This document shows positions 1 through 64,000 of a DNA stretch of 64,000 nucleotides, piece after piece. How positions within the stretch are numbered: the first letter of the stretch is position 1; every line of letters begins with the position of its first letter. The notes beneath the pieces are model-generated. The model made no database searches. It saw only the letters and a program-made list of their open reading frames with translations, and was not told where the DNA came from. The stretch is from the NCBI RefSeq assembly GCF_009914755.1, contig NC_060947.1. One strand, given 5' to 3'. The translations under genes were made by a program, and so were the position numbers. The stretch comes from the human T2T-CHM13v2.0 reference genome, Homo sapiens.

Positions 1-3000
1 ATTAAAGAAAGTTCTTCAGGCTGAAAACAAATGATCCCAGATAGTAATTCACATCTATGCAAATAATGACTAAATAAGTAAGATAAACAGAGCACTGGTA
101 AAGGTAATTATGTAATTATGAAAGAGAGTGTACATGTATTTTTTCCTATCTTCTCTTAACTGATTTAAAAAGCAATTGTATAAAGCAATATGTAAATAAT
201 GTATGTCATACATGTAGTATATAGAAATGTAATCTATTTTTCCAATAATACCACAAAAGGGGATGGGTGGGAGAAAAGCCATATTGGGTTAAGGAAGTGA
301 CTCCAGATGATAGCTGAAATCCACAGAAACAAATGAAGAGAGCCATAAATGAGAAATAAGAAGGTTCATATAACAAAAGCTATAAGTATATGTTTGCTCT
401 TTTTCTCTCAGCTTCTTTCCAATACATAAAATATATAAAATAATAATTATGTCAATGTATTGCTGGGTTTGTAGAATTTATAGATTTAATATATAATAAT
501 AAGACCATAAAAATGGGGAAATAAATAGAACTATATAGAAATAATGTCTCTGTATCTCAATGGAATTCAGTTTCTGATAAGTTAACATATGATAAGCCCT
601 AAAGAAATGACTAAGGAAATAACTCAAGAAAATATAGTGAAAAAATAAAGAAAATTCTACAGTAGAAAATATTCATTTAATGCAAAAGGAAGCAGTAAAG
701 CAGTAATATAGGAACAAAAAGGACATGTAAGCTATAAAAAACAAAAAGTAAAATGGCAGAGGTAAATCTAACTATATTAGTAATAGCATCAAATGCAAAT
801 GGATTAAACAGTCCAAATAAAAGGCAGTTTGTCAGGCTGAATTAAAAAACAAGATCCAACGTGTGTTGTCTATAGAAAACATACTTTAGATTCAAAGACA
901 AAAATTGATTGTAAGTAAAACAATGGCAAAACATAATCGTGCAAATAACCACAAGAAAGCTGGAGTGGCTATATTAATGTCATAGAAAACATATATTAAA
1001 ATAAAAAATGCTACTAGAGATAAAGAGGGACATTTTCAAATGATAAAAGGGTCAACCCACTGGGAAGATATAACGATAATGATCATCTATACAACAGAGC
1101 ACCAAAACATATGAAGCAATAAATAGACAATTTAACAATAATAGAGACTGAATACCACACTTCCAGTAATGGAGAGAAGTAGGTAGAACATAAACAATAA
1201 AGAGGATATTTGAACACCACAAACCAACTAGACCTATTAGGCTTGCATACAACACTCTACCCAACAAAGTAGGATGTTTATTTTTCTCAAGTGCACACAC
1301 AACATTCTGAATAGACCATGTGCTAGGCCATAAAATAAACCTCATTAAATTTAAAAGGATAGAAAAAATGTCCACTGTTTTTTCTTTCCACAATGGAGTG
1401 AAACTACAAACAAATAACAGAAAGAAATGTAGGAAACCCACAAATCTGTGGAAAGTAAACGACACACTCCTAAAAAACAATGGGTGGAAGAAGAAATCAA
1501 AATGAAAATTAGAAAATAATTAAGGATGAATGAAAATATAAACATCACATACCTAAACTTATGAGATGCAGCTAAAGCAGTGGTTAGAGGGAAATGTATA
1601 GATGTAAACACAGATGTATATTTAAAAGGAAAGAGGATCTCAAATCAATAAATTAACCTTCCACCTAAGAGACTGAAAAAAGAAGGGCAAACTAAACTCA
1701 AAGCTAGCAGAAGAAAGGAAATAATACAGACCGGAGCAGAAATTAATAAAATAGTGAATTCAAAAAAATAGAGAAAATTAAAGGAACTAAAAGCTTGTTC
1801 TTGGAAAAGATGACAAATTTGACAAACTTTTAGCTAGATAATAAAAAAGAGAGAATTCATATTGCTGGAATCAGTAATGAAAAGGGAATATTACTACTGC
1901 CATTGCAGAAATAAAAATTATCATAAGGAAAGGCCATGAACAATTTTATTCCAATAAATTAGATAACTTAGATAAAATGGACAAATTACTAGAAAGGCAT
2001 AAACTACTGAAACTGACTCAAGAAGAAATAGATAATCTGAATAGACTTCTTCTAAGAAATAAATAGATTGAATTAGTAATCAAAAAACTACCTACCAAGA
2101 AAAGCCCAGGCCCAAATGGCTTCATTGGTGAATGCTACCAAATATTTAGAGAACAATTAATACTAATTCTTCACAAACTCTTACAAAATAATGGAAAAGG
2201 AGGGCTAACTTCCTAAATCATCCTATGATGCCAGCATTGCCCAGATACCAAAGCCAGATAAAGACATCACAAGAAAGGAAAACTACAGACCATATATCTT
2301 AAGAATATGGGTACAAAAACCTTCAAGAAAATAATAGGAACTTGAATCCAGCAACATATAAAAAGAATTGTACACCATGACCAAGTGGGATTTATCCTAG
2401 CAAGGCCAAGTTGGTTTAACACCCCAAAATTAATTAATGTAATACACTACATCAATAGAAAAAACATATAATAGTCTCAATTGATTTAGAAAAATAATTT
2501 GACAAAATCCAAAACCATTTCAAGATAAAAAATATTCAACAAGCTAGAAATAGAAAGGAACTTCCTCAACTTGATAAAGGGTATCTATGAAAAACCTACA
2601 GCCAACATCATACTTAATAGTGAAAGACTGAATGTTTTTCCCCTAAGATGAGGAACAAAACAGGATGTCTGCTCTAACCACTTCTACTCAATATTGTACT
2701 ATGGGTTCTACCCAGGGTAGTTAAGCAAAGATACAAGTAAAAGCCATCTAGTTTAGAAAGGAAGAAGTAAAATTAACTCTATTCATGAATAACATTATCT
2801 TATATATAGAATATCCTAAAGAATCCACTAAAAGTCTATTAGAACTAGTAAATGAGTTCAGCAAGGTTTATGGGATACAAGATCAATATATAAAAATCAA
2901 TTGTCTGAGTTACGAGCATAAATGTAAACAAAGAAAAAATGTTAAAAACAAAAATATCAATTGTCTTTCTATACACTTCCAATGAACAACCTGAAAAGGA

Positions 3001-3796
3001 AATTAAGAAAAATAATTATAATGCAACCTAAAATAATAAAATATTTAGGAATAAATATCACAAAAGAAGGGCAAAGACTATACTCTGAAAACTACAACAT
3101 ATTGTTGCAAAAGTAAACATTTAAATAAATGGAAAAACATATCATTTTCATGGATTAGAAGATTTAATATTGTCAGATTGGCAATATTCCCCAAATTTAC
3201 CTACAGATTTAACATAATCCATCCTTATCAGAATCCCAGTTTATTTCTTTTTTAGAAATTCACAAGTGGAACGTAAAATTCATATGAAATTTCAAGGGAC
3301 TCAGACTAATTAAAAAAATATTAAAAAACAAAATTGAATAACTTACATTTCCTTATTTAAAATGTATTACAAAGCAACAGTAATCAAGACATTGGAACTG
3401 GTATAAACATAGACAAATGGATTAGGGGAATCAAATTGAGAGTCCAGAAATAAACCCATACATCTATAGTCAAATGATTTTTGACCATTCAATGGGGAAG
3501 GAAGAGCACTATCAAACAAATTGTGCTGGTATAACTGCATAGCCACATGCAAAAGAAAGAAATTGGACCCTTACCTTAGACTATATAAAAAAATTAACTC
3601 AAAATGAATCAAAGAACTAAATGAAAAAGTTAAAACCATAAAACTTTTGGAAAAAACATAGGAAAAAAATCTTCATGACCTCTTTTTGGGCAATCGATTC
3701 TTATATGTGAAAAAACACAGGCATCAAATGAAAAGAATAGATAAATCGGACTTTATTTTTATCAAAATAAAAACTTTTGTGTTTCAAAGGACACTA
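1..3796 (+). mobile_element. Old degenerate LINE-1 (L1M-type), inter-ORF/ORF2 region
   Basis: A-rich + strand; interrupted ORF2-like peptides (MLGHKINLIKFKRIE, ILYIEYPKESTKSLLELVNEFSKV) with many stops and frameshifts. Confidence 0.9.
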
Positions 3797-4460
3797 TTTT
3801 TTTTTTTTAAAGAAGGAAGGGCTTTATTCAGCCAGGAGCTTCGGCAAGACTCACGTCTCCAACAACTGAGCTCCCCGAGTGAGAAATTCCTGTCCCTTTT
3901 AAGGGCTCATGACTCTAAGGGGGTCCACATGAGAGGGTCGTGATTGACTGACCAAGCACGGGGTATGTGACTTGGGGCTGCATGTACCGGTAATTAGAAC
4001 AGAACAGAACAGGACAGGGATTTTCACAGTGCTTTTCTATGCAATGTCTGTAATCTTTAGATAACATAACCGATTAGGTCAGGGGTCGATCTTTAACTAC
4101 CAGGCCCAGGGTGTGGCACCGGGCTGTCTGCTTGTGGATTTCATTTCTGCCTTTTAGTTTTTACTTCTTCTTTCTTTGGAGGCAGAAATTGGGCATAAGA
4201 CAATATGAGGGGTGGTCTCCTCCCTTATTCCCCCGCTTTGAGAACCTCATTCAATAGTGGAAGTTCTCACTTTTATTCTCACTACCCATGTCTTCTTGCA
4301 AGACAGATCAATAGTGATTCATATAGTACACTTGTGCTGAAGCATTTTGGTGAACTAAGGTAGTGATGAAGCTTTTTATCATTTGAAGAAGTACAGGTAG
4401 CAAACAAGGGAGCAGTAAGCAGGTTTCTATTACTATTATAACTCATAAGAGTTTTAAATC
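3797..4460 (-). mobile_element. HERV-E/Harlequin 3' fragment: internal sequence + PPT + LTR2 U3-R ending in poly(A), no U5
   Basis: Minus strand reads AAAGCGGGGGAA (PPT) then TAAGGGAGGAGACCACCCCTCATATTGTC (LTR2 start at 4227); AATAAA (3823-3828) is followed by a T12 tract at 3797-3808. Confidence 0.8.
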
Positions 4461-4574
4461 TTTTTTTATTATTATACTTTAAGTTCTAGGGTACATGTGC
4501 ACAACATGCAGGTTTGTTACATATGTATACATGCGCCATGTTGGTGTGCTGCACCCATTAACTCATCATTTACA
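4461..4574 (-). mobile_element. L1PA 3'-end fragment (~115 bp)
   Basis: ttattattatactttaagttctagggtacatgtgcacaac is the reverse complement of a primate L1 3' terminus. Confidence 0.9.
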
Positions 4575-4804
4575 CTCTCATTTTTTGCACTCAGGTTCAG
4601 CATACTTACTAGCTTTCATTTAAAACATGCCAAATACTTTACTAGTCTGGGGATTTGTCCATGGAATGTTATTTATCTTACCACTTCTCTGACTCATTCC
4701 TTATTCTTGTGACAGTTCTAAGGTTCAGTGTCATTTCAACATTCCTCCATAACCCTATGTAAATTACATCCTTAAAATAACATTTAAAATAACATTTTAA
4801 ATGT

Positions 4805-4998
4805 GAATAAGTGATTATCAATTGAGAATAATTTTGTCCTCTGGCTACTTTTTGACATCACAACTGGAAGATGCTACTATCTAGTGGATAGGGGCCAAGG
4901 TACTGCTGTCCTTTTTTACCAGGAACAGCCTTTATGCCACAAAACAAAGAATTATTCAGTCCAAAATGTCAATAGTGCTAAAGTTTATAAACTCTGCT
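4805..4998. mobile_element. MER20-like hAT-Charlie DNA transposon relic
   Basis: Ends in ccaaaatgtcaatagtgctaaagtttataaactctg, resembling the MER20 terminus. Confidence 0.55.
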
Positions 4999-5562
4999 TT
5001 TGATCATGCACAATAAATTTGAAATACATATTTGTTTGGGTGTTTGTTTTAACATCTGTCTTTCCTACTAGACTGGATGTTTCATAAGGATGAGATAGAT
5101 AATGCCTAGTTTGCTTAACATTGAATATCCAGCATCAACCTCAGTGTCTGATGCCAGGTAGCTACATGAAAGGATGAAACAGCAGGCATGAGGTAAGAAG
5201 AAAAGGAAAGGCTTTATTAGGAGGGTATACAAACATTTCTGGGTATAGAAGATGCTGTCAGTGCCCTGTCCATACTCCAACAGCTCATACCATTTAAGTA
5301 GATATTTGCCTGACTTTCAAATGTCAGAACCCTTATTTCTTTGTGTGAGACCTTTCATTAGGTCATCAGAGCCCACTGTGCTCAATAATATGACAGTCCA
5401 GAACAGTGGGACATCATCTGCCCCTGGAAGATGTGTTTACTACAGCGTTCTCTAAAGTTTTACAGTGACATTAGCTGCTTGATAACGAATACTTTGTTTG
5501 CTTCCTTTCCTTCTCTGTCTCAATTCCTCTCTTCCCTGCCAGAGTTTCCTGGGAATAACTCC

Positions 5563-7250
5563 TGTGATAGGCCGAGTAATGGTCCCCAAAGATACTTAGA
5601 TCCTAACCCCTTGCACTTATGAATGTTGCCTTATATGGAAAAAGAGAATTCACAAAGATGATTGTGGAAGATGGGAGATTATTCTGTATTATCTGATAGA
5701 ACCTAAGGTCAATCACACAAGTTCATAAAAGAGTGAGGCAGAGGCGAATTTGACACAGAAGAAGGAAATGTGACTACTGAAGAAAAATGCTATGCTGCTG
5801 GCTGTAAATAGGAAGGAAGGGGCCCATGAGATAAGGAATGCAGCTCTAGGAGCTGGGAAAGTCAAGGAAACAGACCCTCCTCTAGAGTCCCCAGAGGGAG
5901 TATGGCAATGTTGACACCTTATTTTCAGCCTAGTGAAACTGATTTTGAACTTCTGACCTCCAGGTTTGTAAGATACTAAATGCGTGTATTTTAAAGCTAC
6001 CAAATTTATGGCAATTCATTAGAGCAGCCATAGGGATCTATCACAATGTTTGGTCCCTGGAAGTGGGTTGCTGCTATAAGAAATATCTAAAAATGTGGAA
6101 GTGGCTTTGCAACTGGATAATAGCTATAGACTGGAATAATTTTCAGGAGCATTATATAACAACCTTAGATTATGTTGAACAGATCATTAATAGAAATATG
6201 AATGTTCAAAGTGTTCCTGGTGAGAGCTCAGACATGAGGAACACAGTAGAGAAAGTCTATATTGTCTTAGAGAACACCTAAATTATCATAAACAAACTAT
6301 TGATAGAAATAAAATGTCAAAGGTGTTGCTGGTGAATGCTTAGAAAGAAATTAGTAACATAATATCAGAAAAGGGAGTTTGTGTTATATAGCATCAGAAA
6401 TCCTACCTGAATTGTGCTCTACAATTATGTGGAAAGCAGGACTTGTAAGCAATGAACTTGAATATTTAGCTGAGCAGATTTTCATGCAAAGGATTAAAGG
6501 AATGGCCTGTTTTTTATTGCTGTTTATAGTAAAATGCCAGAGGAAAGACATAAATTGAGGGAAGAACTGTTAAGCAAAAAGAAACCAGAATTCAATGATA
6601 TGAGAAATTTTCAGCCTATCCAGATTGCAAAAGACACCAAAATTAGGAAATTCATTGCCACAAAATCATCCTCCAGAGATAAAATCAAGGGCGTGGCTAG
6701 ACATCCTTTTGTTAGTGCCTTTAAGGGATCAAAAGATCAAAGTATTCAATCACATAGATGGTGTTTTGAAGAGATATGGGGTGTGCTTCTCAGAATAAGC
6801 AAGGAATAGAGATGGGATTTTCTATGAGGGATCTTGAAGAAGCCTCTTGTCTAATGGCATGAATCCCCATGACATACATAAAAGGCCTGTAAGTTTTTGA
6901 CAATGTTATATCAGCAGAAACAATGCCAGCTTAGACTGAAAGGGACAAATAGAGGAAGAAATGAAAGAAGTCTACAGGACTCTCAAAATTTGACAGGAGG
7001 AAGCAGGCTGATAAAACTACTCAGCTGTAAACATATGCTACCATTCAAAATAAAGGAACAATGACTGAGGGCAGAACCTAGAGGCCAGAGGGCAGATTTA
7101 TGACCCCAGGTGAAGTCATAGGATCAGAGTCATCAAAGGGAGGAGTCTCAAGCCTTAGAATATTCTCAGGCCTTGAAACCTAATGGTTGGATTTTGAAAA
7201 TGCTTGGATTTGAGACTCCTTTTTCTTTCCACTTTTTCCCTTGTGGAATG
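5563..7250 (+). mobile_element. MaLR MLT1-type LTR (~5563-6045) followed by MLT-internal sequence
   Basis: tgtgatagg...aatggtccccaaagat start; LTR-typical ttctgacctccag...aagatactaaatg; then a MaLR internal-type stretch (aaaatgtggaagtggctttgcaactgg). Confidence 0.7.
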
Positions 7251-7306
7251 GCAAAGTTATTGGCTGTAAATGAACCAAAGTCAAAGGGAAAACACAGAAT
7301 TAGTAG

Positions 7307-7761
<455 letters not shown>

Positions 7762-8189
7762 GAGCATCTTATTATTAATTGAAAAATGACTAAAATATAT
7801 TTTTCAAATGGGGTAAAATCATGACACTCATACAGATATGAAATGAACACATGCTAAAAGAAAAAGATGTTATGACTGCTTCAAAAGGGAAACCAAAGAG
7901 TTGATATGGGAATATTCATCAGTAATATTAAATGATTGTGTAAATGGAGGCAAAACTGGTTTCATAAGGTGAAGAACAACCGAACCTCTACTAAAGAATA
8001 TGCTGTACATGTATCAGCAGCCTACAACTAACAAAAGGCTATAAAAGACTTCACAGATAATGTAAGGCTGGAATCAGATAACCTGCAGTGGTGTCCTAAA
8101 GACAGAGCAAAGTTTTCCACTGAAGCACACATTTATTTTTATAATGTCAAAATCAGGTAGAGAGTTATAGTTCCCTCAAAATCAAGGTT

Positions 8190-8345
8190 CAGTCATTAGC
8201 GTGACTAGATCAGTGTCATAGACATTTCTAGGCTGAGGTCTGATAAGGGACCAGTGGACACCAATGAAATCACAAAGTCTAGGGATGTCACAAAGGCAGC
8301 TAGCTCCCTGACCAATAAGGGCCTGGAGCAGAGGGATACAATAGG
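8190..8345 (+). promoter_or_regulatory. H2AP proximal promoter (two CCAAT boxes, ACAAAG motifs, degenerate X-box)
   Basis: CCAAT at 8261 and 8312; alignable to the H2AL3 upstream region at 11700-11845. Confidence 0.6.
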
Positions 8346-8408
8346 CAGGACTAAGCACTAGTGTCCTCAGAGACCTACTTGAGCTAGAGAATCAAGCAGA
8401 GCTGATGA

Positions 8409-8783
<375 letters not shown>

Positions 8784-8882
8784 AGACTGGGTCCCAGAGC
8801 CTTGAAGGGAACCTCACAGGCTTAGCCAGGGCAAAAATGTGTCACAGCTGAGGAATATCTGCTGTTGTCATCAACAAGTGCT

Positions 8883-8888
8883 ATTAAA
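8883..8888 (+). terminator. Poly(A) signal ATTAAA of H2AP
   Basis: 100 nt after the stop, followed by a GT/T-rich downstream element; same position in the paralog (12476-12481). Confidence 0.75.
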
Positions 8889-8969
8889 GGATGTAAATCC
8901 ATGAGTATGTTTCTGACTCCTCTCAGTTTCTGTCGCTTTGGGTTGTAGGTGTCTGTAAGACATCCAGGG

Positions 8970-9362
8970 GAAGCTATCCCCAGAGAGCTGAAGGCGGGGA
9001 AGGGGTGGCCAGTGTGGTGTTTGAATCAGTGATTTAGAGGGGGCAGTTTCCAATGGTGACAGTGAGGGCGCCGGCCCTGTGGGGAGGAACTGGCTGGGAT
9101 AAAGACACCGAGACTTCCTCATTGTCTCTGAACAGGAAGGCCTTGTGAGGCCAGGGAGTTGGCTGGGGGCCTCTGAGGCTTGTTGAATTCCCAGCCTGAT
9201 GCTGGGGCCTGAGGTGGAGCTGCAGACTCTGACTGAGGTGCAGGAGGCTTTATTCAGGATAGCAAAGGTCTGAAGTCAGAGGGCGGTGGCCACAGGGGTG
9301 GGTGGAGAGGGGCACACTGGCTGGCATGAAGTTCATGGGACAGGGGCTTTACATGGAGATTG
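8970..9362 (+). repeat. Copy 1 of ~400-bp near-identical direct repeat (copy 2 at 12563-12958)
   Basis: Direct by-eye alignment, about 16 differences. Confidence 0.95.
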
Positions 9363-9959
9363 AAGAGTGAAGGAGAAACCATCATGAAAAATGCAAAAAA
9401 GAAATGATGGCCTGCTGGATTTCATTTCTTATTTCTTTATGCCCTGCCTTATTATGAAAGCGGATTTGAGACAGGGATTATTAGCTAGTGCTGTGAATAT
9501 ATCTTTTTGTCCTCTCTTCAGGACACTGGTAAAATAAATCAAAAGAATATATAAAATTTATGATCTGGCCTAAGATGGGCAATTCAAGAAGTTCTTAATG
9601 GTTGTTAATTATTAATGAATCAGCTTAATTATAAATGTATTTCATTTAAAACACGATTAACAATTTCATTTTTAAATTGAATACTTATTCATTATAATTA
9701 CCATATATTGCATAGAGCACCAAAGGATTATTAGTGACTCAATCCATGTTTTAAGAGGTATAGAAATAATTCTGTCCCAAGTGGCGGCCTCTAAAGCACA
9801 TGCAATCCTTTTCAAAACTTCCTGCTCTGTGCTAAGTTTAAAAGAGGTGTCACATCAAGTGTTGTAGCAATCTGTCCCCTTGCCTGTGAGTGCCCACATT
9901 TTAGGTTTCCACCTCTTCCTTGGGTCCTTGGGAGCCACAGTCTGCTGCCTGCTGGCCTT

Positions 9960-10190
9960 TCACAGAGGGTTGGTCAGAGGCTGCACAGCCGGCTCCAACA
10001 ATGGGAGCTGCGGGCCTGGGTTTCAGATCCCAGTTCACCACTTCCTGGACATGTGATATTAGACCTTCAATTACTCCCTCTGAGCAGTCCTCCTCATGTG
10101 TAAAATGGGGGTAGTAAAAGTCTCTCCATCTGTGGGTTTTCCCAAGATTGAGTCCACTTGTGCCTGTAAACTGCTGTTCCACACAGTGCA
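9960..10190 (+). mobile_element. MIR fragment
   Basis: ctgggtttcagatcccagttcaccactt...ctcatgtgtaaaatgggg MIR core. Confidence 0.6.
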
Positions 10191-11440
10191 TGCACAGGGT
10201 CCCCCTTAATAAACAGTTGCATCTCCTTCCTTCCCTAACAGCAGACCTGTAGGCAGGCTTCCCCAAGGTGCAGTGGTCCTGGTTCTCAGGTGACCACTGG
10301 GGACTTAGGCCACTGGCTGTGAGAACCACATCCTGCTGAGCCCTGTGGAGAGACAGGAGGAATTTGGGAATATTTAATTTATGTAAGCAAAAGAGACTTT
10401 ATAATCGAACACGTCAATACCATCCAGAGGTAGGAAAACTTTACATAATCACACAATCAGAGGTGGAGCTATTTCAGAATTACAAGCACATAGACATATA
10501 GGCACAGAGAGATAGAGCTTATAGCTTCAGTTCTACAATTTCAACCGTGAGTCAAGTGTAAATAGAAACAGTAAAGTTCTCTGATCCAAATATAAAAAAA
10601 AAAACTGTTCTCCTCTAAGAGAGTATAAAATTCTTAATTGATTTGAGCTATAAATAGACAAATGGACAAAAGACTGTCAAACCAGATTTTCTGTTGTCTT
10701 TTACACAACAGAGACTGTATTTCTATGAATCATTAACTCATTTACACAGCTCTCCAGATGGTTGGATCCTAAAACTGAATTCCCAACCATTTGGTCAACA
10801 ATGAAAATAACTTACCTAATGTCAATGAACAACAACAACAACAACAAAATACAGAATTAGTAGAGAAAAATATTGAAATAAAAATTAAATGTTGAAACTA
10901 AAATTAGAAAAACACAATGAACAAAGACTTATTTGGGCTTTGGAGTCACCTAGATGAGGCAAGCAAAGACATTCCTGGGTTTAACCAAGCATGAAGCACA
11001 CATCTCTGTCACCAAGTTTGCCTAGCTCTGATAGATGAATCCACTGGGTATAACATTGTGACCTTTAAAAACAGGTAAAAGGTATTTTCTAACAGAGTAA
11101 AATCATAACACTCAAACACCTATGATATGGAAATGCGTTGAAACAATCGATTAACTCGTGAGGAAATTGGCGGATATTATAAGCCATTCAAAAGGGAATT
11201 CAAAGAATAAACATAGGAACATTGATCATGAATGTTTAAGTAAATGTATACATGGAGGCAAAATTGGGAGCAAGGCAGTGAACATGTCTGTAAGTGACTT
11301 ACAGCTTCTAGAGGGAATGTAAATTAGCTCACAGACAATGCAAGGCTAAACTTAAAGAACCTGGAGTGGTGTCCTAAAGACAGGACAATACTTTCATTGA
11401 CACAATTTTTTGCTAAAATGTTAAATAGAAAATGAGCTTT

Positions 11441-11726
11441 TCCTTAAAAATAAGTTCCAGCTACTAGGGCAACCAGGTTCCTCTCAAAAAGAAGTTCCAG
11501 TTACTGGGGTGACCAGGTTCCTCTCAAAAAGAAGTTCCAGTTACTAGGGCAACCAGGTTCCTCTCAAAAAGAAGTTCCAGTTGCTAGGGTGACCAGGTTC
11601 CTCTCAAAAAGAAGCTCCAGTTACTAGGGTGACCAGGTTCCTTTCAAAAAGAAGCTCCGGTTACTGGGGCAACCAGGTCCCTCTCAAAAGGAAGTTCCAG
11701 TTGCTAGGGTGATCAGGTTCCTCTCA
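11441..11726 (+). repeat. 40-bp minisatellite, ~7 copies, in the H2AL3 promoter
   Basis: Unit ctctcaaaaagaagttccagttactagggcaaccaggttc repeats with an exact 40-bp period. Confidence 0.97.
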
Positions 11727-11729
11727 TGG

Positions 11730-11850
11730 GCTTTTCTAGGCTGAGGCCTGATCAGAGCCCAGTGGACACCAATGACATCAAAAAGTGGAGGTTGTCACAA
11801 AGGCAACTCCCTGACCAATGAGGGGCTGGAGCATAGGGATACAGTGGGTG
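11730..11850 (+). promoter_or_regulatory. H2AL3 proximal promoter: CCAAT (11769), CRE-like TGACATCA (11773), ACAAAG, CCAAT (11815)
   Basis: Motifs seen directly; homologous to the H2AP promoter. Confidence 0.6.
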
Positions 11851-11933
11851 GCAATAAGCACTGGTACCTTGAGAGGCTCAGGCCAGCAGGAAAATCAAGC
11901 TGTGCCAATTGGGGCAAAACCCAGCAATTCCTC

Positions 11934-12380
11934 ATGGCTGGAAACAAAATGTTCTGTAGGCCTAGGAGACAACGCCTTTCCCATTCCAGAAGAGCAGAGC
12001 TGCAGTTTCCTGTCAGCCACTTGGAACGCTGCCTGCGAGAAAGTCAGCATGCCCGGCACCTGAGCTCAACCACACCTGTTTTCCTGGCTGGTGTTCTAGA
12101 GTATCTGACAGCCAACATCCTGGAAAAGGTGGGCAAGGAGGTCAAGAACAGCTGCAGGCTGTGCATCACCCCAGAACACGTGAAGAGGGCACTGCAAAAG
12201 GATGAGCAGCTCAGATGGATCTTGGAGTTGGAAGATGACACCCACTCTCAAGTAGAAGAAATGCCCCAATCTGAGGAGGAAGAGGAGGAGGAGGAGGAGA
12301 AGGAGGAGGAGATGGTGGTGCTGGTGGTGATGGGGGGAAGGAGGAGGAGGAGGAGAAGAAGGAGGAGGAAGGATTCCTGA
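11934..12380 (+). CDS. H2AL3: Short histone H2A variant H2A.L3, 148 aa from ATG 11934, intronless (expression status uncertain)
   Basis: Clear H2A fold SRRAELQFPVSHLERCLR...PVFLAGVLEYLTANILE...ITPEHV...KDEQL; ATG 11934 is at the position matching the H2AP ATG. Confidence 0.88.
   Translation: MAGNKMFCRPRRQRLSHSRRAELQFPVSHLERCLRESQHARHLSSTTPVFLAGVLEYLTANILEKVGKEVKNSCRLCITPEHVKRALQKDEQLRWILELEDDTHSQVEEMPQSEEEEEEEEEKEEEMVVLVVMGGRRRRRRRRRRKDS
12273..12371 (+). repeat. (GAG)n/(GTG)n/(AGG)n coding microsatellite
   Basis: Encodes E9KE3-MVVLVVMGG-R10K. Confidence 0.95.
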
Positions 12381-12475
12381 GTTTCGGAGCCATGCGGGAC
12401 TTCATCAGCAACCTCCTCCAGATGCCAAAATTCCCATAGATGAAAGACCCCAGGTTGCTTCCATCTGCCCAAGCT

Positions 12476-12481
12476 ATTAAA
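12476..12481 (+). terminator. Poly(A) signal ATTAAA of H2AL3
   Basis: ~95 nt after the stop; conserved with the H2AP copy; no histone stem-loop seen. Confidence 0.7.
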
Positions 12482-12562
12482 CTGTGTAAATGCATGACAG
12501 TGCTCCTGACTCGTCTCCGTTTCCGTTGCTTTGGGTTGGAGGTGTCTGTGAGACATCAAGGA

Positions 12563-12958
12563 GAAGCTATCCCCAGAGAGCTGAAGCGGGGGAAGGGGTG
12601 GCCAGTGTGGAGTGTTTGAATCAGTGATTTAGAGGGGGCAGTTTCCAATGGTGACAGTGAGGGTGCCGGCCCTGTGGGGAGGAACTGGCTGGGATAAAGA
12701 CACCGAGACTTCCTCATTGTCTCTGAACAGGAAGGCCTTGTGAGGCCAGGGAGTTGGCTGGGGTCCTCCGAGGCTTGTTGAATTCCCAGCCTGATGCTGG
12801 GGCCTAGGGTGGAGCTGCAGACTCTGACTGAGGTGCAGGAGGCTTTATTCAGGATAGCAAAGGTCTGAAATCAGAGGGCAGTGGCCACAGAGGTGGGTGG
12901 AAAGAGGGCACACGGGCTGGCATGAACTTCATGGGACAGGGGATTTACATGGAGATTG
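12563..12958 (+). repeat. Copy 2 of ~400-bp near-identical direct repeat
   Basis: Aligns to 8970-9362. Confidence 0.95.
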
Positions 12959-13595
12959 TGTTGGGATTGTCCTTAGGGCTATTTGGGAGATATGCTTGTC
13001 TGAATCCCAGAAGCCTTTCTTGCCACATGATTTCCACTGAACCTCATATTCCCAGGCAACTCATTGTGAAGATGCCCACCCCACCACTGGATGATTCCTT
13101 ATGGAGAGCTATAGAGCATTCCTAGCTTTAGCCCAGATGGTCACTTTCTCCTCTGTGCATTTGAGCAGCAAGCAGGCCTCTCTCCAGCATCTACAGGAAG
13201 GAAGTCTCCTTCAGCTGATCAAATCATGGTGACAACAGCGCCCTCTCCACTTGCCAAAGTGAAACATCTTTGTTTTCAGGGTATGTGTTCCTGCTAGTCC
13301 AGTGTCCTCCATTCAAGTGAGTCCCTCTAGGATGGGTAATGGCAGTGAACTGATCATTTTCCTCAGATCTTGACATGTTGATTAAATAGCTGTCTGGTGT
13401 TTAAAAGCTGTTGATGTTGCTTATGGCTGTGGCTTATTGTAGAACTAGATATAATGTCCTGGATACACTGGAATGCACATCTGAGGACTTCATTCAAGGC
13501 AGGAGAAGCCATAGTAGGTGGGTGGCCCATGGCAGATGAGTCCCTCTGTGTAGTCAGGTGGTCACCTTACAGTTTATGCAGTCGTCAACACTAAC

Positions 13596-13608
13596 GGTCA
13601 CTCTGACC
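13596..13608. promoter_or_regulatory. Perfect palindromic estrogen response element
   Basis: GGTCActcTGACC matches the GGTCAnnnTGACC consensus; function untested. Confidence 0.5.
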
Positions 13609-14737
13609 TTGTAAGGACCCGGGCTTCTGGGCTCTTTCAGACTCTGTTTCATGCCTGAGGTGGAGTTTGGAGGTTGACCCTGGATGAGCCCCTGTTGCAA
13701 GCTCTCTGCAGAGTCAAGGGGCATGGGAGAGTCAGCAGGAGGCACTGCTATCCCTTTAAGAATTGTGCTCAGCTGTGCTCGTGGGTTTCAGAGGAATCGT
13801 GGGGGGCCACAGCCAGCATAGCTTCAGACTAATGCATCACCCTGCCAGATCCCCCTTCCACACATGCAAGGAATTCTACACTCAGGGGAGGTGGGGAGGC
13901 AGAGAGAATCACTGTTATTGGGAAGGCATGAGCCCACCCATATTTAGGCCTTTTGTGCATTTCTAACAGGAGGGAGGGAAAGGTGAGGAAGGAGTCTCTC
14001 TGGCCTGTATCCTGTGGTCAGGACAGCACTGGTGGCCAGTGTCCTATTGGGAGTGTGAAAACTAACGCCCAAGTGGGCAAGGACAGAGGCCGGGGTGACT
14101 GTGGCTGCCAACCAGGCCAGGGATCACAAGCAGTGTCAGGGCAGGCTGGTGCCAGACTCAGGTCAAGACTGCAGAAAACTTCATGTGTGAAGATAGACAA
14201 GCCCCAGAGTCAAGCCTGAGGGCAGGAGACTTGGAGGGTAAAGGCAACTTTTTGTTGGCTTTACCGCAAGGCCTGGTTATCAGGCTCGTCTCCCACCTAG
14301 AGCATCTTTTGGGAAGCAAAGCATTTTGAAGGCCCAGGTCTCCTGTTCCCTTTATGTGATAGATCCTACATGATGTAGCCTATGGGAGATGGCCTGACTC
14401 CTTAGAGAGTACCTCCGTTACTCCCAAAATAGGAGTCTAGAAAGAGAGGTACTTCTATCAACATCTAACACATCATTTTCCTAATCCTCAGATTACAAAG
14501 TGGCAGCTCACATACCTAATCTGGACAGCAGATGAGATCATTAGAACTACAATGCTGTTTTTAAGGAAAATTATTTTGTTGCCAACATTGAAAAATCTAG
14601 ATCTTTCATCTGAAAATCTCAATTTCTGGGTTTCCTTAGAAAATCAAAATGTCTCGGTATATATGTGGCTACAGTTAGATAGAAATAATTAGCTGCTACC
14701 CCATTAAGACGAGATATTTAGTTTCCTACATTCCTCA

Positions 14738-16374
14738 TGATGGCAGTGGTGGCCCATCTGGGGTGGCCGTTGCCATCATGCCAGCTGCAGCAGGGAGCCA
14801 TGACCAGGGCTGCACACTTTGTGGAGCTGGTGGGAGCTGGGGACAAGTGGGAGCCCTGTCCCTTTCAAATTGGTGTGGCAGTAGCTCCCCGGTTGCAGCC
14901 GCAGCTGCCCGAGCGGTGGTTGTGGACCCAGGCCTCCCACTCCATGGAGCAGGCAGGAGTCCTGCCCTCCTGGACACAGCTGCAGCCATCCAAATCGCGG
15001 CTGCAGACCCAGGCATCCCTACCCTCTTGGAAATGTCTGCTCCCCCTGCTTGGCTCTCCCTGCTGTCAGTGCCCACTCCAATCTCAAAGCAAAGTCAGGG
15101 CTGATCCCAGGTGCTGTCACAGCCAGGTCAGGTGTGCACATGCTTGGGGCAGTGCTGACACACCAGTTCCCTGCTGCCTTAGCCCCCTCCAGACTTTGGG
15201 CTCTGACAAGCTTAGGAAGGGAGACAATGGGGGGCCAAGGACAGCTCAGTGCTGGCCTGCAGATATCCCCTGGCACCTACAGCCTGGGTGCCATGAACGG
15301 CAGCAGGAGGCAGACAGGTTCCTAGGTGGAAGGTCCACATTGAGGCCCCGAGTTCAGGCCAGGAAGGGCCTGAAAGCTGGGGGCTGGACTGCAGTCCTAC
15401 AGACTGGAGCGGGAATGTGTTGTGCTTTATCTGGGCCCACCCATGGCCACCCGTGGACCAGTCAGCATACACTTCCTCCCCTCTGAGGCCCTTAAAAGCC
15501 AGAGGACTCAGCCAGAGCTGAACAAATGTTGGGACCACCAGCTGCAGAGAGGAGCTAGCCACCCCAAGTCCTCCTCTCTGCTGACAGCTGGGAAGATGAC
15601 AGGAAGACCTGCCTACAGAGAGGAGCTTCCCACTCCAAGGTCTCCTCTCTGCTAGGAGCTGAACACTCATCAGGACACCCTTGCTGCAGAAAGGAGCTGC
15701 CCCCTGTGGGAGACTAAGCTATTCTATTGCTCAGTAAAGCTCCCCTTCATCTTTCTCACCCTCCACTTGTTGGTGTACCTCATTCTTCCTGGTCACAAGA
15801 CAAGAACTCAGGACCCGTCAAATGGTGGGGCTAAAAGAGCTTTAACACAAACAGGTTGAAACATGCCCCTTGCTCGCCATGTTGCAGGCAAAGAGAAAGA
15901 GAGAAGAGTTTTGGCCCTTCGGGGAGCCCAGACCTGAGAACTACTTGAGCAAGGGCTGTCACTCCCTCTTTGGGGCTCTGTGGTTCACTGGCATCTCCAA
16001 ACTTCCAGGTGCCACCATGTTTCCCGGTGCCAGCTGTGGAAGCTGCTTGTCGTGCGCCTGGTCCAGTGGCAGCCTCACAGAGAGCCGGCACCTATTCTGG
16101 CACCTGGAACTGCCTGCCTGCCCTGTTGCAGCAGCTGGCATGTCTGACTGTGTGCAGTGGCTGAACCCCACGCTTCCTCACACACCCCTTGCCGTTCCAC
16201 ACCTTACTCCCCCTTGACAGGTGTGGGACCCAGGCTGGTAACATGAGCCAAGCACAGCCTGCCAGGCTGAGTGGGCACAGCGAGCCCAGCAGGACCGAGC
16301 ACAACTCAGACAAAGGTGCCACCTGCCACAGAGATTTCTGGCCAGAAAAACGACACCCTAAAGATCTCATAACA
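14738..16374 (+). mobile_element. MER52-family ERV1 solo LTR
   Basis: TGATGGCAGTGGTGGCCC...TAACA termini, GC-rich 1.6 kb, 4-bp TSD ctca/ctta. Confidence 0.8.
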
Positions 16375-17984
16375 CTTACTCTTCCCTATTGTATCCGATT
16401 ACTGACTCATCCCTTTCCTTAAAGTACCTGTCTGGCTTCTATAGATGAGTTCATTATTCTCACTGTAATTTAAATCTCCAACTCTAATGTTCAGAAGGAT
16501 TCCTTCTCTAATTACTATAGTGCAGTGCAGCACTCCTCAGATTATTTATGGTGTAAAGCCACTATTTTCTATTTTTCATGTTCTATTTAATTTAGAGATG
16601 ATATGTGGTCCTATTGTGCATGACTACTGTATGGCTCACCATTGAATCATCACTGGAGTTTAACAACAGTCAGACTGGTATACACCCTGTCCAATAAGAT
16701 GACTTCACTCACTTAAATGTGTGACAAAGACAGATTTCTATAAAGGATCCTGAATGGTGGTATTCAATTCCTGTACCTGTTGCAGCCAATCAGTAATAAA
16801 AACTTTGTAGCCGTACACTGTTCCTAAAATCACAGTGTGTGTAACACTGGAATGGTGAATTTATTGTATTCTATTATTCTAGGAGTATGATTTTAAATGT
16901 AATGAAGGGCAATAAATAGAATCTGCATTTGGCATTTTCTTAATGTGTGTCTTCCAAAGGACTTTATGAGAGTAGAAGATTTGATCCTCTTAATGTTCTA
17001 GAATAACTGTAGGGAAATATCTCTAACTTATTAAAGCAAACTCTAGTAAAGGAAACCAGTTAGCATCAAGGAGGCAGGTTACATACCATGGTTGGGAGTT
17101 ATTTGCATTCTGAAATGTAGGATGAAAATAATTCATCAGCTCAACTGTGAAGGGGAGTCTTCATGACAAGAAAGGGGAAAATAGTGAAAGGAGGGGCAGA
17201 AGAGCTGACTTCTGGTCCCCTCAGTAGAATTTACTTGGGGGACCATCAGCTTCTGTGGCTGTAAAATGAGGTTGGAAAAATTATTTCAAAGGTCTTCTTG
17301 AGGTATACAGTTATCAGACTATGCTCTTTTCCTAAGAAAGAATCTCTACTGAAAATGGGTAAAAGGGGACCAGACTTTTTTTCTAAGTTCTCCATTTTAC
17401 AGCTGAGGTCACTGTGGCCCAAAGATGATAATCAGCTCTTTCAAGGTCAAAGCAGGGATGAGAGCTGGTCATCCCACCTGTTGTTGAAGCTCTTTCCTCT
17501 CCTTTATCCTTAGAAATAGCGCTCAAGATAGAAGGTGCTTAATGTTCTCTTCTGGGAAAGTGAAGCTCATGTGTTCAATGCCAAGATGTTGGGGTCGCTT
17601 GGATTTCTAGGAAAGCACTCACAACAACTTGTGAGGTCTCATTCTTGATAGTGAGTCTTGACAACACTCTCACTTAACAACTCACTCTCGAGAACTTTCA
17701 CTTGTGTTTTATTTGGGGAAGCCCAGACAGGTTGGGAAAAAAGGGCTGATTTTATAATGCAGGTCATTAGACTTCGAAAACCTAGGTCTTGTTCCACTGG
17801 ACGTTGTGTAACTGTGTTGTGAACACAAATGCTTCTCAGTTAAGGTGTTCTGGAAATTCTGACTCTATCCACTGACATTGTCTTAAATGTGGTTATGGGG
17901 TGATATGATGAGCCCAAGCCCAAAAGTCTATTTTTTGAAAAATTTTATGGGTACATAGTAGGTGTATGTATTTATGGGTTACAT

Positions 17985-18768
17985 AGAAATGGGAAAAGTT
18001 CCCTTGTCCCCCTCACAGGGCATGTGATGGACGTGTGGCTCACTTCTTCAGTGCCCTGCTGCTCAAACCCCTAGCGGGAGCATGCAGACTGGTAGGTTGT
18101 GGGGCTCTGACCCCATGGCGGTATCTAAAGGTGAATGTTTACAGATGAAGCCTCAGTAGGCATGTGTTACAGTATGCTCTTTCAGTTTAGCCATCTGTAG
18201 GTAGCTCGTGTTAGTCAGCTCAATTAGACCCACTGCCTTATCGCAAGGACAGAGGGCTTTCTGTATCCCAGGGTTTCTTGCCTTGGTGTACTGGAAGAAT
18301 CGGATCACACATGGGCTTGGAGAACGAGTGCGAGGTTTTATTGAGTGGAAGTAGCTCTCAGCAGATAGCGAAGCCAGAAGGGAGATGGAGTGGGAACGTG
18401 GTTTTCCCCTGGATCCAGGCCCGCTCAGTGGCCGGGCTCTTCTCCGACCGCCCCAACCGAACTCCGCATTGTTTTGCTGGTCAATGGCCTGCCAACCTGC
18501 CAGCATCTGCCAGTGCCTGTCGGTGCGCTCTGCCAGCGTGCTCCTCTTGATGTCCAGCTGCTTGTTTCTCTGCCCGCGAAGGTCTTGGGGTTTTTATAAG
18601 CACAGGATAGGGGTGTGGTGGGCCAGCGTGGTCTTGGGAAATGCAACATTTGGGCAGGAAAAAATGTCTGTCCTCACCTAGGTCCCTGGTCACAGGCCCA
18701 GGGGTGGAGCCCTAGCCACAGACCACACCCTCCCCTACCCAGCACTTCCCTGCCCTCCTCCCATATCA
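17985..18768 (-). mobile_element. ERV1 solo LTR (LTR1/LTR27/LTR28 group)
   Basis: Minus strand begins TGATATGGGAGGAGGGCAGGGAAGTGCTGGG; TSD acat at 17981-17984 and 18769-18772. Confidence 0.7.
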
Positions 18769-19448
18769 ACATGAGATATTTTGATGTAGGTCTTCAATAC
18801 GTAATCATCACATCAGGGTAAATGGGGTATCCATGACCTCAAGCATTTATCCTTTGTGTTATAAACAATCCAGTTATAGTTTCTTTGTTAATTTAAAATG
18901 TACAATTAAATTATTTTGGACTATAGTCACTGTTGTGCTAGCAAATACTAGCATAGAAAAACTAGAAAGAATTAATGTCTTATTTATTCTTTCTATTTTT
19001 TGCACCCATTAACCCTCCCAACTTCCCCTCCAGCACCCTACTACCCTTCCTGGCCTCTGGTAAACATCTTTCTACCCTCTGTTCTCACGAGTTCAAATAT
19101 TTCAATTTTTAGTTCCCACAAATATGTGAGAACATGTGAAATTTGTCTTTCTGTGCCTGGCCTATTTCACTTAACATAATGACCTCCAGTTTCTTCCATG
19201 TTGTTGCAAATGATAGGATCTCATTCTTCTTTATGGCTTGGTAGTGCTCCATTGTGTATATGTACCACATTTTCTCTATCCATCTGTTGATGGACATATA
19301 GGTTGTTTTCAAATCTTGTCTATTATAAATGGTGCTGCAATAAATATGGGAGTGCAGATATCTCTTGGATATACTGATTTCCTTTCTTTTAGTTATATAC
19401 CGAGCAGTGGGATTGTTGGATCATATAGTAGCTCTATTTTGAGTTTTT

Positions 19449-21377
<1,929 letters not shown>

Positions 21378-21927
21378 TAATTTGTATTCACACCAACAGT
21401 GTACAAGTGTTCCCTTTTCTCCAAATCCTCACCAGCATTTGTTATTGCTTCTCTTTTGGGTATAAGCCATTTTAACTGGAGTAAGATGACATCTCATTGT
21501 AGTTTTGATTTGCATTTCTCTGATGATCACTGATATTTAGCACCTTTTCATATGCCTTTTTGCCATTTGTATGTCTTCTTTTGAGAAATGTCTATTGAGA
21601 TCCCCTGCCAGTTTTTAAATCAGATCATTATATTTTTCCCTATAGAGTTATTCGAGCTCCTTATATATTCTGGTTATTAATCCCTTGTCAGATTGGTAGT
21701 TTGCAAATATTTTCTCCTGCTCTGTAGGTTGGCTCTTCACTTTGTTGATTGTTTCCTTGCTATGCAGGAGCTTCTTAACTTGATGTGATCCCATTTGTCA
21801 CTGTTTGTTTTGGTTGCCTGTGCTTGTGGGGTATTACTCAATAAATCCTTGCCCAGTCAAATGTGCTAGAGAGGTTTCCCAATGTTTTGTTTTTGTTGTT
21901 TCATAGTTTGAGGTCTTAGATTTAAAT

Positions 21928-22680
21928 AGTACAATCGCATGGAGAACCGTTTGTAGGTTCCTCAAAAAATTCAAAATAGAGCTACCATATGATCCAGCAA
22001 TCCCACTCCTGAGTATATACCCAAAAGAAAGGAAATCAGTATATTCAAGAGATATCTGCACTCCCATGTTTACTGCAGCACTATTTACAATAGACAAAAT
22101 TTGGAAGCAATATAAATGTCCATCAACAGATGAATGGATAAAGAAACTGTGGTACATATACACAATAGAGTGCTACCATCTATAAAGAAGAATGAGATTC
22201 TGTCGTTTGCAACAACATGGATGGAACTGAAGGTCATTATGTTAAGTCAAATAAGCCAGACACAGAAAAAAAATTTTGCATATTCTCACTTACTTGTGGG
22301 AGCTGAAAATGAAAATAATTGAACTCATGGAGATAGAGAGTAGAAATATGGTTACCAGAGGCTGGGAAGGGTAGTGAGGTGCTGGGGGGAAGTAGGGAGG
22401 ATTAATGGGTACAAAAATAGAAAGAATGAATAAGACATAGTATTTCTTAGTACAACAGGGTGACTATAGTAAAAATAATAATTTAATTGTGCATTTTAAA
22501 ATAATGAAGACAGTATGATTGTATTGTTTGTAACACAAAGGATAATTGCTTGAGGCTATGGATACCCCATTTACCCTGATGTGATCTTTATATATTGCAA
22601 GCCTGTATCAAAATATCTCTGTAACTCATAAATATATACACCTACTATTTTTCCATAAAAATTACAAATAAAAAATCCTA
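21928..22680 (+). mobile_element. L1MA 3' portion on the + strand
   Basis: gagctaccatatgatccagcaatcccac...taaatatatacacctact, ending in an A-rich tail. Confidence 0.85.
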
Positions 22681-22759
22681 AAACTCAGCCCTTACAAGAT
22701 CTGCAGGGGAGACAGAATTTGTAGGTTGATCTCCCAAATTCATCAGGCTTGGAAAGGAC

Positions 22760-23280
22760 CTTAGACTTTCTGCATAACTACATTAGCAAAACCAAACCAA
22801 TTCTATGGAAATGCCAATATTAATAGAACAAATATTAATACTCCTCAGAGGGAGATAGCAGAGTCTTTACACTATATGATCCCCATTGTCCAATATGCAA
22901 TAAAAAAATTCAACATGCAAAGAAACAAGAAAATATCACCTATTGTCATAAAATCAGTAGAAACAGACCCAAAAATGTCCAGTTGTTAAACTTCATAGAA
23001 AAAGACTAAATCAATTATTATGTATTCAAAGAACAAACAGAAAATAGGTTCAAAGAATGAAAGGAAAATATGATCTTTATAAATGTACAGATAGTGAATT
23101 TCAGCAGAGAAATGGAAACTATAAAAATAACCACATGGAAATTTTAGAGCTTAAAAAATTATAGTAACTGAAATTAATAACACACTAGATGGGCTCACAT
23201 TAGTTTGGAGATGGCTAGCATCAAATGAGCTTGAAGACAGATCAAAAGTAATCATCCAATCTGAAAAAAATGGAACAAAA
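22760..23280 (+). mobile_element. Ancient L1M 5'/ORF1 fragment
   Basis: cagcagagaaatggaaactataaaa...gaaattttagagc, an L1M ORF1-type A-rich pattern. Confidence 0.6.
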
Positions 23281-23619
23281 CATGTATCTCTAAACTTTTT
23301 AAAGGTGTTGTATTGACTTCTTTTGTATGAGTTTTTTAACATAAGAAAGTAATAACTCTCTTGGTACTTCAAGCTAGACTCACGTTTTCGATTCTCCAGG
23401 ACACCACCTTTGGGGTTCCCCACTGTAGCTAAAAGGGACCTGGCTATGGTAACATAAATGGGTAATCACCTTGGCAGAAGTGATCTTAACAAAAATTTCA
23501 CTTACTTCAACTAAAGATTCAGTACCATACAAGCACTGAGAAAACCTCACTCATTCTCTAATGTTCAGCTGAGCAATCACATACTGTTACACATTTGTCT
23601 TCTAAAAGTCATACATACA

Positions 23620-23830
23620 TAGCACAGTGCTATGATTAGATACCTGGACTATGGTTATGGAGTGCCTGGATTTAACTTTTGACTCCAGTACTTACTAACT
23701 GGGTGACTGTGGGCAGACTACTTAGTTTGTTCATTTGTAATATGGGGATAATAATATTATACACCTAACACATTTGGAGAATTATTGGAGAGGATATATG
23801 TAAAGCACTTACAACAGTGCCTGGCACATA
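23620..23830 (+). mobile_element. MIR
   Basis: gtgactgtgggcag...tgtaatatggggataataat...aaagcacttacaacagtgcctggcaca. Confidence 0.7.
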
Positions 23831-24139
23831 TGTGTTCATTGTTATCACGTTTCTCCCAGGTTTTTTAAGAATAGAGATTTTCAGGGGTAGAAGAATATTA
23901 AAAGAGTGAATCACCTTTAAAACACTGGTGTAAAAAATACCTCATGTCAAAAAATGTTTAAAATGTGCTTTAGATGAAACCTGTTACCTTTCCCCTGCTG
24001 ATCAACAGAGACATTCCTTTTTGAAAGCTCAGCTTTAGAGATACTGCCTTCTTCTTGAAATAGCTGTCTGCAACAGATAAACATTACTCTGTGCTACTGG
24101 GTGTGTTCAATGTGTAAATAGATTGTGGGAATATGAGAG

Positions 24140-24258
24140 GCTGGTTTTTCAAGTTCCTGCTCCAAGTAGTTCACAAGGGTCAAGTAGTCCAGCATTCTAC
24201 AGTTTGTGTGTTTGAGAGAAAAATAAGCCCATAAAAACATTCTAACCTTCAGATTAAG
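24140..24258 (+). other. SYTL5: Candidate non-coding first exon of SYTL5 (5' boundary approximate)
   Basis: Strong donor AAG|GTAAGA at 24258/24259 in unique sequence, no ATG, upstream AGATAA and TGTAAATA motifs; position agrees with my recollection of SYTL5 structure (unverified). Confidence 0.55.
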
Positions 24259-27200
24259 GTAAGACTAATGCGTTTAGGGATCTCCAGTGTGATATCTGAT
24301 TTCTTAATTTCTGTATTTTGTGTGTGGTAGGGGAGTAGTGGGATTTGCTGGTCAGGAAGAAAACAGCTCCTTCCACCATTTGATATTGTATTTTACAGTA
24401 AAAAAGGGAGAAATATGTACAGAAGGGACATTTTGGCCATTGGTAGCTATGAGTTTAATGGATTGAGGAGAGAAATATAAGTATCTTTTTGTTATTAACA
24501 CTTGATTCTATCTATGAAGTGAAGCATTGCACTAGGTTCTACTGAAGAGTGAGTGCCTCCAGGAACAAATATGCATTCTAGTGACATAAAAAAATCAAAT
24601 TCACAGCAGAAGTGTTGCATCATTTTGCTATAAATCTCTCACACCTCTCTATATAAACCTCTCACATCTCTATATAACATAGATTGTCCTTTTGCTCTGA
24701 ATTTCTTTCATTTATTAGAAAATTTAGATGTTTCATTTGGAATTATTTAATTGTTTTTACATTCAGTTCCATTTTTGATATGGACAAATATCCAGTATGG
24801 ATATAAATTCAGTAGAAGGATTAATAAAGTCTGAAAAACCTGGAATAATTTCAACATGAATATGATACTGTAACAGCTTACAGAAATGCGATATTAACTG
24901 TGAACATTAATATACTCTGAAAAGATGCATCAGGGTTTAAAAAATTTCTCCTTAATGTAGATTGTTTTAATTACCAATACTGTCTTCCTCATTTAAATGA
25001 AAAACGTAATTTTACAACTATTAATATATAACTTCTCTTTGCTCCAAGTATATGTGTATGCCTGGAGAAAAGCATATGCCTGGAGAAAACAGGAGTTATA
25101 TATTTATAGCATTCAAAATAGTATAAAATATTGTTTACATGTAATAATGCATTTAGAAGTACTACTTCAGTAGTAGCCTCCTTAAAAAGTATTTTAAACA
25201 CAGGAATTAAGTATATAATTTTTTCATTTTGTAATAAGTTGTTTATATGTTATTTGGACAACAGCTTACACACAAAAGTGTTACAATTCATACCCTAGGT
25301 CTTAAATGCATGAAGCCATTTGTTTGGACTCTAGTGAAATCCTTAAATTGGTCCTTGCATCCCTCAGTATATATATGTACATACCCACATATACATGCAT
25401 ATTTACATGTGGGCAACTAATAACTGAGAAAATGTCTTACTGCTCTTTTAGTTGTTGAATCATGCTTTTTCTATGTATTTATGATTTCCTGAAATTCTTT
25501 GCTATTTTAAGTTTGGGTATTAGCTATGTTATCCTTCTATTTATTCAGATTTGTTAAAGTCTTCTGATAGGTTTAGTGAATAAAATTATTGAGCTTCTAC
25601 CTCTTTTCTTTTGGAGGCCCATTTAGTATTTTTGTTGAAATTACTTCCTTATTATTATTTAGTATGTTAAGGGAAGGAAAAGGAAATGTAGCTTTAATAT
25701 GTAAAATGAGCAGTTCGTTTTACTTAAGCTCTATTATATGATGATGTATCTTATGACTATTTTGCCATCCTGCGTAAGCACTTAGCTAATCATCTTTAAT
25801 ACATTCTACTTAAAATCTACTTGTAAATATGCTTTTGTACATTCATATCTTACTTGTCTGTGGTCTCTCATCCTCTTTCTCTCTCACCCCTCTATATACA
25901 TTCACACATTTTCCATGATTTCACAAAACTTCTCTCCAACCTCGTTCCATTCCTGGTTATCTCTTTCTGTGGGGAGTATCATCATTTCCTTTGACCTCTG
26001 TTTCTCTACATCTTCCATCTTGCTTAGCCCATGGACTTTTGATTTTACTGAAGACAGCAAAAAAGCAGATGGTGCTTCTGTTACTTGCAGAGTTAGCAAC
26101 CGCTGTGGTTACCTTAGGTTCTGAAAGATTATCTAAAATAGGGAGGAGCTCCTAGAGGAACAAAATATAATAAACATGTAGTGTACTGGGATAAAAAATT
26201 CACTTGATCTGGTCTCTCTCTCCTTTTAACAAAAACATTTCTCTAAGAAGTGATTAATAAAACATACCCTACTGCCTCACTTTCTCTTTTAAAATCTTTC
26301 TTTCAAATTCCCCTATGACATAAAATCAATCTTCATCACTTTATTGACACTGTACTTCCAAGGGTCACCTGTAGTGCTGCTAGGAAATTCAAGTACATTC
26401 ATTTATTTATGTATTCATTCATCCATTCAATAAATATTTATTTAGTGACAGCTATGCATCAGGCATTGCTGAGCACTGAAGTTACAGTAGGGAACACTTA
26501 AGTCTGCCTTTATATATCTCCAGTCTAGTTAGGAAGGGTGTTAACTCACCCAAATAATTCATTACAAGTGTGATAAGGGCTATAAGGAATACTTTTCCAA
26601 ATTCTCATTTTATTCATCCCCTTGGCTCTATGTGACACACATGATCAATTCCTACTTCTTAAATTTTCTCTTTCCTTCTTGTCCATGACTCTATACTATT
26701 TATTCAACTGCTTTTCTACCACTTCCCTTCTTGTCTATTTTTCCTTTTCTCTTCCTTAAGTTTGGGTTTCCCTCAAAGGTTTAGCATTTATTTAGCCTAT
26801 AACCTATTACGTTTTGCCTTTCTCTATAACTTCTTATCAACCCTTAGTTTTAAATATCACCTCTAAGTGGATACCTCCAAGACTTCCATTTCCACATCTT
26901 ATCTTTTCCATCTGCTATACATTTTCCCACTTGTATGTCCAAGGGTCACTCGACATTCATCATGATTGTAGCCAAACTCACAGCTTTTATGTCAAACCAC
27001 TTCCCCTTTCATTTCATTTGTTTCTGTGAATGGCATTAATGATCTCTTGGTTTCTCACATTTGAAATCTTGGAGTCAATTTTGCTTCTAACTTTTCCTTT
27101 GCTCTCAATATCCAAACCACTACCAAGTCCATTCATTTCTTTAATTATAATGTATCTAGAAGCCATCCTCTCTCATCTCCCTTTTCTGTTATTTTTTTCT

Positions 27201-27589
27201 TTTATTCTCTATTTTCTCATCCTTTTTTCCCTCAGTCTAAGAGCTACCTACAATTCAAGGTTTTGGTCAGGCCCCATCTCCATCAGAAAGTCCACACCTC
27301 ATGGATATCTTCTTTTTCTAAGCCCCAGAATCATTGGGGTAGTGAAAAGAACATAGCCAAAGAGCCAGGTTTAAGTTTTGATTCTACCATTCACTGCCCC
27401 CTGTGCACTCTCTGTGAACCACAGTTTCCTCAGACTCATTCTATCTCATATAGTGGCCACAGGAACAAATATAGTCATGGAGAGGAAATCATTTTGAACT
27501 ATGAAGAACTATATAGATATTAAAGTAAGATTTGTTGCTGGAAGAATAACTCAGTAGCAGAGACCAAAACCCCAGGTCTTAACTATTGA

Positions 27590-27835
27590 AATCATATTGT
27601 GCAGGGGTTGAGAGTGTTGACTCTGCAGTCAGATGACCTGAGTTTGAATCTCAGCTCTGCTACTTACCAGCTGCATGAAATTGAGAAAACTTAGTTAGCT
27701 TTCCTGTTGCTGAGTTTCCTCACTGTCAATTGGGGATAACAATAGTTTCTACTGATAAGAGTGTTGTAGGATTAGAACGTTTAGTAAATGTAAAATACTT
27801 AAAATAGTGCCTAGCTCATAGTAAGTGCTCTGCAA
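27590..27835 (+). mobile_element. MIR
   Basis: gacctgagtttgaatctcagctctgctacttaccagctg...agtgcctagctcatagtaagtgctc. Confidence 0.75.
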
Positions 27836-28939
27836 ATGTGGAAGAGGTGGTAGGGGCCTATGAGGCTAAGTGTGGTTACGAGGTGAAAGCCAGGTATTAG
27901 AACTGAGCCACCAGATGGGGATTAGGTACAGCAAGGATGCAAGCACAGAGCTACAGACTGGACACATGTACCTAGATGAATCCCTCATGATTCAGATAAA
28001 AAAAAGAATGATCTTGCCATTTGGGGCAGAACTGAGCAAATGATGGAGGTATGAACGTTCTGAGCGACCATTCGGGGCACAAAAATGGGGATAACAGTCT
28101 TTCAGACACATTTTCTTTTTGTTAAAGAAGAACAAATGTTAGATTGCCCTTTTGTGTTGTGAAATATGTCAGTATATCATGGAATCAAAATGTCAGTATC
28201 CAAATAAATGTCCAAATGTTGAGAAAGCTGACTCAACTGTCCTCTATATTCTAGAAATCCGTCTCTTTAACAGTCATATGCTTATTGCATTTCAGAGGAC
28301 AAGGGCCCTTAGAAATGTCATTCCTCACAATTTATAGGATTATTGCCCAAAGTGTGTATTTTTACTAATACACTTGGAGATTAGTTTGTTTGATTGTTTC
28401 ATGTCAGAAAGAAAAATAATAATAATACTTAGAATATTCTAAGGGTTGTTCTAAGTGCCTTAAATTTTTTAACTCATTTAATCTTCACAAGAACCTCATG
28501 AGATGAACATCATCATCATCAACATCATCGCCACTACCATTTACATAAGAATAAACTGAGGATCATAGAGGTTAATTGGTAATTGGACCAGATTTCAAAT
28601 CCAAGCAGCCCAGCACCAGAGGCAATTTTCTCAAGCACTGAGTGCTATCATATCAGCAACTCTGTGTTTTAGAATCTGGTTAAAAGGGCATGCTCTGGAG
28701 TCCTAGACTGCTGTTACATGTTGCATCTCCAGTTTTCCTTGACAAGTGGTAATAAATGTTTGATATTTTTCATAATTGATAAAAATTACTTACATAAGAT
28801 TTATACTAAGTAATCCAATGTCCAGTAATGCTGTGCAAGAAGAGTCTGGTTTTTCTCATCCATTATTCTGTATTTGAGCATCAAACAAAGGCCTCAAATA
28901 CTGATGCTCTCTGTTTCCTAGAGAGTATGTTATACTGCT

Positions 28940-29238
28940 GGCCGGGCGCGGTGGCTCACGCCTGTAATCCCAGCACTTTGGGAGGCCGAGGCGGGTGGAT
29001 CACGAGGTCAGGAGATCGAGACCATCCTGGCTAACATGGTGAAACCCCGTCTCTACTAAAAAAAATACAAAAAATTAGCCGGGCGCGGTGGCTGCCGCCT
29101 ATAGTCTCAGCTACTCGGGAGACTGAGGCAGGAGAATGGCGTGAACCCAGGAGGCGGAGTTTGCAGTGAGCCAAGATCGCGCCACTGCACTCCAGCCTGG
29201 GCAAAAGAGCGAGACTCCGTCTCAAAAAAAAAAAAAAA
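28940..29238 (+). mobile_element. AluY, full length
   Basis: CpG-rich, GAGATCGAGACCATCCTGGCTAAC; imperfect TSD gagagtat(g/a)ttata(c/t)tg. Confidence 0.95.
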
Positions 29239-32043
29239 GAGAGTATATTATATTGTTTTGCCCTGTACTTAACTGATGTTGTACCCGTGTACTTAACTGC
29301 TGCTGCTGCCCGTGGGGATATTTTCTAGGGTATCTGTGAGTTTCCATCTTTGTCTTTGCTAACTATTTCAAAAGTTCAGGCTCAATTTTTGGAGTTGCTA
29401 TGTTTGTTTTCTATTTCCTATTTTAACTACTTCTTGTTCATTTAAATGTTCTCTCACCGTAGTTTAGTGGGATTTTTTTTTTTTACTTTTCTCTAAGCGT
29501 TAGCTACAAAAATAACTTAATAGGCTTTTAGTTCATTTTCTTCTTCACTGAATAAGAATATTAAAATCAAATTTACCTTCACCGAACACTTAATAACTTT
29601 TTTCATTTCCAAGAAGGCCCAGTGCCATTTGTAACTCTTGTTAAAGTTTAATTTAGCAGTTTCCAATTTTTGTAACAGTCGACTTATCCAGGCTAATTTG
29701 ATTTAATATTTCTAACAGAATGCCAGGAAACACTCTGTTCCTACAATAAGAACATGTCTGATTCATTTAAATGAATAAGAACACGTCTGGTTCATGTAAA
29801 TAGACTTCAGCGGCATTTTTGTTTTGGTGTTGTGCAGTCAAAAAATATTTCCGAGAGAATATCAGGACTTGGAAAGAAACCAAGAAAATGAATACAAAAC
29901 AACTCTAAGATACATATCATTCTAAAGCAAGTAAAATCCTCAAGACCAAATAATATAATTTAAACAACCATTTAACATTGATAATGTTTACTAAGAATGG
30001 AAGTGGTAGACTTTACCAGAAAATATAGTTGAGTTGGGGTGGGACGTGGGGGTGTGCAATAGAGAAACCAAACTTGGAAAGAAGCCATCAGATAATGATG
30101 TTCCAGGTTCAAATATAAACTTTAAATCCAAATATACTTTTATCTGGATTATAAAAACGAAAGTTCAGCAACAGCCCACTTTGTAAACACAGAACAAGAG
30201 TGATCATATCAAACAGGTTTACTTAATACAAATAGCAGAGTATAGACAAATCCATTAATATATCCCCCTAAGAGCTATTTATGTACAACAATAGTCTTCT
30301 CTCCCTGGTGTGAAGTTACATTAAAATCAGTATATGATTAAAATTTTTGAAATTGATTTCATTAAATCAAGTGACATTATATCAAAGATCAGTTTTCAAA
30401 CAAAGCAGTAAGAGCCTATTGCAAAATAGGCATTTTTCCCAACTTTCAACAGATAATGGTATATCCAAAGATGTCTGTGGCCACAAACAAATGTATAATT
30501 TTTAAGTTGCATATTTTGACTAGAACTAGATATGTACTAAAAAACCATTTTGTGATGAAGAATCACTTCCCACTAATTGAGAGACCAGCACAGGGAGAAT
30601 ACTATTGATCTTAAATACAAGGAAGTCCAGACATTAATATGGAAAAAATATAGATTGGGATGTCCTGTTTGCATTAGCCATGTTCAAGAAGGAAGAATTT
30701 AATTTGCTTTGAACTACTCACAGCTGCCATCTAATTATTTTTGTTGACTGTTACAGAGTTTGAGCTCCAAACACAGGAAGGTTATTTCTAAATCAGTTAT
30801 ACACAACAACCAAACAGCTATTGATTTTCTTTCAAGTGAATTCCCATCTGACTCTTATTGTTCTTGTGAATAATAGTCATATGTATGGCTTTATACTTAA
30901 GCACAATAGGATATAACTAAATATTGGCTCAACTCAGACCTAAAGAGTAGGTTCCTGAACAGTGAGAATATCATCTAGTGATAATCTTTCACTGCTTATA
31001 CTGGGAAAAATGTTGAACCTGGGTCAGCAAACATGAAATGTAGGTTCAGTACTGCTCCTAATGATAATGCCAAAGGCTCACACTTTCTGAGGATTTACCG
31101 TGACTCAAGAACTATTCAAGTGTTTTCTATGTAACCAAGGCATACAGAGGTTCAGTCATGTTTCTCAGAAATTTTAGAGCCAAGATTTAAACCAGAGTTC
31201 CTGCTTTGTACCAGAGTCACTTTGGTCAGCTTAAGTAACTTCCAAAGGCATCTTCCTGGGGTATTTTTTCCTGCTGCACCAATTTTTACCTTTCTTCCTG
31301 ATTCTCAGGCTCACTCAATCTATACTGGTATCTGCGAACCTGTCACTGACCTCACCCCATCTCCAGCATCTCACTGATTGGTTTCCTCTCCATGATCTTT
31401 TCTTAAGGGGACCCTGCATTCTTTGGGCCCCTCATCATTACTCAAGGCCCCTAGATCTACTGGCCCCCTCAGTCCTCCTAGTCCCTCAACCACCACCAAC
31501 TCCTCCTCTCCTAGCTTAGCTCCCCCATTCCTGCTCACAGGAGCCAGGTAGCATCAGGACCTCCCCAATCTCATTTTCCTCTCTACCCTCTCCACACTCT
31601 GACTACTGTTTCAGCTTTTATTTCTTTCTTTAGTCAGGGCAATCTGCTCTGATGTCATATCCTACATCCTCTCTACACTGTCATAATAAAACTCTTTTGG
31701 TATGTACAAGTGTGTACCCTCCAAAGCAGGAGTGCTGGGCACTGGTATAAATTTGACCAATACAAAATTAAACACACACACACACCTGTGTGTTATGTTG
31801 TATATTATGTTATATATAATATTGTTGTGTGTGTACATATATGTTATATGTATGTATATTTAATTCTACAGTATATTATAGTGGTCAAGAGCACAGTCAA
31901 TAGAGTCAGACCCCTTAGTCAGAATCCAGCTTCACCACTTACAAGCTGTGTAACACTGGACAAGTTACTTAACCTCCCTCTGCCTTGGTTTTCCTACCTG
32001 TAATATGGGAATAGTGAAAGTATCTAAATCAAATAATTGATAT

Positions 32044-32639
32044 TGTAAACCAAAAGGTATCTGAGACAGGTCTCAATCAATTTACAAAGTTTATTTTGCC
32101 AAGATTATGGATGTGCCAGTGATACAGCCTCAGGAGGTCCTGACGACATGTGCCCAAGGTGATTGGGACACAGCTTGGTTTTATACATTTTAGGGAGCCG
32201 TGAGACATCAATCAGTATAGGTAAGATGAACATTGGTTCAGTCAAGAAAGGCGGGACAACTCTAAGCAGGGAGGGGGCTTCCAGGTCACAGGTAGATAGG
32301 AGACAAATGGTTGCATTCTTTTGATATTTTGATAAGCACAATTTACAGGAATAGTCACTTATGCCTTAGTCTGGCTTAGTGAAAAAACAGGGCAAAGGAA
32401 GCAATCAGATACACATTTGTCTTCTGTGACAGAGGGATGACTTTGAGTTCTCCCTGTCCTTTGTCCACAAGAAATTTCCCTGTGAGAAAAATTGTGAGGG
32501 AGGTATGTAGCTTTTTTATCTTTGTAGGTATCTTATTTAGGAATAGAATGGGAGGCAGGTTTGCCCAATGCAGTTCCCAGCTTGACTTTTCCCTTCGGCT
32601 TAGTGATTTTGGGGTCCAGAGATTTATTTTCCTTTCACA
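32044..32639 (-). mobile_element. MER4A-type ERV1 solo LTR inserted in a MIR
   Basis: Minus strand begins TGTGAAAGGAAAATAAATC; TG...CA termini; MIR sequence on both sides. Confidence 0.8.
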
Positions 32640-35163
32640 ATGTAAAGATTGTACTGTTCATATATGTAAATCAAGAATTCATAACAGGGCCTGAAACTTG
32701 TATATAAGTGCTGAGTGTTCACTATCATTATTACCATGACTCATAAGGAAAAAGCATTAAGGCAAGTATAATAATGGAGCAGGAAATATACATTTAAGTG
32801 GAAAATATAGTACAACATGGATAATATGACATGTGTGATTAATTACGACTTGAATAATGCGAAGCATGTAATTATTTTTGGCTTTGCATTTGATATCTGA
32901 GGAATCCCACCATTTCACATGAAAAAGTGCATGTGACAAGGAATCTTCCAGGAATTTTGCATTAGAAGTTCCTTTTGATCCTCCTCAAAACCCTGTGAAG
33001 TTAGTACTATTATTATCTCCACCCTGTATGAAAAGAAACCAAGGTTCAGAGAGGTTAAGTAACTTAGTTTCTGTAACATAGTAATTGCCAAAGCTAGGAT
33101 TTGAATGCAGAGCTTCCTGACTCCAAAACCTGACTCTTTGCAATTCTCCACTTGAGGTGTCCATTGGAACCCCATAGGACGTTAAAAAAAATCCATGGAA
33201 CACAAACTCAAGAGATTCTGTTTTTTTGAAAAGCAGCTTTTGTGAGATATAATGTACATACTATACAATTCACCCATTTGAAGTGTACAATTCAATGTTT
33301 TTTTTTTTTTAGTCTATTCACAGTGCGTTTAGCCATCACCACAATCTAATTTCAGAACACTTTCGCTCTGGGCGGGCATGTCCACAGAATCCCTGGGGTC
33401 TTAATTTCAAAGCCACAGACCTTGTAGGAGTCTTGAATGAACTTCAAATGATTTGTGAACTTTTTCTAGGATCCACAGCTTTCACTATCTTCTCTAAGGT
33501 GATAAAAATATAAGCCAAAAATGTATTAAGAAACTCTAGACCAGAATGGCCTTGAACTTTAAGGTACAAATCACTGGGGGACCTTGTTAAAATTTAGATT
33601 CAAATTCAGTAGCTCTGGAATGCGCTAGGCCTACTATCATTAATTTTAATGATAGGAATGCTCACTTTAAGTTAGATGTTATGTGCCCTAAAATTCCATT
33701 CTTCTCTTTAGTAGATCTATGCTATGAAATAACTGCACTCAATTATTATTGTTATATTTTTAATGTCATCGGTAAAATATTGGCAGACATTTATTTTCTT
33801 GATTGATGCATACTTATCCACAAAATAGCTATGGTTTTGGCTCTTGGCGCAAAAAGTCTAAAATATTTACTAATTGTTCCTTAATAGAAAAAGTTTGCCA
33901 ACCTCTAATATAGACCATGGGGGAAAGCCACCTTTAAGGAGCAGAAATGTTGTTCATCTTACTCTCCACAGCTCCTTGCTACATGTGGCAGACATGACAT
34001 TATCAATCAGACTTATAGGAATCCTAACCAAGTATGAGGGGCAGCAAGCTGGCTATATTTATGTATAACTCCTCCTCTAGAGGAGAAATCTGGGCAGATG
34101 AGGGTCAACTTCACTTTTAGTTTAAAAATACATCTCCCTAGAGCTTCAAGCTGCTCTCCTGGGTGATAGCATGGGTGGGTGTCCACAAAAGACCTTCATG
34201 CATTTTCAGTTAGGTCATGTCTCTATGATCTTGGAAGCAAGATTCCCTAAGAGTAGTCTGCAATCCATATAGAGAGCTTGGTTAATTGGGTTTGGATGAT
34301 GGTTCACCAAACGTACAGGTAGAATATTTTATCTTCTTACACTCACCTTCAAGCTACTTACATTAAGGTGTTTGTTCAGAACATTGAACTTTCAAGAGCT
34401 GTCTGACCATGCATTTCATATGTATGAAGGCATTTCTGCTTATTTTCCAACACTAACTCACTTTGAATGCTGCAAAAATGATCTATGCTATGTTAATGCC
34501 TGAATATGCATGACTTCAAAATTCTCCAGGCTTCAGGTGGTCTCCTGCACCATAAGCCTCTACTGCAGAGCATCCTCTTAGACATCCATCTTGAACTATT
34601 TTTTCCTTATGTCTTAGTCTATGACTTTAGATCTCCTAACTAATGGTTGATTTTTCAGCCAATTTTGTTGTTGTTGTTGTTGTTGTTTTTTGATGCGAGA
34701 GGTTGCCCATTCTCAAAACCCACTTCCTTCTTCCAACCAATGCCCATTGCTACAAGGCCCGCAACTGTGTTCAGCTTTCAGCATGCTCCAGGGGAACAAG
34801 TACAAAGTCTGACCTGGATGGAATTAGATTATGCACCAAAATAATTCCAGGATTTACTAATTTATATCATTAGAAACCTAGAATGTTAGGCCAAGGAAGA
34901 TGTAATATAACACTGGATTAGGCCAAATGTATTGATATGGTGCATTTTTCAGAGATTCTGGATTTAGTGTGATACTTCTTGCAGCTGGAGGTGTTGTTAA
35001 CAGTTTACTTGATTGTTTAGTTGAAATGTGAACTTAGCAATGACCTACATCATTGACTCTGTGTGATATACTTGACTCCCAGTTCATTAGACTTAACTAA
35101 CTGCTCCTCCCATTCTGTTGATCATCCCTCTTCAGTCTCTTTCATCATCTCATTTATTCCTCT

Positions 35164-35854
35164 TGTCCCTGGACCAAACCGAAGATCAGGCTGCTTATTC
35201 TCATGGCCCGATAACGAGATTCAGATAAGCTGGGAAAGAAGGAAGTTTATTTCTGTAACCGGCTATGGCTGAAAAATATCTCCAGACCAACTCAAAATTA
35301 CAAAGTTTTTTGACTTTGTAATTTTGAGTTGGTCTGGAGATATTTTTGACAAAGAGCTTATATACCTTCTAAGCTATATGTCTACATGTAAGTGTGCATT
35401 CATCTAAAGACATAAGTGATTTACTTCTTCTATTCTATAACTAAGATCTGACTCCTAAAGACCTTCCTCTGGAGCCTCAGTAAATTTACTTAATCTAAAT
35501 GGGTCCAGGTGCCGGCGGTGATTACCCTTATCTTGTCTCCTGCTAAATCATGGAGGTCTGGGGAGTTCCTTCAGACCCCCAATAAACTTGTTTGTGGAGG
35601 TCTGGGGCGTTTCTTCAGACCCCCAGTAAAGTTTGTTTTATCCTAAATGGGTCCTGTTAAGAATTCCTTCATTATCTTGCCATACTTCAAGGCCCAGGAA
35701 AGGCCTGGGCAAAACTCTTGGTGGGCTTTTGTTACCTTCCAGCCTTTGTATAAGGGCACTGGCTCTATCAGCTTTTAATATTTAACTTCACCACTCAGTC
35801 AGTGCTGAAACAGTTGTTATGGAGGCCTGCGTTAGTGAGACCTGGCCTGCCACA
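35164..35854 (-). mobile_element. ERV1 solo LTR (MER34/MER39/MER49 group)
   Basis: Minus strand begins TGTGGCAGGCCAGGTCTCACTAACGC; perfect TSD ctct at 35160-35163 and 35855-35858. Confidence 0.7.
35272..35347. repeat. Perfect 35-bp inverted repeat, 6-nt spacer
   Basis: 35272-35306 is the exact reverse complement of 35313-35347. Confidence 0.97.
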
Positions 35855-37200
35855 CTCTGTCCATTCTTTAAATATTGTTGCTTCTCATGATTCTATCTTT
35901 TGCCCCTTTCACTTCTCTTCCTGGTAATCTCACTTGCTTGCACAGCATCAACCACCATCCACCATCGAGGCACCAATGATTCCCAATTAAATACCTCTAG
36001 TATAGACATCTGATAAGCTATAAACAGTTTATGGGAAGTTTCCTATTCTAAATGCCTTTCTGGACAGGTCTTTGTTGTTGCATCATAAGTACCTTTGTTG
36101 TTGCACCATAAGTATCCGGACCTCAACATATCTAAATTGCAATTAATTATTTTTTTTTCTCTTTCAACGTTTTTTGTCTTGTACTCTCCATCACTGTGAA
36201 CAGTATTATCATCAACATTTCTAGGCTTTACCCCCGTGTTACTGAATCAGGCTCTCTGGAGATAGACACCCAGAAATCTATTTTTAACAATATACTTAGG
36301 TATTCTTATGCACACTAAAATTTAAAAACCTTTGCAGTTCCCCATGCTGGAAACCTCAGAGTCATTCTCTTTTCTCTTCCATACCACCCACATCGAAGAG
36401 GTCACTGGATCTTATTGAGATTATTCTAAAACGTCCCAAAAGTGACTCTTATTTTCCTTCCCACTACACAGCTTTAGTTCCTAATCTCTCCCTGGCACTT
36501 CTGCAAGAGCCTCCTCATTTTGTCTACCTGACCTTTCCCCTGTCTTTCATCCAATCACTGAGTGCTGGTCTTTCAAAAAACAAATAAAAAATTCAAATAT
36601 GATTGCGCTGTTCCTTGGCTTTAAAGCTTCAACAGCTTGATGGCATGAGAACAGTTTTCAGGCTTCTTAAGGTCATGGAATTCTTTCTTCAAATAAAATC
36701 CTACCAGGAAATCTAACTTATAGAACAGATGAAAACGGAGCTGCTCTGTTTGAAGCAGTCGTCGGCGCCACAGGCTTGGCCACTCAGCCTCTTTCGCTGT
36801 GTTTCCTAAGAAAACATTCCTGAAGATACAGTTTGAAAAACACTGGATAAAGTCCATATTCTTTGTTTGGATGCCAAATTCCTCCCACTCTGACATCCCC
36901 CTTTCTCTTAGCTTTCCAATATTAACCCAGACCCCAGACCTGGAGTTAGTCACTATTTCTTCTGGACTAGTTGTGTGTTCTTATGACTTTTTCACATTTG
37001 CTGTCTCTACAACCTAGAATGACCACTTTTTTCTTCCTAATTGTTTTTTCCTTTGTGTTCTCAAAGCCAAAATTGGGATTTATGAAACTGTGATTTTATG
37101 TTTATGCTTGTCTCCACTAGAAAATAATAGAAAATAGAGAAGCCCCTTGAAAACAGAACCTATGCATTCTTCATGAATGTATCCCCTAGATCCAGCACAG

Positions 37201-37530
37201 TTTCTTTTTTTGTTTTTTATTTGTTTGTTTGTTTGTTTGAGACAAAGTCTCACTCTGTCGCCCAGGCTGGAGTGCAGTGGCGTGTTCTTGGCTCACTGCA
37301 CCCTCCACCTCCCACGTGGAGGGTGCCTCAGCCCGGGTGCCTCAGCCTCCCAAGTAGCTGGGACTACAGGTGTGTGCCACCATGCCCAACTAACTTTTTA
37401 TTTATAGCAGAGATGAGAGCTCATTATATTGCCCAGGCTGGTTTCGAACTCCTGAGCTCAGGTGATCCGCCCGCTTCGGCCTCCCAAAGAGCTGGGATTA
37501 CAGACCTGAGTGAGCCACAATGCCTGGCCC
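37201..37530 (-). mobile_element. Old Alu (AluJ/AluS)
   Basis: Alu dimer with a (TTTG)n-derived tail. Confidence 0.9.
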
Positions 37531-37996
37531 AACATAGTTTCTGACACATGATTCTATACGTGTTTACTGCACGAACATTTATATGCTCTATAACTCATTC
37601 TATCTGTTCTTTGGTTTTATATTTTCTTCAGACCGAACATGTCTTTTTGAATTAAACATCACTTTAGGAACTAGATGTATTAACTTCAAAGCTATATGAC
37701 ACTCATACTGTTCTTTGCCTGTGTTGTAGCCTAGCATGATAATTATTGATAATCAGTGGATATATGCATTGTGCATCATGACATATGAAGCAGAGGTAAT
37801 ATGGCTATAAGATATTTTTGACAGAAATGCCATTTGCTGTATTTTTTTAACTGATTTTATATGTAACATGTATTCATTGTAAAAACATATAAAGAAAATT
37901 ATAAAGAAGATATTAAAATACATTTATAACTATCCAGAAATAGACTTAATATTTTGGCTTATTTTTTCTCATTCTTTCTTCTATAATACATATATG

Positions 37997-38003
<7 letters not shown>

Positions 38004-38045
<42 letters not shown>
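38004..38045. repeat. (TA)n microsatellite
   Basis: Direct observation. Confidence 0.95.
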
Positions 38046-38047
<2 letters not shown>

Positions 38048-39889
38048 CTTTTAATATAATTGGGACCATACTGCATAAGTAATTTTGTATCCTGAGTTTT
38101 TTTCACTGCCTTTGTATTGTGAGCCTTCAAGCATGCCATCACATATAAAAAGACTATTAGTATTATTAATAATGGTATTAATTAAAAATTATGATGTTTC
38201 TAAGGAATTGCTAAGATTTATAAATTCTTAATAGAAAGTCTAGGAAGCCAGAGACCTCTGGGTATTTTGTGAATCAAAGGGAATGGAGGTTTGTGTTGGA
38301 CTGATGCATTTTAATGACGTATTGCTTAACTTCGTTGAGAATAGAAACGATGGAGGGGTCTAAATTTTCTGAGCATCTGTTATATGCCAGGCATTGTGCT
38401 AGACACTTTTTATACATTAACTCATTTTAATATTCAAATGATATATTCTTCAAACCCAGGAAGTAGATATTAATATGCCCATTTAACAGATGAATAAACT
38501 GAGATGCAAAGACAAAGTAGCACATCTATGTTATTATCTCAGGGAGTAGAATTTTAATTCCATTAGTTTCCAAAGCCCATACCCTTTCCTCTACCCCACA
38601 CTTTCTCCAACACCAACTTTGAGAGGGTACACAAAGTCAGTCTTTTATTCTGAAGATGTTGTATTAGCAGTGCTTACCCTGTGGACCATAAGCCCTTGGG
38701 TGACCACAGTTTATAAACCCCTGAAATTACCTCCCTTTGTCATTAGAATGTATATGTATATTTTTGAGGTAGAGAGCCTATAGTTGTCACTGATTATCTA
38801 AGGGATCAACTGTTCCCAACAATGTTTATGAATCTCTACTGCAAATAATGGGATGTATACAAGTATTGCAGAAGCCCTTTGAGGAGTCTTTAGTTTTGCT
38901 TGTCAGGCCCTGTGGTGAGGGGCTATATTCCAATTTTCATTTTAGGCATCACTTCTCAAATGTCTTATTTTGCATTTAATTCATAAATTTATTCATTTGG
39001 CAATATTTTCAAATACCTACTATGGTGCCAGGAGTTGTGAGGTGTTAGGAATACAGGGCTGATCAAGACAAAACGAGATATCCCACAGAGCTTAGACATT
39101 AGCAGGGAAAACCAATGCATGTTGGTTAAAATCAGCATTTTAAATCAGCATGATGAGTGCTTGGCATAGTCCTTAGCATTGTTCACCAAATATTTACGAT
39201 TTCTTCCTCTTGTAGGCAGATGGCAGGATACCATTTACTGGCCCCCTTGTAATTGGGTAGGGCTAAGTGACCATCAGTTCTGTTTAAGGAGTTGTAAGTA
39301 GAAATAATGTTTTTCACTTCCAGGCCAGGACATTTAATTCCTACTATGAAACCTTTCAGAACTCTTTTTTCCCTCTGGTGTGGCAATTGGCAGTGTTCAA
39401 GATGGTAGCTCCCTAAACAGCCTGGATTCTTGAGGGATATATAGCATGGCCAAGAAATATGAAATAAACCTGTGCTGTTACAAGCTGTTGCAATTTGCGA
39501 GTTATTTGTGTCACAACATAGTCTACCCCAGTACTGCTCAAAATGTCTGTGATGAAGGATCAGGTTGTTTGTTACTTTTATTTTCAACCTGGATAGAATA
39601 GTATTTTTGCAAAATACAATTTAAGTAAATTAGCAGATAAATGAGACATGAAATACATAAACATTCAAGTACAAATTTTCATCAGATTCAACAGATTTAA
39701 AATTACTCTGTCAAATTACTATAAAAATTTCTAAATGCTTATTCTTAATTTCTTTACTTATATAATTGCAAACCAGTAAGTTTACAGACCTGCACTGGTT
39801 TGCAACCCAAACTTTGAATAAAGCTGTATTAGCCTATCCCAACTGATACAGTGTTACTGTAAGAGAAGTATGAAAATGTATTGGATAGA

Positions 39890-40380
39890 TACTATGAGTT
39901 TCCAATTGCTGCTGTAGCCAATCACCACAAACATATTGTCTTAAAACAATACAATGTATTATCTTACAGTTCTGAAGGTTAAAAGTCCAAAATGAGTCTT
40001 GGGAGACTAAAATCATGGTGTTAGCAGGGTTGCATTTCTTCTGGAGCCTGCAGGAGAATCTGTTTCCTTGTCTTTTCCAGCTTCTAGAGGCCATCTGCAT
40101 TCCTTGGCTTGTGGCTGTTCCTCCAACTTCAAAGCCCATCACCTCAGCCTCTGCTTATGTCGTCACACCTGCTTTTCTGACTTTAACTCTACTACCTCCC
40201 TCTTGTAAGGATCATTGTGATTACATTGGGATCACCCATCTAATCCAGGCTAATCTCTTTATCTCAAGACCTTTCACGTAATCACATCTGCAAAGTTTTG
40301 CCATCTAAGGTAACATATTCACAGGTTCTGGGGATAAGGATGTGGACTTCTCTGGGAGCCATTATTCAGTTTATCATAGA
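39890..40380 (-). mobile_element. MLT1 (C/D-type) MaLR LTR
   Basis: ttgctgctgtagccaatcaccacaaac...aatcacatctgcaaag...acaggttctggggataaggatgtggac. Confidence 0.75.
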
Positions 40381-41495
40381 TAGCTAAGCTAAACTAGGAG
40401 TCAGCCATTTAAGTAGATCCCTGTGGATACTTAGGAATTAGGAGATGGAGAAATGGGGGAAGTATCCCAGGCAGAGTCTTACAAATAGGAAGATCTGGAG
40501 GTGAGGAAGATTATGGCTTTTTTAGAGGAATGAACTTTTGAGTGTGGTTAGAGGATAGATACGAGAGAGAGAGATCAGCAAGGGACAAATCATGAAGGGT
40601 TTTGTAAACCATATTAAACAACTTGAACTCTTAAAGAGCAAAGGGAAGACATCAAAGGGTATTCAGTATAAAAGCAACAATTATCAATTTGTATTTTGGA
40701 ATTGCATATAGAAGAGCCAGATTGGAGGCACAAAACTATGATGCTGATGAACCACGGTGGTGTCACCTAATTCACAGCATGTCTGAAACCCAAATCCATT
40801 ATTTCCCACAAAAGCCAGCACATTCTCCATCTTCCCTATTGTTTTCTTCTAGGATTCAATTCTTAACATTATTTTTAGCCTCTTTCTTTCTTTGGCTTCT
40901 TACTCTAGTCAGTCACCACACCTTATTGGTTCTTGAAAATTTTTTAAAGACATAATATATGGTTACATGAATACATCCAAAATAATAAACAATATGGAAA
41001 TAAGTCCCTTTTCATCCCTTCTCTGACCCCTAACAATCCAACTCTCATCTTCATATGCAACCTGATTCATTATCAATATGTATTATCCTGTGCCTTTTAT
41101 TATGCATTTACATTTATTATGTACATGCATATATCTACTGCATTGTTTTAAAAGCATTTGCATTAAAAAGCATAATTATCTTGTCTATTTTCAGCTCGCA
41201 ATATAACTTAGATATTTTCCATGTCAATATATTTATTTTAAATGCCTCATTTTAAAATTGAACATCGGTATTGCTCTCTTTTCCAGCTTCGAGAGCTTCT
41301 AACTCTAATAGATTCTAACAGTTTCTAACTTTAGACTATTACAAACTTTATCTTATAACTTATTTTTCAAATCTTTCTCTTTTGAAATTTTTATTAAGGC
41401 TTTCTCTTAGCCAGCATTTTTAAAGGTAGAAGTAGTCTTCTCTTTAAAAATATCAAAATACACAATGCCAAGAAAATAAACAGTGATCTTAAATA

Positions 41496-41575
41496 TTAGG
41501 TTGGTGTAAAAGTAATTGCAGTTTTTACCATTAAAAGTAATGGCAAAAACTGCAATTACTTTTGCACCAACCTAA
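41496..41575 (-). ncRNA. MIR548AJ2: MADE1 (Hsmar1 MITE) palindrome, a miR-548 family hairpin, probably MIR548AJ2
   Basis: 80-bp near-perfect palindrome with TA TSDs; minus strand contains TGCAAAAGTAATTGCAGTTTTTG and TAAAAACTGCAATTACTTTTA, matching miR-548aj-5p/3p as I recall them. Confidence 0.75.
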
Positions 41576-41708
41576 TACCTTTTTCCAAACTGAGAGCTCT
41601 GTGAAAATTCACAGTGGACATTAAAGACTCTGAGAAGTTCTGTAGAAAAAAAAATATTTAACTTGGTTTAACTCTACATATCCAAATTTTTTGTTGAACT
41701 ACATCACT

Positions 41709-42082
41709 TGATATGGTTTGGCTGTGTCCCCACCCTAATCTCTTGAATTGTAGCTCCCACAATCCCCACGTGTTGTGGGAGGGACCTGGTGGGAGGTAAT
41801 TGAATCATGGAATCATGGGGACGGGTTTTCCCATACTGTTCTGGTGATAGTGAATAAGTCTCACGAGATATGATGGTTTAATAAAGGGCAGTTACCCTGC
41901 ACTCGCTCTTTTGCCTGCCACCATGTAAGACATGCCTTTGTTCCTCCTTTGCCTTCCACCATGATTGTGAGGACCCCCACCCCAGCCATATGGAAATGTG
42001 AGTCCATTAAAGCTCTTTTTTTTTAAATAAATTACCCAGTTTCAGGTATTTCTTCATAGCAGTATGAAAATGGACTAATACA
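41709..42082 (+). mobile_element. THE1 (C/D) MaLR solo LTR
   Basis: tgatatggtttggctgtgtcccc...atggactaataca; 5-bp TSD tcact/gcact. Confidence 0.88.
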
Positions 42083-43999
42083 GCACTGTTAACAATTCCA
42101 TATAATATCTAATAACATCTCATGGGATACTGTTGTTCCATGAAGTCACTGTGTGGCCTCAAATGTAGTGGTTACAAGCAGGGTCCCTGAAACCAAACTA
42201 TTCTGAATTACTTACCAGTTGACCTTGGGCAAGTTACTTAACATCTCTGTGCCTCAGTTTTCTCATCTATAAAATAGGAATAATAGCAATTTGTTTCATT
42301 AGGAAGTCATAAGGATTAGTTGAATAAGTGTTAGTGGTTATTATTTGGAGCATTCTGAGGATACTGCTCTTGAAGTATTGGTATGAAGTTGATGGCACTG
42401 TTAGCCTCTCTACTGTTATTTGAAGAATCCATATCATTGTGAAATTAAAAAAAAAATCTTGACTATGGCACTCCCATATAATGTACCACACAGAATTGCC
42501 CGTGTGAGAAGAAACAGCTCTGTTGCAAAGAAATTCCTGTAATTCCATAGCATCTCTCTTTGAGTCATTCAGTTTGGGGTTCGTTGTAAAAGTACTACTT
42601 TTTTCTCTATCCACAGCATGACAGTTCTTACCTTTTGACAGTCTTGTGGACTGCTGTGCTTGTGGTAATCCAATCACAGCTGCTTTGCAGGATGACTGCT
42701 CCTCTATTTGAAAGGCATCCTCAAGGGTATTTTGCGTATGTGATTTAGCTTGTATTCTAAGCATCCTAAACATCTCTGTAAGTGTGCTGAAAATTCATCT
42801 AATTTGTATTGTCACATGGTGACAGTCAAACAGGAAATTAACTTTATTTCTATTAATTTCATCCTAAGAGCACTCTCAGAAACATTCTATATTTAAAGCT
42901 GCATTTCAAGTACACAGTAATGAGATATATTCAGATATACCCTTTCCTTTGATTCAAATATCGGCCCCTATTATTTTTAGGTGTGTGTTACTCAAAATAG
43001 ATGCTTTTTAAACTTATGTCCCTTTGTGATGCTATGAGAGTATTTGACTACCACATCTTTTTGATAATCAGAAGTTAATGACTTGTCCAAAGTTATCTAT
43101 GCTGAAAGGCAATAGAATGACATACAAAGCATCTTGCCATCTTTCTAAACAGCTTAGCATAGTTCAACAAAGTTACTGGCCACAGAGGGAAAAATCTACA
43201 TCTATATTTAAAGAGAGAGATCTGTTTAAGTTAGGAATTGAACAATAAAAGAAAAATGAATTTCACCCTCCTAATCTGACTAGTGTTTACTAGCCCCATT
43301 TAACTAAAAGAATGAGGATCAATTACTCATTTTTTTCTCTACTTGATTAAAATGTGTAATGGGTAAGGGATTCTCCAGGTGAGGTATGAAATCGCTGAAA
43401 AGAGACACACAGTGATGATATATCCTCAGGTGAAGTCATTGCAGTCCAGATGCTGGTCTTCAGTGCAAAGGCTGAAAAATTTGATTTGGTTAGCACACAG
43501 CAAACAGATCTGACATGGGTTCAAACTAAACCAAATATGGAGAACTCCATAGACAGGACCAGAACATTCACTCCTGAAGGGAGAGCTCTATGGGAAGCCA
43601 ACTTATAATCAAAAGTGTCTGGAAGGAAGTGAGATTGAGCAAGGGTAATTAGCTGTATGATTTGAGTGATTCGTGGCATGAAAATTTCTCAGAATGAGGC
43701 TCCATCACCTAGCATGGAACATGCGCTACAGGGAACAAACAACTATTTTCATTTTCATTCCCTTTCTCTAGTTGGAGTCTGGATGGGCACTGACATCACC
43801 TAGCTCCTTAGATCTTCCTTGTCTATGCCTTGGTTCACTGTCTCCTTTTCTTCACCCTGTATTTCTCCGGAAGGACTGCGTTATCATCAACTGCATTCTA
43901 TCTTACTAAATTTATAGTCATAGTTCAGTGCTGCCTTCTGGAGAAAACATCCTGATTTTCTTGATAGAGTTTTGCCTACTTCTGATCTCCTTAGCCAAC

Positions 44000-44536
44000 T
44001 GTTACTGGAAAGGGGTCCCGATCCAGATCCCAAGAGTGGGTTCCTGGATCTCACACAAGAAGGAATTGGGGGTGAGTCCATAGAGTAAAGTGAAAACAAG
44101 TTTATTAAGAAAGTAAAGGAATAAAAGAATGGCTACTCCATAGGCCGAGCAGCCCCAAGGGCTGTTGGTTGTCCATTTTTATGCTTATTTCTTGATTATA
44201 TGCTAAACAAGGGGTGGATTATTCATGCCTCCCCTTTTTAGATCATACAGGGTAACTTTCTAATGTTGCCATGGCATCTGTAAACTGTCATGGCACTGGT
44301 GGGAGTGTAGCAATGAGGATGACCAGAGGTCACTCTTGTCACCATCTTGGTTTTGCAGCTTCTTCACTGCAGTTTTATCAACAAGGTCTTTATGACCTGT
44401 ACCTTGTGCTGACCTCCTGTCTCATCCTGTGACTTAGAATACTTAACCCTCTGGGAATGCAGCCCAGTAGGTTTCAGCCTCATTTTACCCAGCTCCTATT
44501 TAAGATGGCATTGCTCTGGTTCAAACACCTCTGACA
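44000..44536 (-). mobile_element. MER41 LTR (MER41A-like), 3' LTR of a truncated provirus
   Basis: Minus strand begins TGTCAGAGGTGTTTGAACCAGAGCAA; preceded on the minus strand by a PPT (aagggaaggggaaa). Confidence 0.85.
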
Positions 44537-48797
<4,261 letters not shown>

Positions 48798-50325
48798 GAT
48801 AGAGTTTTGGCTACTTCTGATCTCCTTAGCCACCCATTTACACACCAGTTACGATAATATTAGTCTGTTGGTCCAGGTACAGATGAATAAAAATTCATTT
48901 AGGACTAATTTTCTTAATTAAACTCTCACAGGGCAATTTTATTTCTCTTATATTCTCACTTGATCTCTCGTCTTCTCTGTCACCTTCATGTGCTACCCAT
49001 GGTGTTACTTCCCTCCCTTCATCCTCCTCACAGGGCAGACTCTTGGATTTTTAGAGAGAAGATTTGTATTTATAGCCCAAGGCAGGGATAGCTATAAGCT
49101 TCAGGTCAAGCATTTTTATAGCTACCAACCCCTTGAATAATTTCTGAATATGATTCTATAAAACATTCACAAAGTAAAGTCTAAGTCTGACATTTCAAAC
49201 ACAAAATATGTCTTCAATGAACCCTGGGTGTAATGATAACATAGTCATTCACTGAGTTTTCAATTTTTTTTCCATTTCATCACAATACCAGATGAGATAC
49301 ACAAGGGGTTGAAAAAAACAACTGTGTTCTTTCTCTGCGGAGACTGCAGTTGACAGTGATGCAAAAAACAATTAACCTTTCTGAAAAGCCCTGTTTATCC
49401 TAACCTTATTGTTTCCTGTTCTTTTCAAACTTGGAGCACTCTGGGCCTTGTTGCCTCTAGAGCTTTCAAGATGGAGGGAAGACCTGGAGTAAATCCAGAG
49501 AATATGCACTAACCTGAACAGCTTCCTAAGAGGGGGCTGGCTCTTTGTCTGTAGGAAGCAGTTCATTTCTGAGTCATTTCAGCAAAGTTCTGGTTTGGTG
49601 TACACTGTATAGAACAAACACATAGGGGTTTGTGGAAGTCGAGGAAGCTCTGGACAAGATCCTCTCCTTTCAGATCTCCTGAGATTTTGGGGTCAGCCTG
49701 ATCTCATGGTTACTGGGAGGCCCCAAAGCAGCCTTTAAGTATGTATGTAGTTATTCCTGGGAGCCTTCCTAGAGGCAAGCATACCAAGTGTAACTTGCAG
49801 GTAAATTGTAGTTCATAGATCTTGGGGAAAGCTAAGGGACAGTATCATGGGATGATGCCCAATCACAAAAATCAGGTAGATTACCCAAGAAGTCATCATT
49901 CTTAAGCAGCTTTAGAGAGAGAATCCAGGTAACAAACCAATGAAAGAATGTGCTCAAGAGTTAGGATGAGAGTCAGGGCCTGGTGAGCTTCTTATGTTGA
50001 CAAAGGGGTAGTTTTAAAACATCCATTTTACAATATACAATACATACCTAAAATAATTCACAAACAACCATGTACATCATGAGATATAAACACTCATTTT
50101 GAGAGCAAAACATTACCCAATGCATTGAAGCCGCTGTGTTCTCTTCTGTAATTGAATACCTGTGTCCACCAGAGGTAATCATGATCTTGAATTTCCTAAT
50201 TTGCCTATATTTATACTATGAATGTAGGCATTTCTAAATTATATATATATTTGCAAGTTATATACTTCACATATATATGTATATATGTATATGCTATCAT
50301 TTTTCATGAATTCTTCCGTAACGTA

Positions 50326-50624
<299 letters not shown>

Positions 50625-51126
50625 TAATTTTTTTTATTCAGCAGTGTTTGTGAGATCTATTTAGGTTGATGCATGTAGCAGAGGTTCGTATTTGTCTCAA
50701 CAGCAGGGCTTTTTATGCTGTGGGCCTAGTTTTGGAAAGGAAGGAAGAAAGAAGGAGGGAGCCACTTAAAGGCCCTGATCTGTTATGGGCAGTCCAGATT
50801 GTGCACTTAGTGTCCCAAAGTGGTGACCCAATTCACCCATCAGTCAGCTGCAAGAGTGGCGACGTGATGCAGCTGGCGGAGGAAGCTAATTATAATGGAG
50901 AAAACTGAATTTGCATAGAGAACCAGGAATCAACTAAATCCAAATAACATTTCCTGGTTAAAAAAACACTAAATAAAGATTTAATAAATGCATGTTTACT
51001 GTTTTAAAAAATAGTTTTTTGAGTTAGATACAACAAAATTTCAAAAATTAGGCAGTTTTACAAGTGCTATGGGAAAAATAGCCTAATTAAATTTTTCTCT
51101 CCTCTTTTTTTTCTCCACCGTCTTAG

Positions 51127-51602
<476 letters not shown>

Positions 51603-51849
51603 TAGTATTCTTTTTATTTTTTCAGTCCTCCTTGACTGCTTTCTGTTTGTTTGAAGCAATTTAGATCAGAAATGGGCCAAGTGCAACCACAATGGGGACA
51701 GATGTCAGTTAGGAACTTCATGAGTTCTCATCAGTAGCCCAAATATCGGAAAACTTTGGCATTTCACCATTTAGCCAGACATGAAAATGGAATTTAGCTA
51801 ATAAAGTGGTATTGATGAGAACACTTAATTTGCTAATAAAGTCATAATT

Positions 51850-52070
51850 TTTAGTTAAGAGGAAGGACTACCTAAGTTTGAGTACCAGCTCTGGCAAGTA
51901 TTAGTCGTGTGACTTTGAGCAAGCTACTCAACTTCCCTATGCCTTGGTTTCCTCATCGGTAAAACAAAGATAATAACAGTATCCACCTTATAGGGTTGTT
52001 GTAAAGATTAAGGAAGTTTATACATATGTAGTGCCTGTCACCTAAGTGTTCAATAAATGTTAGCTATTAT
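51850..52070 (+). mobile_element. MIR
   Basis: gtgtgactttgagcaagctactcaacttc...gtttcctcatc...ttcaataaatgttagctattatt. Confidence 0.8.
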
Positions 52071-52987
52071 TTATTTGTAATGCCATTGTCAGATCAGTCT
52101 TACTGGGGATTTGCCTCCAGCACAGCTGCGAGAAGAAAGGGACCTGGAGAGTAAAAATTTCCCATCATACCCCAGAAACCACTTGAATTTTTAAAAATAA
52201 GTTTCTTGTGAAGAAAGTTGAACGATGTGGGCACAGTTGAATTTCATATCCACTGTAGGCAGAGCTCATATTTAGCTGGTTTCCCCGGCATGACTTCACC
52301 TAATATTTCAGCCAGCATCAATTCTGATTGGTTGCGTCGCCTGCTCTAATTGGTCACATCATTGTTCTGATCATTTGCAAAATCCACTGTGATTGGCTGC
52401 TGCCTGTACCGTCTTTGTTTTAAAATATATTTGGTCATTACACCTTACCCCAGAAAAAAAGGAGCAGAAATAGTGTTCCTTCCTCAGTCACTGCCAACTA
52501 TGCAATGTGTAGGTTTTGTGTCTTGTATGGCTCCCCAAGCTACAATCAGAAGCTTATGTTTATTTTACCTGAGGAGAAAACTTATCATGTGATTATATTC
52601 ACATGTTGAAAAAATCTTTAATGTGCCCAAAGCCACTAGGATCTTTAGAAATGGAAATAATTTAAGTATTCTTGATTGATGTTTATTTCACAGTTAAGAG
52701 CCCAGAAGCTTCATTTCCACTTTTCCAAGATATTCAACTAATCTTGAAGAAACAAAAGTTTCGATGAAAATTATTGCACTTTTTCTATGCATAGAATTCA
52801 GGTGGCAACAAAATGTAGTTAATAATTTCAAAGAAATCATGAATAATATTTTTGACATTAGTAGTCAAGTCATGAAAAGTAAACTAATTTGTGTAATGCC
52901 CTGCCAAAAAAAATTATGTTGTTTATAGGGGGTGACATATTAACTAGGAATTGATGACATTCCAAGGGGAATTTAAAATCATTTCTG

Positions 52988-53585
<598 letters not shown>

Positions 53586-53594
53586 TCATTATCA

Positions 53595-54005
<411 letters not shown>

Positions 54006-54574
54006 TTAAATTGGGTGTAATATACAACAGAGTATCAAGAATAAAGTCATTGGTTTCCTGGCTCTTCAAACTTTTTTGAGAATAGCATAAGAAAGGCTGT
54101 TTATAAATCCAAGAGATACTTTTACAGAAAAGAGATTTTCTAAAGCTACGTCTTGTCTCCTTGTTCCATCTGCATTAACTGCATTAGATGTGTTGTCTCA
54201 TTTTGTTCTGAGTTCTTGTAATATGACTCAGGCTTCACCACTCTTAACAGCTTGGTGTATTCAGAAGTCATTCCAAAGTGGGTGGCATGATGTTGAGGGT
54301 GTATGCTGTTGAATCACACAGCCAGAGTTCAAATCTTACTTTCGGCATGAAATATCTGTATCATTTTAGACAAGATGTTTCCATGGATAAATCTAGTTTC
54401 CCCATTTGACAACAGAAATAATATCAGTGACCTCATAAGATTGTTCTAAGGATTAAATAAGCTAATATTACAAACAGCTTAGAGCAATGCCAGCATACAG
54501 TAAGCACTCAAAAATTGTTGGTTATAATCATTAGCCCTATAGTTGGTTTGTGGTGCCCTTGATTTGCTAGTTGC

Positions 54575-55010
54575 AGTAGACACTATCAGTGCTCTACTCA
54601 GATCCCCTGGAGTCCCTCTCACCTCCTAGTTTTCATGCACTTTATTCTAAGGACTTGAAGTACAAAATTACCTTCGGGTGACTGGAGTTTCCCATAGGAT
54701 TAAAGAGACACAAGTGCCAGGTAAACTTGAGTGTTAACTGGGTAGCCCAAAGCCAATGGTTGACGGGTACAGAAATCCATTGCCTCAAGGCAGAACAGAC
54801 TCTGCAATGCAACTTAAGCTCCAGAGCTTCCCGTGGGATGATGCTGAGGCTGGACTTCACCTAAAAATCACACCCTTGCTTAGCCCCTCTCCCTGCCTTC
54901 TCCTGCCTCCCTTACTCCCTTATAGATTTCTCTTGAGAGCACTACATAAGTCGCTTGCACACAAATCTACATAGCAGAATTCGCTTCTAGAAAACCCAGT
55001 CTGAGACACT
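54575..55010. mobile_element. Ancient ERVL LTR (LTR16/LTR33-like)
   Basis: Degenerate end ...tcgcttgcacacaaatct...cttctagaaaacccagtctgagaca. Confidence 0.5.
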
Positions 55011-55334
55011 ATGAAGTTTGTATTACCAAAGCTATTACTATTTAGTAAAGTTCGTTTCAGGGGAAATATAATAAGTCTGCAAGGTGAGCATTAAAATAAA
55101 GAATTTTGGTTCATTTGATTTACAAGCTATGATCTTCCCAACAATTTTTATCACAGTCATTGTGGTTTACATACTGGTAAAGAAAAAAGTCCAAGCTAAA
55201 GAAAGAAGCCCAAGATTAAGCATCTTGGTCAGATAATATAACTTTCTGTTGGCTTTTCTCCCTTTATCTCCTCTGAATAGCCATTTTATTATGAATTTAA
55301 GTACAACCTAAATCAGTTCAGGGTACCTTAACTT

Positions 55335-55381
55335 TAGCGCAGTGGGTCTGCATGGCAATTAAATTCTGCAAACATTTTTCT

Positions 55382-55434
<53 letters not shown>

Positions 55435-55845
55435 AAATATTTATTATAAAGAATTGGCTCATATGATTATGGAGGCTGAGAAGTTCAGACCTAGGAGAGA
55501 TGATGGTATAATTTGAATCTGAGTCCAAAGGCTGAGAACCGGGAGAGCTGATGCAATAAGTTCCAATCCATGTCTGGCAGTCAGTAGCAAGGGAAAACTG
55601 ATGTCCCAGCCTGAAGACAGGGAGAGAAAATTCATTCTTACTCAGCTTTTTACTCTATTCAGACCTTCAGCGGGTTAGACGAGGTACATCCATATTGGGG
55701 AGGGCAACCTACTTTACTCAGTCTACTAATTCAAATATTAATCTCATACAGAAACACCCTCACAGAAACATCCAGAAATAATGTTTAACAAAATATCTGG
55801 GCTCCCAGTGGTCCAGTTAAGTTGATACAAATAATTAACTGTCTC
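55335..55845 (-). mobile_element. MLT2 (ERVL) LTR containing (GATA)n at 55382-55433
   Basis: aaagaattggctcatatgattatggaggctgagaag...aaacaccctcacagaaacatccagaaataatg. Confidence 0.8.
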
Positions 55846-57490
55846 AGGAATTTATATAAAGCTGGCTATAGCCCCCGTTCCCACACTTTTGTGAATTGTA
55901 TAGCTCATCCTGACTCTGTACCCCCGCATCTGTTGAACTCTCCTCTCTCCTTGCATCTCACCACTTATGGCTATTCCTTACTCTTTTCTTTGCCAGGCCA
56001 GAGAACTTAGTCCTTTTTCCTTGATATCCTCCAAAACCATCAATACAAGAAATTTAGATGGGTAACAGATTTTATTACAACAGTAAACTTTGGTGCTAGC
56101 TATTACAATAGTTTTCATCATGCTATAGAGGTACAAATGGATATTTTGGGGGGAGTCTAAAGGAAGAAGTAATTAATTACAAGTAAGATAGAAACTGAAG
56201 CAATGGTTTCACAGAAAAGGTGAACGTTTGTGCTTGCCTTTGAAATGTGAAAAGGACTTTTCACATTGGCAAATATAGGTCAACTATGTTTTGGCTGTTT
56301 ACCATGAGCCACAAAGCCACCTTCAGACTGTACTAATCAGTTTCAGAAGGAAATGGAAACCAAAATTTTTTTTAGACTGAAAAAGATTACAAAGAATAAA
56401 CTTATCTGAAAAGTTAGTAAAGTGGAGTTTGGGAGGCAGTGGATTTATTGTTCGTTTGTGTGTTTATTTGTTTGAATAGCTTGTCCTTTGAGATAAAAAT
56501 GTAGAAGACGGAGAAAGCGTAAAAATTGTACTGAATCAATATTTTAGGCCTGACACCCAAATGTGCTTCACAGTCCACATACCCACTAAAGTGTGGCATT
56601 GATTAAGGTGGGACTGGTCTTTGGGGACTCGTAAAGGTGCTCCATACCCAGAAGGCACATGGCAAGCCTGATAATTACCTCCAGGCATAAATCATCAGCT
56701 GGGGAATAGGCATCTGTCTACTACCATTGCATTTTAAGTTCATTCAAGAGGCTGAAATATATTTGTATACATTCTTCTCCTTCAGACTAAGCAGGAAGGA
56801 GTGGTAGGAGATAGCGAGACACAGGTTTTCACTGTTAGAGGGTAAGAATATTTTTAAGGTTCTCTATGGAGAGCAAGTCACTCAAATTTATTGACGGCTT
56901 TACTGCAATGAAGAAAAAGCAGAAATGTTGCAAATAAAATTGAGCTATCAACAATTATTGCAAATGGATAAAAATACTGACAGTTTCGAAGCACAAAATG
57001 GAAATCATTGTTGATTATTTTGATTTTGTACCTTAGATTGCTTTTCATTTACTTCAAAAGAACTCAGACTAACATGTACGTGGGTCATAATATCTACTCC
57101 AAAAAAATCTCATTAACAAATTTTTACTCTACTTGATCTCTCACACCTAAAAACAAATACTGTTAAATATCTACTTTGTGGTATTGACTTGTACTTAAAA
57201 ATCCTCAACTTATTAGTGAATATTCATTTCAGCAGTATATTGTGAGCTTTATTCTCACTAAGGGTACATCATTTCCATTTGACCACCATACATGAAAACA
57301 TATCTGCACATGTTTTCTTTGGCACCTAATCTTGGGCTTGCCTCAGTGGTAAACTCTATTGGTTGCCTTACAACATAACATTTCTCCTTTCTTTCTATCC
57401 AAATCAAAGTTTTATTCAGCTCTAGCAGTGAATTTTTTAAACAAATTTTTTCTCAAAAAAAATTTTTTTTATTTTTTAAAAAATGTTTTA

Positions 57491-57787
<297 letters not shown>

Positions 57788-57789
57788 TT

Positions 57790-58578
57790 AAATATTTGTG
57801 GGTACATAGTAGGTGTATATATTTATGGGATACATGAGATGTTTTGATACAGGCATGCCATGTGAAACAAACACATCATGGAGAATGGGGTATCCATCTC
57901 CTCAAGTGTTTATCCCTTGAGTTACAAATAATCCAAATAAATTCTTTACTTTAAAATATATTATTAAGTTATTATTGACTATAGTCACCACACTGTGCTA
58001 TCAAATAGTAGGTCTTATTCATACTTTCTATTTTTTTAACTCATTAACCATCCCCCCCCCGACCCGAGCCCCACACTACCCTTTCCAGCCTCTGGCAACC
58101 ATCCTTCTACTATCTATGTCCAGGAGTTCAATTGATTTGATTTTTAAATCCCACAAATAAGTGAGAACATGCGAAGTTTGTCTTTCTGTACCAGGCTTAT
58201 TTCACTTAACATAGTGATCTCCAGACCATCCATGTTGTTGCAAATGACTGGATTACACTCTTTTTTATGGCTGAATAGTACACCATTGTGTATATGTACC
58301 ACGTTTTGTTTATCCATTCATCTGTTGATGGCTGCTTCCAAATCTTGGCTATTGTGAACAGTGCTGCAACAAGCATAGGAGTGCAGATATCTCTTCAATA
58401 TACTGGCTTCCTTTTTTTGGGTATATACCTAGGAGTGGGATTGCTGGATCATATGGTAGATCAATTTGTAGTTTCTTGAGGAACTGCCAAACTGTTCTCT
58501 ATAGTGGTTGTACTAATTTACATTTTCACCAACAGTGTATGAAAGTTCCTTTTCCTCTGCATCCTCGCCAGCAAATGT
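57790..58578 (-). mobile_element. L1MA 3' portion
   Basis: gggtacatagtaggtgtatatatttatgggatacatgagatg, an L1MA 3' UTR. Confidence 0.88.
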
Positions 58579-59857
58579 ATTTTGGTTTCTTGTGTAAAGC
58601 TGGCTCAGTTGAAATGCGCCACTAAATAAGCCAGAACTTAATATCTCCAAGAGACCACAGACCCCAGCCTAGTAACTCCCATTCACCTTATGGTTTTCTC
58701 TTAATGTGACTGATTTTGTCATTTCAGTGCTAGGAGAAGAGAAGGAAGGAGAAACAGGAGGGGAGCGTGCATTCAAATTGCTTATTTGGAATCCTGCAGA
58801 TAAGTTCAATATTTGGTTCAAATGGATTTGAAGTGATTTCAAGAATTATACATTCAGCCTGGAAGTCAGGGAGTCTAAGCGCCAAGCAATAATACCCTTT
58901 TAATACACTATAAATGTTTGATCATTTGTTTGTTTTTCCAAATCTTATCACTCTACCACTAAGAGCAAAATTAGTTTGACCTTCTCAAAAGCCTAAAGAC
59001 TCATTGTCCCCATAAAACACCAGGAGAACTGTTGGACTGGACTTCTAGTTTGGTAAACACTTTGGTTTAATCCTAATAGAATTGCCACAAAGCTTCTTAA
59101 CGGATTAACAGAAACTCCCAGCATGAACATACTGGCTCCCTAATGGAACTCAAATGCTTAATGAGTCACAGAAAAATGAACAAAAATATTCAGATCTGCC
59201 TTAAACCTTGGACGTTTTCCTAGCAAAGACCTTACCAATTTCAATATATAATTACATTTAGGGAAACTAACTTTAATTTTGATTCTAGAGCATTTTTCTC
59301 CGAGGAAGCGTTACTTGTAAGGTGCACCATAGGCACAGGGCCACAAATACCTGATATTCAGAGACATGTTAAACATTGGATTGTCCAAATAAATAAACTT
59401 GCCAGATCATTTTTAATATTTTTTTACATTTTATTTTATTGACACATAGTAGATGTACATATTTTCAGGGTACATGTTATAATTTCATACATTTATATAA
59501 TTTGTAAAGATCAAATCAGTGTAGTTGTGATATCCATCACCTTAAGTATTTATCTTTTCCTTATGCTAGAAACATTCTAATTATTCTCTTCTAGCTATTT
59601 CAGACCATTTTCTTGGGGGTTTGAAATAATAGATCACCATAGTCATAAGTAAGATTGTTACCTGAGACTATATCTATTATCTGTATCTACATATGTCTCT
59701 ATATAGAGATCTATATTATTTCAAATTATTAACGTGTTTATATTATATTCATATAAGATATATATTATTTCAAATACCTAGACTATATATAGAAATATAT
59801 ATAGAGATAGGTTTTCTCTCTACATATATAAGTGGAGAGAGTCTATATAAAGAGAGA

Positions 59858-60133
59858 CTCAGTATAGGCTGGGGATTGGTTTCAGGGCCCGGGTGTATAC
59901 CAAAAGCCACACATACTCAAGGCTAAAGTTGGCCTTGTGGAACTTGTGTATAGGGAGAGTTGGCCCACTGTAAATGTGGGTTTCATATTCCACAAATACT
60001 GTGTTTTCAATCTTCATTTGGTTGCAAATGCAGAACTCAAGGTTATGGAGATCCAACTTTGTTTATTTTTTAAAAATCCACATATAGATGAACCTGGGCA
60101 GTTCAAACCCATGTTGTTCAAGGATCCTCTGTA
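59858..60133. mobile_element. TcMar-Tigger relic (MER8/Tigger2-like)
   Basis: ggggattggtttcagg...tataccaaaa...catactcaag; gttcaaacccatgttgttcaagg. Confidence 0.65.
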
Positions 60134-60783
60134 TATTTTTTACTCTTCCCCATATTCCCATTTTACTACCCTTTCCCTTCCTTGTGTATTGTCTCTAGCC
60201 AGAATTGGTATAGAGGTCATGTCTCTAGGCAGCAGGGGTTAGTTGGCACTCACATCCCAAGAAACTACCATTCCCTTTCAATGCAAATTGCAGAAACAGA
60301 ACAATAAAGCCCATGTAATCCAGAACCTGGCTGAATGTTGGGGCTGGAAGGGGGAGTAAAGAAGACCCATCCCCTCAAAGGTAAGTCAGCTCATAAGGGA
60401 ATATCTAATATCAACTATATCCTTGGAGAAATAGGTATTTTATTCCTAAGAAAATGATATAAGTGAAAACTTCACTAATAAAAATGTCACCACTAATATT
60501 TTAGATTTCAGGCAAGTGACCATTTTATATCAACAGTAATCTTATAAGAATGTTCCTATGTTAATAGAAGTTATGGTTTAACCAATTTAAATTTATAATA
60601 AGATTAGGCTAACATGCATTTCATAATTTTTATAATTGTTCTTTTATTGCAGAGTAATTAAGCATAATGAAAATATTTAATGCAAAGAAATTAATAAAAT
60701 TCTTACACAGCAAGCAATTTTTTAAAGTTTTTAATCTCAGTATTGTGCTAGGATCTATAAAGGGCATCAATGTCTGCAACTTT

Positions 60784-61249
60784 TAAAATACCATAAACCT
60801 CAATCCACTTAAACATTTAATATCTTCTGATACATATTTTCATTATAGAATCAATGGGCTTATTACAGAAAATTACATAACCATATAATATGAACATTAA
60901 AGTCTCACATAGAATTCCACTTTCCAGAGGTGAATAGTCTCCATTTGTGTTGAATTTCCTTCCTGTCACTTTTATGTGTATATATATACACATATATATA
61001 TGCAATTTTCATATAGTTGGAAATTGCATGAAATTTACATATACATACTGTATAAAATATCATAAACCTCAATCTGCTTAAACATTTAATATTGTCTGGT
61101 ACATATTTTCATTAATAGAATCAATGGGCTTATTATAGAAAATTAGATAACCATATAATATGAACATTAAAGTCTCACATAGAATTCCACTTCCCAGAGG
61201 TAAATAGTCTCCATTTGTGTTGAATTTCCCTCCTGTAACTTTTATGTAT

Positions 61250-61308
<59 letters not shown>

Positions 61309-61363
61309 TATATACATATTTTCATATAGCTGGAAATTGCATGAAATTTACATATACATACTA
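60784..61363 (+). repeat. Local tandem duplication (~270-bp unit x2), (TA)n expanded in copy 2
   Basis: 60784-61052 aligns to 61053-61363. Confidence 0.95.
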
Positions 61364-63863
61364 TATATGTAAATTTTATTCTTTATTTTTGCTTTGCATT
61401 ATTTCATGAACATTTTTCATGTCATTAAAAATTATTTGTAAACATTTTTATTGGCTGGATAAGATTTCATAACATAAGATTTTTCCATATAACATGAATG
61501 TGCAACGTGTTTCTTAACTATTTATTCTTATTTCCATGAACATTCTCATTCTTAAATCCTCTTATATTGTGATTCATATTTTGAATAATATTTCCTTAAT
61601 TTTAAAAACCGGCAATCTGAGAAAATTGATTCAATTAAGACCATGCATCTTGTGAATCAGATTGTTTATTGTTTATCACAAATCTCACCTTCCTTTCGTA
61701 GAATCTGAAAGTTTGTAATTAACTGCCAGTGATGGTTTTCAGTGAAGCATTTAAGGAAAGAACAACACATAAAGGAAACATTTATATTCATATTCAACAA
61801 ATTTCAAAGAAATGGTGACAACATTTCTTGTATCATGTACTGATACTGACAACTAGGGAAACTGCTCGAAATGTGTTTTGCAATAACCTTTATCTGTGAA
61901 AATGTGAATCCCCATAAGTATCACCTAAAAAGGTAAAATGGGAAAAAGTAAGTACTGATAACTGCCTTTGCTGAACATATAACCCCTTCCCCACCACATT
62001 TAAAATAATTTAGTTTGCACAAATTCAATTTAGAGTCATTCTAGAAATAAACTTCAGTTATACATTTATAAAAACTAAAATGGAAACCCTCTAGTATGTG
62101 TCCATATTCAGCAGCAGAATTGGTTTTAAAGAATTTTTCATGAGCAACATGTTCTCTCTAAAGTATCAGTTTTTTTGTATGAATGCCCAATTTTCTTCCA
62201 TCAAGTCAATTCTATCATTGCATTGTGATACCAAATATTTTAAGAAGCCCAGCATTTTATCTTGGTTGTTTTTTAAAGAAATGCAGCTTTCCTACTTCTT
62301 GCTGTACTGATTCTATCTCCATCTCTGTTTTTTTCTGAGTAATTTATCATATTGATAACAAGACTTTCTGATGTTTTTAATACTCGAGCAAGGTATTCTT
62401 TGGGTTTCAGATTAGCAAAACACATTCTTGTTTCTTAATGGGCCAGGAAATTGAGACAATAGTTATTTTAAGATAGTTCCATGTGGGAGACTTGGTTTGC
62501 TAATTACGTATGAGATAAATTTCTGCTATGATAAGACTATAGTGAATAAACAGCAAGGTATCAAATTGCAGTGATTCCTAACTCCTTTAGAGTTGTAACG
62601 AGCTGTTTTTGTCATATTATTTATAAGATCCCTGTCTTAGGTTGGATTCCCCCAGAGGTAGACCTTGAACTCATGATTTGTGTGCAAGTGATTTATTAAA
62701 GAGAAACCATAAACTACTAGTAGGGAAAGCAACACAGGAAAGGAGAAGAATCTAAGCAAGGGTGAGAAGTCAGGCAAAATTTGGCAGAGGTCACCATCAT
62801 CATGACTTTACAGAGACAGATAATGTTTGCTGTTTTGTCTCCATTGTCCTTTTTAAAAAGAATTCAGAATGAATGCTTGAGTCATTGTCCCTTTGCATAT
62901 ATGAGCACATTTAATGTTTCTGGAAAATCTGTAATAAGTCATTGATTCTCTTAGGTTATAAGGGATTGGTTAAGTTCTTCCTCGTATTTCTGTGGTTTTA
63001 ATTATTTTCCCTAAAACTGTTACTTTTCAGCATTATTGCTCCGTTGTTTTCAGTATTTTTTGGATTTGGGTTTTTTGTTTTGTTTTGTTTTGTTTTTTGT
63101 CAATTGCCTGTCAGTTGACATGGTTTTGTGAGATTTTCCGGTATATTCCTATGAGCCAAGCTTTTTAATATCAGGAAGTTTCTTCTGCAGATATGAAGAC
63201 TTCACAATGCCCTCTTTCCTTGAGACTATTTGTAAACATGAAATTGGCACAAGTCACAAGACTTCTTTATCTAAACAAGTGTTCTTTTACTCCTTCTTCT
63301 TGTTACTTTCTCTTAAGCAGCTTTTTATCCAGGCATAACTTTTTCCCAGTTCTCAGAGAGTTGTGATTCTTTTTAATAGCCTTTGATTTGAAAACTAATC
63401 AAAAGTTATACAAAATGTATTAAGATAGAGTCATGCTTGTTGAAGAATGACTCTCTTGGGGAATATTTGTCATGAGAGACTTTGTGATAAGATCCAGTTT
63501 GGGCAGATGCCATATGTTGAAAGAAGCTGGGCGGGCGGAAGAAACCCTCCATGTTTACTGAGGCTTAACTTTGAGTGTGCTCAGCATGGCTTTGCACAGC
63601 TAGGAAAGAAACAACAGTCATGAATAAATACGGAGTCCTTTCTGAGCAAAAATATTTTAATATATTGAGAGCCAGTGGGAGGATACTGGTGTGTGGGAAG
63701 AGTGCAGATTTTGGAATGTAAAATTCAGGGTCTGAATCCTGACCTCCTTATTTAATAGCCCTGTGACCCACAAGTTACCTCTCGGAGATTCCACTTTCCT
63801 GTCTATAAAATGGGAATCATAATGTATTTTTCATGGGTTGTTGTCAAAGCAATGGTATGACAT

Positions 63864-64000
63864 GTGTATTAGTTCGTTTTCATGCTGCTGATAAAGACAT
63901 ACCCAAGACTGGGCAATTTACAAAAGAAAAAGGTTTAATGGACTCACAGTTCCACATGGCTGGGGAGGCCTCACAATCAAGGCAGAAGGTGAGAGGCACA
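63864..64000 (-). mobile_element. THE1 LTR (runs off the window)
   Basis: tgtattagttcgttttcatgctgctgataaagacatacccaagactggg. Confidence 0.88.

What the first reader, a model, noticed from the sequence alone, without database searches (positions are those of the whole stretch)
8970..12958. ~400-bp, ~95%-identical block downstream of both poly(A) signals despite highly diverged genes
Seen: 8970-9362 and 12563-12958 differ at roughly 16 places by eye, with a ~99-nt perfect run. Identity drops through the poly(A) region and is low in the CDS, and homology ends abruptly after acatggagattg. Inference: a much more recent gene-conversion tract, or a homogenised shared 3' regulatory element, outside the transcripts. 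Direct repeats 3.6 kb apart would also allow NAHR that cleanly deletes or duplicates H2AL3 with its promoter.
Basis: partly seen in the sequence, partly recalled or inferred. Interest (0 to 1): 0.7.

Follow-up and report, generated by a model that had tools for sequence, protein, structure and literature searches.

The report
Gene-conversion island behind short H2A genes
A 400-base stretch just behind four testis histone genes and pseudogenes on the human X chromosome is 88-96% identical between them although the genes are only 52-90% alike, most likely because the copies have kept overwriting one another there; the process is known, but this exchange likely went on after the genes were thought to have stopped exchanging.

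Summary
The block is real: 8970-9362 and 12563-12958 differ by 14 substitutions and 3 gap columns in 396. The promoters are 75% identical and the coding parts 52-61%.

It is not only a pair. The same block lies behind two more X loci, likely H2AL1Q (1.08 Mb away) and the pseudogene H2AL1MP, and, diverged by 29-40%, in four old cassette copies. Against those old copies the block did not evolve more slowly than its flanks. The four Xp copies form a young clade (100/100) on a long, GC-biased stem. That points to recurrent interlocus gene conversion, not purifying selection.

H2AP's copy is a mosaic: H2AL3-like on the left, H2AL1Q-like in the middle (permutation p 0.0015-0.005). The abrupt right end is an old ~1.2-kb deletion in the H2AL1Q/H2AL3 lineage, not a tract end. 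The 99-nt run alone is not significant.

Conversion among short H2A genes is published. Exchange between the H2A.P and H2A.L clades that skips the genes and includes pseudogenes was not found in my searches. What starts the exchange (G-rich terminator, meiotic hotspot or chance) is open. No other primate genome was available.

The parts
8970..9362 (+). Homogenised 3' flank block behind H2AP; starts about 66 nt after the annotated transcript end; the most G-rich 393-nt stretch of the window on the sense strand
   Evidence: 96.4% to 12563-12958; G fraction 0.394, reached by 0 of 1273 scanned windows; GC skew 0.36
12563..12958 (+). Homogenised 3' flank block behind H2AL3
8970..9168 (+). Left sub-tract: H2AP groups with H2AL3 (3 of 199 differences; 15 of 197 to L1)
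   Evidence: at 13 sites up to 9109 where P matches only one of L3/L1, 12 favour L3
9110..9306 (+). Middle sub-tract: H2AP groups with the X:36.316-Mb locus (likely H2AL1Q), 1 difference in 197 nt, perfect runs of 132 and 64 nt
   Evidence: at 10 such sites from 9169 on, 8 favour L1; permutation p 0.0015 (0.005 with doublets merged)
9307..9362 (+). Right end: H2AP shares two sites (9307, 9347) with the H2A.L.2 pseudogene against L1+L3; weak
12934..12964 (.). Junction of an old ~1.2-kb deletion shared by H2AL3 and L1; it sets the right limit of homology to H2AP and L2
   Evidence: 1,185 nt skipped against X:29.185 Mb and 1,197 nt against X:136.87 Mb; same junction in L1
9363..10359 (+). Ancestral downstream flank kept at H2AP and L2 and lost at L1/L3; not homogenised (21-24% divergent, star-like)
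12583..13782 (+). Zone of lowered L1-L3 divergence (78 of 1198, against 128 of 1195 in the neighbouring stretches); begins at the block's left edge and runs ~800 nt past its right edge
   Evidence: p = 0.0003; part beyond the block against the gene p = 0.005; zone limits chosen after viewing
8880..8969 (+). ATTAAA (8883-8888), transcript end and U/GU-rich downstream stretch of H2AP; transition zone at 81% identity
12473..12562 (+). Same zone of H2AL3 (ATTAAA 12476-12481)
8430..8783 (+). H2AP coding sequence, 117 aa; outside the exchange
   Evidence: hub annotation
11934..12380 (+). H2AL3 coding sequence with GAG-repeat tail; 10% from L1, 24% from L2, 48% from H2AP in the core
   Evidence: hub annotation
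8175..8429 (+). H2AP promoter, homologous to 11683-11933 at 75%; not homogenised

Best explanation
The 400-base block is nearly identical behind four X-linked short-H2A loci, most likely because it has been copied back and forth between them by recurrent, GC-biased interlocus gene conversion while the genes in front of it diverged. Shown: the four copies are 4-12% apart in the block but 12-29% apart in the promoter and 10-48% in the coding core; they share many derived changes against four older copies; H2AP's copy is a patchwork; the right edge is an old deletion in the L1/L3 lineage. Inferred: DNA breaks in the 3' flank of these testis genes are repaired from a paralogue on the same X chromosome in tracts of a few hundred bases. 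Each event restores the identity that the next one needs. H2AP and L2 can exchange with L1/L3 only over the 400 bases between the poly(A) region and the deletion. Tracts reaching into the H2AP coding part would be stopped by divergence or removed by selection. The latest events (H2AP with H2AL3 and with L1) would fall within the apes. The block likely has no function that needs this identity. The trigger is untested; my odds: lesions in a G-rich termination zone (R-loop/G4) 0.3, meiotic PRDM9-type hotspots 0.3, chance survival of a homology island 0.4.
For: Triplet H2AP/L2/X:29.185: downstream flank star-like (private changes 100, 77, 110 of 873 columns), block lopsided (21, 13, 113 of 363), Fisher p = 1e-14. 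H2AP against X:29.185 differs more in the block (104 of 332) than in the flank (218 of 965), p = 0.002. Eight-row block tree: four Xp copies 100/100 on a stem of 0.25, P+L1+L3 97/97; in the seven-row promoter tree only L1+L3 is supported. Mosaic break p = 0.0015-0.005. Weak-to-strong against strong-to-weak changes: 32:12 on the stems, 24:38 on outgroup tips, p = 0.0007; block GC 53-58% against 44-48% in the old copies. Tract sizes fit the published mean of 250 bp and GC bias of 67% (10.1101/135152, passages). Conversion over 1.06 Mb between L1 and L3 is documented in dog (10.1101/165936 section 10).
Against: One genome only: no orthologues, no polymorphism. The AU test did not reject, at 0.05, a block tree that keeps L1+L2+L3 together without H2AP (p = 0.063). 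GC bias against the flank tips (41:35) is borderline, p = 0.053; with three outgroups the stem was 13:8, binomial p = 0.38. Three of the four sites pairing P+L1 against L3+L2 are open to doubt: two (9174, 9285) are CpG-type and may be parallel changes, and 9211-9212 is one doublet. Outgroup alignments at 30-40% divergence are noisy (P to X:29.185 is 0.31 pairwise, 0.39 in the eight-row alignment). Donor and recipient cannot be told apart. Dates rest on recalled primate split times and on tract edges chosen after viewing.
Confidence: 0.88

Rival explanations
1. The block is a shared 3' regulatory element (terminator or enhancer) held similar by purifying selection at all four loci.
For: It starts at a fixed place after the poly(A) site, is G-skewed in all eight copies (skew 0.34-0.46), and all six pairs among the four loci are closest there.
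Against: No slowing against four old copies, one of them the likely H2A.Q locus: 29-40% divergence and a stem of 0.25. Selection does not reshuffle which paralogue is nearest along 400 nt. The pseudogene takes part. No Rfam match fell in either block among 8 matches at E up to 5.
Confidence: 0.04
2. Conversion is the mechanism, but converted tracts are fixed by selection because the loci need the same, fast-changing terminator or enhancer sequence.
For: The homogenised zone begins at the same left edge in all pairs. A toy model at the genome-average conversion rate kept a 400-nt island under 7% for 100 My in 1 of 150 runs, so something extra is needed.
Against: L1 and L3 evolve neutrally in catarrhines and L2 is a pseudogene (10.1101/165936 section 5), yet they take part. 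A locally high break rate plus GC bias explains the same pattern without selection.
Confidence: 0.05
3. A single recent event (one conversion or re-duplication between H2AP and H2AL3) made the pair.
For: H2AP-H2AL3 is the closest pair over the whole block (4%, against 5% and 6%) and the copies are 3.6 kb apart.
Against: L1 and L2 carry the same derived block. H2AP is closer to L1 (1 of 197) than to L3 in the middle. L1-L3 divergence also drops in the block (24 of 394 against 267 of 2327, p = 0.001). L2 is at 10-12% here against 22-28% in the promoter.
Confidence: 0.02
4. The block is a dispersed repeat, a hidden gene or a structured RNA.
For: Copies exist on chr2 and chr16. An antisense ATG frame of 83 aa lies at 8871-9122.
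Against: Searches found eight block copies in all, each inside a copy of the short-H2A cassette with its flanks; the tool gives lower bounds. The antisense frame is 53 aa in H2AL3 and shifted in L1. No Rfam match.
Confidence: 0.01

Closest known systems
Concerted evolution of H2A.B and H2A.L loci (Molaro, Young, Malik; 10.1101/165936 and PMC5880237)
   Same: Same gene family and loci; conversion over about 1 Mb between L1 and L3; the ~2.5-kb dog L1-L3 tract resembles the human L1-L3 homology of about 2.4-2.8 kb at 85-88%.
   Different: That work reports conversion within a clade and covering the genes. It states that primate H2A.L.2 has been exempt since it died and that catarrhine L1 and L3 no longer convert. 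Here the tract skips the genes, crosses the H2A.P/H2A.L boundary and includes those loci. Three short motifs from the poly(A) region and block were absent from its 4 readable supplement files; its supplementary figures and tables could not be read.
Red/green opsin pattern: non-coding parts homogenised, selected exons divergent (Fawcett and Innan 2011, PMC3924837, passages)
   Same: Paralogues are closer outside the coding sequence than inside; X-linked; large indels end conversion.
   Different: There, small peaks of divergence sit in a largely converted, 30-40-My-old duplicate. Here one small island of identity sits in a cassette whose gene clades split about 100 My ago, and it lies outside the transcript.
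Genome-wide human non-allelic gene conversion (10.1101/135152, passages)
   Same: Tracts of a few hundred bases, GC bias, raised GC content.
   Different: That study finds that duplicates escape conversion as they diverge, with a small average effect. This island has apparently not escaped, although its surroundings are 21-48% divergent.
G-rich RNA polymerase II pause/termination sites that form R-loops (PMC5535834, passages; the primary papers seen only as its citations)
   Same: G-rich, G-skewed sense strand right after the poly(A) site, with G4Hunter peaks of 1.6-1.8.
   Different: No R-loop or termination data here; a link to conversion is my inference.

Membership tests
Interlocus gene conversion tract | Local identity between old paralogues far above that of homologous flanks | tested here: met
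   14 of 393 against 62 of 250, p = 7e-16; P-L2 40 of 388 against 192 of 924, p = 4e-6
Interlocus gene conversion tract | Shared derived changes with no slowing against outgroup paralogues | tested here: met
   triplet p = 1e-14; stem 0.25, 100/100
Interlocus gene conversion tract | Local tree differs from the gene tree | tested here: inconclusive
   Block tree puts P with L1+L3 at 97/97 while CDS distances put P far out, but the AU test of L1+L2+L3 without P gave p = 0.063
Interlocus gene conversion tract | Mosaic of short tracts | tested here: met
   23 sites, permutation p 0.0015; 21 after merging doublets, p 0.005
Interlocus gene conversion tract | GC-biased substitutions | tested here: met
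   32:12 against 24:38, p = 0.0007; borderline against flank tips, p = 0.053
Interlocus gene conversion tract | Paralogues cluster within species; shared polymorphism | not testable with these tools
   the window's genome has no relatives here
Conserved non-coding element | Slower evolution than flanks over deep time | tested here: not met
   block 31% against flank 23% to X:29.185; 29-40% to four old copies
Dispersed repeat | Many copies at unrelated insertion sites | tested here: not met
   6 and 7 matches in two genome searches, 8 loci in all, each within the cassette; counts are lower bounds
Segmental duplication (1 kb or more at 90% or more; definition recalled) | Length and identity | tested here: not met
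   486 nt at 93% is the whole H2AP-H2AL3 match
NAHR substrate | Direct orientation on one chromosome | tested here: met
   both on +, start-to-start about 3,595 nt
NAHR substrate | Perfect identity of a few hundred bases (threshold recalled) | tested here: not met
   longest run 99 nt
NAHR substrate | Observed deletion or duplication alleles | not testable with these tools
   no variant catalogue; one paper search gave 0
R-loop/G4 termination zone | G-rich, G-skewed sense strand after the poly(A) site | tested here: met
   skew also in old copies
R-loop/G4 termination zone | RNA:DNA hybrid signal in expressing cells | not testable with these tools
   needs testis DRIP or S9.6 data
PRDM9 hotspot | Exact 13-mer consensus (recalled) in the block | tested here: not met
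   0 of 4 Xp blocks; 5 matches in the H2AL3 gene and GAG tail, 1 in L1; the present motif says little about past alleles
PRDM9 hotspot | DMC1 or PRDM9 peak | not testable with these tools
   supplement list of PMC5705219 seen, no file opened

The most novel reading that the evidence does not exclude
The G-rich transcription-termination zone of testis short-H2A genes is a long-lived, PRDM9-independent hotspot of ectopic repair. It has kept H2A.P and H2A.L loci up to 1.1 Mb apart exchanging DNA for tens of millions of years, after the genes diverged or died, and may still do so in humans. Such sub-kilobase islands would fall below segmental-duplication cut-offs and could be common behind germline genes.
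Probability: 0.25. Interest if true: 0.72.

Novelty: new variant of a known kind. Interest (0 to 1): 0.45.

Why it matters
It amends the published view that H2A.L loci leave the conversion pool when their reading frame dies and that H2A.P is an independent single-copy lineage: their 3' flanks likely kept exchanging. That suggests break rate and GC bias, not selection for equal proteins, drive at least part of the homogenisation. It also offers a small, sharply bounded natural case for asking what starts non-allelic conversion and how an island escapes divergence. Practical points: short reads in these 400 bases can be mis-assigned among four loci, and a 3.6-kb deletion or duplication of H2AL3 is possible, though H2AL3 is probably non-functional in apes. 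No disease or fitness effect is shown.

Tried and rejected
- The 99-nt run as evidence of a very recent event: p = 0.15-0.23, rejected.
- Structured RNA: Rfam scan of 7400-14200 gave 8 weak or Alu-derived matches, none in the blocks.
- Hidden ORF: frames are not kept across the four copies.
- PRDM9 13-mer: no exact match in the blocks; one-mismatch matches are common in this G-rich DNA.
- Upstream+promoter tree: an unresolved star that mixed regions with different histories; its AU test (p = 0.22) says nothing. It was replaced by the promoter-only tree.
- GC bias with three outgroups: weak (13:8; p = 0.38 and 0.044); clearer with four.
- Cross-species flank sequence in the Molaro supplements: three short motifs had 0 hits in 4 of 5 files; file 1, the eight figures and the tables could not be read, and Supplemental Figs S4 and S7 may bear on the novelty claim.
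- PRDM9 peak list: not identified among the 6 listed supplement files of PMC5705219; none opened.
- Toy simulation (24 settings x 25 runs): islands under 7% at 100 My in 1, 10, 64 and 107 of 150 runs at conversion:mutation ratios of 20, 60, 200 and 600. It is assumption-bound (fixed 400-nt island, hard identity threshold) and only suggests a locally high rate.
- Paper searches with no hits.
Full report
OBSERVATION. The two stretches align over 396 columns with 379 matches, 14 mismatches and 3 gap columns; the longest perfect run is 99 nt. The whole H2AP-H2AL3 match is 486 nt at 93%. Upstream identity is 81% in 8880-8969, 75% in the promoter and 52-61% in the coding part. The contrast between block and promoter has p = 7e-16. 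The 99-nt run is within chance for this divergence (p = 0.15-0.23). The block starts about 66 nt after the annotated H2AP transcript end; ATTAAA lies at 8883 and 12476.

IT IS A FAMILY OF LOCI. A search of the window's genome with the block gave 6 matches: the two here, X:36.316 Mb (93%), X:37.104 Mb (86%), chr2:123.02 Mb (70%) and chr16:26.51 Mb (69%). Further searches added X:29.185 Mb and X:136.87 Mb, so eight loci carry the block; the tool gives lower bounds. X:36.316 has an open H2A.L frame and X:37.104 one with stops. From order, distance and frame state I take them as H2A.L.1/H2AL1Q (L1) and H2A.L.2/H2AL1MP (L2). These names are inferred from 10.1101/165936 and PMC9526256 (passages), not read from an annotation. 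X:136.87 carries a short-H2A-like frame and is likely H2AQ1P (inferred). X:29.185, chr2 and chr16 are decayed copies of the same cassette with upstream and downstream flanks. A ninth cassette copy at X:37.114 Mb loses homology at 8980, where the block begins.

CONVERSION OR SELECTION. Pairwise divergence among P, L3, L1 and L2 is 4-12% in the block. It is 12-29% in the promoter and, in the coding core, 10% for L1-L3, 22-24% for L2 and 43-48% for P. If selection held the block, it should also be closer to the old copies than the flanks are. It is not: P to X:29.185 is 104 of 332 in the block and 218 of 965 downstream, and the four old copies are 29-40% away. In the triplet P, L2, X:29.185 the downstream flank is a star (private changes 100, 77, 110 of 873 columns) and the block is not (21, 13, 113 of 363), p = 1e-14. 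In the eight-row tree the four Xp copies form a clade (100/100) on a stem of 0.25 changes per site, with P, L1 and L3 inside it (97/97); the promoter tree supports only L1+L3. Against this, an AU test did not reject at 0.05 a block tree with L1, L2 and L3 together without P (p = 0.063), and alignments to the old copies are noisy. Changes on the stems run 32 weak-to-strong against 12 strong-to-weak, compared with 24:38 on outgroup tips (p = 0.0007) and 41:35 on the P and L2 flank tips (p = 0.053). Block GC is 53-58% against 44-48% in the old copies. Private changes in the four copies run the other way (6:32), as expected for decay after conversion.

PATCHWORK. Of 23 sites where P matches only one of L3 and L1, 12 of the first 13 (to 9109) favour L3 and 8 of the last 10 favour L1; permutation p = 0.0015, or 0.005 with doublets merged. 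The longest perfect runs are P-L1 132 and 64 nt, L1-L3 110 nt and P-L3 99 nt. Two sites near the right end pair P with L2. Two of the P+L1 sites are CpG-type and may be parallel changes. Direction cannot be read from one genome.

THE EDGES. The right edge is not a tract end. P's flank continues to match L2 and X:29.185 to 10359. H2AL3 skips 1,185 nt relative to X:29.185 and 1,197 nt relative to X:136.87 at 12934-12964, and L1 has the same junction. So L1 and L3 share an old deletion, and 400 nt is all the 3' homology they have left with P and L2. Between L1 and L3 themselves the low-divergence zone runs on to about 13780 (78 of 1198 against 128 of 1195, p = 0.0003; limits chosen after viewing). 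The left edge, just after the poly(A) region, is common to all pairs, including L1-L3, which are reported to evolve neutrally in catarrhines. Selection on H2AP alone therefore does not explain the left edge.

AGE (inferred). L1-L3 differ by 78 of 769 in the gene region (8-12%). They are reported to have evolved independently in catarrhines, which I equate with roughly 30-45 My (recalled dates). On that scale P-L3 left (3 of 199, upper limit 4.3%) and P-L1 middle (1 of 197, upper limit 2.8%) fall within about 20 and 12 My. L2 left the pool at 10-12%, well after its coding part (22-24%). Tract edges were chosen after viewing, so these ages lean young.

MECHANISM. Shown: shared derived sequence, mosaicism, GC-skewed changes, a deletion-defined edge. 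Inferred: breaks in the 3' flank are repaired from a paralogue on the same X chromosome in tracts of a few hundred bases (mean 250 bp and 67% GC bias in 10.1101/135152, passages), and each event preserves the identity needed for the next. A toy model kept a 400-nt island under 7% for 100 My in 1 of 150 runs at the genome-average conversion:mutation ratio of 20, and in 64 of 150 at 200. This hints at a locally high rate but depends on its assumptions. One candidate trigger is the sequence itself. The P block has a G fraction reached by 0 of 1273 scanned windows and a skew reached by 5, with G4Hunter peaks of 1.6-1.8. The skew is also present in the old copies (0.34-0.46), so it predates the homogenisation. 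G-rich pause sites after poly(A) signals form R-loops (PMC5535834, passages). The same observation cuts the other way: skewed copies, including the likely H2A.Q locus, dropped out of the exchange, so skew is not sufficient. An exact PRDM9 13-mer (recalled) is absent from all four blocks and present in the L3 and L1 gene tails. My odds for the trigger: terminator lesions 0.3, meiotic hotspot 0.3, chance survival 0.4.

RIVALS. Purifying selection fails the outgroup test. A single P-L3 event fails on L1 and L2. A dispersed repeat, RNA or hidden gene fails on copy context, Rfam and unshared frames. Selection-aided fixation of converted tracts is not excluded. NAHR would remove or duplicate about 3.6 kb with H2AL3, but the perfect run is short and no such allele was found in print; variant catalogues could not be searched.

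WHAT IS KNOWN. Molaro et al. describe conversion among H2A.B and among H2A.L loci. They state that primate H2A.L.2 has been exempt since it became a pseudogene and that catarrhine L1 and L3 no longer convert. What I saw of each paper: 10.1101/165936, abstract, outline, passages, section 10 whole and part 1 of 2 of section 5; PMC5880237, passages, the supplement list and a motif search of 4 of 5 files (0 hits; figures and tables unreadable); PMC9526256, PMC3924837, 10.1101/135152 and PMC5535834, passages; PMC5705219, supplement list only. Eight searches showed no listing that describes H2A.P-H2A.L exchange or this flank; most hits were seen as listings only, and the library lacks most subscription papers. 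The closest general pattern is the opsin case of homogenised non-coding DNA around divergent exons.

VERDICT. A real feature, best explained as a long-lived conversion island (confidence 0.88). It is a new variant of a known kind: across gene clades, outside the transcripts, outlasting gene death. Function is probably nil and the trigger is open. Interest 0.45; the terminator-hotspot reading has probability 0.25 and interest 0.72 if true.

Noticed in passing
window 11446-11726: 40-bp tandem repeat, 7 copies, just upstream of the H2AL3 promoter; the unit is single at L1, L2 and H2AP. A locus-specific expansion, possibly variable in number.
   Followed up: partly
window 12273-12369; L007 about 4545-4730: GAG-repeat tails of H2AL3 and L1 differ in length and hold exact matches to the recalled PRDM9 13-mer (5 in the H2AL3 gene and tail, 1 in L1).
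   Followed up: partly
window 9785-9915; L008 about 5700-5830: Second small island: H2AP and L2 share a 45-nt perfect run (9845-9889) and differ at 11 of 97 in 9785-9884, against 21% around; X:29.185 is clearly more distant there. Possibly a separate P-L2 conversion.
   Followed up: partly
L012 1698-5642 (-); L011 4259-5651; L009 3100-5230; L010 4688-6300 (-): Four decayed copies of the short-H2A cassette (X:29.185, X:37.114, chr2:123.02, chr16:26.51 Mb) with upstream and, mostly, downstream flanks, so DNA-level duplicates rather than retrocopies. The chr16 copy lacks most of the gene; the chr2 copy has a ~350-nt high-copy insertion. I did not see them named in the papers read.
   Followed up: partly
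L008 6419-6763: At the L2 locus a 345-nt piece of the downstream flank is inverted relative to L1, L3 and the old copies.
   Followed up: no
window 8250-8320 and 11760-11830: Promoter core with two CCAAT boxes (8261, 8312) shared by the four Xp loci, apart from changes to the second box in L1 and L2, and recognisable at X:136.87; looks like true constraint, unlike the block.
   Followed up: no
window about 10400-11200: Old dispersed repeat upstream of the cassette, about 30 matches at about 70% across the genome, not in the hub's list of longest masked stretches; family not identified.
   Followed up: no
window about 9600-10250 (L012 about 3030-3690): Part of the ancestral downstream flank matches low-copy sites on chr19, 16, 18 and 12 at about 66%.
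   Followed up: no
window 8871-9122 (-): 83-aa antisense ATG frame over the block and the H2AP 3' end; 53 aa at H2AL3 and shifted at L1, so likely a by-product of base composition.
   Followed up: yes
window 14083-14531: L1-L3 divergence rises from about 11% to 16-31%: the outer edge of the older whole-gene L1-L3 conversion tract.
   Followed up: partly

What the first reader, a model, noticed from the sequence alone, without database searches (positions are those of the whole stretch)
11441..11726. Promoter VNTR that multiplies an RFX X-box seven times in front of H2AL3
Seen: each 40-bp unit contains a 14-bp quasi-palindrome. These are GCTACTAGGGCAAC (11460), GTTACTGGGGTGAC (11500), GTTACTAGGGCAAC (11540), GTTGCTAGGGTGAC (11580), GTTACTAGGGTGAC (11620), GTTACTGGGGCAAC (11660) and GTTGCTAGGGTGAT (11700). 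The array ends ~45 bp before the first CCAAT. The H2AP promoter has one degenerate copy at the same place (GTCATTAGCGTGAC, 8192-8205). Known: the RFX X-box consensus is GTNRCC(N0-3)RGYAAC, and RFX2 is a key spermiogenesis factor that binds the testis H1t promoter. Inference: a copy-number-tunable RFX array may set or silence expression of a histone variant often regarded as inactive in humans.
Basis: partly seen in the sequence, partly recalled or inferred. Interest (0 to 1): 0.8.

Follow-up and report, generated by a model that had tools for sequence, protein, structure and literature searches.

The report
Seven-fold RFX-type site array before H2AL3
A 40-base promoter element in front of the human testis histone gene H2AL3 has been copied seven times in a row, and most copies fit the binding-site pattern of RFX transcription factors, but whether RFX binds there or the copy number matters is untested.

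Summary

On the minus strand, 5 of 7 units match GTNRCCNNRGYAAC with no mismatch and the other 2 with one. These are the only perfect matches in the 64-kb window (0.09 expected).

The array is an in-place amplification of a promoter element that is single-copy in three paralogous promoters. A probable H2AL1Q copy keeps one perfect X-box. H2AP and a broken H2A.L copy carry degenerate ones.

Among same-strand chains of perfect X-boxes spaced up to 67 bp, this is the longest in T2T-CHM13, with 5 sites. The units fit the consensus better than the human H1t X-box does.

The functional reading is unproven:
- No binding data could be consulted.
- Units vary more inside the X-box than outside it.
- Molaro 2018 infers that hominoid H2A.L evolves neutrally.
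- Copy-number polymorphism could not be tested.

Verdict: a real, unusual cluster of RFX-type sites. RFX occupancy is plausible (about 0.5). Copy-number tuning is speculative.

The parts
11446..11726 (.). Tandem array, 7.0 copies of a 40-bp unit. It lies 416 to 136 bp upstream of the annotated H2AL3 TSS at 11862.
   Evidence: TRF: period 40, 87% matches, no indels, score 429. Units listed.
11460..11473 (-). X-box-like 14-mer of unit 1 (minus strand GTTGCCCTAGTAGC). One mismatch to GTNRCCNNRGYAAC. Ideal left half GTTGCC.
11500..11513 (-). X-box consensus, perfect (GTCACCCCAGTAAC), unit 2
11540..11553 (-). X-box consensus, perfect (GTTGCCCTAGTAAC), unit 3. Ideal half-site GTTGCC. The plus strand also fits with 1 mismatch.
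11580..11593 (-). X-box consensus, perfect (GTCACCCTAGCAAC), unit 4
11620..11633 (-). X-box consensus, perfect (GTCACCCTAGTAAC), unit 5. Identical to the single copy in the L004 paralogue.
11660..11673 (-). X-box consensus, perfect (GTTGCCCCAGTAAC), unit 6. Ideal half-site GTTGCC.
11700..11713 (-). X-box-like 14-mer of unit 7 (ATCACCCTAGCAAC), one mismatch
11769..11773 (+). First CCAAT box, conserved in all four paralogous promoters
11794..11807 (+). Proximal X-box-like site GTCACAAAGGCAAC (1 mismatch), between the two CCAAT boxes and 7 bp before the second. Homologous sites: L004 has 1 mismatch; the H2AP copy (GTCACAAAGGCAGC) I count by hand from the alignment at 2 mismatches.
11815..11819 (+). 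Second CCAAT box. It reads CCAGT in L004 and CCAAG in L005.
11862..12494 (+). H2AL3 transcript as annotated by the hub. CDS 11934-12380, 148 aa. Pfam Histone match is below the cut-off (20.6 against 26.4 bits).
   Evidence: hub annotation
8171..8219. Single homologous unit in the H2AP promoter. Its 14-mer at 8192-8205 is degenerate. I count 3 mismatches on the minus strand by hand from the sequence; no scan reported it.

Best explanation
The 281-bp array is an in-place, seven-fold tandem amplification of a 40-bp promoter element. That element is single-copy in the paralogous short-H2A promoters (probable H2AL1Q, probable H2AL1MP, and H2AP). Each unit carries a 14-bp imperfect inverted repeat that fits the RFX X-box consensus. 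The H2AL3 promoter therefore holds a cluster of seven RFX-type sites 416 to 136 bp upstream of the TSS, plus an eighth X-box-like site between two CCAAT boxes.

Shown: the array, its homology to single-copy paralogue elements, the consensus fit, and its rarity in the genome.

Inferred:
(1) The amplification arose by slippage or unequal exchange between the short direct repeats (TTCC..TCA) that flank the core in the single-copy promoters.
(2) It is old, on the order of tens of millions of years, because the units differ by about 11%.
(3) In spermatocytes or round spermatids, dimers of RFX2 (or RFX1/3/4, which share the motif) occupy the sites and act together with the CCAAT boxes, as at the H1t promoter.
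(4) Multiplicity raises local RFX occupancy. Whether that still drives useful expression is doubtful, because hominoid H2A.L looks neutral.
For: - Array.
- Perfect consensus in 5 of 7 units and within 1 mismatch in 7 of 7; these are the only perfect matches in 64 kb (0.09 expected).
- A shuffled unit gives a perfect X-box in only 22 of 200,000 trials.
- The genome search with the array finds only itself and one 48-bp match at a paralogue, so it is not an interspersed repeat.
- The four-promoter alignment shows the unit as a homologous single-copy segment. L004 carries GTCACCCTAGTAAC, a perfect fit.
- Of 18 recalled motif consensuses scanned, only RFX and an overlapping 6-mer MYB site recur in the units.
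- The human H1t promoter's best X-box has 2 mismatches and sits 3 bp before a CCAAT box, so the H2AL3 units fit better than this classic RFX2 target. Horvath 2009 calls the H1t X-box low-affinity (passages).
- Among same-strand pairs of perfect X-boxes up to 67 bp apart, this locus forms the longest chain in the genome (5 sites). Pair counts were 19, 14 and 0 against controls of 2, 0 and 0.
- A synthetic 4x X-box reporter responds to truncated RFX2 (figure legend).
- Mouse H2al3 is expressed in mid-to-late round spermatids (passages).
Against: - No binding or expression data for this locus could be consulted.
- Substitutions among units are denser inside the X-box (12 of 98 cells) than outside it (7 of 182; Fisher p=0.012). 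Without the CA/TG column pair the figures are 6 of 84 against 7 of 182 (p=0.36). The X-box is therefore not the best-conserved part of the unit.
- The first and last units each break an invariant consensus position.
- H2AP, which Molaro 2018 argues is functional, has only a degenerate copy (my hand count: 3 mismatches). The distal X-box is therefore not needed for this gene family in general.
- The perfect fit appears derived. It depends on a T-to-C change shared by H2AL3 and L004 only.
- The four searchable supplements of Kistler 2015 hold no H2al, Hypm or H2afb entry.
Confidence: 0.5

Rival explanations
1. Neutral minisatellite. The element was duplicated by slippage in the promoter of a gene that had lost, or was losing, its function in catarrhine primates. 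The X-box matches are inherited from one ancestral copy. They are not occupied or have no effect, and multiplicity has no role.
For: - Hominoid H2A.L evolves neutrally and no protein is detected. Reviews state that H2A.L is lost in humans.
- There is no excess conservation of the X-box within units.
- 18 of 19 substitutions are transitions, including a CA/TG pair typical of CpG decay.
- The terminal units are degraded.
- Seven matches count as one independent event.
Against: - The single event is still improbable for a prespecified motif (22 of 200,000), and the motif is biologically apt for a testis histone promoter.
- In the 5 internal units, every variable position inside the 14-mer falls on a degenerate consensus position.
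- Three units carry the ideal half-site GTTGCC, which is derived relative to all paralogues.
- RefSeq annotates a transcript starting 136 bp downstream (hub annotation).
Confidence: 0.35
2. The array is a functional cis-element for a different factor. One candidate is A-MYB (MYBL1), through the YAACKG site that overlaps one X-box half. Another is an unidentified factor that reads the better-conserved linker CCAGGTTCCTCTCAAAAAGAAGTTCCAG.
For: - The MYB consensus is present in 5 of 7 units, against 0.35 expected at window density.
- The linker is the least variable part of the unit.
Against: - The MYB consensus is a low-information 6-mer fully nested in the X-box region.
- Kistler 2015 states that A-MYB and RFX motifs and targets largely do not overlap (passage).
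- No recalled consensus among the 18 tried matched the linker. No motif library was available, so this test is weak.
Confidence: 0.1
3. RFX-bound repressive or sponge element. RFX1-type repression, or titration of RFX by the dense cluster, silences H2AL3 or buffers local RFX rather than activating transcription.
For: - Same consensus evidence as the main reading.
- Horvath 2009 notes an inhibitory domain in RFX1 and inactivity of full-length RFX2 on reporters (passages).
- Kistler 2015 finds X-boxes also in genes that go up in the knockout at P21 (passages).
Against: No data on the direction of any effect. This reading also needs RFX occupancy, which is itself unproven.
Confidence: 0.05

Closest known systems
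X-box (TE1 element) of the testis histone H1t (H1-6) promoter, bound by RFX2
   Same: Both are testis-specific histone-variant promoters with an RFX-type inverted repeat containing a CCTAG core close to a CCAAT box. In human H1t the site is ATCACCTAGGCACC, 3 bp before CCAAT. In H2AL3 the proximal site lies 7 bp before the second CCAAT, and the array ends 42 bp before the first.
   Different: H1t has one site with 2 mismatches. H2AL3 has seven distal sites (5 perfect) plus one proximal. RFX2 binding is published for H1t (reference titles and passages) and untested here. H1t is autosomal and pachytene-expressed, whereas H2A.L genes are X-linked and post-meiotic in mouse.
[quoted passage not shown]
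   Same: Head-to-tail multiplication of an X-box upstream of a promoter. It responds to RFX (truncated RFX2) (figure legend).
   Different: It is artificial, has 4 copies, and uses a different X-box sequence and spacing. It shows that the principle works, not that this locus works.
Promoter minisatellites that multiply transcription-factor sites, such as MNS16A at the TERT antisense promoter with GATA1 sites
   Same: A tandem minisatellite in a promoter with one factor site per unit. Promoter activity is reported to depend on copy number (abstract only).
   Different: MNS16A is shown to be polymorphic and functionally tested. For the H2AL3 array neither polymorphism nor function is shown, and the factor family differs.
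MHC class II X-Y promoter module (RFX5 complex plus NF-Y); recalled, with the X-box origin confirmed
   Same: An X-box placed next to a CCAAT (Y) box in a proximal promoter.
   Different: It uses the RFX5/RFXAP/RFXANK complex with strict X-Y spacing and immune expression. It has no tandem amplification. The comparison rests on recall.

Membership tests
RFX X-box cis-element | 13-14 bp imperfect inverted repeat fitting GTNRCC(N0-3)RGYAAC (ideal half-site GTTGCC) | tested here: met
5 of 7 units have 0 mismatches and 2 of 7 have 1 mismatch. The ideal half GTTGCC occurs in 3 units.
RFX X-box cis-element | Position close to the TSS (robust window -500 to +500) | tested here: met
   Sites lie about 402 to 149 bp upstream of the TSS, and the proximal site 68 to 55 bp upstream, relative to the hub-annotated TSS at 11862. 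Window definition.
RFX X-box cis-element | High score with a curated position weight matrix (JASPAR MA0600.1 or MA0509.1) | not testable with these tools
RFX X-box cis-element | Occupancy by an RFX protein (EMSA, ChIP) | not testable with these tools
   No ChIP tracks. The Kistler 2015 supplements (4 files) list no short-H2A gene.
RFX X-box cis-element | Conservation of the site in related promoters | tested here: inconclusive
   Perfect in 2 of 4 human paralogous promoters (H2AL3, L004). L005 has 2 mismatches. I count 3 in H2AP by hand (sequence, alignment). Orthologues in other species could not be fetched.
VNTR (copy-number-polymorphic minisatellite) | Head-to-tail array with a unit of 7 bp or more | tested here: met
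   40 bp x 7.0
VNTR (copy-number-polymorphic minisatellite) | Copy number varies among individuals | not testable with these tools
   Only one X haplotype (T2T-CHM13) is held. Unit divergence of 11.4% argues against rapid turnover but does not settle the question.
Interspersed repeat or transposon-derived tandem repeat | Many dispersed copies of the unit in the genome | tested here: not met
   The whole-genome DNA search found 2 places: the array itself and the paralogue promoter. The tool warns that very common words are skipped.
Promoter VNTR that tunes expression through factor-site number | Promoter output depends on copy number | not testable with these tools
   Needs reporter assays or expression data by genotype.

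The most novel reading that the evidence does not exclude
A primate-lineage amplification turned one ancestral promoter X-box into the longest chain of perfect-consensus RFX sites in the human genome. This RFX landing pad keeps a histone-variant gene that is presumed dead transcribed in spermatids, or titrates RFX locally. Residual copy-number differences between individuals or ape species would then set H2AL3 output. That would make H2AL3 versus H2AL1Q (7 units against 1) a natural experiment on site multiplicity.
Probability: 0.12. Interest if true: 0.65.

Novelty: new member of a known kind. Interest (0 to 1): 0.42.

Why it matters
What drives the testis- and stage-specific transcription of short H2A variants is not known. 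A 2020 review states that no study has examined how their promoters evolved.

This locus offers a concrete, testable candidate: an RFX-type element shared by the H2A.L promoters, present once in H2AL1Q and seven times in H2AL3. If RFX binds, several things follow:
- The short H2A genes would be linked to the RFX2 spermiogenesis programme.
- The X-box plus CCAAT layout of H1t would extend to a second class of testis histones.
- The paralogue pair would give a natural dosage series for clusters of identical sites.

If RFX does not bind, the locus is a clean example of how a decaying promoter can mimic a dense factor-site cluster.

My searches found no paper linking RFX to these promoters. 'H2AL3' gave 13 papers. 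'RFX2' with 'H2al' gave 1 paper, which makes no link. The X-box / tandem repeat / VNTR search listed 15 of 729 papers, none on an RFX array.

Tried and rejected
- **Two-sequence MAFFT alignment of the H2AP and H2AL3 upstream regions.** It misaligned the array against non-homologous upstream DNA. I replaced it with an alignment of four promoters in which the array was collapsed to its last unit.
- **Interspersed-repeat origin.** Rejected: only 2 genomic matches.
- **Other factor motifs.** I scanned 18 recalled consensuses, including CRE, NF-Y, SOX, ETS, HSE, nuclear-receptor half-site, E-box, GATA, STAT, IRF, YY1 and SP1. None recurs per unit except RFX and MYB. The HSE-like GAAGTTC I noticed by eye has the wrong spacing (0 hits).
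- **H2AB promoter (L022).** It keeps the flanks (AAGTTCC, GGGTCACCAG) but has no X-box within 2 mismatches at that place.
- **Mouse RFX2 targets.** No short-H2A names in the 4 searchable Kistler 2015 supplements.
- **Three-site genome patterns.** I used two-site patterns and chained the hits.
- **PWM scan.** Not done, because no matrix was available.
- **Orthologous primate or mouse promoters.** No collection on hand holds them.
- **Pfam check of the genes.** H2AL3 matches Histone below the cut-off, L004 matches above it, and H2AP has no match.

Full report

Yes. Tandem Repeats Finder reports a single array at 11446-11726 with period 40, 7.0 copies, 87% matches, no indels and score 429. The first CCAAT box (11769-11773) follows the array by 42 bp. 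Relative to the hub-annotated TSS at 11862, the array spans 416 to 136 bp upstream.

**2. The X-box match**

On the minus strand, five consecutive units (11500, 11540, 11580, 11620, 11660) fit with no mismatch. The first and last units fit with one mismatch.

- These five are the only perfect matches in the 64-kb window. The expectation is 0.09, and 0 of 100 shuffles reached 5.
- At up to 1 mismatch there are 14 matches against 3.22 expected.
- One of those is an eighth site, GTCACAAAGGCAAC at 11794-11807. It lies between the two CCAAT boxes.

Because the units are copies, the array counts as one event. A shuffled 40-bp unit of the same composition contains a perfect X-box in 22 of 200,000 trials.

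I scanned 18 recalled factor consensuses. Only RFX (full site and half-sites) and a MYB 6-mer nested in the same region recur per unit. MYB occurs in 5 of 7 units.

**3. Where the array came from**

A whole-genome search with the 281-bp array finds only itself and one 48-bp match about 1.08 Mb away on the X chromosome. That match lies in the promoter of an intact H2A.L paralogue. The paralogue is 82% identical in protein. It is probably H2AL1Q, judging from its intact frame and the Xp21.1 listing.

I aligned four promoters:
- H2AL3, with the array collapsed to its last unit;
- the H2AL1Q-like paralogue (L004);
- a broken paralogue with two TAG stops (L005, probably H2AL1MP);
- H2AP.

The alignment shows the 40-bp unit as a homologous, single-copy segment in all of them. 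Promoter identities to H2AL3 are 0.81, 0.77 and 0.70.

In the single-copy promoters the core is flanked by short imperfect direct repeats (TTCC..TCA). The H2AL3 array begins and ends within that motif (read by eye). This is the layout expected if slippage or unequal exchange between the flanking repeats produced the 40-bp period. That step is inference.

The fit of the 14-mer differs among the paralogues:
- L004 carries GTCACCCTAGTAAC, a perfect X-box identical to unit 5.
- L005 has 2 mismatches.
- H2AP has 3 by my hand count from the sequence.

The perfect fit depends on a T-to-C change shared only by H2AL3 and L004, so it looks derived rather than ancestral. The H2AB promoter keeps the flanks but has no X-box.

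**4. Age and constraint**

- Units differ pairwise by 11.4% on average, or 9.0% without the CA/TG column pair.
- There are 19 substitutions against the consensus in 280 sites, and 18 of them are transitions.
- With a recalled neutral rate near 1e-9 per site per year, this suggests an amplification tens of millions of years old. This is a rough inference. It argues against a highly mutable array.
- Substitutions are denser inside the X-box (12 of 98 cells) than outside it (7 of 182; Fisher p=0.012). Without the CA/TG pair the figures are 6 of 84 against 7 of 182 (p=0.36). The X-box is therefore not the most protected part of the unit.
- In favour of function, every variable position within the five internal 14-mers falls on a degenerate consensus position. 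Three units have also acquired the ideal half-site GTTGCC, which no paralogue has.

These two lines of evidence pull in opposite directions, and neither is decisive with seven 40-bp units.

**5. Comparison with a validated target and with the rest of the genome**

I located the human H1t gene through a Pfam linker-histone search of the genome. I identified it from its translated ORF; the identification is by recall of the protein and its map position. Its promoter's best X-box is ATCACCTAGGCACC, with 2 mismatches, sitting 3 bp before the CCAAT box. All seven H2AL3 units fit the consensus better than this classic RFX2 target. Horvath 2009 itself calls the H1t X-box low-affinity (passages).

Genome-wide counts of same-strand pairs of perfect X-boxes:

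| Gap between sites | Matches | Control (pattern read backwards) |
|---|---|---|
| 0-5 bp | 0 | 0 |
| 6-36 bp | 19 | 2 |
| 37-67 bp | 14 | 0 |

Chaining these hits gives only three loci with three or more sites:
- H2AL3, with 5 sites;
- a 21-bp x 4.4 array on chromosome 1, with 4 sites;
- a non-repetitive triple on chromosome 5.

Under this definition the H2AL3 array is the longest chain of perfect X-boxes in T2T-CHM13.

**6. What the literature says**

[quoted passage not shown] The paper notes long 3' extensions and the absence of H2A.L protein in human sperm.
- Later reviews state that H2A.L is lost in humans (passages).
- The nomenclature paper keeps H2AL3 as a gene because its frame is intact (passages).
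- RFX2 knockouts arrest spermiogenesis. RFX2 ChIP peaks carry a standard 14-bp X-box close to the TSS (passages).
- RFX1-3 share indistinguishable motifs (passages), so the sequence cannot say which RFX would bind.
- Mouse H2al3 is expressed in mid-to-late round spermatids (passages).
- The four searchable supplements of Kistler 2015 contain no H2al, Hypm or H2afb entry. They contain no Hist1h1t either, so the negative is weak.
- A 2020 review says promoter evolution of short H2A genes has not been studied.
- My searches found no paper linking RFX to these promoters or describing a natural tandem X-box array (15 of 729 papers listed).

**7. Verdict**

The structure is real and statistically unusual. 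It is correctly read as a multiplication of an RFX-type site in a testis histone-variant promoter.

I put RFX occupancy at about 0.5. The main rival is a neutral minisatellite in a decaying promoter, at about 0.35. Another factor, or a repressive role, takes the remainder.

The words 'VNTR' and 'copy-number-tunable' are not supported by anything I could test.

In kind, this is a new member of known classes: X-box promoters such as H1t, and promoter minisatellites that multiply factor sites, such as MNS16A (abstract). Interest is moderate. The locus gives a clean, cheap set of experiments on an unstudied promoter family, but the gene it fronts is probably non-functional in humans.

Noticed in passing
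L037 1492-1583 (G000:C1:21026181-21026272 approx.): A 21-bp x 4.4 tandem array (98% matches) on chromosome 1. Each unit carries a perfect X-box consensus, GTAACCATAGCAAC. It is the only other tandem array in the genome with three or more chained perfect X-boxes. The gene context was not determined.
   Followed up: partly
G000:C5:150826680-150826803 (L043): Three perfect X-box consensus sites within 124 bp that are not a tandem repeat. Several are palindromic enough to match on both strands. It looks like a natural multi-X-box regulatory region. The gene was not identified.
   Followed up: no
window 12273-12369: The 3' part of the H2AL3 coding region is a GAG/GGA trinucleotide array (TRF period 3, 32.7 copies). 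It encodes an acidic and then a basic low-complexity tail. The L004 paralogue has a longer version. This matches the '3' extensions' that Molaro 2018 lists as atypical.
   Followed up: partly
L004 1390-1400 region; window 11815-11819: The second CCAAT box of the H2AL3 promoter reads CCAGT in the probable H2AL1Q promoter and CCAAG in L005. Only H2AL3 and H2AP keep both CCAAT boxes.
   Followed up: no
window 11446-11726: 18 of 19 substitutions among the units are transitions. Unit columns 25-26 alternate CA and TG (units 1, 3, 6 against 2, 4, 5, 7). Since all paralogues have TG, the CA form probably arose through a CpG intermediate and then spread by duplication of two-unit blocks.
   Followed up: partly
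window 44265-44278: A near-perfect palindromic X-box, GTTGCCATGGCATC (1 mismatch on either strand), deep in the SYTL5 intron.
   Followed up: no
window 8430-8783 and 11934-12380: The H2AP protein gives no Pfam match at E<=0.01. H2AL3 matches Pfam Histone only below the gathering score (20.6 against 26.4 bits). The L004 paralogue passes (33.6 bits).
   Followed up: yes
window 11446-11726 against the hub mask list: The 281-bp array is not among the 20 longest stretches NCBI masks as repeats, although that list goes down to 173 bp. It is apparently unmasked in NCBI's file.
   Followed up: no
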